Source of the DNA: Haplodiscus bocki
Lineage: Eukaryota
NCBI GenBank assembly: GCA_965655095.1
Contig: OZ296649.1
Span: 38,192,001 to 38,256,000 of the forward strand
Direction: 5' to 3'
Length of the DNA: 64,000 nucleotides
In this document: positions 1 to 64,000 of the stretch, one piece after another
How the letters are laid out: the number at the start of each line of letters is the position of its first letter
Numbering within the stretch: position 1 is the first letter of the stretch
Notes under the pieces: model-generated
Database searches by the model: none
What the model was told of the DNA's origin: nothing
Seen by the model: only the letters and a program-made list of their open reading frames with translations
Position numbers and translations under genes: made by a program

Positions 1-399
1 TTCTTGCCGAGTCTTTCAAGCGCTAAGAAATTACATAGACAAGAAGCAGTTCTTCGCAAATACTCGCGACACATCAAAGACTTCGTGATAGAACATATCA
101 AAAAATCTTGAACGAGATCGTTACACCTAAACTAACAAAAGCTAGCAGTCTGTTGAGATTCAAATTGCTGTAAATTTCAAAATCATCAGAATATACTCTA
201 TTAGTGAGAAAAACTATCCATTTTTGCTTGATTCACGCGCAATATTCGACATCTAATCATTAGTCAAAGAGAAGACTTCCGATGCAGCAGCATACTCAAA
301 AAGTAATTCAGACGAGAGGTGCAAAAACTGGTTGAAATTCCATAGTACTAAACAAGATCAGTGATAAACAAAGAATGAAGAGACTAACTGTGGCAGACT

Positions 400-1500
400 A
401 AATATTCTCCAGGTACTAGCAATCGAAAAAAGGCTATATGAACAAGCTACATCGAAAAATGTTTCCGACGAAAAACCAAGTAAGCTCTCCTTAGGTTTGT
501 CCATTACTAGCTACAATTTTAGGCAGAAAAGTATCAGTAAAACCATCCATGCTCGTATGTGGATCTTCCAGTCAGTGATTACTTGTTTTAGCCACGAATT
601 ACCAAAATCCGACCATTAGTTTTCAAGAAAAACGCTTTCGGCGAACGACAAGTAAGCAAATCTACTTTAACTAACACCAGTTGAAATACTTTGCATTTGA
701 GGAGAAAACAGACAATCTTAGCTACTCATCAGAAGCTACCGGGAGTGGTTGGTTGAATCAGCACAAGATGGACCCAATTCAAACCCTAATGATCAATAAC
801 AAAAAAGATTTGACGAACGATTAAAAAAAACATCTGCCATTATCCACAGACATGTTACCGTATTTCAATGTAAGAGGCAGCAAGACGATCTCCACCGCTT
901 GCCAGGAGCTCTCAGAAGTGAGTAGTTCAATCAGCACTAGGAGGATCCAATCCTAAAAAGTCTTCAAGCAAAGCGTTTCTACGAAAAACGCAAGACAGAA
1001 CATCTCCTTTTTTTGAATTCGAATAAAAAATCTCAGTTTTTTTTCAGGAGCTCGCAGCAACTAAAAGTTGAATCCATATTGGATGGACCCAATCCTAACA
1101 TGAGTCAATCGAGAAAAACACTTTGGACGAACGACAAGTGAGTGAGAATAGCTTCAACTTATCATATACAGATTAAGAACTACAGCAATAAAAGTAGACA
1201 CTAGACAGCTCCGGATGCTCATCGAAAGCTGGAGTCCGCGGGTATTTAGATCAGCAATGGTAGGACTCAATCCGAACAATAGTCAAAAAAAAGATCACTT
1301 TAACAAACAACAGGGAAAACGTGATTTTTTATAATTCAAGTCAAAAAAATGTCAAAAATCTACGAAAGTTACTCCCAGCAATTCCGCAGGACCCTTAGGT
1401 GGCAAAAAAGTTGAAATAGCGCGGGATGACTGCAATTTCACAACCAATTTTAAGAAAATCACTTCTTACACAAGGTAACTAAAAATTCAGCAACTCGAAT
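400..1500. repeat. Degenerate tandem repeat, ~160-170 bp unit, ~7 copies
   Basis: A block resembling GTTGAATCAGCA..GATGGACCCAATCC...GACGAACGACAAG recurs near 590-650, 750-820, 925-985, 1067-1137, 1248-1310 and 1410-1470. Confidence 0.6.
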
Positions 1501-1733
1501 TATTGAGTAGTCTCCAGACGAAGTTTCAAAGGTATCGCTGCAGTTCATCATGTCACGTGAAAAAAAATTATCACCACGAGTCGTACTGCGCGGCAAGACA
1601 AAAATTTGCAACAAAGCTAGTGCGCATGAACAAACTCTGCAATTGTGAACTTAACAGAAAATGCAAGTTGGAGACGCACGAAAAAATCTAAAGCATCCGA
1701 TAATACACTTCGCTGCACCTGCTCTCTTATTAA

Positions 1734-2630
1734 AGTATGGATGGTAATCAGAAAGAGAGGGAGTACAATTTAATTGCCGATAGACGAAGAATAACTGGGG
1801 GATATCAAGAAAATTTTCAATTAGCGGAAAAAAATTCAGGCGTAGTGTTTTTTCGGGAAAATTCAGCACACCAACAGTAAGTTTAAGAATATACAATTTT
1901 CCATCACCCAGCATTTTGGTCTGAAGACGGAGGGCCGCCTGTCATACCGATAGCGGGCCTGAGCGCGAGTATCTTTTTTTAAACAATGGAATGTCAGAAG
2001 ATGACGATGATGGCGTATAATCGAGTTCCGGGGAAAAATACTATATCCCAAAAAGCACACCTGCAAAAGTGGCGCATATTCGAATGGCGGATAATCGATG
2101 GATAACTGGGGAGATCTTCGATCTGTTTTTAAGAAAATGATACCGGGGTATCACGGTAACTTTTCGTGTTTGCCCTTGTCCCGTTTTATGGAAAAAGGGA
2201 GGGGGTATCACGATTTTGATCGCGAAATTTACTCTCGAAGAAAGGGATACCCTTGTGTTTTGCAAAGTTTGTCTCCCAAGGAAAACCGGGAACGAAAGTA
2301 AAGTTTTGCCGGAGAGTGCGTCGGTTCGGAATACGAGTGTCTTACAAAAAACAAGCAGAGAACAGGTGAAAGTCGGGGCTATCCATCTGTCGGTCACAAA
2401 AATTCCGGTAAACCATAGAGGTGGGTGTCACAACTACGATGTCGAAAACTTTTTGTCTCACACAATGAGGGGCCCTTTGGTGTTTCTGAAAGTTTCGGGT
2501 ATCGGAAAACTTTATGCATAAGTGAGTATCAGGATTTTTTGTCAATTTTTTCTCGGAGTACCGAATGAAATTTCGTAGAAGGGACCTTTTGTTGTTTGAG
2601 TACTTGTCCGTCCTTGCTATAGACCGTACT
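1734..2630. mobile_element. Non-autonomous DNA transposon (MITE) flanked by TTAA, Kolobok-like ends
   Basis: TTAA|AGTATGG at 1730-1740 and CCGTACT|TTAA at 2624-2634. Imperfect subterminal inverted similarity: GAAAATTCAGCACACCAA ~1857 vs reverse complement GAAACTTTCAGAAACACCAA ~2477-2496. No coding capacity. Confidence 0.55.
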
Positions 2631-3297
2631 TTAACATAATGTCCTAGGGAAATAAATTAGAGGAAAAAGACAATTCTTTGCGATCTTAAAAAAAAACAAG
2701 CAAAGTGACAAGAGTCGGCATATAAGGCCGGATAAAAATAGTCACTGTAATAGTCGCTGACTAAAAAAATATAGACTTAGAATTTAGTAAAAACTCCCAT
2801 CATCTCAAACTCAGATTAATGAAAGCGTTGAAAAACTCGGGTTAAAGTTCACAATCTCCCACGAAATTGCAATGGGGTGGAGATAATGAAATAGGTTAGC
2901 TGCCGTAGTAAATCTCAAATCTATTGTGCTGTGCTCTGGGTGGTGATTATGAATTAGGTGCGTTCGTGCGGGGGGATCGCATACTTGATCCAAATTTCGC
3001 AGCATACAATGGTCTATTAATTTGTAATTCTTCGACGCTTTAGGAGGAATCAACAAATTTTGGACGCGATGAATGGTCACCAATTTGAAAAAGCGAAAAA
3101 CAAGATGAGAATTAATGAGACAAATCTGGGAATATTTGAATGATTTTAGCGATTAGCTCGTCCAGTCGCGAAGACGTTTGCGAAAAAAAAGTAAAATCTA
3201 AAAACAAATTCAAATCGGAAGTCGGCGAGGATGATTCAGTGCAATACATGTATTTTCCATGTTAGTAAACCAAACCCTCGGTGTTTTGAAAGCATAC

Positions 3298-3551
3298 CTT
3301 GATTCGTTTAATGGCATTCATTTCGAATTCATCGACACTTATGTAGACGTGAGTGCCCGGTTCTGCTCCCAGGAATTCAGGCACAACTGCTGAAGCAGCC
3401 TGAGAGACCACATGAGAGCTGAGTGAACTTGGAATATCTTCTATGTGTTCGCCATTACCAGAAACATTAACAGATACACTCGTTGCATTCGCTCCTCCTG
3501 CAGGTCTATTCGTACCACTAGAATGTCCAAAATGCAGTACCCAAAGGATTC
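3298..3551 (-). CDS. ARM-repeat/TIR-like protein, coding exon 7 (last ARM helix, low-complexity linker, start of TIR-like domain)
   Basis: Acceptor ttgttgtag|, phase 1 matches exon 6. Encodes GILWVLHFG...PGTHVYISVDEFEMNAIKRIK. Donor |gtatgc, phase 0. Confidence 0.8.
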
Positions 3552-3928
3552 CTACAACAATAAATTTCAATTTGGCAACAACCGTAAATATTATATAATA
3601 TACGTAAGAAGGTAATATACGTAAGAAGTATATACTACAGTTCCGCCTATATCGATTCCAACGAAGTTATTCATACAAATAAATCCTCAAATTTAGCATA
3701 ATACAGTGTGTTCTGCAGCAGAACTATTATATGAAAAGTAAAAATGCAAATTTAAAAAAATCGTCTTACCTAATTTAATTTAGTACACGTTATTAATTTA
3801 TCAATAACTTCTCACATTTGTGCTACCAATTGCGAGTAGTGTTCACCGTAACGTCACATTAATACATGTACCAATATATCGTGCAATTGAAATGGTATCC
3901 GAAAGAAGATATTCAAGTCTTTTCATAC

Positions 3929-4120
3929 CTTGAGCATGTTTCCGAATCAGGGGATGAACAGAAGCCACTTTGGCGTTTAGTTCGCTGATCAGATCTGGTT
4001 CACACTGCATTTGAAATTTGTTATTTGGGTGAAACGAGAGCGACCAGAGACATCGCAATACAAATATTTTGGTTCTTTCATGCCCATTCAACAGAAACTT
4101 GACCAACACAGGAAGAGCTC
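3929..4120 (-). CDS. ARM-repeat/TIR-like protein, coding exon 6
   Basis: Acceptor attctttcag|. Encodes GALPVLVKFLLNGHERTKIFVLRCLWSLSFHPNNK..., a classic armadillo repeat. Donor |gtatga. Phases 1/1. Confidence 0.88.
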
Positions 4121-4154
4121 CTGAAAGAATCAATATCAAAATTTGAAACAATTA

Positions 4155-4614
4155 CAGTCATTCCTCGATTTAGCGCCCAGCGTTTCCCCACTAACTTCGA
4201 ATATCCGCCCTCTTTCACGAAAAACCGATTTTGTGAAATGTTTAATTACCGCCAACTCGCTTTTCCCCCACCGTATGTGATTTAGTGCTTTTGAACAATG
4301 CTTAAGCTCACTAGAAACTCAAAGTTAACACCATATTTCTTCCACAGTAGCACGAAAAGTTGCAATTTTGAAAAAAACCAAATCGATTACTTTTAAACTG
4401 GACTATTGGGTTTTTCAACTCAAACAGATGTTAAAAGTGATAAGTGCCAGTGGTTACATTCAGATTTTTAGTCACATCCACAATGTTCTCAAAAACTAGT
4501 TAATTGGTCAAAAATGGATGGAATTCGATTACTCTTTCCCTTTCTTTTCCGCGAAATTTGCATTCCCACTAAATAACTTACAACAAATTGTGGCGGGAAA
4601 TCGAGGTACTACTG
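4155..4614. mobile_element. Tc1/mariner-pogo-type MITE in intron 5
   Basis: TA target duplication on both sides. TIR CAGTCATTCCTCGATTTAGCGCC vs reverse complement CAGTAGTACCTCGATTTCCCGCC. Confidence 0.8.
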
Positions 4615-4655
4615 TACAAATTTGATCAATCGTTATCAAAGCTTTTGAGACCGAC

Positions 4656-4764
4656 CTGCATTAACTAATTTTTCCTTGTTGGCCTCCGAAGTTGACAGCT
4701 TGAACAATGCCTGTAAGAGCTCAGACACGTCCCACTCAACATTTGTCTGAGCACCGTCGAATAG
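4656..4764 (-). CDS. ARM-repeat/TIR-like protein, coding exon 5 (missed by ORF track)
   Basis: Acceptor ttttcttcag|. Encodes LFDGAQTNVEWDVSELLQALFKLSTSEANKEKLVNAG. Donor |gtcggt. Phases 0/1 join exon 4 to exon 6 (..EKLVNAG|ALPVLVK). Confidence 0.85.
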
Positions 4765-6839
4765 CTGAAGAAAATCATCAATTTCATATCGCAACTCAAC
4801 CAACATATTGTGTCACAAGAAAGCGGGAATATTTTTATCCTGAAATGAAAAGAAATGGGACAGAAACGAAAAACAGAAGCATCAAGGATGCTAGGCGCCA
4901 CAATTTTTGAGAACTTAATAAAGTGAAAATTGGAATTAGCGAATTCTCTCAGCGGATTTGAGAAAAAATATGAATCGGGCGAATTCAGCAAAAATTCCCA
5001 TTGCATCGAGCATTCAAAGCGTCGGCATTCGGAGCGTTTTGAAATTTGATTTTTTTTAACGCTTTGAATAGTTTGCAATCTTTCGACGCTTTGAGAATCG
5101 ACAATTTTTCGACCCGGCCACCAATTTGGAAACCAAGATGCGAATTAGACAAACTTCTCCATAATTGAATCAACTACTTGTAGTTGATTAATGTACTAGA
5201 AAACGTGGAGTAAACAGCAAACAGTGGTTCCCGTTCTAGCTTGGGGGAACGAAAGGGTACGAATAAAAACGAATGGAAGTAAATAGGATTTGTGCTTCAC
5301 TCTATTGATCAGCCGGGATTAATGTCAAACATAGTGCCTGACAATGAAATTTACAAACTCTTGAGTAAATATTTTGGGCCCACAATGACTTGGAGAGCCT
5401 TTCAAAATTTTGAATTTCTTTAAGAGAAAAACTTATCTCTATTGGCAGCAAGCCGTATCGGATTAATTTATCACGCCAGAATACGACAAAAACTTACAGA
5501 GGCGAAGCTGTGCTTCGCAATACTTGCGCCAAGGAAATACTAGTGATCAAACTGAACGAGCAAAACTATTTTAAAGGGGCCACGGAGCTACAAAAGCTAG
5601 TGATTAAACAAATTTATTTAACTCAGTTAATTTTATACAAGTGTATACGACCGGCTATATAAAAATATTTAGAACGCTATAATATTTCATTCGCTTCAAA
5701 TTTTAAATTGAAAACTTATTCTCAAGCGACCATGACACAGTGGCAGAGTCCATTGACATTGACATCCCGAATTTTGAGGACACTGTTGTTCATTTGTTGC
5801 AGCACGCTTTTCCAAAAAAAATTTCGAAAAAAATAATGCCCAACCTTGAAACGACCGTTGATCTAGCGGGTAGGACAAAGACTTTTAATCTATGGATGAA
5901 GGGTTCAAGGAAGAGTAAATTCATTTTTTTTCCAGGAGACTTCAGTTTGTTTCCGCACCATACCGCTCGTTCCCGTAATAGCCCCTCCACAAATTCCATT
6001 AACTCCGAAAAGCAAATACCTCTTTTTCTTTTGAGTTTCCAAGATAGTGCATAAAGTTCCAAAAAGTTTCTCGACGAAATTGATTGGGGAAGACAAGAAT
6101 TGTTTGCTTCGTTCACTAATTAATGAGTATCAAGACACCTCAGAGTTCAATTGACCTAAGAAATGCTACGTCGGCCCAAAGAGAATTTCAACGTGAGTTT
6201 ACAGTGCGGTTCACAGGCATTCCAGTAAAATTACCTGGAAGTTAAATGGAGAAATCAGAAAAAAGCGGCTTTTTGCAAACTACTTTTCATTTAATCGTAT
6301 AAGGTCTCAAGTCACAATCGATTTTTTTGCAAGAACAAACACACCAAACCTCAATTATTGTGAGGTTTTACAAACGATCCAAGAATTTCCACGTACCTTT
6401 TGATATAGAAAGTGAGAAAATATGCAATTTCAGGACAATTTTTCTGTTTCCAAAACAATTTAATCGACTACAAAATGTTCGTGCTATCTGTTTAGCTCGA
6501 CTAATTTCAGGAAAAACCATTGGAACCCAATATTGGTTCATATCGCTGTATTGATATCGGTTACGAAAACACGGAAAATCAGTATACGAAGTACCGATTT
6601 ACACGAGAATTGTAGACTATTCGTTGTATACCGCGATGAATTGAAAAGGAAGGATATGAAACAACAATGCCACCCTGAATTGGAAAGTGGAATGAAATTC
6701 TGAGCTGTGATTGGCTCGCGTTCTCGCAAGTTGTTTCCGATCTAGTTATTACCACTAATATAAACAATAAAAGTACGCATTGATCCACTGAAGAACCATT
6801 TTTGTCGTCCCACTTACTTCTTCGTTAGTGAACAATTTC

Positions 6840-8330
6840 CCATGCCTAAAATAGATGATGCTGAGCTGTTTGGAATACCACAGGATTAAAAACCGTGAAC
6901 CAAAAGCAAAGTCAGCAAAGATTCCTGCAGTGACGCAAAGGATTCAGAGGGCAATTTAAAGAAGCATAACGCGAGGTAAAACCCATTGACTCCAAAACGA
7001 CGGAGAAAAGGGAATATTGAATAAAAGAGTTAAAGAAGCAAAGACTCTTCCTCGATTTAGAGACAACGGTCAATTCAATTCAATAGCCAAACGGCCACAA
7101 GCGGCACTTGCAATCGCCCATGAACTTTGAAGAAAAGATGGATTACAAAAAAAAATCGAGAGAAACTTGTTTCGCAACTTTTCATCTACTCAACACTCTT
7201 TAATCAAGCACAAATATTATCGTGAAAATCTCAAAATTATTGATAATGAAGATCAGCGTTTCAATCAATTGAAATTGAAAAAATCAAAACTCTGCCCAAA
7301 TGCGGTAATAGACAAGGGATTGTTGGACAGCTCAAAACGAGGAGACATACTTGGGCTTCAGTGGACATTTGCTAGAATCAAATAAAACCTTCACAGGAGC
7401 ATGTTTATTTCTAATTGATGTGGAGCCGTTTCATGCTGCCGAAGAAATTCGGGAAGCTTGTGAAAATGAGTTTTCGACAAGAAAGATCTCGCCTTTCAAA
7501 TCATCTCGGATAACGTTGCCAGCATCAAACTAGCGTTTGCAACTTCATTGTTTTGCAACCATGAGCTCGCAGTCAATCAGGAAGATGACGGAGAAATTTT
7601 TCTAACAGAAAACCAATATCATGAAGTGAAGAGTAAAAGTGTTCATGTTTTCATACTTCCCAATTGATTGTGAGGATGACTAGAAGAAACTTGAGCCTAC
7701 ACATCACTCCACCTTGGAAAAAATGTCATAGCATGGTCTGGCTGTCGAACCGATCAGGTCATTTCAACTAAAACTTCACTATCCATTCTGCAAAACCGCA
7801 AGAAACCCGTTGGAATTCGAAGCTTGCGATGGTTGCTTTCCTCAAAGTTTCCTGAAACGATGACATTAATAAAACCCATGAAAGCTACGATAAAAATGAA
7901 CAGAGATCTGTTCCTTCCAAAATGTCACAATTGGAGGAACTGGCTGGAACTTCGTTGATTTCTTCAGAAAAGCAGCAGACACTTTACAAGTCGACAAAAA
8001 GCCAACCATAACGAAGGTCGTCCGTACAATTCAATAATTGGGAAGCGCAGTGTGAAGTTGCAACACTGTGCATGCAAGTATATATGCAACATATGAATAA
8101 CTTTAAAGACAGCTTCTGATTTCTGAAAAGCGACTATTTGAAGAATATTGTTGCAACTTAGGAACCAGCCGAAAAACCTGATCTGACTGAAGATGCTGAG
8201 GACCCCACAAAGCTTTTTCGTCAAACACTCCGAAGTATATCCTCTCGACTCGGTTTTCAATGCACTTGAATCTTGTATAAACAAGACAAAAGGACCAAAT
8301 TGCGAGCCATGGGCGGTATCATAGACGATC
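6840..8330 (+). mobile_element. Highly decayed CR1-type LINE fragment (ORF1 end and endonuclease)
   Basis: LKIIDNEDQRFNQLKLKKSKL resembles the ORF1 C-terminus of the LINE at 38553. Only faint endonuclease traces follow. Confidence 0.35.
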
Positions 8331-9457
8331 CCAGTGTCATTGATTACTTTATTGTTTGGAAAGAGCAGTACAGAAAAAGTAACTTATCGGCGTTTCTCTA
8401 AAGTGCCGCTTTTTACATATGAAAATTTCAATTTTGTTTTGATTTTTTGATGGAATACCGCAAACAATAACTTTCAAAGCACTGTGTGCTGTTGTCTTTT
8501 GTTCTTGTTCAAACTGTTAGTAAACATTTACGCAAAATATCGCACTGTCACTGTCTGTTGTTCAATGTTTAGGTTAAACGACAACTATCTGATTGAATCA
8601 CGAAAAGTGAGATTTGGACAGGAGAAAGTAGGCCCACGCCGTCATAATGTACATTCTTTTCAGTCAGAATGTTTTGATGAAAAGCAGGAGTATCTATGAG
8701 AAGGAAACAAGCAAATTCTCAAAACAGTCCCTGTTCTAAACGAGAGAAAATGAATAACCATCCATGCTCTCACATCACATCAGGTAGTTAGTTACGTGGA
8801 GCAATGATAATTGATGATAAGACTAGATGAGGAAGGATTGATCAACAAACACTCTGCACATACTTATTTTTCATCAGTAGACCCTGAAAGACCATCAATT
8901 GTGTAAAGCATTAAAAACAAAATATCAGCTCAAAAACGTACAAGGCCCAGCTGTCAGATCATCATTCCATCAAATGCAAAATTCACGCTAAAATAATAAA
9001 TTATGGCAATATCGGTTGAAGGTAATTGGGGTCACAACTGTATGCTAACATAATAATTGATATCCTTTTATAACTGCCATTTTATCAATTTTGCTTTTAA
9101 TAAATAATGAGATTGATAAAATGAATCACGTTAAGTTGTAGTAAGAAAAAGACAGATTTCTCATCGAAAACTTAATGAACCTAATAGTTGTATGTGGAAA
9201 TATGAAGTTCATTTGAAAAACAGTGATCCTCAATAAAGACCAAATTTAGATCTTATAAAACAGGGCCCACAGGTGGCGATTATTTCAACTAACTAATGAT
9301 TTGATACTAATGATCATTGTACAAAATTTTATTGAAAATTGAACAAGATAACATTTTGAATCATTTTTGAAAGCATTTAAAATTAACTATTTAGAATGTA
9401 GGTTTATTTAGGACTACCCAATTTAACTAACAAATCTTTTGGAAAAAAAATCCTCAC

Positions 9458-9700
9458 ATTTTGTAGCTCATTGACGACAACCTCGAGTGCTCCAGCTTCG
9501 GCGACCTTATTGCAAGTTTCTTCCGTCATGACCAGATGCAGAACAGTCAGAGTAGCAATGGATTGTGCAGTAAAAGAGGGAGACCGAATGGCAGTGATAA
9601 GTCGAGTGCTCAGTCCCAAGGAATTCAAAGTCATCACATTTTCCGGCTGAGAAGACAGATTGTACAGAATAGCCAGTTGGTTCGTCAATTCCGAGTTGTT
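9458..9700 (-). CDS. ARM-repeat/TIR-like protein, coding exon 4
   Basis: Acceptor tttttttcag|. Encodes NNSELTNQLAILYNLSSQPEN...KVAEAGALEVVVNELQN. Donor |gtgagg. 243 bp, phases 0/0. Confidence 0.85.
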
Positions 9701-9779
9701 CTGAAAAAAAATCAAACGTTTTTGCCAATTGAGGAAGATCCATACGTATTTTATGAGAGATTGTGCTATGGTTACGCAC

Positions 9780-9871
9780 TGGTTTATCACATTCAATGTA
9801 AGGGGTCTTCTTTCTGTTTTCCAGTTCAATACACTCCAGAATTATGTCTGGTAAATTGTGACGCAGTGATA
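9780..9871 (-). CDS. ARM-repeat/TIR-like protein, coding exon 3
   Basis: Acceptor ttgtttcag|, phase 1. Encodes ISLRHNLPDIILECIELENRKKTPYIECDKP. Donor |gtgcgt, phase 0, followed by a 79-bp intron. Confidence 0.75.
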
Positions 9872-10223
9872 CTGAAACAAAAGTTTAGGTCGAAATAGAA
9901 GTTTTGAACTGGAAGATACGATTCTACTAAATCTGAAGCAGAGCAAATCAGACTATATTATATTAAGCATGAAACCGAGGAACGAAAGATATTACAGGAA
10001 CAACAATTTTAATCAAAAACCTGAATGACAACAATGTAACCGATTTTTGTCGGTCCCAGACGTCTGCATAAAAAGAATTCATCTTACAATGAACTGTTGA
10101 CAAAACATTTGGCAAATTATCGATCTATTCTTCGATCGATCTATTATTCGTTCTAAATCAAAAGTAGCTTTATAAATAATGAAAATGTTCGGTTGTTGAA
10201 CTCCGGAGTAACATTGGTCTAAC

Positions 10224-10416
10224 TTTTAGCGAAGTGTGTGTGTGTGGTGAGGGACCATAAACATCTATGTAGGTGGGCACTCAGATTATTCAACGACTGT
10301 AACTGAGGAGATGAAGAAGATCTGGCATCTCTCAAGTACTGCAGGGTCCTCTGCAAACTCGTAATCAACGTCACCAACCCCTTCTTCTCCCAAATCTTCT
10401 CAACAACAACCGGATC
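10224..10416 (-). CDS. ARM-repeat/TIR-like protein, coding exon 2
   Basis: Acceptor ttttgttcag|. Encodes DPVVVEKIWEKKGLVTLI...LHRCLWSLTTHTHFAK. Donor |gttaga. Phases 0/1. Confidence 0.82.
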
Positions 10417-10449
10417 CTGAACAAAATTGGTTTGAACTGTCATCTACAT

Positions 10450-11450
10450 GTAGAGACCTGGGTGTTGAAGAGCAGTAAAAGCAATAACTGCCGATTTTAT
10501 TTCAATACAAGCCGAAGCTAGTACTTTTGCCAGCGGCCACCAAATCTCAGAATGGCGACTGTTTCTGTGTAGACAAACATAGTTCTACGCACAGCTGACT
10601 TTCGCTCACTAATATTGACAACTTAAATCAGAGATTGAACATTTGGACACCGAGGCGAAGCGGAACTTCGCAACATATTCTGACTTGCTTGTCAGTTGAG
10701 ATCAAACATCCCGAAAGACAATTGAAACGACGATCGAAGATATGATTGACACTTTTAGAAAAACACCAGCCGTCAATCAAGAGTTTGATTGAAAAATTCA
10801 AATTGAGACAAGTACCTGACACAGGGTATCATACTCGGAATTTTGATACGTCAATCATGTCTTTCCAGGTTACGCCATTTTTCTGCCCAATTGTGAAGAA
10901 GTTGCTACAGTAAACAATGCAAAAATGGAAAAGTACCTGCCAAAAAGAGGCCGTTTTTGACCGTTTACATTAGATGACTAGATTCTAATGAAATCAAAAA
11001 AATGGAAGTTTTGGACAGGATTAAAAAACTAAGCCCAAGGCGGTTTCCAATCCTCATTCTTCCTTTTAGTCAGAATGTTAAAAAAATTATTCCCTCAAGA
11101 TTTTGCAAATTTAGTAAAAACTTCCTAAATTTGATGCAGCTAAATTGCAAACTGAAAGCAGTTCTACCTTATGTCTAGTACTCAGTTTGCATTCGAAACA
11201 GGCAACAGAACAAAATAATTGGAAGAAACAGTTCGAAAACTACGTGATACTCTAACTCATATTGCGAACTCTTAGTAAAATTCACAGTTCAATTTTTCAT
11301 TCAAGAAACGTTAGAAATTCGTCAATATTCCTTCATTTTCCTTGCATGCAAGATTCAAAACTCATTCAATCTAAGTTGACCAAAATTAATTTTATACTCG
11401 TATTACTTGGAAAATCCGGATAAAAGCATTTTGCGACTGGTAACATTATC
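10450..11450 (+). mobile_element. Decayed LINE reverse-transcriptase fragment in intron 1
   Basis: Degenerate SGVPQG.ILG...YVND-like trace at ~10807-10860; many stops. Confidence 0.35.
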
Positions 11451-11555
11451 ACATGAAACAAATAAATATCACAGAACACTGTGATCTTTATGAAGTGGCT
11501 TTCAAGCAGTCTTTAAATGTGTTAAAAGCTCTGACTAAACACTTTCACTTCAAAC

Positions 11556-11798
11556 CTCTAAGTTGATTGCAAGTGCCCTGGCAGCATTCTGGGTGTCCTG
11601 TTGTTGCAAAAGGTGTTTGTTTGTAGCATTAGACAAAACGGAGAGAGCTGCAATAACAACATCTTGCTTCTCTTTCTTTTCCTTCATATCCATCGACTTT
11701 GATCCCGACGATATTGAGCTCATCACTGACAAACTATTAGCAACACTCTGCTGCCCTCCTTTGCTCGGCGCACCTGTGAGCTTCTTTCCTTGAATCAT
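11556..11798 (-). CDS. ARM-repeat/TIR-like protein, coding exon 1
   Basis: aaaatATG start. Encodes MIQGKK...AARALAINLE (81 codons). Donor |gtttga, phase 0, matches exon 2. Confidence 0.8.
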
Positions 11799-11937
11799 AT
11801 TTTAATTTTTCAGTTGCAAGTTAGAACAACAAAGTCGAGAAGAAGCTTTCGGTAACAGCCAGTCGACAAAGATTTTTTAGCTCTTCAGAACTCAAGCAGC
11901 CATGGCAAAATCTGATGTATGATTGTCATGAAACTAT

Positions 11938-11979
11938 CTGAAAGTATAAAGGCAGCACCTCACACATCAGTTCACTTAC
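11938..11979 (-). other. 42-bp 5'UTR intron of the ARM gene
   Basis: Consensus GTAAGT donor at 11979 and ctttatactttcag acceptor at 11938, 140 bp upstream of the ATG. Confidence 0.55.
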
Positions 11980-12143
11980 GTTTCAACAAGCATCTTTCTC
12001 GTCTTCAAAAATTTCTTTACCTATACTCAAGTCCTTGAAAACTATAACGTATCAGTAAAACTCAATTCTTCAGTTTCAATCTTCATAATAATAAAAACAA
12101 TTTAGTAATTAAGGTAAAAGTGTACATTTTAATAGCCAAACGG

Positions 12144-12484
12144 TCAAAAACCATTCTCTACCAAATAATCACGAATACAATATCTGTAGTGTCCTAGGAA
12201 ATGAACTTTGCCACAGATTTCTAACACCTGAGATTCGACAGATTCCAAGTCATGGTTAGCGAGAATGACTTCAGTCAATTCATTCCTCAGTTCCCATATG
12301 TCTCCAGTTATGTTATCCACGACTGTAATGTTGTACAGGTTGTAAATATCGGGGGTGCGTCGGTCTAACCAATAACTGCGCTGCACTTCGTACACAGGTA
12401 CATTCTGATTGGTATTTCGTCTTATGTTATAGGGTTTTGTGACGTGTAAACCCCCGGCATTATTTTTGAATGCTTCTGGAGATA
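12144..12484 (-). CDS. MRPL49: Mitochondrial ribosomal protein L49 (mL49), exon 2
   Basis: PYNIRRNTNQNVPVY...TVVDNITGDIWELRNEL...QVLEICGKVHFLGHY...YLVENGF* matches the mL49/Img2 pattern PY.VRR...N.PVY...GDIW.L...GF. Acceptor ttgtttcag| at phase 1; ATTAAA just after the stop. Confidence 0.92.
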
Positions 12485-12764
12485 CTGAAACAATTGAGTT
12501 TGCTCTATTTCTTGACAGCATAAACTAATATCTTGCTAATTAAAACATAATTTACTTGAGTTCCAAATGAGTTTAAATATGCAGCGAAAATGCACAATGG
12601 TTCTAATGGTCCTCCTAGGTAAAATGTAATTTTACCTGCAAAACCAAAAACTGAAAACAGTCGAACTAGATTGTAAAACATACGGCTTCTACGTACACAT
12701 CGATTAATTGACATACAGAAGTGATTTCAATTAGTGAACGTCTGAGCAAAAATTAGACAACCTT

Positions 12765-14443
12765 GAGTTCATCCTCTCAAAGCACAATCGTTTTACGACA
12801 AAACAGGAAGAGCAAACGCTTTAGACTTTTTATGAGTTTTTACAAAAGTTTTTTGTTGTGAAAATGGACCAATAGTTGAAAAGTTATGGCTACCCCAATT
12901 TTGACCATTTCTGATCAAATCTGAGGTTTTCCTTGAAAACATCATAAGCTACAAGAGATACAAACAAACATTCATATACAATTTTGTAGCTTTTTGAAGT
13001 CGGCCACTGTAATTGATCATAGCCACAACCAAGTTTAGGAAAGGCAATTTCTTGAATATTATTATGACGCTCCAAGTGTTGCTTTAACGCTTGGAGGTTC
13101 AAACAAAGCGTTTCATAGGTAATTTTAGGAAAACTGTGTCGCCTTGTTCTCAAATTATAGATCAATCAATTGTTTTGTTGGTTAAAATCAGCTACTAAAG
13201 GACCCGGTAAAAAATGATTTACAGGGTAATTTACCAATTTCCTGAAGCGCAGGATAGCAAAAAGCTATAGCGGACGCTAAACACTTCCCCATAGCAAAAT
13301 CCGAGAACACGCCGTGTGCTATGCAATTAGTAGCTGTTAGAATATTAGTCTGAGAAGCAAAATTTTCGATCTATATTAGAATCAATGAATGCATGTACAT
13401 CATTTGCAGACCCCTAACGTTTTCTCAAATATTTCGGAATGTAAAGAAATTTACTTTTCTGCCGCTGTAAAAATTCTGACAGTGTCAGTTGTTTTGTACT
13501 AAGAAAATGGTCAAACTACTAGCAGCACGAGGACGAGTTAGCTGAACAAGAGGCCGAGTACGTTTCAATGAATTGAGGAGGGCCTCACGTGACCTACAAG
13601 TTGAAAATCCATGACCACGTAAACGAATTTTAGAATGCCGTCCACCGTGCCCATTGAAAAGAAAATTACTTGCATAATTGCGTTTTTCTGAGTAATCAAC
13701 TGGGTATCGTCGAGCGTGCAAATTTTAAGAAGACGCATTAGGTTCATTAGGCGACGCCTCTGACGTTTAAGAAAACTTATCTCCACTGAAGCGATGCGGG
13801 AAGGAGTTTCAGGTAGGTTATTGGATTTTTCGTAATTTATCACAAAGTAAAGAATCAGAACTGTCAGTAAAATGAAGATCCTGTGGAGGACTAGATCGTT
13901 CTGACGACGGTCGCTCGGCCACTTAGTATGAGTTAGGCACCACCAGAGGAGCTGAGGCCGCTGCCACAGCAGATGGGGGTGCAGCAGCCGGTGCACCTGC
14001 CAGTCCGACTAGTACCGGCACCGGAGCGATCGGAAATCGAATACTGACAGTCACAATGGCGTATCTGCTTTCAGATTTGTTGCAACCAATTTGGAGGGAA
14101 TTTCCAACAACGAATGCTTTCACCGAACAGCGTTGGTACAACGCGAAAGTGGCCTAGCGAAAATTCGCGCTGAACTTGTCAAAATTGATGACAGTGGGAT
14201 CGACTTTGCGGAGTTAAAGGCGTAATGGAATACGATGAACGCATTATCTGTAACCAGATCACACTCCACGAATGATGTACTTCGAAGATGTCAGAATTTC
14301 AACACGGTACAGTGTAAGCTAAACTCGTAAGGATTTACTCGCAAAATCAGATTGCGAAAATTTAGCATTGAGTAGAAGAAAGTAAGAAATATGATGAAGC
14401 GGTGTGCTTCAGCTTCAAAATCGAAGAAGGCACGGTATTTATT
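12765..14443 (-). mobile_element. Decayed Gypsy/Ty3 retrotransposon, 3' segment (integrase C-terminus, Pro/Ala linker, macrodomain, putative PPT)
   Basis: Degenerate KYRAFFD...SDFASKSL..LYRVE.LTSSKYIIR...CVHRI (GPY/F-type region) at 14443-14220. Purine-rich GAGAGGATGAAC at ~12778-12767. Confidence 0.65.
12960..13350 (-). pseudogene. TARG1/OARD1-type macrodomain carried by the Gypsy element (frameshift and stop)
   Basis: NILTATNCIAHGVFSDFAMGKCLASAIA, then after a frameshift LIYNLRTR..FPKITYETLCLNLQALKQHL...IAFPKLGCGYDQLQW. This matches the AHC.S.D..MG.G.A and P.IGCG.D.L.W motifs. Confidence 0.8.
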
Positions 14444-14574
14444 TTCCATCTAATAATTTTTTCAAAAGGGAAACATTCAATTCAGTAGTTGGAGTTCCAT
14501 TATTTTCCTTTGCCTGATGTTGCCCATGACGCCCAGATTTCGAGTCTACATAAACGATGGCGTTTTGAATAATA

Positions 14575-15810
14575 CATATGTGTGGTGGCACCGCGGTTAG
14601 GTAGCACACAGAACGTGGCTTCGAATCCCATTTTGGGCTATATCTCTCAAACCGTTTTCAGACACAAAAACACGATGTTATTTTTCAATCGCAAGAAACA
14701 GGGTTTATTCCAAAAAAATTATCGTTTTGTGATACCTAGGTTTTTTCCCAAAATTGATCAGGCTTCCTATGTAAAGAAAACAAATGGTTTTTCCTCGAAA
14801 ATTTTGAAGATGTGAAAAAATTCGTTTGCCCCCTAAAACCAGAAACATAAAGCCCTTCAAAAGCCCTCGACTGATTCTCCTTCCATCCCAGTGGTCATCA
14901 CGAAGCCCAATTCACTTTTTATACAACTGGAAAAAATATCTTCGGAACAGTCTTGAAGAAAGCTATTTTTGACAACTTTCGGCAGAAAAACCTTGAGAAA
15001 AGTTCGTTTGGAGCAGCAACTTGCCTCAAAACCCACTGCAGAGCCCATTGCCTTATGCATTCCGCAATTCAAGTGAATCTGATTCACTTTGAGGCACGGT
15101 GCACGCAATAACTTGCGAAAATACAGTAAGTAACGTATACGAATACACATTTTCTTTTCAAAAAAATTTCCCGCTAAGACCTTGTGGGAAAAATCGATAA
15201 AAAAAATGGTTAAAAATTGAAAGCAACTAACGCTTCATGTTCGACCGCCTAACAAGCAATGGGATGCCATACATGAGAAGTGCGATAAATTAACAATTGC
15301 CCTCTAAAAATCTGGGTTTTCAATTGTTTTCGCAAAAAAACTCGCCGGCAATTAAGTTTCGTCCACCGCAAACTTCGGCCCCGGTCAATTACGACGTTGG
15401 CAGAGCAGCCAAGCAATAAGCAAACGGATCCTAAAAGGGCGTTTGTAGAAAAAGACCATTAAATTTAAGGAACGCAGTGGGCATTGTCAAATCTGTTTCA
15501 AAATTTTCCGCTATTCTCGGCGAAAACTGGCCGAAAAAAATTTCCGCAAGAAATATCGGAGCAAGATCCTCAACTGAATGCTGTTCTATCGATTAGTTCA
15601 AAAACATAAGCATTCCCAAGATTACTGCAGAGACAGGACTCAAAAAAATATAGCCTTCGCCCTCTAAAGAACCCAAAAAATGAAAATTTTTCGCCGATAA
15701 AAATTCGAAGGCGGAAAAAAACTCGCCGGCTGAAGAATTGGAATATGATAGTTCGTGAACCCGTCGTATTATTAGCGCAAAATCAGAGAATTCCGACCAA
15801 TAGGTGCCCA
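14575..15810 (-). mobile_element. Decayed Tc1/mariner-like DNA transposon
   Basis: End motif GGTGGCACCGCGGTTAGGTAGC is shared with the copy at ~31652. Faint VW..I...G.T and C-terminal G.SVE traces. Right end uncertain. Confidence 0.35.
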
Positions 15811-16199
15811 CAAACTTAGATTTAAAGAGATGAAACGGAGAAGGATGTCAAGGACAGGAGAAAATGAAATCATTTCGACGCGTCCGTGTGCGATTGGGCT
15901 TCGCACCGATCGCCTAAAAGTGTTTATATATCAGGTAAAAACTTAAAATATAAATGTAAATAGTTGATTTCCCTTTGAGTCTTTGCGCAGCAGTTTTCTT
16001 CCGTCTCATATTTTCTCCCCGGTCAGAAAACATATATATCCTGTGATCTCCAGATTGAGGAAATGTCAAAACGCGCAGGCAGTATTTAATTTCCTTAAAG
16101 TTTCAAATCATTATTGTGAAAAATAAAGGTTCAATTCTTTCAACAAGCTCACAAGCGAAAGCCATCTACTTCTTCAAGAGTACTCTATTGAAAAATCAG

Positions 16200-18170
16200 T
16201 TGTTTTGACCCTTGAATCAGAAATTGAAGAGTCCGAAACTCTGAAGCGAATATATTCAATTGTCTCGATAGTCGAACTGATTTTTTTACATAAATGCAGG
16301 TATGACTTTTTCCTTAAACGTCTCAAACGAAAGCTTTCACCTTGTTGCAAACCAGTCACTTGACGATATATCCATTTTGTTTCATGCATTTGAATCCTGA
16401 TAGTGCGAGAATTTCAAAAGTTTCATTAGTTTTGATTCATCTCGATATTTAAACTCCTCTTTTGGGTAGTCCACGTTTGGTTTCTCCCATCATTGTCTCA
16501 AACACTTCACGCAATTGTAGGAAGATTCGATTTTAAAAAGTTCTATATTTTGATCTTTGTGTCTGAATCCTGATAGTCCAAAAATACAAAAAAGTTTCAA
16601 ATTCTATGATTTACAAATTCAAATTTCGCAGGATCTACTGGTTTCATTTTTTCCCATCGAGGTCTCCATCATATACCTTAAAAATTTTCGGGAGTATTCG
16701 ATTGAAAAACTTTGATTCTCGACTCGGAATTCTGAGAGTGCGAAGATTTCGAAATGTGATATTGATATTGAATCATCCCGATAATTACACTGTTCTTTCT
16801 CCATATATACAGGTGATTCTTTTCATCAAAACACCAATCAAAAGTTTTGAATTGTAGAAGAGTGTTGAAGCAAAAGACCATCTATTTCGTTTTTTTGGCA
16901 TCGGAATACGAAGAGCCTGAAATGCTCAAATGACTCGATATTCAATATTATATTTCTCTAACTACGAACTACATTGTTTTCATCAAGGTCCCAATCGACA
17001 ATTTTTATGCCTTGACGAAGTTTGGTTGGGAAAAGCGATTCACTTCGTTTTTTGCGTTGGTTTTGATAGTTCTGAAATGCCAAGTAAATGCTCTTAGTTC
17101 TGATCTGGGTAACGATATTCCTAAGCTTAGTTCTCATCAACGACTGATTGATTTCTCGTTTCAACGTCTGGATTTGAAGCTTTCCACTTTCGATAGGCTA
17201 CACGGTCTTGAAGATTCTTTTTGTTCCTAGCGTCGGAGTCCCGATAATCCCAGATTGCTAAAATGCTTCTACATTAGATAAATATCTCTATTCACACTCA
17301 TGAGTCTTCATTACCCCAGGCTTGATTCCTTCCACCAAGGTCGCAAACGCAGAGTCTTTAGCTTTCGAGGAGCATCAACGTTGAAAACTAACAATTTTGT
17401 TCCGGCATTGGAATCTTGGGGGTCCAAACAGTCAGAAAAGTTTTCATTATGGTCTCATCTCAGTTTTTAACTCCCGTTACTCCAAAATCATTGACTTGTT
17501 TCCTTCCTTCAAAATCTCACTAGAAAGCTTTTTAATTTTATTGGAATAACCAAGTAACCATCATTGACTTTGTTCCGTGCATTGGAATCCTGATGGACCA
17601 GAAAGGCCTGCAATTTTTGTAAAAAAAGACTGATCTCGTATCTGAAAGTCGTGTTTCTCCATAAGTACTGACTGATTTCTACGTTCAAGGTCTGAATTTA
17701 ATGCTTTCCAGTTGTTTCGGAATCTTCCAGTAGAAAATATTGTTTTTTCTTCATACAGTGGAATCTTGCGGGACCAGAAACGTGAGAATGTGCTATCAAT
17801 CTTGACATCCCTCGATATTCAAACTTATCTCTTCCGCTCTACCAGCTTCGTGTTTCTATCAAGGTGTCACTCCATAGCTTTTTTGTCACTCAATAGCTTT
17901 TTACTTCAGACGGACCAATCGTTGCCAAATATCATCCTATACGGTCTTTACACAGGACTTGGCAACGTGACTAGCTTATTATGGCAGAAGTGCAAATAAT
18001 AGAGACATACTTCGACTTTCCGATTCATCCTTCGAAAATTACAGCGTTCAAACATTACATGGCGTATGAAAACACGGTATTATATTTTCAGATGACTCTT
18101 GAAATGAACAAGCTACTATTTTATTCCTGATGAGGGAATCTGGATAGACCGGTAATGACAAAACGTCCAA
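16200..18170. repeat. Degenerate satellite, ~170-176 bp unit, ~11 copies
   Basis: GGAATCCTGATAGTCCAGAA-like anchor at ~16391, 16564, 16726, 16902, 17060, 17234, 17410, 17583, 17760 and 18136. Confidence 0.7.
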
Positions 18171-18345
18171 TTAGTAATCGTATTTGTCGAGTTTCAAACT
18201 CAAACTACCGGCTCAAATTCTCCCGAAAAGGTCTCCGTCGAGATTTTTCTGTCAATGATGATTTCCTTAATAAAAGTGATTTCTGTATGGTAGATCAATT
18301 TTTCTTGCGCCCCATTGACCAAAAATTTGCAGTGCGACTGCTCCT

Positions 18346-19474
18346 CTTGTTATACCTTCCGGTGAGTTCAAATTTCGTTTCGGAAAATGTCATGTTCATA
18401 GCGTCTCGTAAGGCAAAACAGATTCACTGTTAAGAGAAGACCGCTCGGTATTTTTGAATGGCATGTCGATGGTTTGACAGGCTCGCTTTCACGAAAAAAA
18501 AACTCAAGGACTACAGCCAATCGCTGAATTATAGGACGTATTGAGAATAAAAGTTGCCAATTGCACATGTTTGTACTAATCAATCCAGTCTTCATTCGTG
18601 TTCAACCTGAGATATTTAGGGGCGCTATGAGAGCGTCCAACAACGGCTACTGTTTGTGGCTGCTTTAAGCTAGCATGTTCCTACTGGACTTTAAACATTC
18701 TCATTAATTCATGCATTAGTTTGGCTACAAACTAAGTACCAAAACGAGAAACGAAGGTCTTCCATGAACACCTGTTTCTATAGCCGATCGAAGTTAATTC
18801 ACGCACCGCAGTGTCTGCTATCACCTTTTTCGAAGTCACAGGAAAGAGGTATTTCCAGCAAACAACGATCGCTGTCAATCCATAACAGTGAAGTGGTGTT
18901 CAGAGCCGGCCAATCAAATCAATTTGAAGTGTTTCGCCAGTAAAAAGTTAACGACGACAGTGGTTGCAGGGGTGTTCTAATTTCTGTTATGGAGCGCCTC
19001 TAAGTGGTAGCCATGTGGGCGTTACTTGAAGGTTGAAATCAGTCCAGTAAACTAGGAAAAAAAGCGTTCACCAAAACCTTCCACAGTTTTAGCAGTGTCA
19101 AAATTTCGAGCAGTTTCTGACTTTTGAAGGTGGAAGAAAACTTCCCACCACAGATTTTTCGGTACACAAAATTGTTTGTGCTTCACTTCGTCACAGTCCT
19201 CCAAAAATAGTATCTTGTCCTCCAAAAGAATATCATCTTGTTCAACTAAGAAGTTGAACTTTTCTGTAATTTCGTGACGCAATTCGCAGAGTAGGGGACC
19301 GGTCAGGAGCTGCCAGACTTTCCCTCGAAAGTACTTCACGAACGACTTGGTCAAATTGTTGCTCCTGATCTAGTTTTAAAGATTCCGACCACTTTGGTAA
19401 ATCATTTGAAACATCTTCGAAATGATTTACTTCCATCAGATTTGCGCAACTGGTGTGAAAACGAGCAGTCCTAC
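18346..19474 (-). mobile_element. Decayed Gypsy retrotransposon, middle segment (integrase Zn-binding and core)
   Basis: KQFCVPKNLWWEVFFHLQKSETARNFDTAKTV; GETLQIDLIG; LTAI...KYLF; ATFILNTSYNSAIGCSP. Confidence 0.75.
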
Positions 19475-20869
19475 TGCAACGGCCATTCGAAGCCTCAAGA
19501 CAAACTCAAGCTTTACACCTGCTCTGGTTCGAACAACTTGGAGCCAACTCCAAGTCAGTTTCTCGCTAATGAACGACTGTATTCAATAATTTTCATGGAA
19601 GTCTCAAGCTACTATTGCTAGGCGAAATTACCTTAAATTTATGTGTTCTCAATTCTTCTCGATCGAAGCACTGTAGTGATAGCAATTCCTTTCTCAATTG
19701 ACAGTCGGCTTCCTGGAATCGAATTTGATTAAGTGATAGAGAAGATAAAATCTAGTTAACGACCTTCTTGTTTTAGCATTAAATTTGGTTCGGTTAAATT
19801 CATAAAATTTCACAAGTTATCATCGGTTAAGATGTGTTGGAATTATAATACATTCCATCTGATAAGAGTAAGATAAGATTTAGCTGCTAAAGTGGCGGCT
19901 AAAGGTATGTACTGCAAAAAGTGATGAGGCATACAAAATCAACAAACGTGTTCAGTAAATATTGACTTGCCAAAGTTCATACAGTCAATCTCGAAGCAAA
20001 TTAGCTTATGTTTACCTTGAGGATAAGACGAATAATGAAGTACAGTGACATTGACGAAGCACCGGCTGCAACCGTTCAAATAGAGTACTGGCGCCACCGA
20101 AGGTACAACACTGCCGATAAAAAACTCTAGCGTTGTCAGTAAAAATGATTAAAATATTTGACCCAAGTGTGGATTAAAAATGAAAAGTAGTTATTTCGTG
20201 CGAGGCGGGCGTGTATGGGAAACCGGCCACCAATAATTAAGGCAACAGATTGTGAGTAACTGTCGGAAATAAGTCTATGCCAGCAAGAAGGCGAAAAGGG
20301 GAATAAATTACAATCTGATTGAAGGCACCAAAAAATTAGAAAGGTTTCATTGTTTACTGCTCAGAAATCAATGAGAGCAAACATAGAAAAAGCGCCACGA
20401 TAGGAATGGCCGATAGGTTGTGCGGTTTACGGAAATATAGGAATTGTTCCATAAAGAGCTTTGTAATAAAAACAGGACTGGTTTAATGTGTGAAGGTAGC
20501 ACTGAAAAAAAGTATTCTTTGAAGGCTTGAAACGAAGTCAATGAGGGCGAGATTGGGAAAACGGCCTAGATACGTCGAAGGCCCACGATATGGGGAAACT
20601 GAAACTATATTCAATAGGTTTTAAAACAAATGTTTCGAAAAACGGGTTCATTTTTGAAACATCGCAGGTGAAATCATTTCACATTGTTAAAATTCAATCA
20701 GAGCTTCATATTAAGGTTTCTGCGAGCAGTAACTGGATCAAAATTCCATCTTGCACATCTTCAATAAAAGCTGTGCGGCAGCAAGTGCCATACCAATGGA
20801 TGTCCAGTTCTTCATCAAAATTCCACGGGTACGCTTTAAAATCATTACTTCGGGTTCGGGGTGCCAACA
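19475..20869 (-). repeat. BEL/Pao 3' LTR
   Basis: TG...CA ends. Collinear with 26956-28355, roughly 92-95% identical by eye. Confidence 0.88.
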
Positions 20870-20889
20870 TCGCCTGCCCTGTTTTGATC

Positions 20890-23800
20890 TCGAGAACACT
20901 CGTAGATTTAGGGCGCCATCTTCACGACAGTTCGTGTAGGCTCACCTTCTTCGATTTTTATCATGGCAGATCGTACAACGCCATCATCTTCTGGATACAC
21001 TTCCATCACAACGGCGTTCAGTGTCTGTTCGACTAAGCACACAGCCGTTATCGGGACGGGTAAAGTAAGAGATCTTGCGCCCAATATAGAACACATCGCT
21101 TTCTAACAACTTCGAACAAGGCGTTCCCAAGCGCCTCCAAAATGGGAAGCTCCAGGGGTTGAATTTCCAGGCAATCTTATGCTGTGCAGGACCGTCATGA
21201 ATTTGAGTTTGGTTCCATTGAATAGCAACTTCTCGTTCTTCACATGCCGCGCCGACCAAGGACGTACCATTAACACTAACGATGGTGTGAGGTTTGCCTC
21301 GCCTTGCCATGAATCTTGTGAGTGCCATCATGCATGCATCTGTGTCCAAGCCCTCAACCACTTCGGTAGGAACAGCTCGGGTAGTCAAATATGTATATAG
21401 ACAGCACCAATATTTTCGTGCAAAATTTAACTTCAAACGCGCCAAATTAATCTATTACAGTGTTCTGAAAAGGATATGAGATCCCATCCACTTTCTTTTG
21501 GCAGATCAGCCAATTCAGATTGTAATGACAGGGCTGCATTCTTTCCAAATTTGTGTTTGATGCTCCGTAAAGCATTTCTCAGACCAATGATCCAGAATTT
21601 TTGTTGAAGGATACTTCAACACATTTGTGTTTGATGCTCCGTGAAGCATTTCGCAGACCAATGATCCAGAATTCTTGTGGAAGGATATTTCGAACAAGCT
21701 CATTACCTTCATGAAACTAGTCTTCATGTGCCTTTCTCAACATCATTACGACAAGTGGATTCTTCGACGATATCAAAATTTAATGCTTAACTTGTGGGCT
21801 CAATTCAGATGGTCTCAAACTGCCTTTCAATCGGATGGTTCCTTCCTCGTCCAGGAAGGGACACAATTTTCGCAAATTAAGTAGAACCGTCTCGTGAGTA
21901 TCCTGAATCAGTGATTTCGAAAGCTCTTCCATGCTTTCCTTTCGAGCGAGCAGCAACGCTGCTAGCTTGGCACTTCACTTTTCGTTAAGGAAGATTCCAA
22001 TGCTTGATTCAAACAATCAGTTTCAACTTCTTCCGGTTCCTTTTGAGTCTTTAGCAAGAGCCAAGTTTCCATAGGGTTGCGAAGCCAATCCCGCCCTGTT
22101 AACCTTCCCGTTTCCAGCAACTAAGAAACTATGATTCCTCGTGTACCAATGTAAGCTGGATTCAATGTTCCATCCACATGTCTGCATTCACCGATTGTCG
22201 AGCTGTCCAGTTCTCCTATTCTATTCGCCACGAAAACATGCTGTTTCTTGTGGGCAGACCGTAACCACTGTAACACAGTCAGAAAATCAGTCCAATGGTA
22301 CAGCTTCCGAATATCTACGTCAAGATCTTCTGATGAGCTGCCTCAATCTCACGATATATAAAGCCGCTTGAAGTTCCAATTTCGGTACTGTCTTCTGCTT
22401 CATGGGAGCGAATCAACATTTCCGATCACAAAATTGACTTCAACGCCACCGTCATTCTCTGCTCCGAAACAGGCGACCACGCACAGCGCTTACAACGAGG
22501 TGTCTCAGAAAATTTGATGGTCAACTGAAGACGGTTTTTTTCGGAAATGACATCTATTCAGTCTTTCAGCTGTTGCAATTGCTTAGCCCAACCCTCAAAA
22601 CACACCTTGTCATCCCTTGGTATCTCTTCATTCCAGAGTTGTCCGAATGTCGACCAAGGAGTCTTCCGCAAAATTCTCATTCGCTTTATAAAAGGAGCAA
22701 AACCCATATTGGATCAGAAACAGAGGCTAGAAAAAACAGAAGCACTCTCTTGTGTCTTCCTTCCGGGACTTTCTTCATGACAACACGCCAAATTTCTAAA
22801 GTAGCAACTTCCATGTTCCACTGGAGGCCCAATAAAGATGACGTGCTTGGTTCGGCTTCAAATGGTTCCATAGTCTTCTTCGTCTTGCCCGCATCGTCAG
22901 AAGATTCCACCGCAATATTGCTGTTTCTGAGCAATTTGGTCAAATGGAAACCTCCGTTCCCTAGCTATCCGTTCAATTGTTGGTACAACTCCATCGCACC
23001 TTCGTCGGTTGGTGCAGACTTCGCAAAGTCATCAATGTAAGCATTCCGTTTGATGGCTCGTGATGCAAGTGGATAAGGAGCCCTGTTGTCGATTCCGGTT
23101 TGTTGAGCGCATGATTGGACAGGTTGAACTTTTCACGCCAAATATGTGCCTTGCGTACTCATAGACTTCAGCTACTTTGTTGAAATCCTTTCTCCAGAGA
23201 ATGCTAAGGAACTTACAATGAGCTGGTGGTAACTTGCAAAAACATAGCTTCCACATCAGCTGTAATGGCAATTTCGTGTTCGCCAAATCGGAAAAAGAAT
23301 CCAACTAGGTTCTGTAGAAGATCTGGACCACTCATCAGCTTGTCATCAAGCGCTAGACTTTTGTATTTCGACGCAGCGTTACAGACGCTTCGAACGTTCT
23401 CGGGTTTTGTTTGGATTGATAATTGGGTGGTGTGGAACACAAACAACTGCGGTTCATTTTTGGTCTCCCCAGCTCTTTGGTCTGGTCTGAAGTTTTCGAA
23501 CATGGTTGTTATCCAAGTCCATTTGTATCGTTGCTTCTTACCGTTGTCGCAGGTTAGAGTCTTGCAGCCTTCGTTCCAATGAGCACAATTGGCTATAGCC
23601 AGAGTAATAATTGTTGAGGAACCTTTCGTTGTCCAACCAGAGGAGACGAACTTAGTATCTTCCTTCCGACAACTGTTGTTTTTACAATACCTCAATATCC
23701 TTCTTGTACTCACGGGACCGACCACTTGCATTGCAGCGGGATACATAAGACTCAGAATTCCACCACGTTTTCAGTTGGTCAGCTAATTGATCATGATCGC

Positions 23801-26682
23801 TGGATGAGAAAATTTCGCTGGAGGAGAAAGTTGTTGCGATCTGTGCAATTTCGTGTTTTCGCAGGGGTACACTGAGCGTCCCACCCAGTTTTGTCTTGAC
23901 GGCCAAGGCTCAATTCACCGACCTTTTCTGTGATATACTGGGAAAAGCAGAGGGAAATTATATTGTACGAGGACAACTTTCACATCATGTAAATCAACCA
24001 TTTCATTTGGCGAAAACAGCAAATGCTGGTATTCTTGTTTGATCTGTGAATATTCATACCTGCAATTCCCAAGCTACATCATTGGATGTACAATAAACGT
24101 CACAATTTCATCATGATTGTTCGCAAAAACTTTCTACCGAGACTTTGTCACTTGTCAATTTTGTTCAATCAAGGCCCAACCAAGATTTGATTCCCGAATC
24201 TACGAAGGTTGAAGTGGATCCAATGTCACAAACTGCTAGCGTATCAACCGAGTTAACACCACTGGAGAACTTGACTGACACCACTTGCAGGATACCACTG
24301 CACGCATTCGGTGTCAAAATGGGGTTAGCACCATTATCAGTCAATTGACTGTTTGCTGGCTCATTTCCATCCCTATGAAGCAGTCTTTTATGCCTTCGAG
24401 TACGGCCATCCTTTCCAGAGCCTCTTTTCAGGTTGCATTGGTCACCGCGATGTCCTGCGATTAGACAGCAGAAACAGAGGTTGAGCCTTTTCACTGTCTC
24501 ATTTCTATCCTTTGCTCCCATTCTCGTGAATTGATGCAACTCCATTTTTTGTGCTCAACGTTTTTCATGGGGCATTCACTCGCCTTATGAGTTGACCTCT
24601 CCTTAGCCTCTCACGCCAAACTGGTAGAATTCTGTTTTTCTGCCTTTGTAACAAATTTGCCCTTGTCTGAAGCCGATCCGAACTCCATTTTCAAGTTTTC
24701 TTGAACTTCAGCAATATCCTTCCGCCAAGCATTGAAAACCCGCAGGGTTTTGAAGTTCGGGTTAAATCTCAGCAGATAAGTCAGCCACTTAGCTTTCAAT
24801 TCGATTGGCAACTTCCTCACCGCAATGTTCAAAACTGATTCTGACGTCACTCACTTTCATGACCATACTGGCTCAAAACGTTTCCACATGATGAGACAAT
24901 GAGAATATTTTGTCAACTCTGCTGTGTCATGCGGTTTATTGAAAGGATAGGAATGCAACCTTTTGAGTTGTGCATTGACCACCAATTCTGGCAGACCAAA
25001 GTCTCTGGCTAAGATATCCCAAGCAATTCTGTAGGTGTCTGCGTTGTAGCCGATGCTCTCAATGGCAGCTTCAGCTCTTCCAGTCAAAAGCGTTTTCGAA
25101 AATTTCATTTCCATGCCATCATAAGCGAGAGGTTAATCAATTGTGGTTAAAAACTGTCCGGACCGCTCCAGCCATTCCAGTGGATCACCAGAAAACTTGT
25201 CGAGAGTAAGCTTTGGCTGTTTCACACTAGCTGATGAAAAGGGCGTAAATCGACTCATCGCAACTTGAGCATCGACTGATTTTGCGGAGCTGGTGCTGAT
25301 GATGCAGCAGGTTTTCGCACTCGGGAAGATGGGAGGAACGATTTGTTGGGATCATGAATCAAACCAATGGTCTTTTCGAGTGCCACGTTGAATTGAGAAA
25401 CGTCCAGCTTCACATCGTGAGTTCTTGCCGTTGACGAAGTATTGCCACCAGAGTAACATGTCTGCTGGGCGTTTGTTGTCAAGGGGGCAGCGGTGGCTGG
25501 TGGATCGCCTGTTGATCCACAGTTGTCGCTTGGAGAATTTACCCAGTTTTTGATTTTATCTTCCGCTCTGACTGATGAACTAACACATGATAGACTGCTG
25601 CCTGAAGAACAATTTGCTGCTTCCACTTCCAATTGTTTCAAATTCATTTCAACTTGTTTCTCCCGTTTGATTGCAGCTAACTCATGAGCCTCAAGTTCCA
25701 TCTATCGTTAGTTCTGACGCAGCGCAAAGTTTTCTTCCCATGCCATTGAATCGGCTGGAGCTTGTTCCTCTAATAAGACAGCTTCCATTTCAAGTTTGCC
25801 TATGGTGAATACAGATGAGACTTTGCACGCAGACTTCTTCGATATCAAATTTGATTTCTTCAAGATGTCAGCTGGTTCTTCCGACACTTTCACAGATGAG
25901 CTGTCGATGAATCGTGGGATGTACCTGCAACCACTGTCGAAGAATAATCTGCAGGCGATTGCGGTTCTTGGCTGGTTTCAGTTAGGTCTGAAGGTGAGCC
26001 TGACCCCAACTTCGCCATCATCATCGTAAATTTCAAAGCAGAACTGCTCTGCTCAGCTTTTAAATCCGTGACTGTGCCAAATTTTTCACTGCCAAAACGT
26101 ACTGGTTTGCTATGTGACTCCTTGTGCCTGCCTTCGACAACATCCAGATAGGCATACCACAAGTGAAGGTCAGCAGTAGTTTCTTCTATGAATATATCGA
26201 GTTCTTCCCTATTCTGAGCAGCAAGTATGGGTTTCAGAAGCCAAATCGTCTCCCGCATTCTGATTACAGGTTGATCCCTGGTTTTCAACCATGAATCAAT
26301 CAAATCTTTATTTGTTGCTGGCTGTTCGTGAGAGTCTACAAGGCCTTTTATTTGATTTCAGAGTCCACTTTTTTGCAGTATCTAGGACAGTCTGGTTGTC
26401 ACTCTGCTTGAAGTCGGTGTCAAGCGTTTTTGGACATTTCAGCGGTAATCGTCTGTCATGGAAGGTCTCGATATCACTACTCACATTCTTCCAATTTATA
26501 GAACCATTCGTCAACGGCACTTGCAAATTATCCAGATCAGGTGCCATTTTCCGGCGGGGATCTGATTTCACCATTGTCGTAGCATAAATCTGTGGATCAA
26601 TTAAATTACCAAAAAGAGCCTGGTAATGCTCGAAAAGCGAAACTAAATTCACCCCAGAGGAACCTTCATGAATTTTATTCAA
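20890..26682 (-). pseudogene. BEL/Pao gag-pol polyprotein, frameshifted
   Basis: KLTLDKFSGDPLEW (DUF1759-like); LCFCCLIAGHRGDQC zinc knuckle; CDIGST protease; GPDLLQNL..FRF..IAITADVEAMFLQV and YIDDF RT; TRAV..EVV..LDTD..MALTRFMARRGKP integrase; DDGVVRSA C-terminus. Confidence 0.9.
21549..21696. repeat. 74-bp tandem duplication inside the BEL integrase region
   Basis: TTGTGTTTGATGCTCCGT.AAGCATTTC.CAGACCAATGATCCAGAATT occurs at 21551 and 21625. Confidence 0.85.
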
Positions 26683-26955
26683 AAAAAGGTGATACTTGTG
26701 GCTATGCTATTGATCGCGGTTACACAAATGCGCAACTGCTCAACGTAGGTCTTCCACTTGGTTATATCAGTGAACTCTCCAAATCCTTCTTCCTTTTTGC
26801 GTCAAGATACCAATTAAGGTTCAACTAAATGAAACACTTCCCGATAATTTGTTTCAACCTAGTGATTTCAATCGTCTCCACAGTTTCACTTGACTAAATG
26901 AAAACCACAAATTGAAAATGAACCGAAAACTGAATGTCGGGGTCAGCGGACCAAA

Positions 26956-28355
26956 CGTAACGGCTGCTCAAATTCAAATCCTCAAGACAAACTCAAGCTT
27001 TACACCGGCTCTGGTTCGAACAACTTGGAGCCAACTCCAAGTCAGTTTCTCGCTAATGAACGACTGTATTCAATATTTTTCATGGAATAGTCTCAAGCTA
27101 CTATTGCTGGGCGATATTACCTTAAATTTCTGTGTTCTCAATTCTCGATGGAAGCACTCTAGTGAAAGCAATTCCTTTCTCAATTGAAAGTCGGCTTCCT
27201 GGAATCGAATTTGATTAAGTGATAGAGAAGATAATATCAAGTTAACGACCTTCTTGTTTTAGCATTAAATTTGGTTCGGTTAAATTCATAAAAATTCACA
27301 AGTTGTCATCCGTTAAGATATGTTGGAATTATAATACATTCCATCTGATAAGAGTAAAAAAAGATTTAGCTGCTAAAGTGGCGGCTAAATGTATGTACTG
27401 CAAAAAGTGAGGAGGCATACAAAATCAAGAAACGTGTTCAGTAAATATTGACTTGCCAAAGTTCATATTATCAATCTCGAAGCAAATTAGCTTATGTTTA
27501 CCTTGAGGATAAGACTAATAATGAAGTACAGTGACATTGACGAAGCACCGGCTGAAACCGTTCAAATAGGGTACTGGCGCCATCGAAGGTACAACGGTGC
27601 CGATAAAAAAACTCTAGCGTTGTCAGTAAAAATGATTAAGATATTTGACGCAAGGGGGGATTAAACATGAAAAGGAGTTTTGTCTTGCGATGCAGGCGTG
27701 TATGGGAAACCGGCCACCAATAATTAAAACAACAGATTGTGAGTAACTGTCGGAATTATGTCTATGCCAGCAAGAAGGCGAAAAGGGGAATAAATTACAA
27801 TCTGATTGAAAGCACCAAAAAGTTAGAAAAGTTTCATTGTTTATTGCTCAGAAATTATTGAGAGCAAACATAGAAAAAGCGCCACGATAGACTGGCCGAT
27901 AGGTTGTGGGGTTTGCGGAATTATAGGAATTGTTCCATAACGAGCTTTGTAATAAAAACACGACTGGTTTAATGTGTGAAAGTAGCACTGAAAAATAGTA
28001 TTCTTTGAAGGCTTGAAACAAAGTCAATGAGGGCGAGATTGGGAAAACGGCCAAGATACGTCGAAGGCCCACGTTATGGGGAAACTGAAACTATATTCAA
28101 TACGTTTTGAAACAAATGTTTGGAAAAACGGGTTCATTTTTAAAACATCGCAGGTGACATCATTTCACATTGTTAAAATTCAATCAGAATTCCATATTAG
28201 GGTTTCTGCGAGCAATAACTGGATCAAAATTCCATTTTGCAGATCTTCAGTAAAATCTGTGTGGCAGCAATTGCCAAAGGAATGGCTGTTCAGTTCTCCA
28301 TCAAAATTTCACGGGTACGCTTCAAAGTCATTACTTCGGGTTCGAGGCACCAGGA
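26956..28355 (-). repeat. BEL/Pao 5' LTR
   Basis: Direct repeat of 19475-20869 with eroded termini; the PBS adjoins it. Confidence 0.88.
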
Positions 28356-31300
28356 CGTCTAATAGAGATATCTGATTCCTCAAAAAAATTTTCGCAAAAA
28401 CACGTGGCCATATAGACCAAGCACTTTTATTTGATTTAGGAATTGTTAATTAACGACGGCCACTATTTCGTCCAAAACTCTGGTGCTTTAGCTTGGGCTT
28501 CAATTTCAATTTCACACGCAGGGACATGATCGGTAATTTTTATCTGTAAACTCAAGCTAGGATCCGTTTGCATGCGTGAAAGAGAATCCGCAGCAAAGTC
28601 CAACCTACCACGAGAGAGATCCGAAAAAAATTTAAGGACGATTCGCTCTAGGCAGTTCCATGAAGATGGATGAATACTTTGCGACGGGAAAGACTGAGTT
28701 AGGCTTGTATTATAGATTAAAATTAGGATCGGTTTAGCTGTACCACGGATAAAAAAGGAGGAGTAGTCTCATGCAAAATAGAATACTAAAAACGGAAAAC
28801 TTCAATGAGTAGAAGTGAAAAATCCCGCACCGAGATGAAAACGGGAGCCTATGTTTTCTTTTCTGTGCACTTTTGAGCAACCAGGTAATCATCAATCATT
28901 GAAACAAATTCAGTGCAGTGAAAGGCATCGTCGCAGAGGATGACGTAAAATAGGCCTGGTATTGCTAAAGGTGAAGTTGGGTTTGTACAGCCTGCTCTGC
29001 CTGAATTCAATGTTGTCAGTGCTTTATCACGGTCGTTAGATTTTGTATTACTATTCGCTTTCTAGCAACTGATACAACAGTAGTAATTTTTGACGAAGAT
29101 TAGGTAGAAAAGTACAAAAAACCTGGACAAAACCCATTGTTTTGTTCGTTCTCCAAAACTCACATTTTCGCGCAGAAGAATCATCAAAAACTCAAGAAAA
29201 CTTCGGGGAGCAGGTATCATTTAATTGGAATTACTAACATCGGTAGCAACGCCCTCCAAGACTTGCGCAAAAACATTCACTTCCAGGCAGGGGGTCAAGT
29301 TATTGCCTTACAAAAGAAACAAATCCTGTGACGGATTTGTTCAAACTTTGAGCTAAGCAGTTGTGGGTGAATGTCCGAGACGTGGGGTTAAACGCCAAAA
29401 GCTGGTCCGAAAGGTCATCTGTCATTTGAACACAATGGTAGGCTTGTGAATAACCTAGTTTTCAAAACAAACTTTTGTCAGCTAATTGACTCAAGGCGTC
29501 CGTCCTATTTGCGATCGAGAAGTTGCTTTGGAAAAAAATCATGGTGCAGAGAATTAGCTAGCCATGGGTCAAAAAGTGTTCGCCGTTTGACCACTGATTT
29601 GCGATCAACAGAAACCGGGCTACTGCTTTCGGAAAGTGACAGCGTTGTTCTAATGCTGAAAAGTATTGGTTCCAACTCAAGTAAGAATTCGTCAAATGGG
29701 AAAATTGGAGCTGGTGGCCCTTGAGCATACAACAGATAAAGGTGTTCAGGTGTTGGTTTGATCTTGAGTTCTGTTAAAAACCATTTCAAGGCGATGCTCG
29801 GCAAATATGCCATTGTATTCAACCAGTAAGTCCTCAAGTTCTTTTTTCTGGTCAGAGCATTTAGGACACAAGTATTCAAGGAAACATTTCCAAAAAACTC
29901 TTGTTTTGGGCTCCATTTTTACTGAGCGTTGAAATTCCAAAAGTTGATCGTATAGGTCTCTTTCAAGATGTGTCAAACTAGACAAATTATTACACGTCTC
30001 TAGAATTGAAAACTAGAGTTTCAACTAATCCGGAGGTGCGCAAAGTGATGGTTTGTCAATTTCTCGGACAATGAAGATCTTGCAATAGCTGTTCCAGTTC
30101 ACCTTCGAAATCAGTCAGCTTAAGGATTTTTGCTAATGGAATTAAACGAAGGTGAGCATCGCTCAGGTAGTCAGTTTTTGCTTCATTTAAAACATCGAAA
30201 TGGGCTCTTTCAGTTAAATTATTCAACGGAAGCTGGTTATCTAAGAGACGAACAAAACTCAAAAAATACCAAAACTTTCATGTCATCATCCTTGTGAAAT
30301 CGTTTGATTTGAAACATCTCATCAACCGTCAAGTGAAACAAACTGAAATTCAAAGCTGTATGCAGTCCTTTAAAGGAGAGTGGATTGTTGAATATCAGTT
30401 GTTTCCATTGAGTTCTCCTCTGCTATTGTCACAAAAAACTGATTCCTTCAATGGACTGGTTCTACGTATCCAAAAAAGCCAGCACATATCGACTGAAATA
30501 CCGGCCAGAAGTCTCCGGATTCAATCACCCGCATCAAACTCAAAAAGGGACTCTGTCTATTGTTTGGAATTGAACACAACAGGTCAGAGGAAATTTTACA
30601 AGCTGTAGAGTTACATAAATACAGCAGATCCTTCGCTCGTTTCGCCGTTCCGAGGATGTTGAACTGAAAGTAGGTGACGTGGAGGGATCGCAGTAATTTG
30701 GTGGTAGGGAGGTTCAAGTGGGCGTTAGCCTGCAGAAGTATAATTCTCTGTGATATGCTATTAGGATTGTTTCCGAATTGAAACCAAGTTTTGTACCCTT
30801 TCTCTTGACTACTGGTTTTGGGGAGAGGACGAGTTCTTCGGATCTTGGATCACAATCCTGTTTTCTCGTTCAGAAAACTAACCATGCAATCATTAAATTC
30901 AAATCACTTCTGAGGTAGTTATTTTATGCCCATTCTCTCTTGAGAACTTGAGTAAACATTGTGTAAAAATTATTAGGATTGCTTAAACTCAAGTTCATTC
31001 AATAGTTCAAAATAAAAGGAATTCTGAGTTCGACCTCAGGTTCATCTCTCTTCAATTAAGGCATTTCGAGTCAGTACATGAAATTGTCTATCATCAAAAA
31101 ATTAGGTTGGCTTAACGCTTCGATATTCATAAAAACGACGTAGAAAATCGTGGATTCTTTTCAAGTTACTATTTTTCGATCATATTTTGAAACATGAAGG
31201 GAAACCCAGTTCAAGGCATCCATTAGTTACTGTTGTTTTTTTCTCAGTGAGGTTTTGCTAAGCCTCATACAATTATTGAAAGACTAAGATAAATCGGCAG
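28356..31300 (-). mobile_element. Decayed Gypsy retrotransposon, 5' segment (gag trace, protease, RT, RNase H)
   Basis: AADSLSRMQTDPSLSLQIKI (RNase H end, ~28600-28540). IKPTPEH..LYAQGPPAPI...TTLSLSESSSPV...RK (RT start). QKKELEDLLVEYNGIFAEHRL. Left junction is collinear with 19474. Confidence 0.72.
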
Positions 31301-31644
31301 TTTCGTTAGGACAAAAATCTAGCACTAGATCCAGGTTCCAAGCTCTGCGTTGCCATTTACTTTGATGTTTTTGCCAAACTTGATCATTTATTGAACAGCA
31401 GAGTGGTGGGTAGGACAAGTCTCTAAAACACTGGGTGGGGGCTCGAGTCCCGGTTTTACAGGAAACTTTCAACTATTATGCGATTTTCCCATTCCTTTCA
31501 GTAACACCAATCGAAATTATCAAATTCGGACGATCTTTCCGTCGAAACTTTCAAGAGAGTACGACTGGAGTTTTTTCCTTTACCAGAACTTGCCAATGTC
31601 ACGCAGATTTCTTGCTGCATACCTGATAGCATCTTGTTTAATAC

Positions 31645-32850
31645 AAATATGCGGTAACACCACGGTTAGGTAGCCCGGAAGTGGTGGATTCGAAAGCTTT
31701 CGCTTGCCAATTCCTCGAAACCAATGTTGGATAGTTTTTTTTAAAGAGAATACAGGTTCCTTTGGATATTCTTCACAATTTTCGGAAAAAACTACTTTCG
31801 GTCTCTAAAAAGTCTCTTTTTGTACTGAAAGGTAGCAATTCAATTCTTTTTGAGTTTCAAAAAAAAATCAGAAAAAAGCAGTGCGATGAATTCCCATTTT
31901 CCGAATGCAAGCCCTCAGTTTTGAAAAAAGATTTTGAACTCAAAACTTGATATTAGGTCATTTTATGGACCTCCAACTTCAGAAAAAGCAATTCGAAATC
32001 TTTTCACCGGGGGCATAGCATTTTTGATTCCCTGCAGTCCAAACGAGGCCGAGAAATTCTGGTTAGCCATCGACAATCATATTCACTTTCCTCAAAAGTA
32101 GCGGCTACATTCCATCCATTATGCACTCCCTTCACAATTTTTTGAATCATAGATGGTTTTGACCCACAAGATCTTCGTTTACATCCCTTGGATCGGAAAG
32201 TGAACTCAAAATGGTATAATGGGGACACATCAAAGAGTTTCCTGCAAATTCATGGATTATTTTCTCCTGAGCTACGGCAAGATTTTCAATTGCCAACTTC
32301 TCAAGGAACAGGTTTTGGCACAAAGACGATTATTAAATCTCTGGAATTTGGATCATTTCATTGAAAACCTGTTAGACCCAGAATGGCAAAAGTTTCTTAC
32401 ACCTATGATTATTCTTGATATTCGGAATGGTTTCTCTTGAAAACTACAGGCGAAACTTCTCTCATCAAGTTCTCATTTGACAAAAATGATTAGGAAATAC
32501 ACGGGTTACGTTTCTCGTACCGAAAACCTGCTGCGACGGAAAGTCCAAAAATTGCATTCAGGTGCGACTTTCGTTCAAAAACAAAATTTTCTCCAAAACA
32601 ACCCAATGGATTTCAGCCGTTGATGTATCAATCGACCATTTTTGACATCTAGAAGCTCATCAATCGATATACAGTGGCCAATCGGTGCCTGGCAACACTT
32701 TCGTCAACAGAATACTTGTCAACAAATCGAGTAAATATTTTGATTTTTCAAGGGGTCACCATACTACGAACACTATTGATAACTAGCTTATAGAAACCCA
32801 GCTAATGCCACGTTTAAGACGGTAAGAAACGATATACTATTCCTTCGCTT
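31645..32850 (-). mobile_element. Decayed Tc1/mariner-like transposon, second copy
   Basis: End GGTAACACCACGGTTAGGTAGC resembles 14585. ORF 32004-32228 (KPSMIQKIVKGVHNGW...RPRLDC) resembles a Tc1 transposase C-terminus. Confidence 0.4.
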
Positions 32851-32859
32851 TACACTTTC

Positions 32860-34150
32860 AATAAAAACACTGATTCCTTAGAGACAATGGTACTGTCAGT
32901 GGAGCATGCAACTCCGGGGCCAACGGTCCGAGTGCAGGCCACTCCCTCGTCTCTTTGGTCAAAATCTAGGAACTTGTGTCAGTTGTGAACAGATCGGAAA
33001 AACGACTGTGTTATGACAAAGGCTTGCGCAAGAGAAAGGATTTTCTTTCAAGGTGATTGGATCGGACGCATTGTTGACGTAGTTGTCAAAAAGTGCGGAC
33101 AATTCGGTTTTCCAGAAATTCTAAACGCGTTTTCTCCAAAAGAACCAGCATCATTTCATCTTTCAAGTTGTCAACCGACAAATTTCTACTTCTCAACAGT
33201 TATTCCATTATGTTTCATTGCGCTTCGTCGTTGTCAAAGGACTCCTGATGGGCCAAAAAATGCGTTCTACTATGATTTGTTTTGAAACTTACTTTTTTTT
33301 GAGAATACGAGGAAAAATTTTCCCCATAAACGCCTCATCGAAAAACTCCCTATCTGTTGAAGATTACTCAACAGTACAATCTGGAGTTAGGTTCTTTCCG
33401 TCGGAAAACTGATCGGCTGAAATAGTCAAACCATACGATAAACGTCCTCGAATTCGATCCTGCTTTTCTACAAAACTACCATTTATATTTCATCCAATCG
33501 ACATTTCTCGAGCCAGTAAACTGTTATAAAATTATGCAATAATGCCTTGCGTTATTTGCTCTGGAACATTGATGGGTGCTCCAAAATGCCAGCAAGTACG
33601 TACTCAAGTGATTTATTTTGTCATTCAAAGTCGTTATTCTTAATGACTACCTGTACCGGCTAAATTTTTTACCCATCAAATTCTCAATCGAGAGTTCTCT
33701 CCGATATAAAGTTACTACAAACAATATTCTGAGTTCGGTTGCTTGTATTGGAAAGCTGATGGAAAGTTGACTGACATCCCCATTAGCGTAACTAAGGAAG
33801 ATTGTCGTCGGAAGTCAAACTTATATTTCTTTAGAGCTACCGGCTATATTTCTTTTATCAAGTCCTCAATCGATAAATTTTTATAACCATATTGTGAAAC
33901 ATAGTCGTTACAATGGAAGCCTCATTTGCCCAAATGATAATAAAATTTCAATTGTAGTGGCCTTTTGGATACTAAAACCATTTTTTTGCCGAAACTACGG
34001 GTTAGATTTCCACTATCAAGGTCTCAGAGACAGTTTTATGGTTGAGAAAATTATCCAGAAAAATATCGCGGGCTCTGTACTTTGCTTTGGAGCCCCATTA
34101 AATCGGTAATGCCAGGAAATGAATAAAGCAATGGTGATGATATTTGAGGA
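32860..34150 (+). mobile_element. Very decayed LINE fragment
   Basis: Faint P...KISIV.....NY-like pre-RT trace at ~33925-34000. Confidence 0.25.
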
Positions 34151-35273
34151 AAATCACCATGAAAACTGCATTTAAAAGTTATCGTTAATTTCTCAGAAAA
34201 TTCACAAAAGCTGAACGTAAAACTCTGTAGTGGGGCCAAAAATACTCCGGTGCTGGACGGCATTCTTGTATACAAAACCTGAGAGCAGTCTAGATGTACA
34301 TTTTTCTCTAGATAACAATTGATTTGAAAAATGCTATCTACTGTAGCTGGCTGGCATCTATTCGTAATGATCGTCGTGAGATCAAACATAGTTGACTGGT
34401 GCAACTATCTTTTCATTATGAACGAACTTAGCTAATCGTGTATTACGTTTATCGCAACGATTAAGCATGACAATATAGAGCGGAAACAAAGGAACTGCAT
34501 CTACTTGAGTTTCCTTACAAGGTGTCGATTGAGGAACTAATTGCCATTTGTGAGTAACAATTTTTAAAAAAGGAAAAAGTTTATGTTCGTGCCGGGCTGA
34601 AAATGGCCCAAGGTGATTTGTGCCGGGACTCCGGGCACAAGGTGTCTGCGGGCCGTTCTCATCCAGGCATAAATACATTTTGTCACTCAGTAATCCGTGC
34701 TCCATTTTTGCTCCGCTCGGGTCCGAATGTTGCACATTAAATTCTTCAGGATTAAAAGTCTTCCATGCGAGTATATCTTGAAAATGTTAATAAAATCAAC
34801 CAAAAGTTGTATAATTGACGAAAAATATATTTTAGAAATAACTCTAAATATTCCTCCCTAATTTCATCTATTTTTTTTTCTGTCAAAACTTTAATTGGTT
34901 ATTTTCACCATTTTCTCATTTCCGAAATAATTAAGTAGAATTCTTTGAAACTTAGAGAGTGAATTTTTCGTGTTTTCCAATTACTTTAAACTGAAACAAA
35001 AAATAAGGTTTAAAAGTAAAAAGCTTGATCAAATTCCCATTAAAAAAACTAACTCATCCAGATAGCGAAAATACGAGGCAGAATTACGAAAATGTTCAGC
35101 CCAGCGGAATTTCTGACTTCTCAAAACGCACCGCTAGGTACCGCAAGTCTCAAATTAGGTCAATCTATACAGAGGGTCAAAATCGATAACTCAGAAATCC
35201 TTCATAACACTATCACGACGGCATTTCAAACAAATGATTTCAAATTTCATATTGCTTCGTAATTCTACTTCAC

Positions 35274-35568
35274 CTGGAACCCATCCACTTGGATACTCTT
35301 TCACAGCACTTGGTGCGATTGGTTTAAGGGCAACAGGCAAGTATTCTTCAACAAAAACAAAATCATTGCGGAGAATCTCGTAGTTCAATTTCTCATACTT
35401 TGGCAACGGCAAGGGGAAAGTTGATACATGCTCGTATGAGCGTAATTCATCAATCCTTCTGGATGTCTCAGAACTTCGAGATTTTGTCATATTTGAAAAA
35501 GCGGCCAATCTCTGGACTGCACAGTAAATACAACGTCTCAAAGCTTTAGGACTCAGACTGATGGACAT
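35274..35568 (-). CDS. MRPL49: Mitochondrial ribosomal protein L49 (mL49), exon 1
   Basis: Basic, Ser/Arg-rich, acid-poor N-terminus resembling a mitochondrial presequence. Then DFVFVEEYLPVALKPIAP...YPSGWVP, the mL49 Y.FVE.LLP...P.P......PSGW.P motif. Phase-1 donor. Confidence 0.88.
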
Positions 35569-35813
35569 TGTATACTAAAAGTGTAAAAAAACGGCTCATT
35601 TTATGAAGTGAAATTCGAAGCAAAACATGCTGTAAAACAAAACACCATTCCAAGGAAAAATTTTTTGAAAACTTCAACCCCTAGAACGTCGATATCTATT
35701 TTTACTTTCCGTCGTAGTATATTACGAAAGGAGCAGCGATTGATGTAGTAGTAGTAGTAGTAGATTTAATTACACTGGGTGCACTACAATTTGCAATCAA
35801 AGAAAGAAGTACA

Positions 35814-38543
35814 TTATGGATGTTTACAAAAATGATCAAAAAATTCTCGTTTCACTTCAGATTTAAATTGAATGGGGTTTGTAGTTATATCCATCGACGT
35901 CTTTTCTTGAATAAAGTTTGCATATTTGCTCGCTCGGAAGAAATTTTGTTCACTCTTCTTTTTATTTGTATATGGAATATCAAAGGTAAACAAAATCGTT
36001 ACGCCGCAGAGAATATATAGAAGGTAACTTAGCTGTAATATAATCACTGACAGGAAAGTCGAAGCCACCATTAAATAATTTGTTGAACATTACAACCTCC
36101 TTGAGTTCTATGTCATGTTTAATAGGAAGCACTTTCATTATCAAGAGGCGATTTCGGTAACCAGATGCAGAAACACCCAAGCGAGAGACGCATTTTTCGA
36201 ATCTATCCAGTTCATCTAAATCGCTTTTTGACGGATACCAAGTTTCTGAGGCATAAAGAAGTAATTGTAAAATGAAAGTCTTATATAATTTTGATTTTAA
36301 GGAAATATTAAGGTGACCTGGAAGATTAAGCTTCAGCTGATGAAAGGTATTGTAACAGGTTTTTAAATTCTATGGACGTGATGAGACCAAATGAGCTTGC
36401 AGGAAACATAAAATCCTAGATCTTTAACAAATTAAGATGAAATAATTTCTTCTTCGTTAAAAAGTAGAAGTGAGTGTGGTTCTATTCCAATAACCAAAAA
36501 TTGAGTCTTAGCAGCAATAAATTGCACCAAATTTATTTTCGACCATTCAATAAAAGCTTTTAAACGAGATTGTAAGCTCGGCATGGACCTACATATCATT
36601 TTATTGTCGTCAGCATACAAGAAAAATAACGACGAGTTACATACATCTGAAAGATCCTTAATCAAGATCACAAATAATAGAGGCCCTAATATAGCATCCT
36701 GCAGCACACTGCTTGCAACTGAGGCATATTCACTGTAGACATCACCAACTTTAACACATTGATAGCGGTCAGATAGGTAAGAAGAGAAGAGTTTTAATAG
36801 TGCACCACCAATACCAAACTTCCTCAACTTATCAAGCAAACTAGAATGAGGGACTTCATCGAAAGCCCTGCTAAAATCCAAAGAGCAACAGTAAGCTGTT
36901 AGATCGTTGTCGTGTGAATGATATAGTTCATCCAAGAAAACTAGAAGTTGTAAAACGGTAGATTTGTTTTTCAGAAAGCCGTACTGCTGTCGATGAATTT
37001 TGTTGCAAACTTTTTCATAGAGAAAATCAAACAAAATGCGTTCAAAAGCAAACGACCATTTTGACAGTATACTGATAGGTCTACAGGAATTAATGAAGTT
37101 ACGTAGGCCATTCTTGTATACTAGTCTGATGTACGACTTTTTCCAGTTTGACGGGAAACATGAGGTTTCGGTTATATGAAGGAAATGTTTCAATACATGG
37201 AAACAAATGTCCGAAGCACATGAAGAGTGAAATAAACCCGGAATTCGATCCAAACCACAGCCGTCTTTTGTTTTCAACAATGCAGAATACACTGCAGAGA
37301 AAGTTATGGGAACATTGTTGAATAAGTCTTCGGAAAAGTCACCATAAACATGAGCTGGCTTCTCAAAAGATTTGACAAGGAACTCATTAAAGGCATTAGC
37401 TATAGTAATAGTACAATCAGTAAGAAGTTTATCTTCACCAAGCAAATGAAAAGATTGCGGGAGGCTATTAGATTTCAATGCCTTAAGGAGTCTAAAGCAA
37501 CCATGAAGACCACCGTTAGACTGACAAAATTGTTCCAAATATAATTCAGTAACTACTTTAATGGACTCTTCGCAATCTTTATCCAATGACAAAAGATAAA
37601 TAGATTCAGACTTTAGGAACTTTTGATATGCAGTGTTGCGAATAATCAACTGATGCATTGTATGTGAGGAATAAAATTATGGTGCGTCAATTCGCTTCTT
37701 ATGTTTAACTCTACCGAATATATCCAAATGACTATCAAAACAAAGAAGCCAATTATTGAGAAAGGAGTCATTTTTAGGCAGAAAAACAGAGAACAAAGAC
37801 TCGGATAAATATGCACCAGCTGTGCGTATCAGATGACGAGGGATAGTTGCAATGGGAGATCTGTTTTGTTTCGGAATTTTACAGGGAATTTTAAGGGTAA
37901 CGCAGCTGTGGTCAAAAAAAGGAACTTCAGTTAGATTGTAACCTCCCGGTAGTACCTCCGAAAAATTAAACCATACCAAATCAAAGATATGATTACTATT
38001 ATGGGTGGGGCGGTCTACTATTTGATGGAAATTTTGTTCTAGCAAAAAGTCAAGGAGGGAGCAAAAACTAACGTCAGCTGTGTGATACGGTTCAGCTTCA
38101 AAATCAGGTTGATTGAAATCACCCATAATAAGTGATTTCGTGCCTTCAAACCTATGGAGAAGGGATTCTGAGAACAATTTATTATCAAGTGGATTAACAC
38201 GGTAAGGACTATTTTTAGGGGGATTGTAAAAATTAACAATTAACAGAAGAAACCCCAAATTGAGTACGGCAGAACAACAAAAGTCAGTTTTGATAGATAT
38301 AGCGTTCAAAGAAATACCATTCCTTCTAATAATAGCTGTACTTCGATGACTTCCGTTTTTCCGCTCAGTAAGACTGCCAACAATATAATCGGAGGAAATT
38401 AAAAGGTTGTCTTTCAAGGAACTGTCTAACCAGGTTTCTGTTAAACAAAGCAAATCAAAATTTTGAGAATGCGCGAAGTTAATAAGAGAAAGACGTTTTG
38501 AAAAACTTGCTATATTTCTGGAATCTACCAGACCCAGTTTCAA
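35814..38543 (-). pseudogene. LINE ORF2 (APE endonuclease and reverse transcriptase)
   Basis: LCLTETWL, MGDFN, PTH...DLV, FDH; RPISILS, QYGF, LDFSRAFDEVPH, ILGPLLF, YADD. The 288-aa and 408-aa ORFs share one frame, split by a single TAA at 37677. Confidence 0.92.
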
Positions 38544-38552
38544 AGTAAGTAG

Positions 38553-39341
38553 TCAATCAATGCTCACTAATTGATTGTCATTGTAGAGTTTCAGTCCTCT
38601 AATCTTTAAGTGTTTTTTATCGACTCCCTCATTATTGATCAAATCATAGCGTTTCGCTAACAACTTTTTTTCAATGATCTTGTCTTCGGGTGATAATTCA
38701 GGGAGCACAAGAATCTTGTCAGATTTGTACAGCTGGCTTTTCAATGCTTGTGAAAAACAAATCCTTTTATCCCATACGTTTTTGAAAGTAACTAGGATAG
38801 GGCGCGATTTGTCTTTGTCATTTTTACCAAGGCGACGACACTCCGATATTTCGACCGAACTGCCAGTTTTTGTCAAAATGTTCCCAACATCTTTCTTTTC
38901 TTCCAATTTCTTTTCATTGGGGAACTTGATGTCATTTCCTGGCATTCCAACAAACTTGAGCTGGAGTTCATGATCATCGGTTTTCAAATTCAAATCTTTT
39001 TTCGGTGCATTTACATGTACCGGTGCAGGGGAAGCAAAAAAGCACGACTGATTGGAAGCTGAGTCAAACTTTTAGGCTAAATTTTCAGTTGTTGCTTGAA
39101 GATCGTCAATTTTTTCATCAATCGTGGATAGCGAAGAAGAGAATGATTGGGTTTCACAAAGGTGAATTACAGTATCTTTAAGAAGGCATAATATCCAATC
39201 TTTTGTAAGTTTCTCGGTTAGAGCCTTGAGTCAATCACAATCACTAACAGACTTCACCATATCATCAACCGTAGGGTAATAACCTTTGCCCCCGGGAAGG
39301 TAGCTGGAAGAAGAACTTGCACGAGATCGGTCTTCAGACAT
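38553..39341 (-). pseudogene. LINE ORF1 (two in-frame stops)
   Basis: ATG at 39341 (MSEDRSR...). CRRLGK...RPILVTF...ELSPED...LKIRGLKLY is typical of CR1/L2-type ORF1. Confidence 0.8.
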
Positions 39342-40399
39342 TAATTAATCAGGCGTGCTTGTTGATCTCTGATGTGAATGTAAATCCTTCACACGTAGAG
39401 TAAAGCGTAGATCCTTCAGTATGGGAGTTCCAACTTTGCACCAGCCACCCAGAAGAAGCGTTCACCAAACTGCTTATAAGATCAGGTAAATCATAAACAT
39501 CACTGAAACTATTTATTAGGTTTATCACAACAATTAGGCTATGCGAATGGTTTGAGGGCAACAGGCCTCAGTATGTTCATTTCTTACTCCGGAGTTTGCC
39601 AATTCGGAGTGAACATGTTCACCTGTTTTAACGAACAATGTTCCTTTGGACACGCAGAATGTAGTTTTGACAACACGGCCGAAAATTTTTGCTGGAAGTC
39701 CGAAAATTTTTCGCCAACGTCCGAAAAGGAAACGTACCGAATGAGTTTAACTTACCATAAACTTATCAATGACAGTTAAATATAATGAGTGAAATTGTGC
39801 TTATAACAGCCGCGAAGGGATTGCAATACCAGCAGCATAGAAGCCAACGCCTTCGGCACCTCGACATCACTCATTCCGACCGCAATTGTTTACGACCTTG
39901 CTACGCTCGGAGATACTTACCTGCCGCCATTAGTAACAATTTTTTGTTCCTAAACAATCCTCCGATTATATTATAATGAAGTTAACGAATAGTACCCATG
40001 TACATTTCAGCCAATCCAAACATTTTGTCTGTACGAGATTTAGTTTTTGTTTCGTGAGACTCTTTCCAATTTTACATTTGGTGGTGTTATGTCACTTGGG
40101 AACCCACCGTCCGGAAAAAGTTCAATAAAATTGAAAAAACCTAACTGTTGTGACAAAAATATTAAAAAGATTCCGGTTATAAGAAAGTTTGATGATGGTT
40201 CTCAAAGGAAGTTAAACTTTCTGTACTTTCAACGGATGCATCACTGGGGCAGAATGCTGTGGATCATTGACTCTTTCAACTCCGCCAAAGATCTCGAAAA
40301 AAGCGGACTGGATATAGTGTGAAAAGTGTTCGATCTGGTTTTATTCCCAGTGCCTCAAAATACCAAAAGAAGCAGTCGTTTTCTCATCCTCGTCTGAGA

Positions 40400-43300
40400 A
40401 GTTTTCTCACTTTTTATTCTTCTGTATTAGCAATGAATCAGTTTTGAAAGAATCAAAGAAAATTCCGGCAATAAGACAATATGAAAAAGTCGTCAATGGA
40501 TGTACGCGAAACCGAAATAAGAAACTTGTTGAAAATGTCTTCAAAAACTATCTAAAAGGATGCCAATAGAAAGCAACAAGCATCAACAGTCCTGGTAAAG
40601 TCCGAACTTGCAGACGAAACTTTTCATCTCAAAGTCGGATTACTGGACTAGCTGAACTAGACTCGAAACTTTTCATCGATCGACAACTTGAAAATTGGGA
40701 AAAGGTTGGAGAAGTAGTTTAAGATTCGAATTGCAATGGGATTGTCTCTGGAACCCAGCGCCTTTGTAAGTTTGAAAAAGACAAAAGAGAAAATGAAGTA
40801 TACTTGTAATGTTTGTACCTGTCTGGGACGTCCGAAAAAGCATCGCCAAAAACAATTGAAAAGAAAATCCTTTCTCACCAAAAACGTTCCCCTTTCCGCA
40901 GACTTGTCGCCATTGGATTTTTTTCCGGAGAACCATTGCTTGCAAAGAGCCATGAAACAACAAGAAAAGTGCAAAAACGCAGCCGTTTGCTTATAAAAAA
41001 TCTAAAACTCTACCGAGTCAAGGAACTTGTGGAAATGAATTGACTAGAGCATTCTGAAAGTTTTTACAGTATCTATGTTTTGGAGTTTAGTATTTTTCTA
41101 TCTCTTGGAAAAAAACTGCACCTTTCCTGTATCCTTCAATCAAGACGACCGAATGTTCGCTTCCTAACCGAAACTTGGTGACAAGAAGCCTTTCCGGATA
41201 ACACATTCTTTACAGTGGCCTATTCAATTGTAGCCAGAGCTGAGCAGGGAAGTAATCAGAGCGGAGGAGTGGCTTTTTGAGTAAAAAAACGGTAATGCAG
41301 CTAATAAATTAGAAAAGTTCGAGTGTACAATTTGCTGCGGAAACTCTCTCCAGATCAATGGTTCTATTGTATTGTAAAACCATCCGCATACAAATTGAAA
41401 ATCGTGTTTCAGACAATTTTATGCCCAGCTGCTTATCTTCCTTCTGGGCAGTAATTGGGGAACAGTCAACTCAAATTTTGTTTCTCATGGGTGATTTCGG
41501 TCTACCAGAAAAACACTAGGCTACTTTTCTTGCCATTAGTCAACTAGTTACTGAATCAACTCATAATAATCGAACGGATTGAAACCTATTTTCACCAATT
41601 GTGATGATCTTGAAGTCTTATGTTTTGAAAAGGATCCATCTTTTTCCGACCGTTTTAGTATACTTTGGGCATCTTCAGATTTTCCTCAACTTGTGTGTTT
41701 CCTCCCAATGCAGAATTTAGAGTCTGTCAGCTTCTGACATACTTTCAATGGATATCCAATTATCTACATCACTTTTCTCGTTTAATCTGCTACAGGTTTC
41801 TGACAACCTCGTTGATGATTGGCTAAAAAAATATGAGACCATTAATAGCACGTTGTTGAATGGGAAGCGGAAACGGAGGTTGTTGCTTCGGAGCTATCTG
41901 AATTTTCACAGTATCCATCTCTTTGATTGTCTCGCAACAGAATTGAAACGTCTCAACAGCTTCGAACTAACAGTTTTTCTGATTGACAAGAACTTGTGCA
42001 TGGAATTGCAGAGCTGCATCGAACTTGACATAATTGTTTACAGTGAAATTTTTAGTAGCAACAAATTGGATGTGAACGACTGCTATTAAATGCTGAGCAA
42101 CTTGAAGAAAGCTGACGTTTCTGTAAATTGGTTAACACTAAAAAGTGAAAAATAAGTGGATGCCATGCTATTGCAAAAGGCTTCAACAAGTTTTTGGTTG
42201 CAGTCTTCAATATTTTTGAAAACTATTTCGATGATTTCAGAGATAACGAATTGAATGAAATTGAAATCTCGATTAAAATAATAAAAGATGCTCTGAATCC
42301 ATTAAGTGAAAAATGGGACCCTAATTTTGCACCTGGTCAAGATATACGAAAATGTTCTAACAGTTTTTCCATCCACTTCAAAGACTTAGTTTTGTTCTTA
42401 AATCTGATTTTTTTCCGTCTTCATGGAAGCAAACTAATATTACTACTATTCCCAAGGATGGTCGGAATGCTGACACTGGAACCCAGCGCCTTTGTAAATT
42501 TGAAAAAGACAAAAGAGAAAATGAAGTATACTTGCAATGTTTGTACCTGTCTGGGACGTCCGAAAAAGCATCGCCAAAAACAATTGAAAAGAAAATCCTT
42601 TCTCACCAAAAACGTTCCCCTTTCCGCAGACTTGTCGCCATTGGATTTTTTTCCGGAGAACCATTGCTTGCAAAGAGCCATGAAACAACAAGAAAAGTGC
42701 AAAAACGCAGCCATTTGCTTATAAAAAATCTAAAACTCTACCGAGTCAAGGAACTTGTGGAAATGAATTGACTAGAGCATTCTGAAAGTTTTTACAGTAT
42801 CTATGTTTTGGAGTTTAGTATTTTTCTATCTCTTGGAAAAAAACTGCACCTTTCCTGTATCCTTCAATCAAGACGACCGAATGTTCGCTTCCTAACCGAA
42901 ACTTGGTGACAAGAAGCCTTTCCGGATAACACATTCTTTACAGTGGCCTATTCAATTGTAGCCAGAGCTGAGCAGGGAAGTAATCAGAGCGGAGGAGTGG
43001 CTTTTTGAGTAAAAAAACGGTAATGCAGCTAATAAATTAGAAAAGTTCGAGTGTACAATTTGCTGCGGAAACTCTCTCCAGATCAATGGTTCTATTGTAT
43101 TGTAAAACCATCCGCATACAAATTGAAAATCGTGTTTCAGACAATTTTATGCCCAGCTGCTTATCTTCCTTCTGGGCAGTAATTGGGGAACAGTCAACTC
43201 AAATTTTGTTTCTCATGGGTGATTTCGGTCTACCAGAAAAACACTAGGCTACTTTTCTTGCCATTAGTCAACTAGTTACTGAATCAACTCATAATAATCG

Positions 43301-46300
43301 AACGGATTGAAACCTATTTTCACCAATTGTGATGATCTTGAAGTCTTATGTTTTGAAAAGGATCCATCTTTTTCCGACCGTTTTAGTATACTTTGGGCAT
43401 CTTCAGATTTTCCTCAACTTGTGTGTTTCCTCCCAATGCAGAATTTAGAGTCTGTCAGCTTCTGACATACTTTCAATGGATATCCAATTATCTACATCAC
43501 TTTTCTCGTTTAATCTGCTACAGGTTTCTGACAACCTCGTTGATGATTGGCTAAAAAAATATGAGACCATTAATAGCACGTTGTTGAATGGGAAGCGGAA
43601 ACGGAGGTTGTTGCTTCGGAGCTATCTGAATTTTCACAGTATCCATCTCTTTGATTGTCTCGCAACAGAATTGAAACGTCTCAACAGCTTCGAACTAACA
43701 GTTTTTCTGATTGACAAGAACTTGTGCATGGAATTGCAGAGCTGCATCGAACTTGACATAATTGTTTACAGTGAAATTTTTAGTAGCAACAAATTGGATG
43801 TGAACGACTGCTATTAAATGCTGAGCAACTTGAAGAAAGCTGACGTTTCTGTAAATTGGTTAACACTAAAAAGTGAAAAATAAGTGGATGCCATGCTATT
43901 GCAAAAGGCTTCAACAAGTTTTTGGTTGCAGTCTTCAATATTTTTGAAAACTATTTCGATGATTTCAGAGATAACGAATTGAATGAAATTGAAATCTCGA
44001 TTAAAATAATAAAAGATGCTCTGAATCCATTAAGTGAAAAATGGGACCCTAATTTTGCACCTGGTCAAGATATACGAAAATGTTCTAACAGTTTTTCCAT
44101 CCACTTCAAAGACTTAGTTTTGTTCTTAAATCTGATTTTTTTCCGTCTTCATGGAAGCAAACTAATATTACTACTATTCCCAAGGATAGTCGGAATGCTG
44201 ACACTGGAACCCAGGGCCTTTGTAAATTTGAAAAAGACAAAAGAGAAAATGAAGTATACTTGTAATGTTTGTACCTGTCTGGGACGTCCGAAAAAGCATC
44301 GCCAAAAACAATTGAAAAGAAAATCCTTTCTCACCAAAAACGTTCCCCTTTCCGCAGACTTGTCGCCATTGGATTTTTTTCCGGAGAACCATTGCTTGCA
44401 AAGAGCCATGAAACAACAAGAAAAGTGCAAAAACGCAGCCGTTTGCTTATAAAAAATCTAAAACTCTACCGAGTCAAGGAACTTGTGGAAATGAATTGAC
44501 TAGAGCATTCTGAAAGTTTTTACAGTATCTATGTTTTGGAGTTTAGTATTTTTCTATCTCTTGGAAAAAAACTGCACCTTTCCTGTATCCTTCAATCAAG
44601 ACGACCGAATGTTCGCTTCCTAACCGAAACTTGGTGACAAGAAGCCTTTCCGGATAACACATTCTTTACAGTGGCCTATTCAATTGTAGCCAGAGCTGAG
44701 CAGGGAAGTAATCAGAGCGGAGGAGTGGCTTTTTGAGTAAAAAAACGGTAATGCAGCTAATAAATTAGAAAAGTTCGAGTGTACAATTTGCTGCGGAAAC
44801 TCTCTCCAGATCAATGGTTCTATTGTATTGTAAAACCATCCGCATACAAATTGAAAATCGTGTTTCAGACAATTTTATGCCCAGCTGCTTATCTTCCTTC
44901 TGGGCAGTAATTGGGGAACAGTCAACTCAAATTTTGTTTCTCATGGGTGATTTCGGTCTACCAGAAAAACACTAGGCTACTTTTCTTGCCATTAGTCAAC
45001 TAGTTACTGAATCAACTCATAATAATCGAACGGATTGAAACCTATTTTCACCAATTGTGATGATCTTGAAGTCTTATGTTTTGAAAAGGATCCATCTTTT
45101 TCCGACCGTTTTAGTATACTTTGGGCATCTTCAGATTTTCCTCAACTTGTGTGTTTCCTCCCAATGCAGAATTTAGAGTCTGTCAGCTTCTGACATACTT
45201 TCAATGGATATCCAATTATCTACATCACTTTTCTCGTTTAATCTGCTACAGGTTTCTGACAACCTCGTTGATGATTGGCTAAAAAAATATGAGACCATTA
45301 ATAGCACGTTGTTGAATGGGAAGCGGAAACGGAGGTTGTTGCTTCGGAGCTATCTGAATTTTCACAGTATCCATCTCTTTGATTGTCTCGCAACAGAATT
45401 GAAACGTCTCAACAGCTTCGAACTAACAGTTTTTCTGATTGACAAGAACTTGTGCATGGAATTGCAGAGCTGCATCGAACTTGACATAATTGTTTACAGT
45501 GAAATTTTTAGTAGCAACAAATTGGATGTGAACGACTGCTATTAAATGCTGAGCAACTTGAAGAAAGCTGACGTTTCTGTAAATTGGTTAACACTAAAAA
45601 GTGAAAAATAAGTGGATGCCATGCTATTGCAAAAGGCTTCAACAAGTTTTTGGTTGCAGTCTTCAATATTTTTGAAAACTATTTCGATGATTTCAGAGAT
45701 AACGAATTGAATGAAATTGAAATCTCGATTAAAATAATAAAAGATGCTCTGAATCCATTAAGTGAAAAATGGGACCCTAATTTTGCACCTGGTCAAGATA
45801 TACGAAAATGTTCTAACAGTTTTTCCATCCACTTCAAAGACTTAGTTTTGTTCTTAAATCTGATTTTTTTCCGTCTTCATGGAAGCAAACTAATATTACT
45901 ACTATTCCCAAGGATGGTCGGAATGCTGACACTGGAACCCAGCGCCTTTGTAAATTTGAAAAAGACAAAAGAGAAAATGAAGTATACTTGCAATGTTTGT
46001 ACCTGTCTGGGACGTCCGAAAAAGCATCGCCAAAAACAATTGAAAAGAAAATCCTTTCTCACCAAAAACGTTCCCCTTTCCGCAGACTTGTCGCCATTGG
46101 ATTTTTTTCCGGAGAACCATTGCTTGCAAAGAGCCATGAAACAACAAGAAAAGTGCAAAAACGCAGCCGTTTGCTTATAAAAAATCTAAAACTCTACCGA
46201 GTCAAGGAACTTGTGGAAATGAATTGACTAGAGCATTCTGAAAGTTTTTACAGTATCTATGTTTTGGAGTTTAGTATTTTTCTATCTCTTGGAAAAAAAC

Positions 46301-48990
46301 TGCACCTTTCCTGTATCCTTCAATCAAGACGACCGAATGTTCGCTTCCTAACCGAAACTTGGTGACAAGAAGCCTTTCCGGATAACACATTCTTTACAGT
46401 GGCCTATTCAATTGTAGCCAGAGCTGAGCAGGGAAATAATCAGAGCGGAGGAGTGGCTTTTTGAGTAAAAAAACGGTAATGCAGCTAATAAATTAGAAAA
46501 GTTCGAGTGTACAATTTGCTGCGGAAACTCTCTCCAGATCAATGGTTCTATTGTATTGTAAAACCATCCGCATACAAATTGAAAATCGTGTTTCAGACAA
46601 TTTTATGCCCAGCTGCTTATCTTCCTTCTGGGCAGTAATTGGGGAACAGTCAACTCAAATTTTGTTTCTCATGGGTGATTTCGGTCTACCAGAAAAACAC
46701 TAGGCTACTTTTCTTGCCATTAGTCAACTAGTTACTGAATCAACTCATAATAATCGAACGGATTGAAACCTATTTTCACCAATTGTGATGATCTTGAAGT
46801 CTTATGTTTTGAAAAGGATCCATCTTTTTCCGACCGTTTTAGTATACTTTGGGCATCTTCAGATTTTCCTCAACTTGTGTGTTTCCTCCCAATGCAGAAT
46901 TTAGAGTCTGTCAGCTTCTGACATACTTTCAATGGATATCCAATTATCTACATCACTTTTCTCGTTTAATCTGCTACAGGTTTCTGACAACCTCGTTGAT
47001 GATTGGCTAAAAAAATATGAGACCATTAATAGCACGTTGTTGAATGGGAAGCGGAAACGGAGGTTGTTGCTTCGGAGCTATCTGAATTTTCACAGTATCC
47101 ATCTCTTTGATTGTCTCGCAACAGAATTGAAACGTCTCAACAGCTTCGAACTAACAGTTTTTCTGATTGACAAGAACTTGTGCATGGAATTGCAGAGCTG
47201 CATCGAACTTGACATAATTGTTTACAGTGAAATTTTTAGTAGCAACAAATTGGATGTGAACGACTGCTATTAAATGCTGAGCAACTTGAAGAAAGCTGAC
47301 GTTTCTGTAAATTGGTTAACACTAAAAAGTGAAAAATAAGTGGATGCCATGCTATTGCAAAAGGCTTCAACAAGTTTTTGGTTGCAGTCTTCAATATTTT
47401 TGAAAACTATTTCGATGATTTCAGAGATAACGAATTGAATGAAATTGAAATCTCGATTAAAATAATAAAAGATGCTCTGAATCCATTAAGTGAAAAATGG
47501 GACCCTAATTTTGCACCTGGTCAAGATATACGAAAATGTTCTAACAGTTTTTCCATCCACTTCAAAGACTTAGTTTTGTTCTTAAATCTGATTTTTTTCC
47601 GTCTTCATGGAAGCAAACTAATATTACTACTATTCCCAAGGATGGTCGGAATGCTGACAATACAAAATTTAGCTCCATCTCTCTAAACTATTGTTAGCTT
47701 TCGAAAAAATCATACCTGGTTTCGTCTGCAAGAATCTGGAGAACAAGCTATCATCCCATTAATTTGCTTTTTGAAAGCCTACATTGCGTAATATTCACCT
47801 AATTTCAATTTTGACAAATTCTAAAAGAATTGATTCTAACAAAAAAGCAGACACATTAGGTTTGAATTTCTCTAAAGCCTTCGATCGAGTCAATCACAAC
47901 ATTTTCTTGGAAACTGGCGGCGCTTTGGATGGTGAGGGTCCCCAATAAACGCAATTGCTTCTTTTCTGCAAAACCGAGTGCAACAAGTCAAAATAGTAAG
48001 TTTTTTCGATCAAGGGTTGTCCATCACCAGTGGAGTCCCAGAAATTTCAGTGCACGGTCCATCGTTTTTTCTTGCAATCATTAACGAGTTCCTGGAGTAC
48101 TGTAGCTGCTATCTTTTTTTTCTGCCTATGACCCAAAACTAGCTAAATACTCCCTATTTGGTCTGCAAATTAATTTGTTGCTCTGCTTATGTTGAGCAAT
48201 GAGAACAAACTTTCACTCAACCTTGAAAAAAATAAAGCTAATAAACTCCAGCAATAAAGGTGTCAATTGGGAACATCTAGTCCTGTTTATGGGAAGTGAC
48301 ATATATCCTATTTTTGGGAACATCTTGTATCTACGTGTTATCAATTCTGCTAGCCAGAACCGGACCAGCCATATGAATACAAAAACTTCAGTTTGCTACA
48401 AACGGCTTGCAAGGCTATGTAGAAAATTTAGCAAGAAAAACCATCCCAGATATTAATTTCAATTAAAATCATGCTTACATCCTACTCGTGCTTACTTAGG
48501 CGTCAGGTGCCCAGCACCGAAACAGAGTTGACTCGAGGAAGCTACAGAGACTTCTGAGCTTAGGTTTCAAATGAGTAGACCACAAGCAGTCTTGTCAACA
48601 ACTTCTCCATTAATAACAACTGTTGCCAGTTTCAATGAAACTACGATCACGGGACTTAATGGTATTCAACAAGTTAGCTTTCGGTCTCTACGACCCTCCT
48701 ATCTGCAACTGCGTGTCTCCAACTCAGCAAAAACAAAACTCTGAACCGAAACACAATTGGGATGAATTCCCAATTTTGTATACCAGAAAAATAGTCACAA
48801 GCTTCTAAACCACATCATGACACTCCAAAATAAATTGAAAAAAATATTTGGTCTTATTACACTACTACCTATGAAGAGAGTGGCTGCAGAATGCTCTTGA
48901 ACTGTGACTGCTTTTGAACGAAAGCTGCAATTTTTTCCGTTATGCTTTCGTTTGTCTTGACTCCTTTCATTCCAGTCTTTTAGTAGTAGG
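40400..48990 (+). mobile_element. Decayed CR1-group LINE containing an internal 4x tandem amplification
   Basis: Frameshifted ORF1 (QRLCKFEKDK..ILVMF..VWD..DLSP..LLAK..IKNLKLY) aligns to the ORF1 at 38553. GDF and SD APE traces follow. After the array come FSKAFDRVNH (~47870) and TSGVP (~48026). Confidence 0.85.
40748..47659 (+). repeat. Exact 4.0-copy tandem array, 1728-bp unit, >99% identical
   Basis: Units start CTGGAACCCAG at 40748, 42476, 44204 and 45932. Identical ORFs recur every 1728 bp. Confidence 0.97.
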
Positions 48991-50899
48991 AGTAAAAATC
49001 AAGTTTTTTTCATTAAAAAATAATTTTTCCAAAGTGTCCTTCTGGATACGTCAAATGGTTCCGACATCCCTGACGAAAATTTTTCAACAGAGGTCCGACA
49101 TATTTTCGAATAGAATTCGAAAAAAATGAAAAACCTTTCAGAAAAATCACCCAACAGTTTCCTCTGGACAAGTAGGAATCTTAAAGATTGTGTTGACAAG
49201 CCTATTTATTAGATTGTCTTTTTCCCACTCACTGACTGTGATTTCAGATAATTTGAGCTAGGTATTTGACATTTTTCACCACAATCAAATGTCCCTCGCT
49301 GTCTTGATTAGTTGGTGAAGAGTGTTGTTGGTAGTTTAGAAGCAGCCAGCTGTCTGTAAAAAACGTGTTTCAGCCAACGACCAGAGCGACACCCATCACT
49401 TCGATATCTCACCTATCATGATCTATCCATCAACCCGGATGTGACCAACAGGTTAGCCAATCAACAAATTATCCTAGAAAAAATAAAGGCATGCAAGAAT
49501 CGCCTAACCACCTGGAAGGACGTTTTCAGCAATCGAAACAGAAACTACAGCTTAAACAAAATACAGAAGTGTTGATTGCAACTTCATCGAACGTTGATGA
49601 CGCTTCTGTTAGCGTTATGGAATGTGACAACTGCTGGGGGCCCTAGTGTGAGATGCATCGATTTCCCACAGATCGTGTAAACTTACATTACGAAACCCTC
49701 TTTTGATTGGCATTGTGGAGCTTGCTCATCAATAATAAATTTGTAGTGGAAAATTTTTTTATAAATCAAAAAAGACTAAAATAAACACAAACAGACCATG
49801 AGCAAGAAAATGAAAAGACAGTCATCATTAACAGCAATTGAATTTATCAAAAATATTATCCAGGTTTTTCGCTCATTAGAATAGACAAATTAACTTAAAA
49901 AACGGGTTTTATTTTCTTCTTCACTCTACTGAGGTGATTGAGAATTCAATACGATATTTGTTTTCAATATAATTCACTAATAATATTACACGAGTAAATT
50001 AAAAATTATCTGTTACCTTCTTGTTTGTCAGGGGCATTAAATATCTCTGTGCTTTTCGAAGACAGTACTTTGATTCTGATTTCATGACCAGATGGGAAAA
50101 GCAATCAATATTGTGTTTATTTTCACAGCATTGATTGAAAAGTATGAACTCCTGAAAGTAAAAAAAAACAAAGAAATGGAAAGAATGTTTAGTGAAACCG
50201 AACGTTCTGTATATTTACTTTAACAGCACAAGCATTTTGTGATTCATGACTGAAACTTCTCTAATTGCATATAATTGATAACATTTAGAGATATTGCAAT
50301 TGATCCGGTTAATTGGCCAGGACGTATGTAAAGTAGATAAAAGCAATATTTAATTGTGCAATGAACATAGTTTGGGGAACAGCGTTAAATGGAGATCCAC
50401 TTTTCGTGCGCGTTTTTGATTCTCTCATTCAAAAGCATTGTCTATTTCGATGAAGACTCATATTTGTTCGACGGCTTCATGTGTAATGGAGTTATCTTCA
50501 CTAAAAACAATGCATACTGTCACAATCTTAGCTTCAATGGACTTGGGCAATTCTCACATTTTTGTTTTCGTTAAAGTAAATTTCATTTTAGTTTCATCAC
50601 ACCATTGATGTAAATTGTGCAAGTCAGTTCCAATAAAATCGAATTGTGACTGCATAACTTCGTGTGATCTGCATAAATGAAAACTTATTGCAAGGAAGTT
50701 TGTTAATGAAAAGAATTTTAAAAAGGACCTAGTTTAAGGCCTTGAAGCACTCCACTTGAATTAAGGCTTTCGATTGAGCGAGCATTTTTTATATTAACGA
50801 GTTCCTTTCGATTAGTTTGGTAAGGAGAAATTACTCGTAATAACTTTTCAACAAAACCGTGAGGTGCGAGCTTGTTATATAAAACATTTTAAAGAACAC

Positions 50900-52950
50900 A
50901 GTCATATTTTTTAGAAAAATCTAAGAGCGCGACATATGAAAATCTAGCAAAATCAAGGCTGCCGAATATAAGATTTTATAAATCTAGGAACTCCTTGGCT
51001 GTTGATTTACGCTTCACGGATCAGTGTTCCTCCCTATGAAAATAAAGTTATTTGAATGTATTTGATCGGCGAAAAAGAAGCGGCTCTAAAAAAACAGAAA
51101 CTTTTGATTGGTTTGCCTTTCGCCGGTAACAGATGATGTTCCATTTATCTCATGATTTAAAAAAGGACTGAAGTTCCACAAGTTTGTATTCTTCAGGATA
51201 AGACTCTCTAATGAATGCAAGTTAACTCAAAGTGTTGAAGTGAAAGCGCAAGACATTTGATAGTTGAAAGACAATTGAAAGTTTATACCGTCGGCAGCAA
51301 TTCCGTTGTAACATTGTCTAAAGCTTTCAGTCACTTCATCAGTTGAGAATAATATAAATTTCAAGGTTCTGTTTTCGAACGTAATGCAATTTTCACCAAA
51401 TGAACTGAATTCCTCTGATTAAAATGCATTAACGGACTTCGTTTTATCAAAGGCAGTTTCTTGGTACAATATATCATCAAAGTACACGGAGAAACAAAAA
51501 TCTGGAGTCGATTGAACAGTGCGAATTAAGGAATAACAATCATTGGTGGAAACATTTATGAAAGTAAAGTTTTCCAGGAAGCAGGCGTATCAAGGTCGTT
51601 TCAGTCTAAAAAATGTCTCTTTAAAACAACGTGAACGAGCACTAGGAACACCGTTGGCGTGGACTGATCTTGATGCAGCAGAAGATTTGTTTGTGACGAA
51701 AGGAAAAATAGGTATGATTTTCTTTTCTCGGGAGTCAGGGGAGCATGGTGAACATTTGTGTCCTTTTTCGAATCAAGGAAGGACGAAGAGTACTCGGGAC
51801 ATCAAATAAACCAAAAAAGTGAATGCAAACGGAAATTAAAAGAAAGACTTTCGAAGTCTGTTCCATTTACACTGAGTTGTTCAGTTGGTTGATGATAAGG
51901 CGAGTTTCAGCAGGGAACCATTACATAATTTTTTTGATTTATTATGGGAATTTTGAGTCAAAAGGTCTTGTTTTGTCTCTTTTTCATCACGATTTTACAA
52001 GTTCTGGTCAAACAGTTGGAAATATGTTTTGCATGGATTACATTTGTTTGTTTTTTCACCTTTTTGATTTGGTTCCAGCACACTTTGTACATTTAGATTC
52101 CGTTCTCTTTTGTTTTTTCTTACATCGTTCACAAGGTCTGCGTTTTCTCCTCGACCCAGTACGTTGCGTCGGTAGTTACAAGAAGAAGCACGATGCCTGA
52201 ATCTGCCAATTTTAGGTTGTTAAGGTGTTTCATGACGTCTCCAACCTGTTTCTCGTTGTCGAGTTGTAACAATTTGGTTCATCACTTAGCCTACAGTCGC
52301 TTCAATTTTGTTCCCAAGCCTACTCCAGTTCTGAATTTTCATAGAGATAAAATGGACTGCCTCGGAAAGGATTCCAAGGCTCTAATGCCATCCGAAAGAC
52401 TTTATGAGCAGCCAAAGTACATGCATTCAGGAACTGTGTGGATGATGAAGTTTTTTTGTGTTTCATTTCGTCCTCTTGCATTTCCTAATGTTTAATTTCA
52501 GCATCCATAAGCATCTCTGTCAGTGGTGTACCAACAGGTGCTACCGTTTCCAATGCCTTCGATTGCAGTTTATGAGTTGTTCATTTTCGCTCATATCTGT
52601 TTTCCAGTCAACCGTCCATGAAGATCTAGATGTCGTCCATCAATGATTTCACAAATTTCATTAATCGGCAAGGGTCCTTTCTGATAAATTCCATTTCCTT
52701 CTTCCCTGTTCAGCAACTCCACTAGTGCTTTTTCGTCTGCGGAGTTCCCTCACTGAAATTGTTTTGCTCCACTAAGCCTATTTCTTGTGATACACCTATT
52801 CTATTGTTAAGACATGCTCAAAAGACTAACTCAGGGAAACGAAGAGACATCCAAAAAATCAGCGGGGAAATGGAAAACATGCAAAAAAGCAGTGAAAGAC
52901 AACGTTTGTGGACTACCATGTAAAGCTTGTCGGAATTGTTTTTTTTGACC
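50900..52950 (-). mobile_element. Decayed LINE 5' portion (ORF1 and APE)
   Basis: Traces K.NFIIHTVPE...RLG...VMKHLNNLK at 52460-52210, then faint APE motifs. Confidence 0.45.
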
Positions 52951-52959
52951 AATTTGTAT

Positions 52960-55310
52960 CGCTTACAGCCGGCGATGTTAATTGGCGTGGAACGAAAAAG
53001 AACTGTTTGTGGCTATGTGATGACTTCTGTACTAATAACTCCATCCTTCTTGAAGCTGAGTAACCCTTGCATTTTTCATCACAGCCTAATTAACAGGAAG
53101 TTGTGTCAAAACAATTTCTTTCATTGAATCAGACATTGATTTACGAAAAAGATAGCTCTGTTTCCATAATAGTGAGAAAGAAAAACTCAGCAAAAAGGTG
53201 GAAAAAACTGGAAAATTACTAATGCAGACTCTAATAAAGGTTGTCCCTGTCAATTGAAACAACGAATTGGACGAAAAAATTATAAAGCCATCGTTGTCCG
53301 TTTCAATGATATTCAAAAGTACTGATCGTCCTTCACAAGATCTAGACAACTTGAAAAACGTTCGATCACTTCTTCCATCTTTTGGTTCCAATTTCCAAAC
53401 AAAAAAATGCTGTCGTACAAATAAAGGGTGCACGAGAAATGGGGAAAATTCTAATTATTTTTGTTTCCAGCTCTGATTCGCGCATTACCGTTTTTGAAGC
53501 TTTTTACGTTTTTGGTTACGGTTAAGTAGCTTTCGTTTCAGTGTCAAAATTTGTCAATGGCTCTTTCTGCAATAACTATTCGAGAACGATTCGTTTTAGG
53601 TTGTTTTTTTTCGTTTTGATGTCTTGCAGAATAGAAACCTACATTAAAAATCCCCATTGTATTCAGAAACATAGGAACACCATAGTCAATGATGTTTTTT
53701 GTTTGGCTGTTTTCATAGAACACAGAACTTGTCGATAGATCTTTAATCAACAGAAACAAGGAAGTCGAGCTAATTCCAGCAGTTTTGATCATTATTCTCT
53801 TTTCTATTATTGAGTGTGAAAAGATAGACCTGGAAAATTACATTTTCAATCCATTCTGAAAGGTTTAAACAGGAAGGCTCCTTTAATTCACCAGGTTGTT
53901 TCTCGGTCACGAAGTTTTTCAATAAAATTTTAACAAGACAAACCTCAAGATGGCAATTCACAGACCTTTCGAAGGTTTTGTGTAAAATTAGTCCAATATG
54001 TTAAAAGCAACGGTTGAAAGTTTGGCCAATTAGGCATTGCTGCAATAAGTCATTTCAGGAAAAAACCACTTTTCTCCCGTTGCCAACAATGTTTCATTAG
54101 CCGATCTTTTTTCCTCTTCCAGTAAAAAGTTACAATCGCATTTTTTAGAGAAAATTGAGTAGTGCAGTCTGGGTTTACGCCAAATCTGTGGAGCATAGAA
54201 GTCGCATTAACAAAACGGCGCAATTTTTTTAATGGAAAGCTCTTGCCTCGAGCCTGGCTTTGATTCCTTTGTGCCTATGTTTTTTCCTCCGCTACCTGAC
54301 AGGCCTTAAATGCAAAAATTGCTATTTTTATTTAGATCTAAGTTTTTTAAAGAAAAAAAAAGAACCATTCAGAAAAAGACGAAACGTTGTCTTTGCGTCA
54401 GATAACTGATTTTCCGAAATTACCAGAAATAGATGTGACTTTCGACATCGCCTTTTTCTGAAATTTTCGTTCCACCAAAGCTACTGGCCTCACTTCTTCC
54501 ATCATTGTTTTCTTACTTTTTGTACAAGCGTATCCCAATTAAAACTACTGAAATTTTGCACAATCAACGGATTTTTCATGTTGGGTGGAAAATACCGAAA
54601 ATTTTACTTTTGTGCATACTCCGTCGATTTTCAAGCTCACATCTTGCTGGAGTTCTTCATCGATTGAACACTGGCTGTGAAAGTACAAAAAAGATTTCAT
54701 GACGTTTCAAAAAAATTGGTAAAACAATAAAAGGTTGGTTTGAAGCCTCCCTACACAAACTTAGTCGAAAAGCACCATGTTCCATTGATAATTGCTTTCC
54801 GCTCTGTTGGAACAGATCGCAGTACTGGTGCACTTTTTTTTTCAATTTTCAGCTCAGCTTTTTCTTATGGTTGGAGAATTAACCCTCAATTTGTTGCCTT
54901 TTTACGCTATTTTGCCGATTGTCCAGGCTGTATGGACAGATTCTGAATGTGAAAAGTTTTTATCTCCCAATTATTGCAGTGTTGCAGTAGGTTGAGAAAA
55001 AAGTAGCAAGAGTTTCCAAGCATGTACGAAAATCAAATTTTCTGAAAAAAATGAGGGATTTCAAGAGAAAAATTTGAGTTTTCCAAAAAAAAGTAAAGGT
55101 CCAAATTTGCGGCCGAATGCGCATCCAAGGAGATTTTTCGATCAGTATCTTTTCTACTGTACTTGTGAATTTTTGCGCATAATATTGCAAGACTTTCAGT
55201 AATGGAAAAAAGGTAAAAAAAAATGAAAGGTACCATGGAAAAAATTCGTTTTCACTTCACCTCAAACAGAATTGAAGGGGATAAATGTTCCTGTGGTAGC
55301 TGGCCGGCGT
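52960..55310 (-). mobile_element. Possible decayed hAT-like transposase remnant
   Basis: SDRTFFKL...LLNIIETD resembles the hAT dimerization motif ERSFSKL...LL.IE.D, with a C.H.L-like trace at ~53960. TIRs are not convincing. Confidence 0.3.
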
Positions 55311-56149
55311 GGTTTTAAACAACTTCAGTTTTCTTGACAAGGTGTACTTTATTGGAGCCAGTTCATTGACTATGATATTGAAATGCATGAAGTACGAGCT
55401 CAACTCAAAAACTCAGAAGTGTTTTTTTAAGTCAAGAGTGTCCTTGAACCCCAATGGCAGTTTCCTCCGAACAACATTTAATACCATTTCTACAGGAGAG
55501 GTGTACTTCAATTCCGAAAAAAAAGATTGACGCATCAAACGATGCTATCAAGAACTCCCAGACAAAAATTTTAAGCAACTTTTGCCCGACGACACAAATA
55601 GAACGGCTGGCAAAAGATCAGCTGGTAAACGAGCTCTGGAATCTTCAGTCCCAACAACAGATCAGCGCCCGTCTCTCAGCACGTCGACATTGAAACCAAA
55701 AAATCTTTTTCCAGTTGACAATATCTGGAACTGTTACACGTAAATTAGCGAAGAACCTCGTCTGCGATCGAAAGCAACAATATGTCCTGCTAGGATAACT
55801 CCACCCAGACTTTAAAAATGAACTCCAATTGTTCCCGCCTATCAGGATCAACAAAAAACTCTGCAAACTTGTTTTCCAGAGGTGATCGAGAACAAACAAG
55901 TATCGGAGACATCAGCAGACGATTGAACCGGGAGCAATCAAGTCAAAATTAACAAGAAGAATCTATTTAACTGTTTCCCGTGCCTCCTTTATCTTAACCA
56001 ATTTCTCAGAGATGTTTGTTACCCTTGGAGGGCGATTAAGTTACTCTTTATCTGTCTGTCAAATGGCTCACCTGCATCTGCGTGTCATGATATTTTGTTT
56101 GTGTTGAAACAAATTTGAAACCTATATGCTTCACAACGTGCAGGGCCTG

Positions 56150-57825
56150 CAAGAACGAAATCAGAAATCAAAAAAATTTTCTATCTGTATCGTCTGTCAT
56201 TACAGACAAATGATGACGTCCTATTGCTCAGGACTCTCTTAGATGGTTATCTTTGGAATCAAAGAAAAATAGCCGATTGGCTTGACCAAAAAGGATTTGC
56301 TGTTGGACAGCTGCTCAGAAAGAGACAAGAAACGATCGCTGATTCTGGAATTACGGCCACAATGGAAACTAATAATGACTTCAACGATGAAGTCATTAAA
56401 ATAAAGGCCATAATCAAAAAAATCAAAGAAGTTTTTTTACAGTAAAAAGCAAAACAATGATGCGGTCAACACGCAAAGCAATTCCCTCTACCAAGAGACC
56501 AACTTTTAAAAGAATACGAGCAGCACCAAATGCCCAAACTGATTTTGCGAGAGACAGCCGCGAAGAAACTTACGCAAATGTGGAATCCAACCACAGTTTC
56601 TTAGATATAAATAGTCCAACAGAGTTGTGAAATCCTGTTGGCAACTTCAGAGAAGTTAGAAAATGCAAACTCAGGGGTCAATTTTACCATTGAACGTCAA
56701 GATTTTAAATTAGTACGCTCGGTTAGGAGACTTGGTCAATACGAAGAAAACATATAGATCATCCAAAGTTTGAGCTCAGAAGAGCAAGTACTTGAAAACG
56801 CCGCACTGAAACAATGCACATCACCGCTATACGACAGCTTCGACCAAAGATGGTTGAAGATCAGAAAACATCTATTGGAAAGGAAACAAAACGACTGTTG
56901 TCAAACTAATGCAATCCCGGAAAGACGGTACTGCAACTGCCTACGGAGTTCCACCAATTTTCCATTCTTCAATGTACAAGGTTTTGCGTGACCTTAAACA
57001 ACGCCAATCTTCTTCAAATTACATTGCTCGAACAGACTATGACATCCATTGTCTCTGCAAAATATGGCCATTTAGTGAATTACGTGAACTTGAACTACTT
57101 CTAATATTATACAGAACCCACAAAAAGTATCGAGCCAGTACCAGCACAAACAATACGCACGGAGGTGTCTTCCTTACCGTTTGGTGTGTCTGTCACGACA
57201 GAATTGCTCTGCAGGGCAACACAAATAATGTCTTGGTTGAGCTCAGAACGACGAAAAACCGAACTTTCAATCTGTGTTGGGTCTACAGCCAGAAAAGTGC
57301 TAATCTTTAAAAATAAATTCAATCCCAAAGTAAAGCACTACCAAACGAAGTTACGGAAATGAACGCAAGGAAAGATTTCGTGCTAGTTTCTAATCGTGAC
57401 CTAAATTGACAAACACTGATTGGAGAAGATGACTTGAAAAGATGAGGCATTTGAAACACAAAGACTCAAAAAACTTGAAAACTGACATTTCAACAAATTG
57501 TGCCCAGTGTAACTGTTCGATACTTAGACGTCTTTTTGACGAGAGAACGACAAAAACATTCTCTTGCCAAAGTTGGTTCACCTAGAGAGTACAGAAACTC
57601 GGGTATAACAAGAAATCTCAAAATCACAAAGCTTTCCCAGCCGTTCTAGATCATGAGAGGACCGAGGTGATACCTCACAGTACTCTAGAAGTATTGACAA
57701 TGGTACCAATGTATCGGAAAGCTATTAGACCCACAAACACCGAAGCTACCGCAACACCAATCCGAATCATCACACTTGATCAGTCGTCGTGCATTTTCTC
57801 ACAAAATCAAATGCTCATGGACAAT

Positions 57826-57874
<49 letters not shown>

Positions 57875-59500
57875 AAGAGAGACAGAGAGGGAGAGAGAGA
57901 CAGAGAGAAGAGAACAAAAGCTTTCCAAATCGATCAAAGTGAAAGATGTAGATTAAAAACTTGAATGAGTCAATGAAAACGACTTGCACCTTTTGAAAAA
58001 AGACTTTTCGAGAAAAACAAAAAAATTTAACGTCCTTTCACCAAAAAAAACATTTACCGGATGAGGTGTGTTTTCAGTACAAAATAAAAGACTATAGAAA
58101 AACCACAAGGAGACAGCCAACACTGAAAAAAAGCACACAGTTTTCTAGGTTAAAAAAAATAACATAGAACTGGTCGCACAGGTGGGCAAACCATAATGTG
58201 CCGTAAAATAGTTAAAGAAGAAGTCTTTAGTTTTCTGTAGAGGGCTGACCAAAACGATGCCTGTGGACAAGACAAAAGTGGCAATTTCTCATTGAGAAAC
58301 TTGGCTCCACTATCCAAGTCGTTTATATTAGTTTTTCGGACCGGCATTGTTAAAAGTTCTTATCCGGACAACTGGACGCTAAGCGACGTCTCACCGGTTC
58401 AAGAACAAAACGAAAGTGCGATTATCTGCCATCATAGATCCATCAGTCTTTTTCCAAAAATTTCTGAAATTTTTAAGCGGGTCCACTTCGACAACCGGCA
58501 GACAATAATTTAGAGGAACAGCCTCGTTTTGCCTTGACTGGCTTTAAGCCAATTGGATCTGTTTTTTACAGATGCGCTGCTTGCCAAATGAAATTTCTGA
58601 ACAGCTTGACAAAAAGAAAAATTCCGAATTGACGATTTTGTACACCGATTTTGAAAAAAAACTTTTGACAAAACGCCACTAAAAATATTGCGGACAAACT
58701 GGATCATATGGCGTTTTGGGTGTTGATGCGAAAGGTAATAGTTCCCATCTACTTACCCAACTAGACAGAAAAAAGCTCGGCCGATAGTTTAGACAGATCC
58801 TAGTCAACTCCTGATACAAGTAGAAATCCTTAGTGCTCAATCTTGGGTTTTCATGTTTTCGTTCGATAAGTGAACGACCTGCCTGAAGTGAGTCAAATGG
58901 ATGTGCCCCGGCTAGGCTGAATACATTGATTTTTCTATATTTAACTTCAGAATAGCAGAAAGTCAACTAATCAGCGTTCACGACGGGAGCGACGAATGTC
59001 GAAGAAAACCCAGTATTAAAAGGTTCTGTTTTCTACAAATGAAGGGAGATCTGAACGTCCAGGCAAGCAGAGTAAACATCTTTTTTCAAAAGAACTTCTG
59101 AGTCATTTCTCGAAAAACTTCCACGGTCTCAAAATGTGTAACATCCAGGAGAGGAAGCCCGGAGAGCAATCTACTTCAAAAAAGAGATTATATTGCCAAT
59201 CTCGAACATAGGAACAAAACTAAATGCGTACATGGTAAAGGTGGCTCCTGTGATTGGGTAGGCATCGCAGGGGTGGTGTCCATCGAACATGGATCTCGAA
59301 TTCATTGAACGTGAACATTTGGGCGCTACTAGGGGAACCATTGTTGTCCGGCCTGGACAACAGAGAACAACTCAGCGCTTCTCAAATGGGGCTCCTGTCG
59401 CTGTACCTTGAGCCCCATGATGTCTTGTTTCTCCGATAAGTGCAAAAAACAAAGTATTCTGTTGAAAAACAAGTCTCTTGCCAACAATGAAATTGCCTGC
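56150..59500 (+). mobile_element. Decayed CR1-group LINE (ORF1, APE, RT), 3' end displaced to 61105-61560
   Basis: VRRLGQYE (ORF1); YDIHCL..W and HGGVFL (APE); WYQCIGKLLDPQTPK linker; YPDNW..V.P...RSISLFPKISEIF and FDKTP (RT). Confidence 0.75.
57829..57912. repeat. (GA)n microsatellite, ~22 perfect units plus degenerate tail
   Basis: Directly visible; lies inside the LINE ORF2 linker. Confidence 0.97.
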
Positions 59501-59888
59501 TGTGAGGATTTGTTTCTGCCCCTGGGATGGGGGAAGAAAACTCCACTTCAGGCCCAGGATCGTCTGAGGGACGATCCTGATTGGTTCCCTGGTTTTCTAG
59601 ATTGTTGCTCCTAGAGACTCCTGGGGCAACTACGGAGCAAGTCCGAACTTGTGGGTTCAAGAGAAACTCGTCAAGTTTCGACAAGGCTCCCAAGATCCGT
59701 GATTCTGTTTTACTGAATTCTTTTGAGAGTTTTTTAGTAACTCTACCCTCAATCTCTTCGGAGACTTGAGAGATGTAATCCTGAGTTAATTCTGGGTCTA
59801 GAATGTTCGGTGCTCTCCCGCTTCTAGTACTTTCGGGTGTTTCTCTTGAAACTGCTGCTAACTTTCTTTTATTTCTCAATGTTGCCAT
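59501..59888 (-). pseudogene. Truncated gag-like ORF (MATLRNKRKLAAV...)
   Basis: DYISQVSEEIEGRVTKKLSKEFS.TE.RILGAL..LDEFL.NP is conserved with the ORF at 63678. Beyond ~59501 the ORF reads into antisense LINE sequence. The gag assignment is by position and recall of the family. Confidence 0.65.
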
Positions 59889-60052
59889 TTCGCTTGGGGA
59901 AAACCTTTTCAGCGGTCAAGACTGAATTTTCTATTTGTATGGTTAGTCAGATTATTATCCTCTTTTAATATGAGGGAGAAGTCTTTTCAATCCAATAGTC
60001 AAAGGTTAATAAATGTACAGTACGGTAAGGCGACAATTTAAATAATAATAAT

Positions 60053-61104
60053 TGTACTTTCATTTCTCCTATTTATACCTTTCCTTGGCGGGAAACATAA
60101 TTGTTTACACGCCAGATCAAGGTACAAATAGGGAAAAGTACTTTAATCATATTATATATCAAAGAAAAGATGCCGACTCTGGCGGGAAATAAACACCCTT
60201 CCATCCATTTCTTCCCTCACGGACCGCGTCCTTTCCATCTTTCAACAGAAAAGAGTACGGTCCGATCCGTCGGAAATGGACATCAAAGTGGTTATTCCCG
60301 CGCCGACACATAAATATTGTAATAAAGTAAAGATCAAAGCAATTTCCATAATTGGAGAATACTTAAAAATGCACTTGAAAATAAATGGAAATGTATGAAA
60401 TAAATATGTAGTAATACTGAAAATTTTCATGGTTACATGTTGCATCGGTTAAATTCATTTTCTGGGACAAACTAGGCGTAAATCCTAGCCCGTTCCATGT
60501 TTCTACTAGGCTACGGCTCACCTTGGCCGTGGTGGCACGTGGCGGCTACGTGCCGCTTGTAGCACTGCCTTCCGCAGTACTACTAAGGAGAAATGAATCC
60601 GGTGGCACGTAGACGACACGTGGCCGACCAAAGTTGCGCAGCCTAATAGCACATCTGATTGGTTAAGAATTCTAGTGACGTCACCAGATTAGTTACGACG
60701 GAACACATACGGAACAAATATTCACTTTTAAAGTCAAGCTCTAAAGTCAAGCTATTAAAACTTTCACAAACTTGAAGCTGTCAATCTAAATAGATTACAT
60801 ACTGCACTAGTCAATTTAGAAAGGTGGATTTATATAATAATAAATTTGATTAATTATATAAAATAGCACCTAATATAAATATAAAATACAATGAATATTC
60901 ATTTGCTCCGTATCTATTCCGTCCCAATAAGGATCAGTTCACCAGAATTCCACGTACAGGGTACGTGCTCTTTTCATGAATGGGATAGCGTTAGGTGGCA
61001 CGTAGTTGCTACGTGCCATCCACGTATACCATTCATGTTATTATGCACTAGTGGGGGTACGTAGTGTCTACGTACCCATATATATACATACGGTTAAAAA
61101 TACA
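60053..61104 (-). repeat. Putative 5' LTR (1052 bp), TGTA...TACA
   Basis: Homology with 63029-63517 starts at TGTATTTTT and ends at GAAATGAAA.TACA. Confidence 0.7.
60086..60304 (-). promoter_or_regulatory. Three E2F-type sites in LTR copy 1
   Basis: TGGCGGGAAA at 60086 and 60180; TTCCCGCGCC at 60295. All three are conserved in copy 2. Confidence 0.5.
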
Positions 61105-61560
61105 TTATTTATGAAGGAAAGTCATTAGTTTAAAAGTATATACGATCTCTTCAGAATCCTAGATTCTGTTTGATGGGCCTGGGGTGTCCTTTGCTGCTGG
61201 GATTATCTGCCCGCAGGCTTCGCAGGTGTGCTGCGACACCTGCAGATCTTGACATCCAGACAAGGAAACAATTTTCAAGTCCTACACACGCCACCCAAGA
61301 ACTCAGAAGAAACTTTCCGGATCACTTTGAAAAAACCGTTAAAAATCATCACAACAGTCGTTATACAAGAAAGCATAACTGAGAAAAATAGGTCTAATTC
61401 GTACAAAAACTTCCTATTGGATTGCTACAACGACATGGAAGCCGCAGTTGTGGAAGTTGCAATTCTCAAAAAAACTCGTGCTTTTGAAAACTAGATGGCT
61501 GAACAACAAATGAACAAATGCTGAAAGGATTTTTTAACTTTTACTTTAGTACATAAAAAT
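61105..61560 (+). mobile_element. 3' end of the LINE interrupted at 59500
   Basis: YD...ETFRITLKK...YKNFLL..Y traces typical of a CR1 ORF2 C-terminus. Confidence 0.5.
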
Positions 61561-61749
61561 CAATCGAGCCCCTCTTGCGGTAAACTTTTGTTCAAGGTTT
61601 GTAATTGTTGTACGATTTTTAAACAGATTTATTACTAGTTGCAACTTTACGCACAGTTAGGTATCTGATCTGCATGATATGTGGCCGCTGTGTACCAGCT
61701 CTTTACTTGGATAGTCATATCATTCTGAGAATTATGGAGTGAAAGTACG

Positions 61750-63028
61750 GATTTGGCACAAAGTCGTTGTATTGCACAGGATCCCCAGTCAATGTCGATG
61801 AATGCTGCTAAATTATTCAGGTGCTGTTAATTATTTCGTTTTTGTTGTTGTGGAAGTGTTATCAGAGGTGTTTTAACAACCGCTCTCTTTAATGGTAGTT
61901 TAATGGTAGCCTTTTAACAAGCACACAAGTTCTGTTCACAAAACTTGGCATTCTGGACACGCCTCGGTCAAATTCGGTTACGTTACTCCCTCTCGATAAG
62001 CGCAAATCTTTCTTCGGACAAACAAACTTGCAACATCAAAGCTGAATTGACCTTTTAATCATTTGGATAGAAATGAAGGATCTTGCAGTTGCATATACAG
62101 TGATAGTGGAAGTAGATGACTGGATATATGGAACCGTACCTATTCACTTTGTAGTTGCCTTTGACCCAAAACACACATTTCTTCTGCACGTCCTCAATAT
62201 TTTCAAGGGTTCGCCACTTTTGCATATGAACAACTGCAACCTGATAACCAGACAGGTAAGACATTTGTATAACACCAACTTACCTTAGTTTGAGATGCGA
62301 GGTGAACTTCGACTGAGCTTGATAAGCTTTGATAAGCTTGAAGTACAAAGGCTTTACTTGATGCCTTTTCAATGTGCTTTTCCCATCTCAAATCTTCTTA
62401 TACGAGGACTCGGAGAGCAATTTTGCTGATCTCTTTTCAATAGCCTTTTCCTGAATTTAGCATTTATTTGGAGAATTGATCATTGAAAGGTGAGAAAAAT
62501 TTGCAACACTCAGTGATAGCATGTGTGAGTCAGTCCATCTTTTAACGGGAGCAAGGTTGAGTTGAACTTGAAGTCATGTCTTGGTCATTGAGATGAACTT
62601 TGCACCGTCTGCATACACCATACACTTTACACTGGTCTGGTCAGGCGTTGATGAAGACTAAGGGCAAAAAAACTTGGAACTTCGAGTTCTTCTGTATGTC
62701 GCAGGAAATATTTTCGGAAAAAAACAACTAATTCTTAGCCGCTCGGTATTTTGCGGAACGTAAGACATCAATAAATTGAAAATTTCGGCTGGAACTCTGA
62801 GCCTTTAAAAAGTTTTACAAGAACTACCTCGTGGGGTACCTTGTCAAAGGTTTTTTTTCGTTGTTTTGTAAAAAATGTGGATGATCTCTTTCAAGTTCAT
62901 AGCTTCATATGTCGCAGCACACCTGCGAGGCACGCGGCCAGCCCCTACCAACTAAAAAGACACCCTAACACTCAGGAAAGAATCAAACATTACAAACTTT
63001 TAATCAAACTCCAAATGTTATCATAGCA
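61750..63028 (-). mobile_element. Decayed LINE RT and 3' fragment
   Basis: DKVPH (~62845), YADGAKF (~62615), RWEKHIEK and LENI..VQKK...WV. Confidence 0.7.
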
Positions 63029-63517
63029 CGTATTTTTGACTGTTGTGCACATATACGGATACGTATATAATACGTATCCCTAACAATGCACATATAAATG
63101 GGTATGTATTTATACGGAATCGAACTGATCCGGACTAGGACGGACCGTTACTGAACAAACAGGTATTCATAGAGTATTATTTTATTTTATTTTTTTTACT
63201 AAGGAAATATTTTACCCTTTTCCATCTAGGGAATATCCCCTTTTAAGACTCTAAACAAAACGTCGGCGCGGGAATAAACACTTTGATGTCCATCTCTGAC
63301 GGATTAGGACCGTCCATTTTCTGTCGAAAGATGGAAAAGGCGCGTCCTATGAGGGAAGAGATGGCTGAAAGATTTGTTTATTTCCCGCCAGAGTCGGCAT
63401 TTTTTACTTTGATGTTTTATTTTATAAAGTATTTTTTCCTATTTGTACCTTGACTTGGTGTGTAAACAATTATGTTTCCCGCCAGGAAAAGGCATTTATA
63501 GGAGAAATGAAACTACA
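63029..63517 (+). repeat. Putative 5' LTR (489 bp) of LTR-type element copy 2
   Basis: (C/T)GTATTTTT...TACA, with strong similarity to the reverse complement of 60053-60310 and 60890-61104. E2F-type sites at 63265, 63381 and 63475. Confidence 0.7.
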
Positions 63518-63677
63518 AAAGAGAGAAGTGTTGTTATTATTTTTGAGTACTGACGATAATATCCAGTATTGTTAATTCCCTTCGTTGTATTATTGGAAAC
63601 TTGAAAAACCCGAATTGATTTTCCTTCAGCAAAAATATTCAAGTATTAGCAACGGATCATTACTTTTCCCGTAGAAA

Positions 63678-64000
63678 ATGGCAACTCGAAACAAGAGAAA
63701 ATTGGCAGCATTAAATAAGAAAAACTGTGAGGAACATCCTAGGAGCAACTTGGCACAAAACTCGAATGTTCCCAGATCGAAGGAAGACTACATAACTCAA
63801 GTTTCTGAGGAAATTGAGGGAAGAGTCACTAAAAGGTTGTCGAAAGAGTTTAGCAGAACGGAAAACCACATACTAGGCGCATTAGCACGTCTTGATGACT
63901 TCCTCATGAACCCGCTAATTCAGGGCCACTCCGGAACCGCTCCGGAGACGTCCCGGAACGTATTTCGTACTAGCCAGGGAACGAATGAAGACGACTCCCA
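63678..64000 (+). CDS. gag-like ORF of LTR-type element copy 2, runs off the window
   Basis: MATRNKRKLAALNKKNCEEHPRS...DYITQVSEEIEGRVTKRLSKEFSRTENHILGALARLDDFLMNP, open to the window edge. Confidence 0.7.
   Translation, partial: MATRNKRKLAALNKKNCEEHPRSNLAQNSNVPRSKEDYITQVSEEIEGRVTKRLSKEFSRTENHILGALARLDDFLMNPLIQGHSGTAPETSRNVFRTSQGTNEDDS

What the first reader, a model, noticed from the sequence alone, without database searches (positions are those of the whole stretch)
60534..63079. Covarying ACGT-N7-ACGT triloop hairpin repeated in the LTRs of two diverged elements
Seen: six copies of one motif. GGCACGTGG-CGG-CTACGTGCC (60534), GGCACGTAG-ACG-ACACGTGGC (60604, imperfect), CACGTAC-AGG-GTACGTG (60951), TGGCACGTAG-TTG-CTACGTGCCA (60996), GGGTACGTAG-TGT-CTACGTACCC (61055) and GGATACGTAT-ATA-ATACGTATCC (63057). 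The two ACGT cores and their 11-bp (about one helical turn) spacing are invariant and the 3-nt loop is free. Three stem positions change in complementary pairs: the loop-closing pair is G-C, C-G or T-A; the outer pairs are C-G/T-A and G-C/A-T. Inference: a selected DNA cruciform or RNA hairpin, or a phased double bZIP/bHLH site, acting as an uncharacterised cis element of this family. Alternative: template-switch perfection of quasi-palindromes.
Basis: partly seen in the sequence, partly recalled or inferred. Interest (0 to 1): 0.72.

Follow-up and report, generated by a model that had tools for sequence, protein, structure and literature searches.

The report
Paired ACGT palindromes in retrotransposon LTRs
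The six hairpin-like repeats are real: they are copies of a strictly spaced pair of ACGT boxes that a very abundant family of jumping genes carries in the control region of its terminal repeats, most likely as docking sites for a host gene-switch protein, and their two arms are kept mirror-symmetric in a way that is unexplained but resembles palindromes known from maize retrotransposons.

Summary
Observation confirmed. All six motifs sit where stated; ACGT-N7-ACGT occurs 7 times in the window against 0.35 expected.

Context:
- Window 59501-61238 (minus strand) is a solo 1.74-kb LTR with a 5-bp target duplication. It belongs to a young 15.4-kb LTR retrotransposon.
- Position 62910 onward is the LTR of a diverged sister family.

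The motif is superfamily-wide:
- Genome count is 23,393 at N7, against about 1,000 for the control, 2,059 at N6 and 918 at N8.
- 16 of 20 sampled sites lie at the same U3 positions in LTR lineages only 45-86% identical.
- Invariant features are the two ACGT cores, a Y before and an R after each core (80 of 82 hexamers), and the spacing. The loop is free.

Arm flanks covary:
- The -1 pair is T-A 23, C-G 15, other 1. The covariation score beat all 500 shuffles.
- Orthologous stems differ by up to four compensated pairs.
- Dead copies decay without compensation (21 single hits, 0 compensated).
- Equally spaced boxes in the element's internal post-pol region are mostly not palindromic.

Best reading (about 0.5): a paired-box enhancer module read as double-stranded DNA. 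A functional hairpin or cruciform (0.22) and mutational symmetrisation (0.12) remain open. Maize Sirevirus LTR palindromes are a close published analogue. Moderate interest.

The parts
59501..61238 (-). Solo LTR (1,738 bp, TGT...ACA) of a young, high-copy 15.4-kb LTR retrotransposon. It is flanked by the 5-bp target-site duplication GCAGG (59496-59500 and 61239-61243).
   Evidence: It is 98.6% identical to both LTRs of a full copy (L031+L033), and nothing else in the window matches that element's interior. Termini and the duplication were read. At least 40 copies are 96-100% identical, in pairs 13.66 kb apart.
61055..61077 (.). Module H1: perfect 10-bp arms, 3-nt centre, two TACGTA boxes. About 162 nt from the LTR 5' end in element sense.
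   Evidence: DNA fold -9.8 kcal/mol, z -4.9. Positional homologue of the module at 63057.
60996..61018 (.). Module H2: perfect 10-bp arms, CACGTA / TACGTG boxes. A third ACGT at 61022-61025 lies in the same 11-bp phase.
   Evidence: DNA fold -11.1 kcal/mol, z -7.2. The in-phase third box is conserved in four LTRs: winL, L073, L069 and L067.
60951..60967 (.). Module H3: perfect 7-bp arms. The loop-closing pair is C-G here and T-A in five other sampled LTRs.
60604..60624 (.). Module H4: imperfect in this family. A related lineage (L073) keeps 8 paired positions.
60534..60554 (.). Module H5: 7+1 paired positions with one A.C (sense) mismatch that is conserved between two lineages.
60909..60948 (-). 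The most conserved U3 block of the superfamily, directly 3' of H3. It contains an inverted CCAAT (ATTGG).
   Evidence: Column conservation 0.89-0.94 across 15 lineages, against 0.4-0.6 in the spacers. Alignment.
60812..60864 (-). Two TATA-like elements conserved among lineages; candidate core promoter about 90-140 nt 3' of H3. A second candidate, TATAAATA, lies at 60070-60077. No RNA evidence for either.
   Evidence: Read; inference only.
60675..60684 (.). Perfect CRE-type palindrome GTGACGTCAC between H3 and H4, followed by CCAAT. In lineage L075 it is embedded in an 18-bp perfect palindrome.
62910..64000 (+). LTR of a diverged sister family. It has the same TGTCGCAGCAC terminus and runs off the window end. 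About 40 copies 86-92% identical were scored.
63057..63079 (.). Module R1: perfect 10-bp arms, two ATACGTAT boxes. It differs from its homologue H1 by two compensated pairs (-2 G-C to A-T; +2 G-C to T-A).
   Evidence: DNA fold -8.2 kcal/mol, z -4.4.
59382..59888 (-). Open frame that starts inside the LTR 3' part and reads out through the LTR end. It is homologous to the frame starting at 63680 (+) in the second LTR. Probably the start of gag.
   Evidence: No Pfam match. See Noticed in passing.

Best explanation
The motif is a cis-regulatory module of the LTR's upstream (U3) region. It consists of two six-base boxes Y-ACGT-R held exactly 5 bp apart (11 bp centre to centre, the same face of the helix). 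It is present 1-5 times per LTR through tandem duplication. The most likely reader is a host ACGT-core factor that binds double-stranded DNA as two cooperating dimers, as in paired E-box or paired ACGT half-site elements, and so drives transcription of the element.

Shown:
- the boxes, their spacing and their position are conserved across LTR lineages that are otherwise 45-86% identical;
- the module lies upstream of conserved CCAAT- and TATA-like blocks;
- equally spaced boxes recur in a second non-coding region of the element.

Also shown: in U3 the flanks of the two boxes are kept complementary by paired substitutions in replicating lineages.

Inferred: protein binding, the identity of the factor, and the reason for the symmetry. 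My reading is that the symmetry is secondary. It would arise either through hairpin-templated correction while the LTR is single-stranded during reverse transcription, or through a modest advantage of an orientation-free, possibly bidirectional, module.
For: - Count and spacing: 23,393 genome matches at N7 against 1,029 for the control, 2,059 at N6 and 918 at N8, where the control is 813. Among 15 LTR lineages the spacers between neighbouring ACGTs are N7 in 34 cases and N6 in 4, with none at N5, N8 or N9.
- Sequence constraint beyond pairing: 80 of 82 hexamers are TACGTA, CACGTA, TACGTG or CACGTG. Position -1 is never a purine although pairing would allow it.
- Spacing without palindromy: in the internal post-pol region of the same element type, 12 N7 modules are conserved across four copies 76-87% identical. 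Their boxes are often in direct orientation, and -1 is paired in only 3 of 12.
- Phasing: a third in-phase ACGT outside the H2 palindrome is conserved in four LTRs: winL, L073, L069 and L067.
- Position: the modules are more conserved (0.73-0.82) than the spacers (0.41-0.57) and sit 5' of the CCAAT-like block (0.89-0.94) and the TATA-like elements.
- One LTR carries several different flank types, so no single flank-reading protein is needed.
- Known paired-site precedents exist: ChoRE (PMC4292737) and GMEB1/2 (PMC4274154).
Against: - The model does not by itself explain why arm positions -2 to -6 covary. These lie outside a normal bZIP/bHLH footprint (H2 stems of 12 bp in L066 and L069).
- An N6 variant of H1 keeps a perfect palindrome while changing the box spacing, and it is common in successful families.
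- No RNA data exist here, so U3 is assigned from motifs only.
- No binding data of any kind.
Confidence: 0.5

Rival explanations
1. The hairpin itself is the functional unit. The U3 palindromes would act as one of three forms: snap-back DNA hairpins in single-stranded LTR intermediates of reverse transcription (for example plus-strand strong-stop DNA); cruciforms extruded in negatively supercoiled promoter DNA; or stem-loops in the 3' part of the genomic RNA. In each case the ACGT duplex in the stem is what a protein recognises.
For: - Arm covariation is real: 71.6% of cells are paired against 62.7 +/- 1.2 shuffled, and the covariation score is 0.265 against 0.148, with 0 of 500 shuffles reaching either.
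- Orthologous H2 stems differ at four positions, all compensated.
- The N6 variant of H1 stays a perfect 22-nt palindrome.
- Stems reach 12 bp, longer than a transcription-factor footprint needs, with DNA folds of -8 to -13 kcal/mol and z -4 to -7.
- The LTRs are generally rich in long perfect palindromes, 77 listed (about 45 once one TA-repeat run is discounted) against about 10 in shuffles. Some have no ACGT.
Against: - Structure alone does not explain the invariant ACGT and Y/R flanks, nor the near-absence of 4- or 5-nt centres made by insertion (N8 is at background).
- Loop-proximal mismatches persist for long times in whole clades.
- Wobble against A.C mismatches show no strand bias (about 3 against 4 independent cases), which speaks against a sense-strand RNA.
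- Internal modules keep boxes and spacing without pairing.
- There is no Rfam match.
Confidence: 0.22
2. The symmetry is a mutational by-product. Tandemly duplicated box pairs are quasi-palindromes, and they are repeatedly made perfect by intramolecular template switching of the reverse transcriptase or a polymerase. Selection acts on the boxes only, or on nothing.
For: - Quasi-palindrome template-switch mutation is an established mechanism (PMC7202029).
- Other transcription-factor-like palindromic cores in these LTRs are also embedded in unexpectedly long perfect palindromes: 18 bp around TGACGTCA in L075 and 29 bp around TTCCGGAA in L080.
- Palindromes are concentrated in the LTR, the part that passes through single-stranded strong-stop intermediates.
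Against: - Thirty old copies of the sister family show 21 single stem hits and no compensated pair, so host replication does not perfect them.
- Near-loop mismatches, and the imperfect internal modules, have stayed imperfect across lineages 76-87% identical although they are reverse-transcribed too.
- The model does not account for the conservation of position, copy and spacing.
Confidence: 0.12
3. The modules are binding sites of an element-encoded protein, namely the antisense spliced zinc-finger gene carried by these elements. They would not be sites of a host factor.
For: - The full copy carries antisense open-frame pieces totalling about 1,160 residues, with a CxxC...H...H finger.
- Earlier scan notes describe this gene as conserved (s1-376383, s1-385823; unchecked leads).
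- Modules lie both in U3 and next to the 3' end of that gene.
Against: - One LTR carries several different flank types, so flank covariation cannot be co-evolution with one protein.
- No domain hit was found for the pieces.
- There is no binding evidence, and the earlier follow-up also found none (s1-376408).
Confidence: 0.06

Closest known systems
Palindrome-rich cis-regulatory region of maize Sirevirus (Ty1/copia) LTRs (Bousios et al. 2016, PMC4728375)
   Same: Both have many copies per LTR of a short palindrome in the upstream, cis-regulatory half, 5' of the conserved promoter. In both, the arms are more conserved than the centre, and the palindromic form is kept while the sequence differs among families and among loci. 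Both reach tens of thousands of genomic copies and can form hairpins.
   Different: The host is a plant and the superfamily is different. The maize palindrome is a single 17-nt unit (CACCGGACtGTCCGGTG) with no ACGT pair. Its proposed role is as an siRNA hotspot, which could not be examined here. Here each arm contains its own self-complementary ACGT box, and the box spacing is the conserved quantity.
Carbohydrate response element, ChoRE (Mondo/ChREBP-Mlx), CACGTG-N5-CACGTG (PMC4292737)
   Same: Two ACGT-core hexamers are separated by exactly 5 bp and are read by two cooperating dimers. Some modules here are exact matches (for example the L069 module with CACGTG in both arms, and H5 with CACGTG/TACGTG).
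   Different: Only 8 of 82 hexamers are CACGTG and 39 of 82 are TACGTA, which lacks the CA..TG E-box contacts. No binding was tested.
Paired ACGT half-sites of the SAND-domain factors GMEB1/2 (parvovirus initiation factor PIF) (PMC4274154; PMC1185569 for PIF)
   Same: Recognition needs two ACGT half-sites with little flank specificity. Here 9 nt lie between the CpGs, inside the reported 4-11 nt range. The genome has a SAND-domain gene.
   Different: GMEB tolerates variable spacing, whereas here it is nearly fixed. The one SAND domain found is no closer to GMEB1 than to SP100/SP140. The primary PIF paper could not be read.
Quasi-palindrome template-switch mutagenesis (PMC7202029)
   Same: It would make imperfect inverted repeats perfect, and so produce apparent compensatory changes without selection.
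   Different: No such correction is seen in 30 decaying copies. It explains neither box identity nor spacing.

Membership tests
LTR retrotransposon LTR (solo) | TG..CA termini, short target-site duplication, identity to both LTRs of full-length copies | tested here: met
   TGT...ACA termini, a GCAGG duplication, and 98.6% identity to both LTRs of L031+L033, whose own LTRs are 99.5% alike. The interior has gag (DUF1759), a protease, the start of RT, and an integrase C-terminus.
LTR retrotransposon superfamily (BEL/Pao versus Ty3/gypsy) | Diagnostic gag/pol domains | tested here: inconclusive
   Gag matches DUF1759, which is typical of BEL/Pao. The integrase piece matches Integrase_p58_C, the Ty3 Gag-Pol chain and foamy-virus integrase. 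Earlier scan notes call it Ty3/gypsy-type. I leave the superfamily open.
ChoRE-type paired E-box | Exactly 5 bp between two hexamers | tested here: met
   N7 between ACGT cores equals N5 between hexamers. Counts are 23,393 at N7 against 2,059 at N6 and 918 at N8.
ChoRE-type paired E-box | Both hexamers are E-boxes (CAYGNG) | tested here: not met
   TACGTA 39, CACGTA 20, TACGTG 13, CACGTG 8 of 82.
ChoRE-type paired E-box | Bound by a Mondo/ChREBP-Mlx heterotetramer | not testable with these tools
   Needs EMSA, DAP-seq or ChIP.
GMEB/PIF paired ACGT site | Two ACGT half-sites, 4-11 nt between CpGs | tested here: met
   ACGT is invariant in both arms of 39 of 39 sites, with 9 nt between CpGs (range from PMC4274154).
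GMEB/PIF paired ACGT site | A GMEB-type SAND protein in the host that binds the site | tested here: inconclusive
   One SAND domain was found (93.8 bits). It is equally close to SP100/SP140 and GMEB1. Binding was not tested.
Sirevirus-type LTR palindromes | Multiple short palindromes in the upstream cis-regulatory part of the LTR; arms conserved, centre free; form kept while sequence varies | tested here: met
Sirevirus-type LTR palindromes | Belongs to the plant Sirevirus lineage and is an siRNA hotspot | tested here: not met
   The element type and the motif are different. Small-RNA data were not available. This is an analogue, not a member.
Known structured RNA family | Match to an Rfam covariance model | tested here: not met
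   Only one chance-level hit, outside the modules.
Structured hairpin under selection | Compensatory substitutions beyond the chance and phylogeny controls | tested here: inconclusive
   It beats all 500 column shuffles and all slid controls. However, the sequences are related and partly ascertained by the motif, and no phylogeny-aware test was possible.

The most novel reading that the evidence does not exclude
The U3 palindromes work as nucleic-acid structures and not only as linear sites. They would extrude as cruciforms, or snap back in single-stranded LTR intermediates, presenting one ACGT duplex per stem. They may also form the shared core of a bidirectional promoter that drives the genomic RNA in one direction and, from the 3' LTR, the element's spliced antisense zinc-finger gene in the other. 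An AT-rich TATA-like stretch abuts H1 on its antisense side in all lineages.
Probability: 0.2. Interest if true: 0.7.

Novelty: new variant of a known kind. Interest (0 to 1): 0.45.

Why it matters
If the reading is right, one strictly spaced pair of ACGT boxes has been spread to more than twenty thousand places in this genome by a still-active retrotransposon superfamily. Each copy, solo LTRs included, could then act as a ready-made regulatory site for whatever host factor reads it.

The arm covariation gives a clean experimental handle: box mutants against arm-breaking and arm-restoring mutants. That handle addresses a question left open for the maize Sirevirus palindromes as well, namely whether LTR palindromes act as sequence, as structure, or are a footprint of reverse transcription.

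Tried and rejected
- RNA evidence for the transcription start. No RNA run holds the LTR. The four runs that do behave like genomic DNA contigs, with unique flanks at about 5-70x and the LTR thousands-fold deeper, so they say nothing on transcripts.
- 'A second, unrelated retrotransposon uses the same module.' Rejected. L068, L074 and L077 turned out to be the internal post-pol region of the same element type. They still serve as a within-element control.
- Strand-specific RNA hairpin. G.T against A.C mismatches show no consistent strand, and the nine sense-strand G.T cases are one inherited state.
- Rfam scan: nothing.
- Post-insertion correction or constraint. There are 0 compensated pairs among 21 hits. 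The hairpin mismatch rate (3.8%) is only a little below the flanks (6.2%), which I attribute to subfamily structure.
- CpG decay. CpG columns do not decay faster than others, 6.3% against 6.2%.
- SAND/GMEB candidate: present but not specifically GMEB-like.
- The primary PIF paper is not held.
- My first label for the element was BEL/Pao. I withdrew it to 'unsettled' after and the earlier scan notes.
Full report
**1. Observation**

ACGT-N7-ACGT occurs 7 times in the 64-kb window, all between 60537 and 63075. A dinucleotide-preserving shuffle gives 0.35 +/- 0.64, and none of 100 shuffles reaches 7.

The seventh match (61011-61025) joins the second ACGT of H2 to a further ACGT 11 bp away. It is not a palindrome.

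Four motifs are perfect palindromes with 7-10 bp arms and a 3-nt centre: 60951, 60996, 61055 and 63057. As single-stranded DNA they fold at -6.1 to -11.1 kcal/mol, z -4.4 to -7.2. The motifs at 60604 and 60534 are imperfect and fold weakly, z -1.3 and -2.5.

**2. What the region is**

- Window 59501-61238, read on the minus strand, is a solo LTR of 1,738 bp. It has TGT...ACA termini and a 5-bp target-site duplication, GCAGG.
- It is 98.6% identical to both LTRs of a full 15.4-kb copy elsewhere (L031+L033). That copy's own LTRs are 99.5% alike. Nothing else in the window matches that copy's interior.
- The genome is 1.5 Gb and holds at least 40 copies 96-100% identical, in pairs 13.66 kb apart.
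- The full copy has gag (DUF1759), a protease, the start of RT and an integrase C-terminus. On the opposite strand it has open-frame pieces totalling about 1,160 residues, with a CxxC...H...H finger.
- I leave the superfamily (BEL/Pao or Ty3/gypsy) open, because the domain evidence points both ways.
- From 62910 on the plus strand a second LTR begins with the same TGTCGCAGCAC terminus. It belongs to an older sister family; scored copies are 86-92% identical to it.
- The two LTRs lie head to head. That is why one search reports them as a large inverted repeat.

In element sense the five modules of the solo LTR lie at LTR positions of about 162, 221, 272, 615 and 685. The single module of the second LTR lies at position 148 and aligns with H1.

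**3. The motif belongs to a whole superfamily**

Genome counts for G-NN-ACGT-Nx-ACGT-NN-C:

| Spacer | Matches | Reversed-pattern control |
|---|---|---|
| N6 | 2,059 | 800 |
| N7 | 23,393 | 1,029 |
| N8 | 918 | 813 |

N8 sits at its control, so the reversed pattern is a fair background.

I fetched 20 of the first 50 listed N7 places:
- Sixteen lie in LTRs that start with the same terminus and align to the window LTR. These LTRs are only 45-86% identical to each other over the first 360 nt.
- Three lie in the internal region of the same element type.
- One (L079) is elsewhere and was not studied.

In the LTRs the modules occupy the same three alignment positions, H1, H2 and H3. They are followed by the best-conserved block of the region, which contains an inverted CCAAT, and then by TATA-like elements.

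Column conservation over 15 lineages:

| Region | Conservation |
|---|---|
| H1 and H3 | 0.73-0.82 |
| Spacers | 0.41-0.57 |
| CCAAT-like block | 0.89-0.94 |

H1 and H2 are partly ascertained by my search pattern. H3 is not.

**4. What is fixed and what varies**

In 39 distinct sites from these LTRs, both ACGT cores are invariant.
- The base before each core is always a pyrimidine, and the base after it is a purine in nearly every case.
- As a result 80 of 82 hexamers are TACGTA (39), CACGTA (20), TACGTG (13) or CACGTG (8).
- Pairing alone would allow a purine at -1, and none occurs.
- The three central bases are free.
- Among neighbouring ACGTs in 15 lineages the spacer is N7 in 34 cases and N6 in 4. 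It is never N5, N8 or N9.

The N6 cases are informative. They are mostly H1 with one base lost from an AT-rich centre. They remain perfect even-length palindromes and are common in successful families.

**5. Arm covariation**

The test used a 14-pair stem on the 39 sites, including six that are clearly not hairpins:
- 71.6% of cells are standard pairs, against 62.7 +/- 1.2 after shuffling the 3' letters.
- Cells changed on both sides number 79, against 47.7.
- The covariation score is 0.265, against 0.148.
- Each of these three measures is reached by 0 of 500 shuffles.
- Sliding the partner by 1-3 columns gives 19-46% paired.

Pair states at individual positions:

| Position | States |
|---|---|
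| -1 | T-A 23, C-G 15, other 1 |
| -2 | A-T 16, G-C 7, C-G 4, wobble 5, other 7 |
| -4 | G-C 10, T-A 7, C-G 4 |

Orthologous comparisons make the point without statistics:
- The H2 stem of L069 (GGTGGC-ACGT...) and that of L066/L075 (GACGAT-ACGT...) differ at -1, -2, -4 and -5, and all four differences are compensated.
- H1 in the solo LTR and R1 in the second LTR differ at -2 and +2, both compensated.
- The loop-closing pair of H3 is C-G in winL, L067 and L069 and T-A in five other LTRs.

By eye I count at least ten independent paired substitutions. The tool's caveat applies: the sequences are related, so beating the shuffles is not a probability.

**6. Controls that bear on mechanism**

(a) Dead copies. 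Thirty old copies of the sister family show 21 stem pairs hit on one side and none compensated. CpG columns decay no faster than other columns. The symmetry is therefore produced or kept in replicating lineages, not after insertion.

(b) Strand. G.T (sense) against A.C (sense) mismatches number 11 against 8. Nine of the G.T cases are one inherited state, so there are about 3 against 4 independent cases. A sense-strand RNA hairpin is not favoured. Rfam finds nothing.

(c) Internal modules. Downstream of the integrase stop, the full copy and three relatives that are 76-87% identical carry 2-5 tandem units.
- Each unit has two Y-ACGT-R boxes at N7.
- The boxes are often in direct orientation (CACGTA...CACGTA, TACGTG...TACGTG).
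- Position -1 pairs in 3 of 12 and +2 in 1 of 12.
- Their folds are not better than shuffles.
- Box identity and spacing therefore persist without a hairpin.

(d) Third box. A third in-phase box flanks H2 in four LTRs: winL, L073, L069 and L067.

(e) Mixed flanks. One LTR carries several flank types at once (GGGT-, TGGC-, GAGC-, GGCC-). The covariation is therefore within each module and is not co-evolution with one flank-reading protein.

(f) General palindrome richness. The LTRs hold 77 perfect palindromes with arms of at least 7 bp, or about 45 if one TA-repeat run is discounted, against about 10 in shuffles. Examples include 18 bp around a CRE core and 29 bp around TTCCGGAA. The 12-kb interior has one.

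**7. Reading**

Items 4, 6c and 6d say that the conserved unit is a pair of ACGT-core boxes on one face of the double helix. That is how cooperating dimers read DNA.

Item 5 says that in U3 something also keeps the arms complementary out to 10-12 bp, further than such proteins contact.

I therefore commit to a paired-box enhancer module as the main function (about 0.5). I treat the symmetry as a second layer with three possible causes:
- a functional DNA hairpin or cruciform (0.22);
- symmetrisation by template switching while the LTR is single-stranded during reverse transcription (0.12);
- much less likely, an element-encoded reader (0.06).

Item 6f and the LTR-specific strong-stop intermediates make the second and third readings hard to separate on sequence alone.

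U3 is assigned from motifs only. The candidate TATA elements are at 60812-60864 and at 60070-60077, and both lie 3' of all modules in element sense.

**8. Comparison with what is known**

- The closest published analogue is the palindrome-rich cis-regulatory region of maize Sirevirus LTRs. It has a 17-nt palindrome in 86,055 copies, about 7 per LTR, upstream of the promoter. The arms are more conserved than the centre, and the form is kept while the sequence varies (PMC4728375). The present case is in a different host kingdom and element type, and it has the distinct two-box architecture.
- The spacing equals that of the ChoRE, CACGTG-N5-CACGTG, bound by two Mondo/ChREBP-Mlx heterodimers (PMC4292737). 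However, only a minority of boxes here are E-boxes.
[quoted passage not shown] Here the distance is 9 nt and nearly fixed.
- The genome has a SAND-domain gene, but it is not specifically GMEB-like.

**9. Earlier notes of this scan (unchecked leads)**

- s1-376408 describes the same Y-ACGT-R-N5-Y-ACGT-R motif in an LTR 50 Mb away and reads it as host-factor docking sites. My counts and spacing tests agree. The arm covariation and the internal non-palindromic control add to it.
- s1-376383 and s1-385823 describe the antisense spliced zinc-finger gene.
- s1-376428 describes gag starting inside the LTR. I saw the corresponding frames.

**10. Limits**

- Each lineage is represented by one or two copies, so some mismatches may be post-insertion damage.
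- There are no RNA data and no binding data.

Noticed in passing
window 59382-59888 (-) and 63680-64000 (+); L031:3687-4079 (+): An open frame starts about 390 nt before the 3' end of the LTR and is conserved at protein level between the two LTR families (shared stretch ...QVSEEIEGRVTK.LSKEFS.TE...LGAL..LD.FL.NP). In the solo LTR it reads out through the LTR end. It is probably the start of gag placed inside the LTR, so every solo LTR carries a coding piece. There is no Pfam match.
   Followed up: partly
L033:619-4994 (-), i.e. the interior of the full copy L031+L033: Five antisense open-frame pieces (235, 283, 201, 291 and 154 aa) sit between pol and the 3' LTR. One has a CxxC...H...H zinc-finger motif. 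They look like exons of an antisense accessory gene. No Pfam hits.
   Followed up: partly
L031:7251-9080 (+): The young 15.4-kb copy has no long open frame for about 1.8 kb where RT/RNase H should be. Even so, at least 20 copies with the same 13.66-kb LTR spacing and near-identical LTRs exist. It may be a non-autonomous derivative mobilised in trans.
   Followed up: no
L031+L033 joined, positions 10037-10320; L068:1320-1500; L074:1250-1530; L077:1480-1540: A tandem array of 38-nt units, each with two Y-ACGT-R boxes at N7, lies in the non-coding stretch between the pol stop and the 3' end of the antisense gene. Unit number varies from 2 to 5 among relatives.
   Followed up: yes
LTR positions of L073 (662), L075 (533, 637, 664), L071 (553), L080 (516, 590, 642): Other long perfect palindromes without paired ACGT boxes occur in these LTRs. 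They include GTAGCACTGC-ggaag-GCAGTGCTAC between H4 and H5, 18 bp around TGACGTCA, a 12-bp stem in L071, and 29 bp around TTCCGGAA.
   Followed up: no
window 42194-46180 (+): Three 176-aa open frames are spaced exactly 1,728 bp apart, which suggests a tandem repeat of a coding unit.
   Followed up: no
window 36432-38543 (-): Two adjacent open frames of 408 and 288 aa on the minus strand; not examined.
   Followed up: no
G000:C5:68127116-68127328 (L085): The only SAND-domain match scored in the genome (93.8 bits) lies in an open frame reported as 865 aa without stops. It is equally close to SP100/SP140 and GMEB1 SAND domains.
   Followed up: partly
R-family copies L035-L064: CpG columns in 30 old LTR copies are no more mutated than other columns (6.3% against 6.2%). 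This suggests that these copies are not subject to methylation-driven CpG decay.
   Followed up: no
L079:1440-1500: One sampled N7 site lies outside the LTR superfamily, in a stretch with TTACGTAA-like and TGACGTCA motifs. The context is unknown.
   Followed up: no
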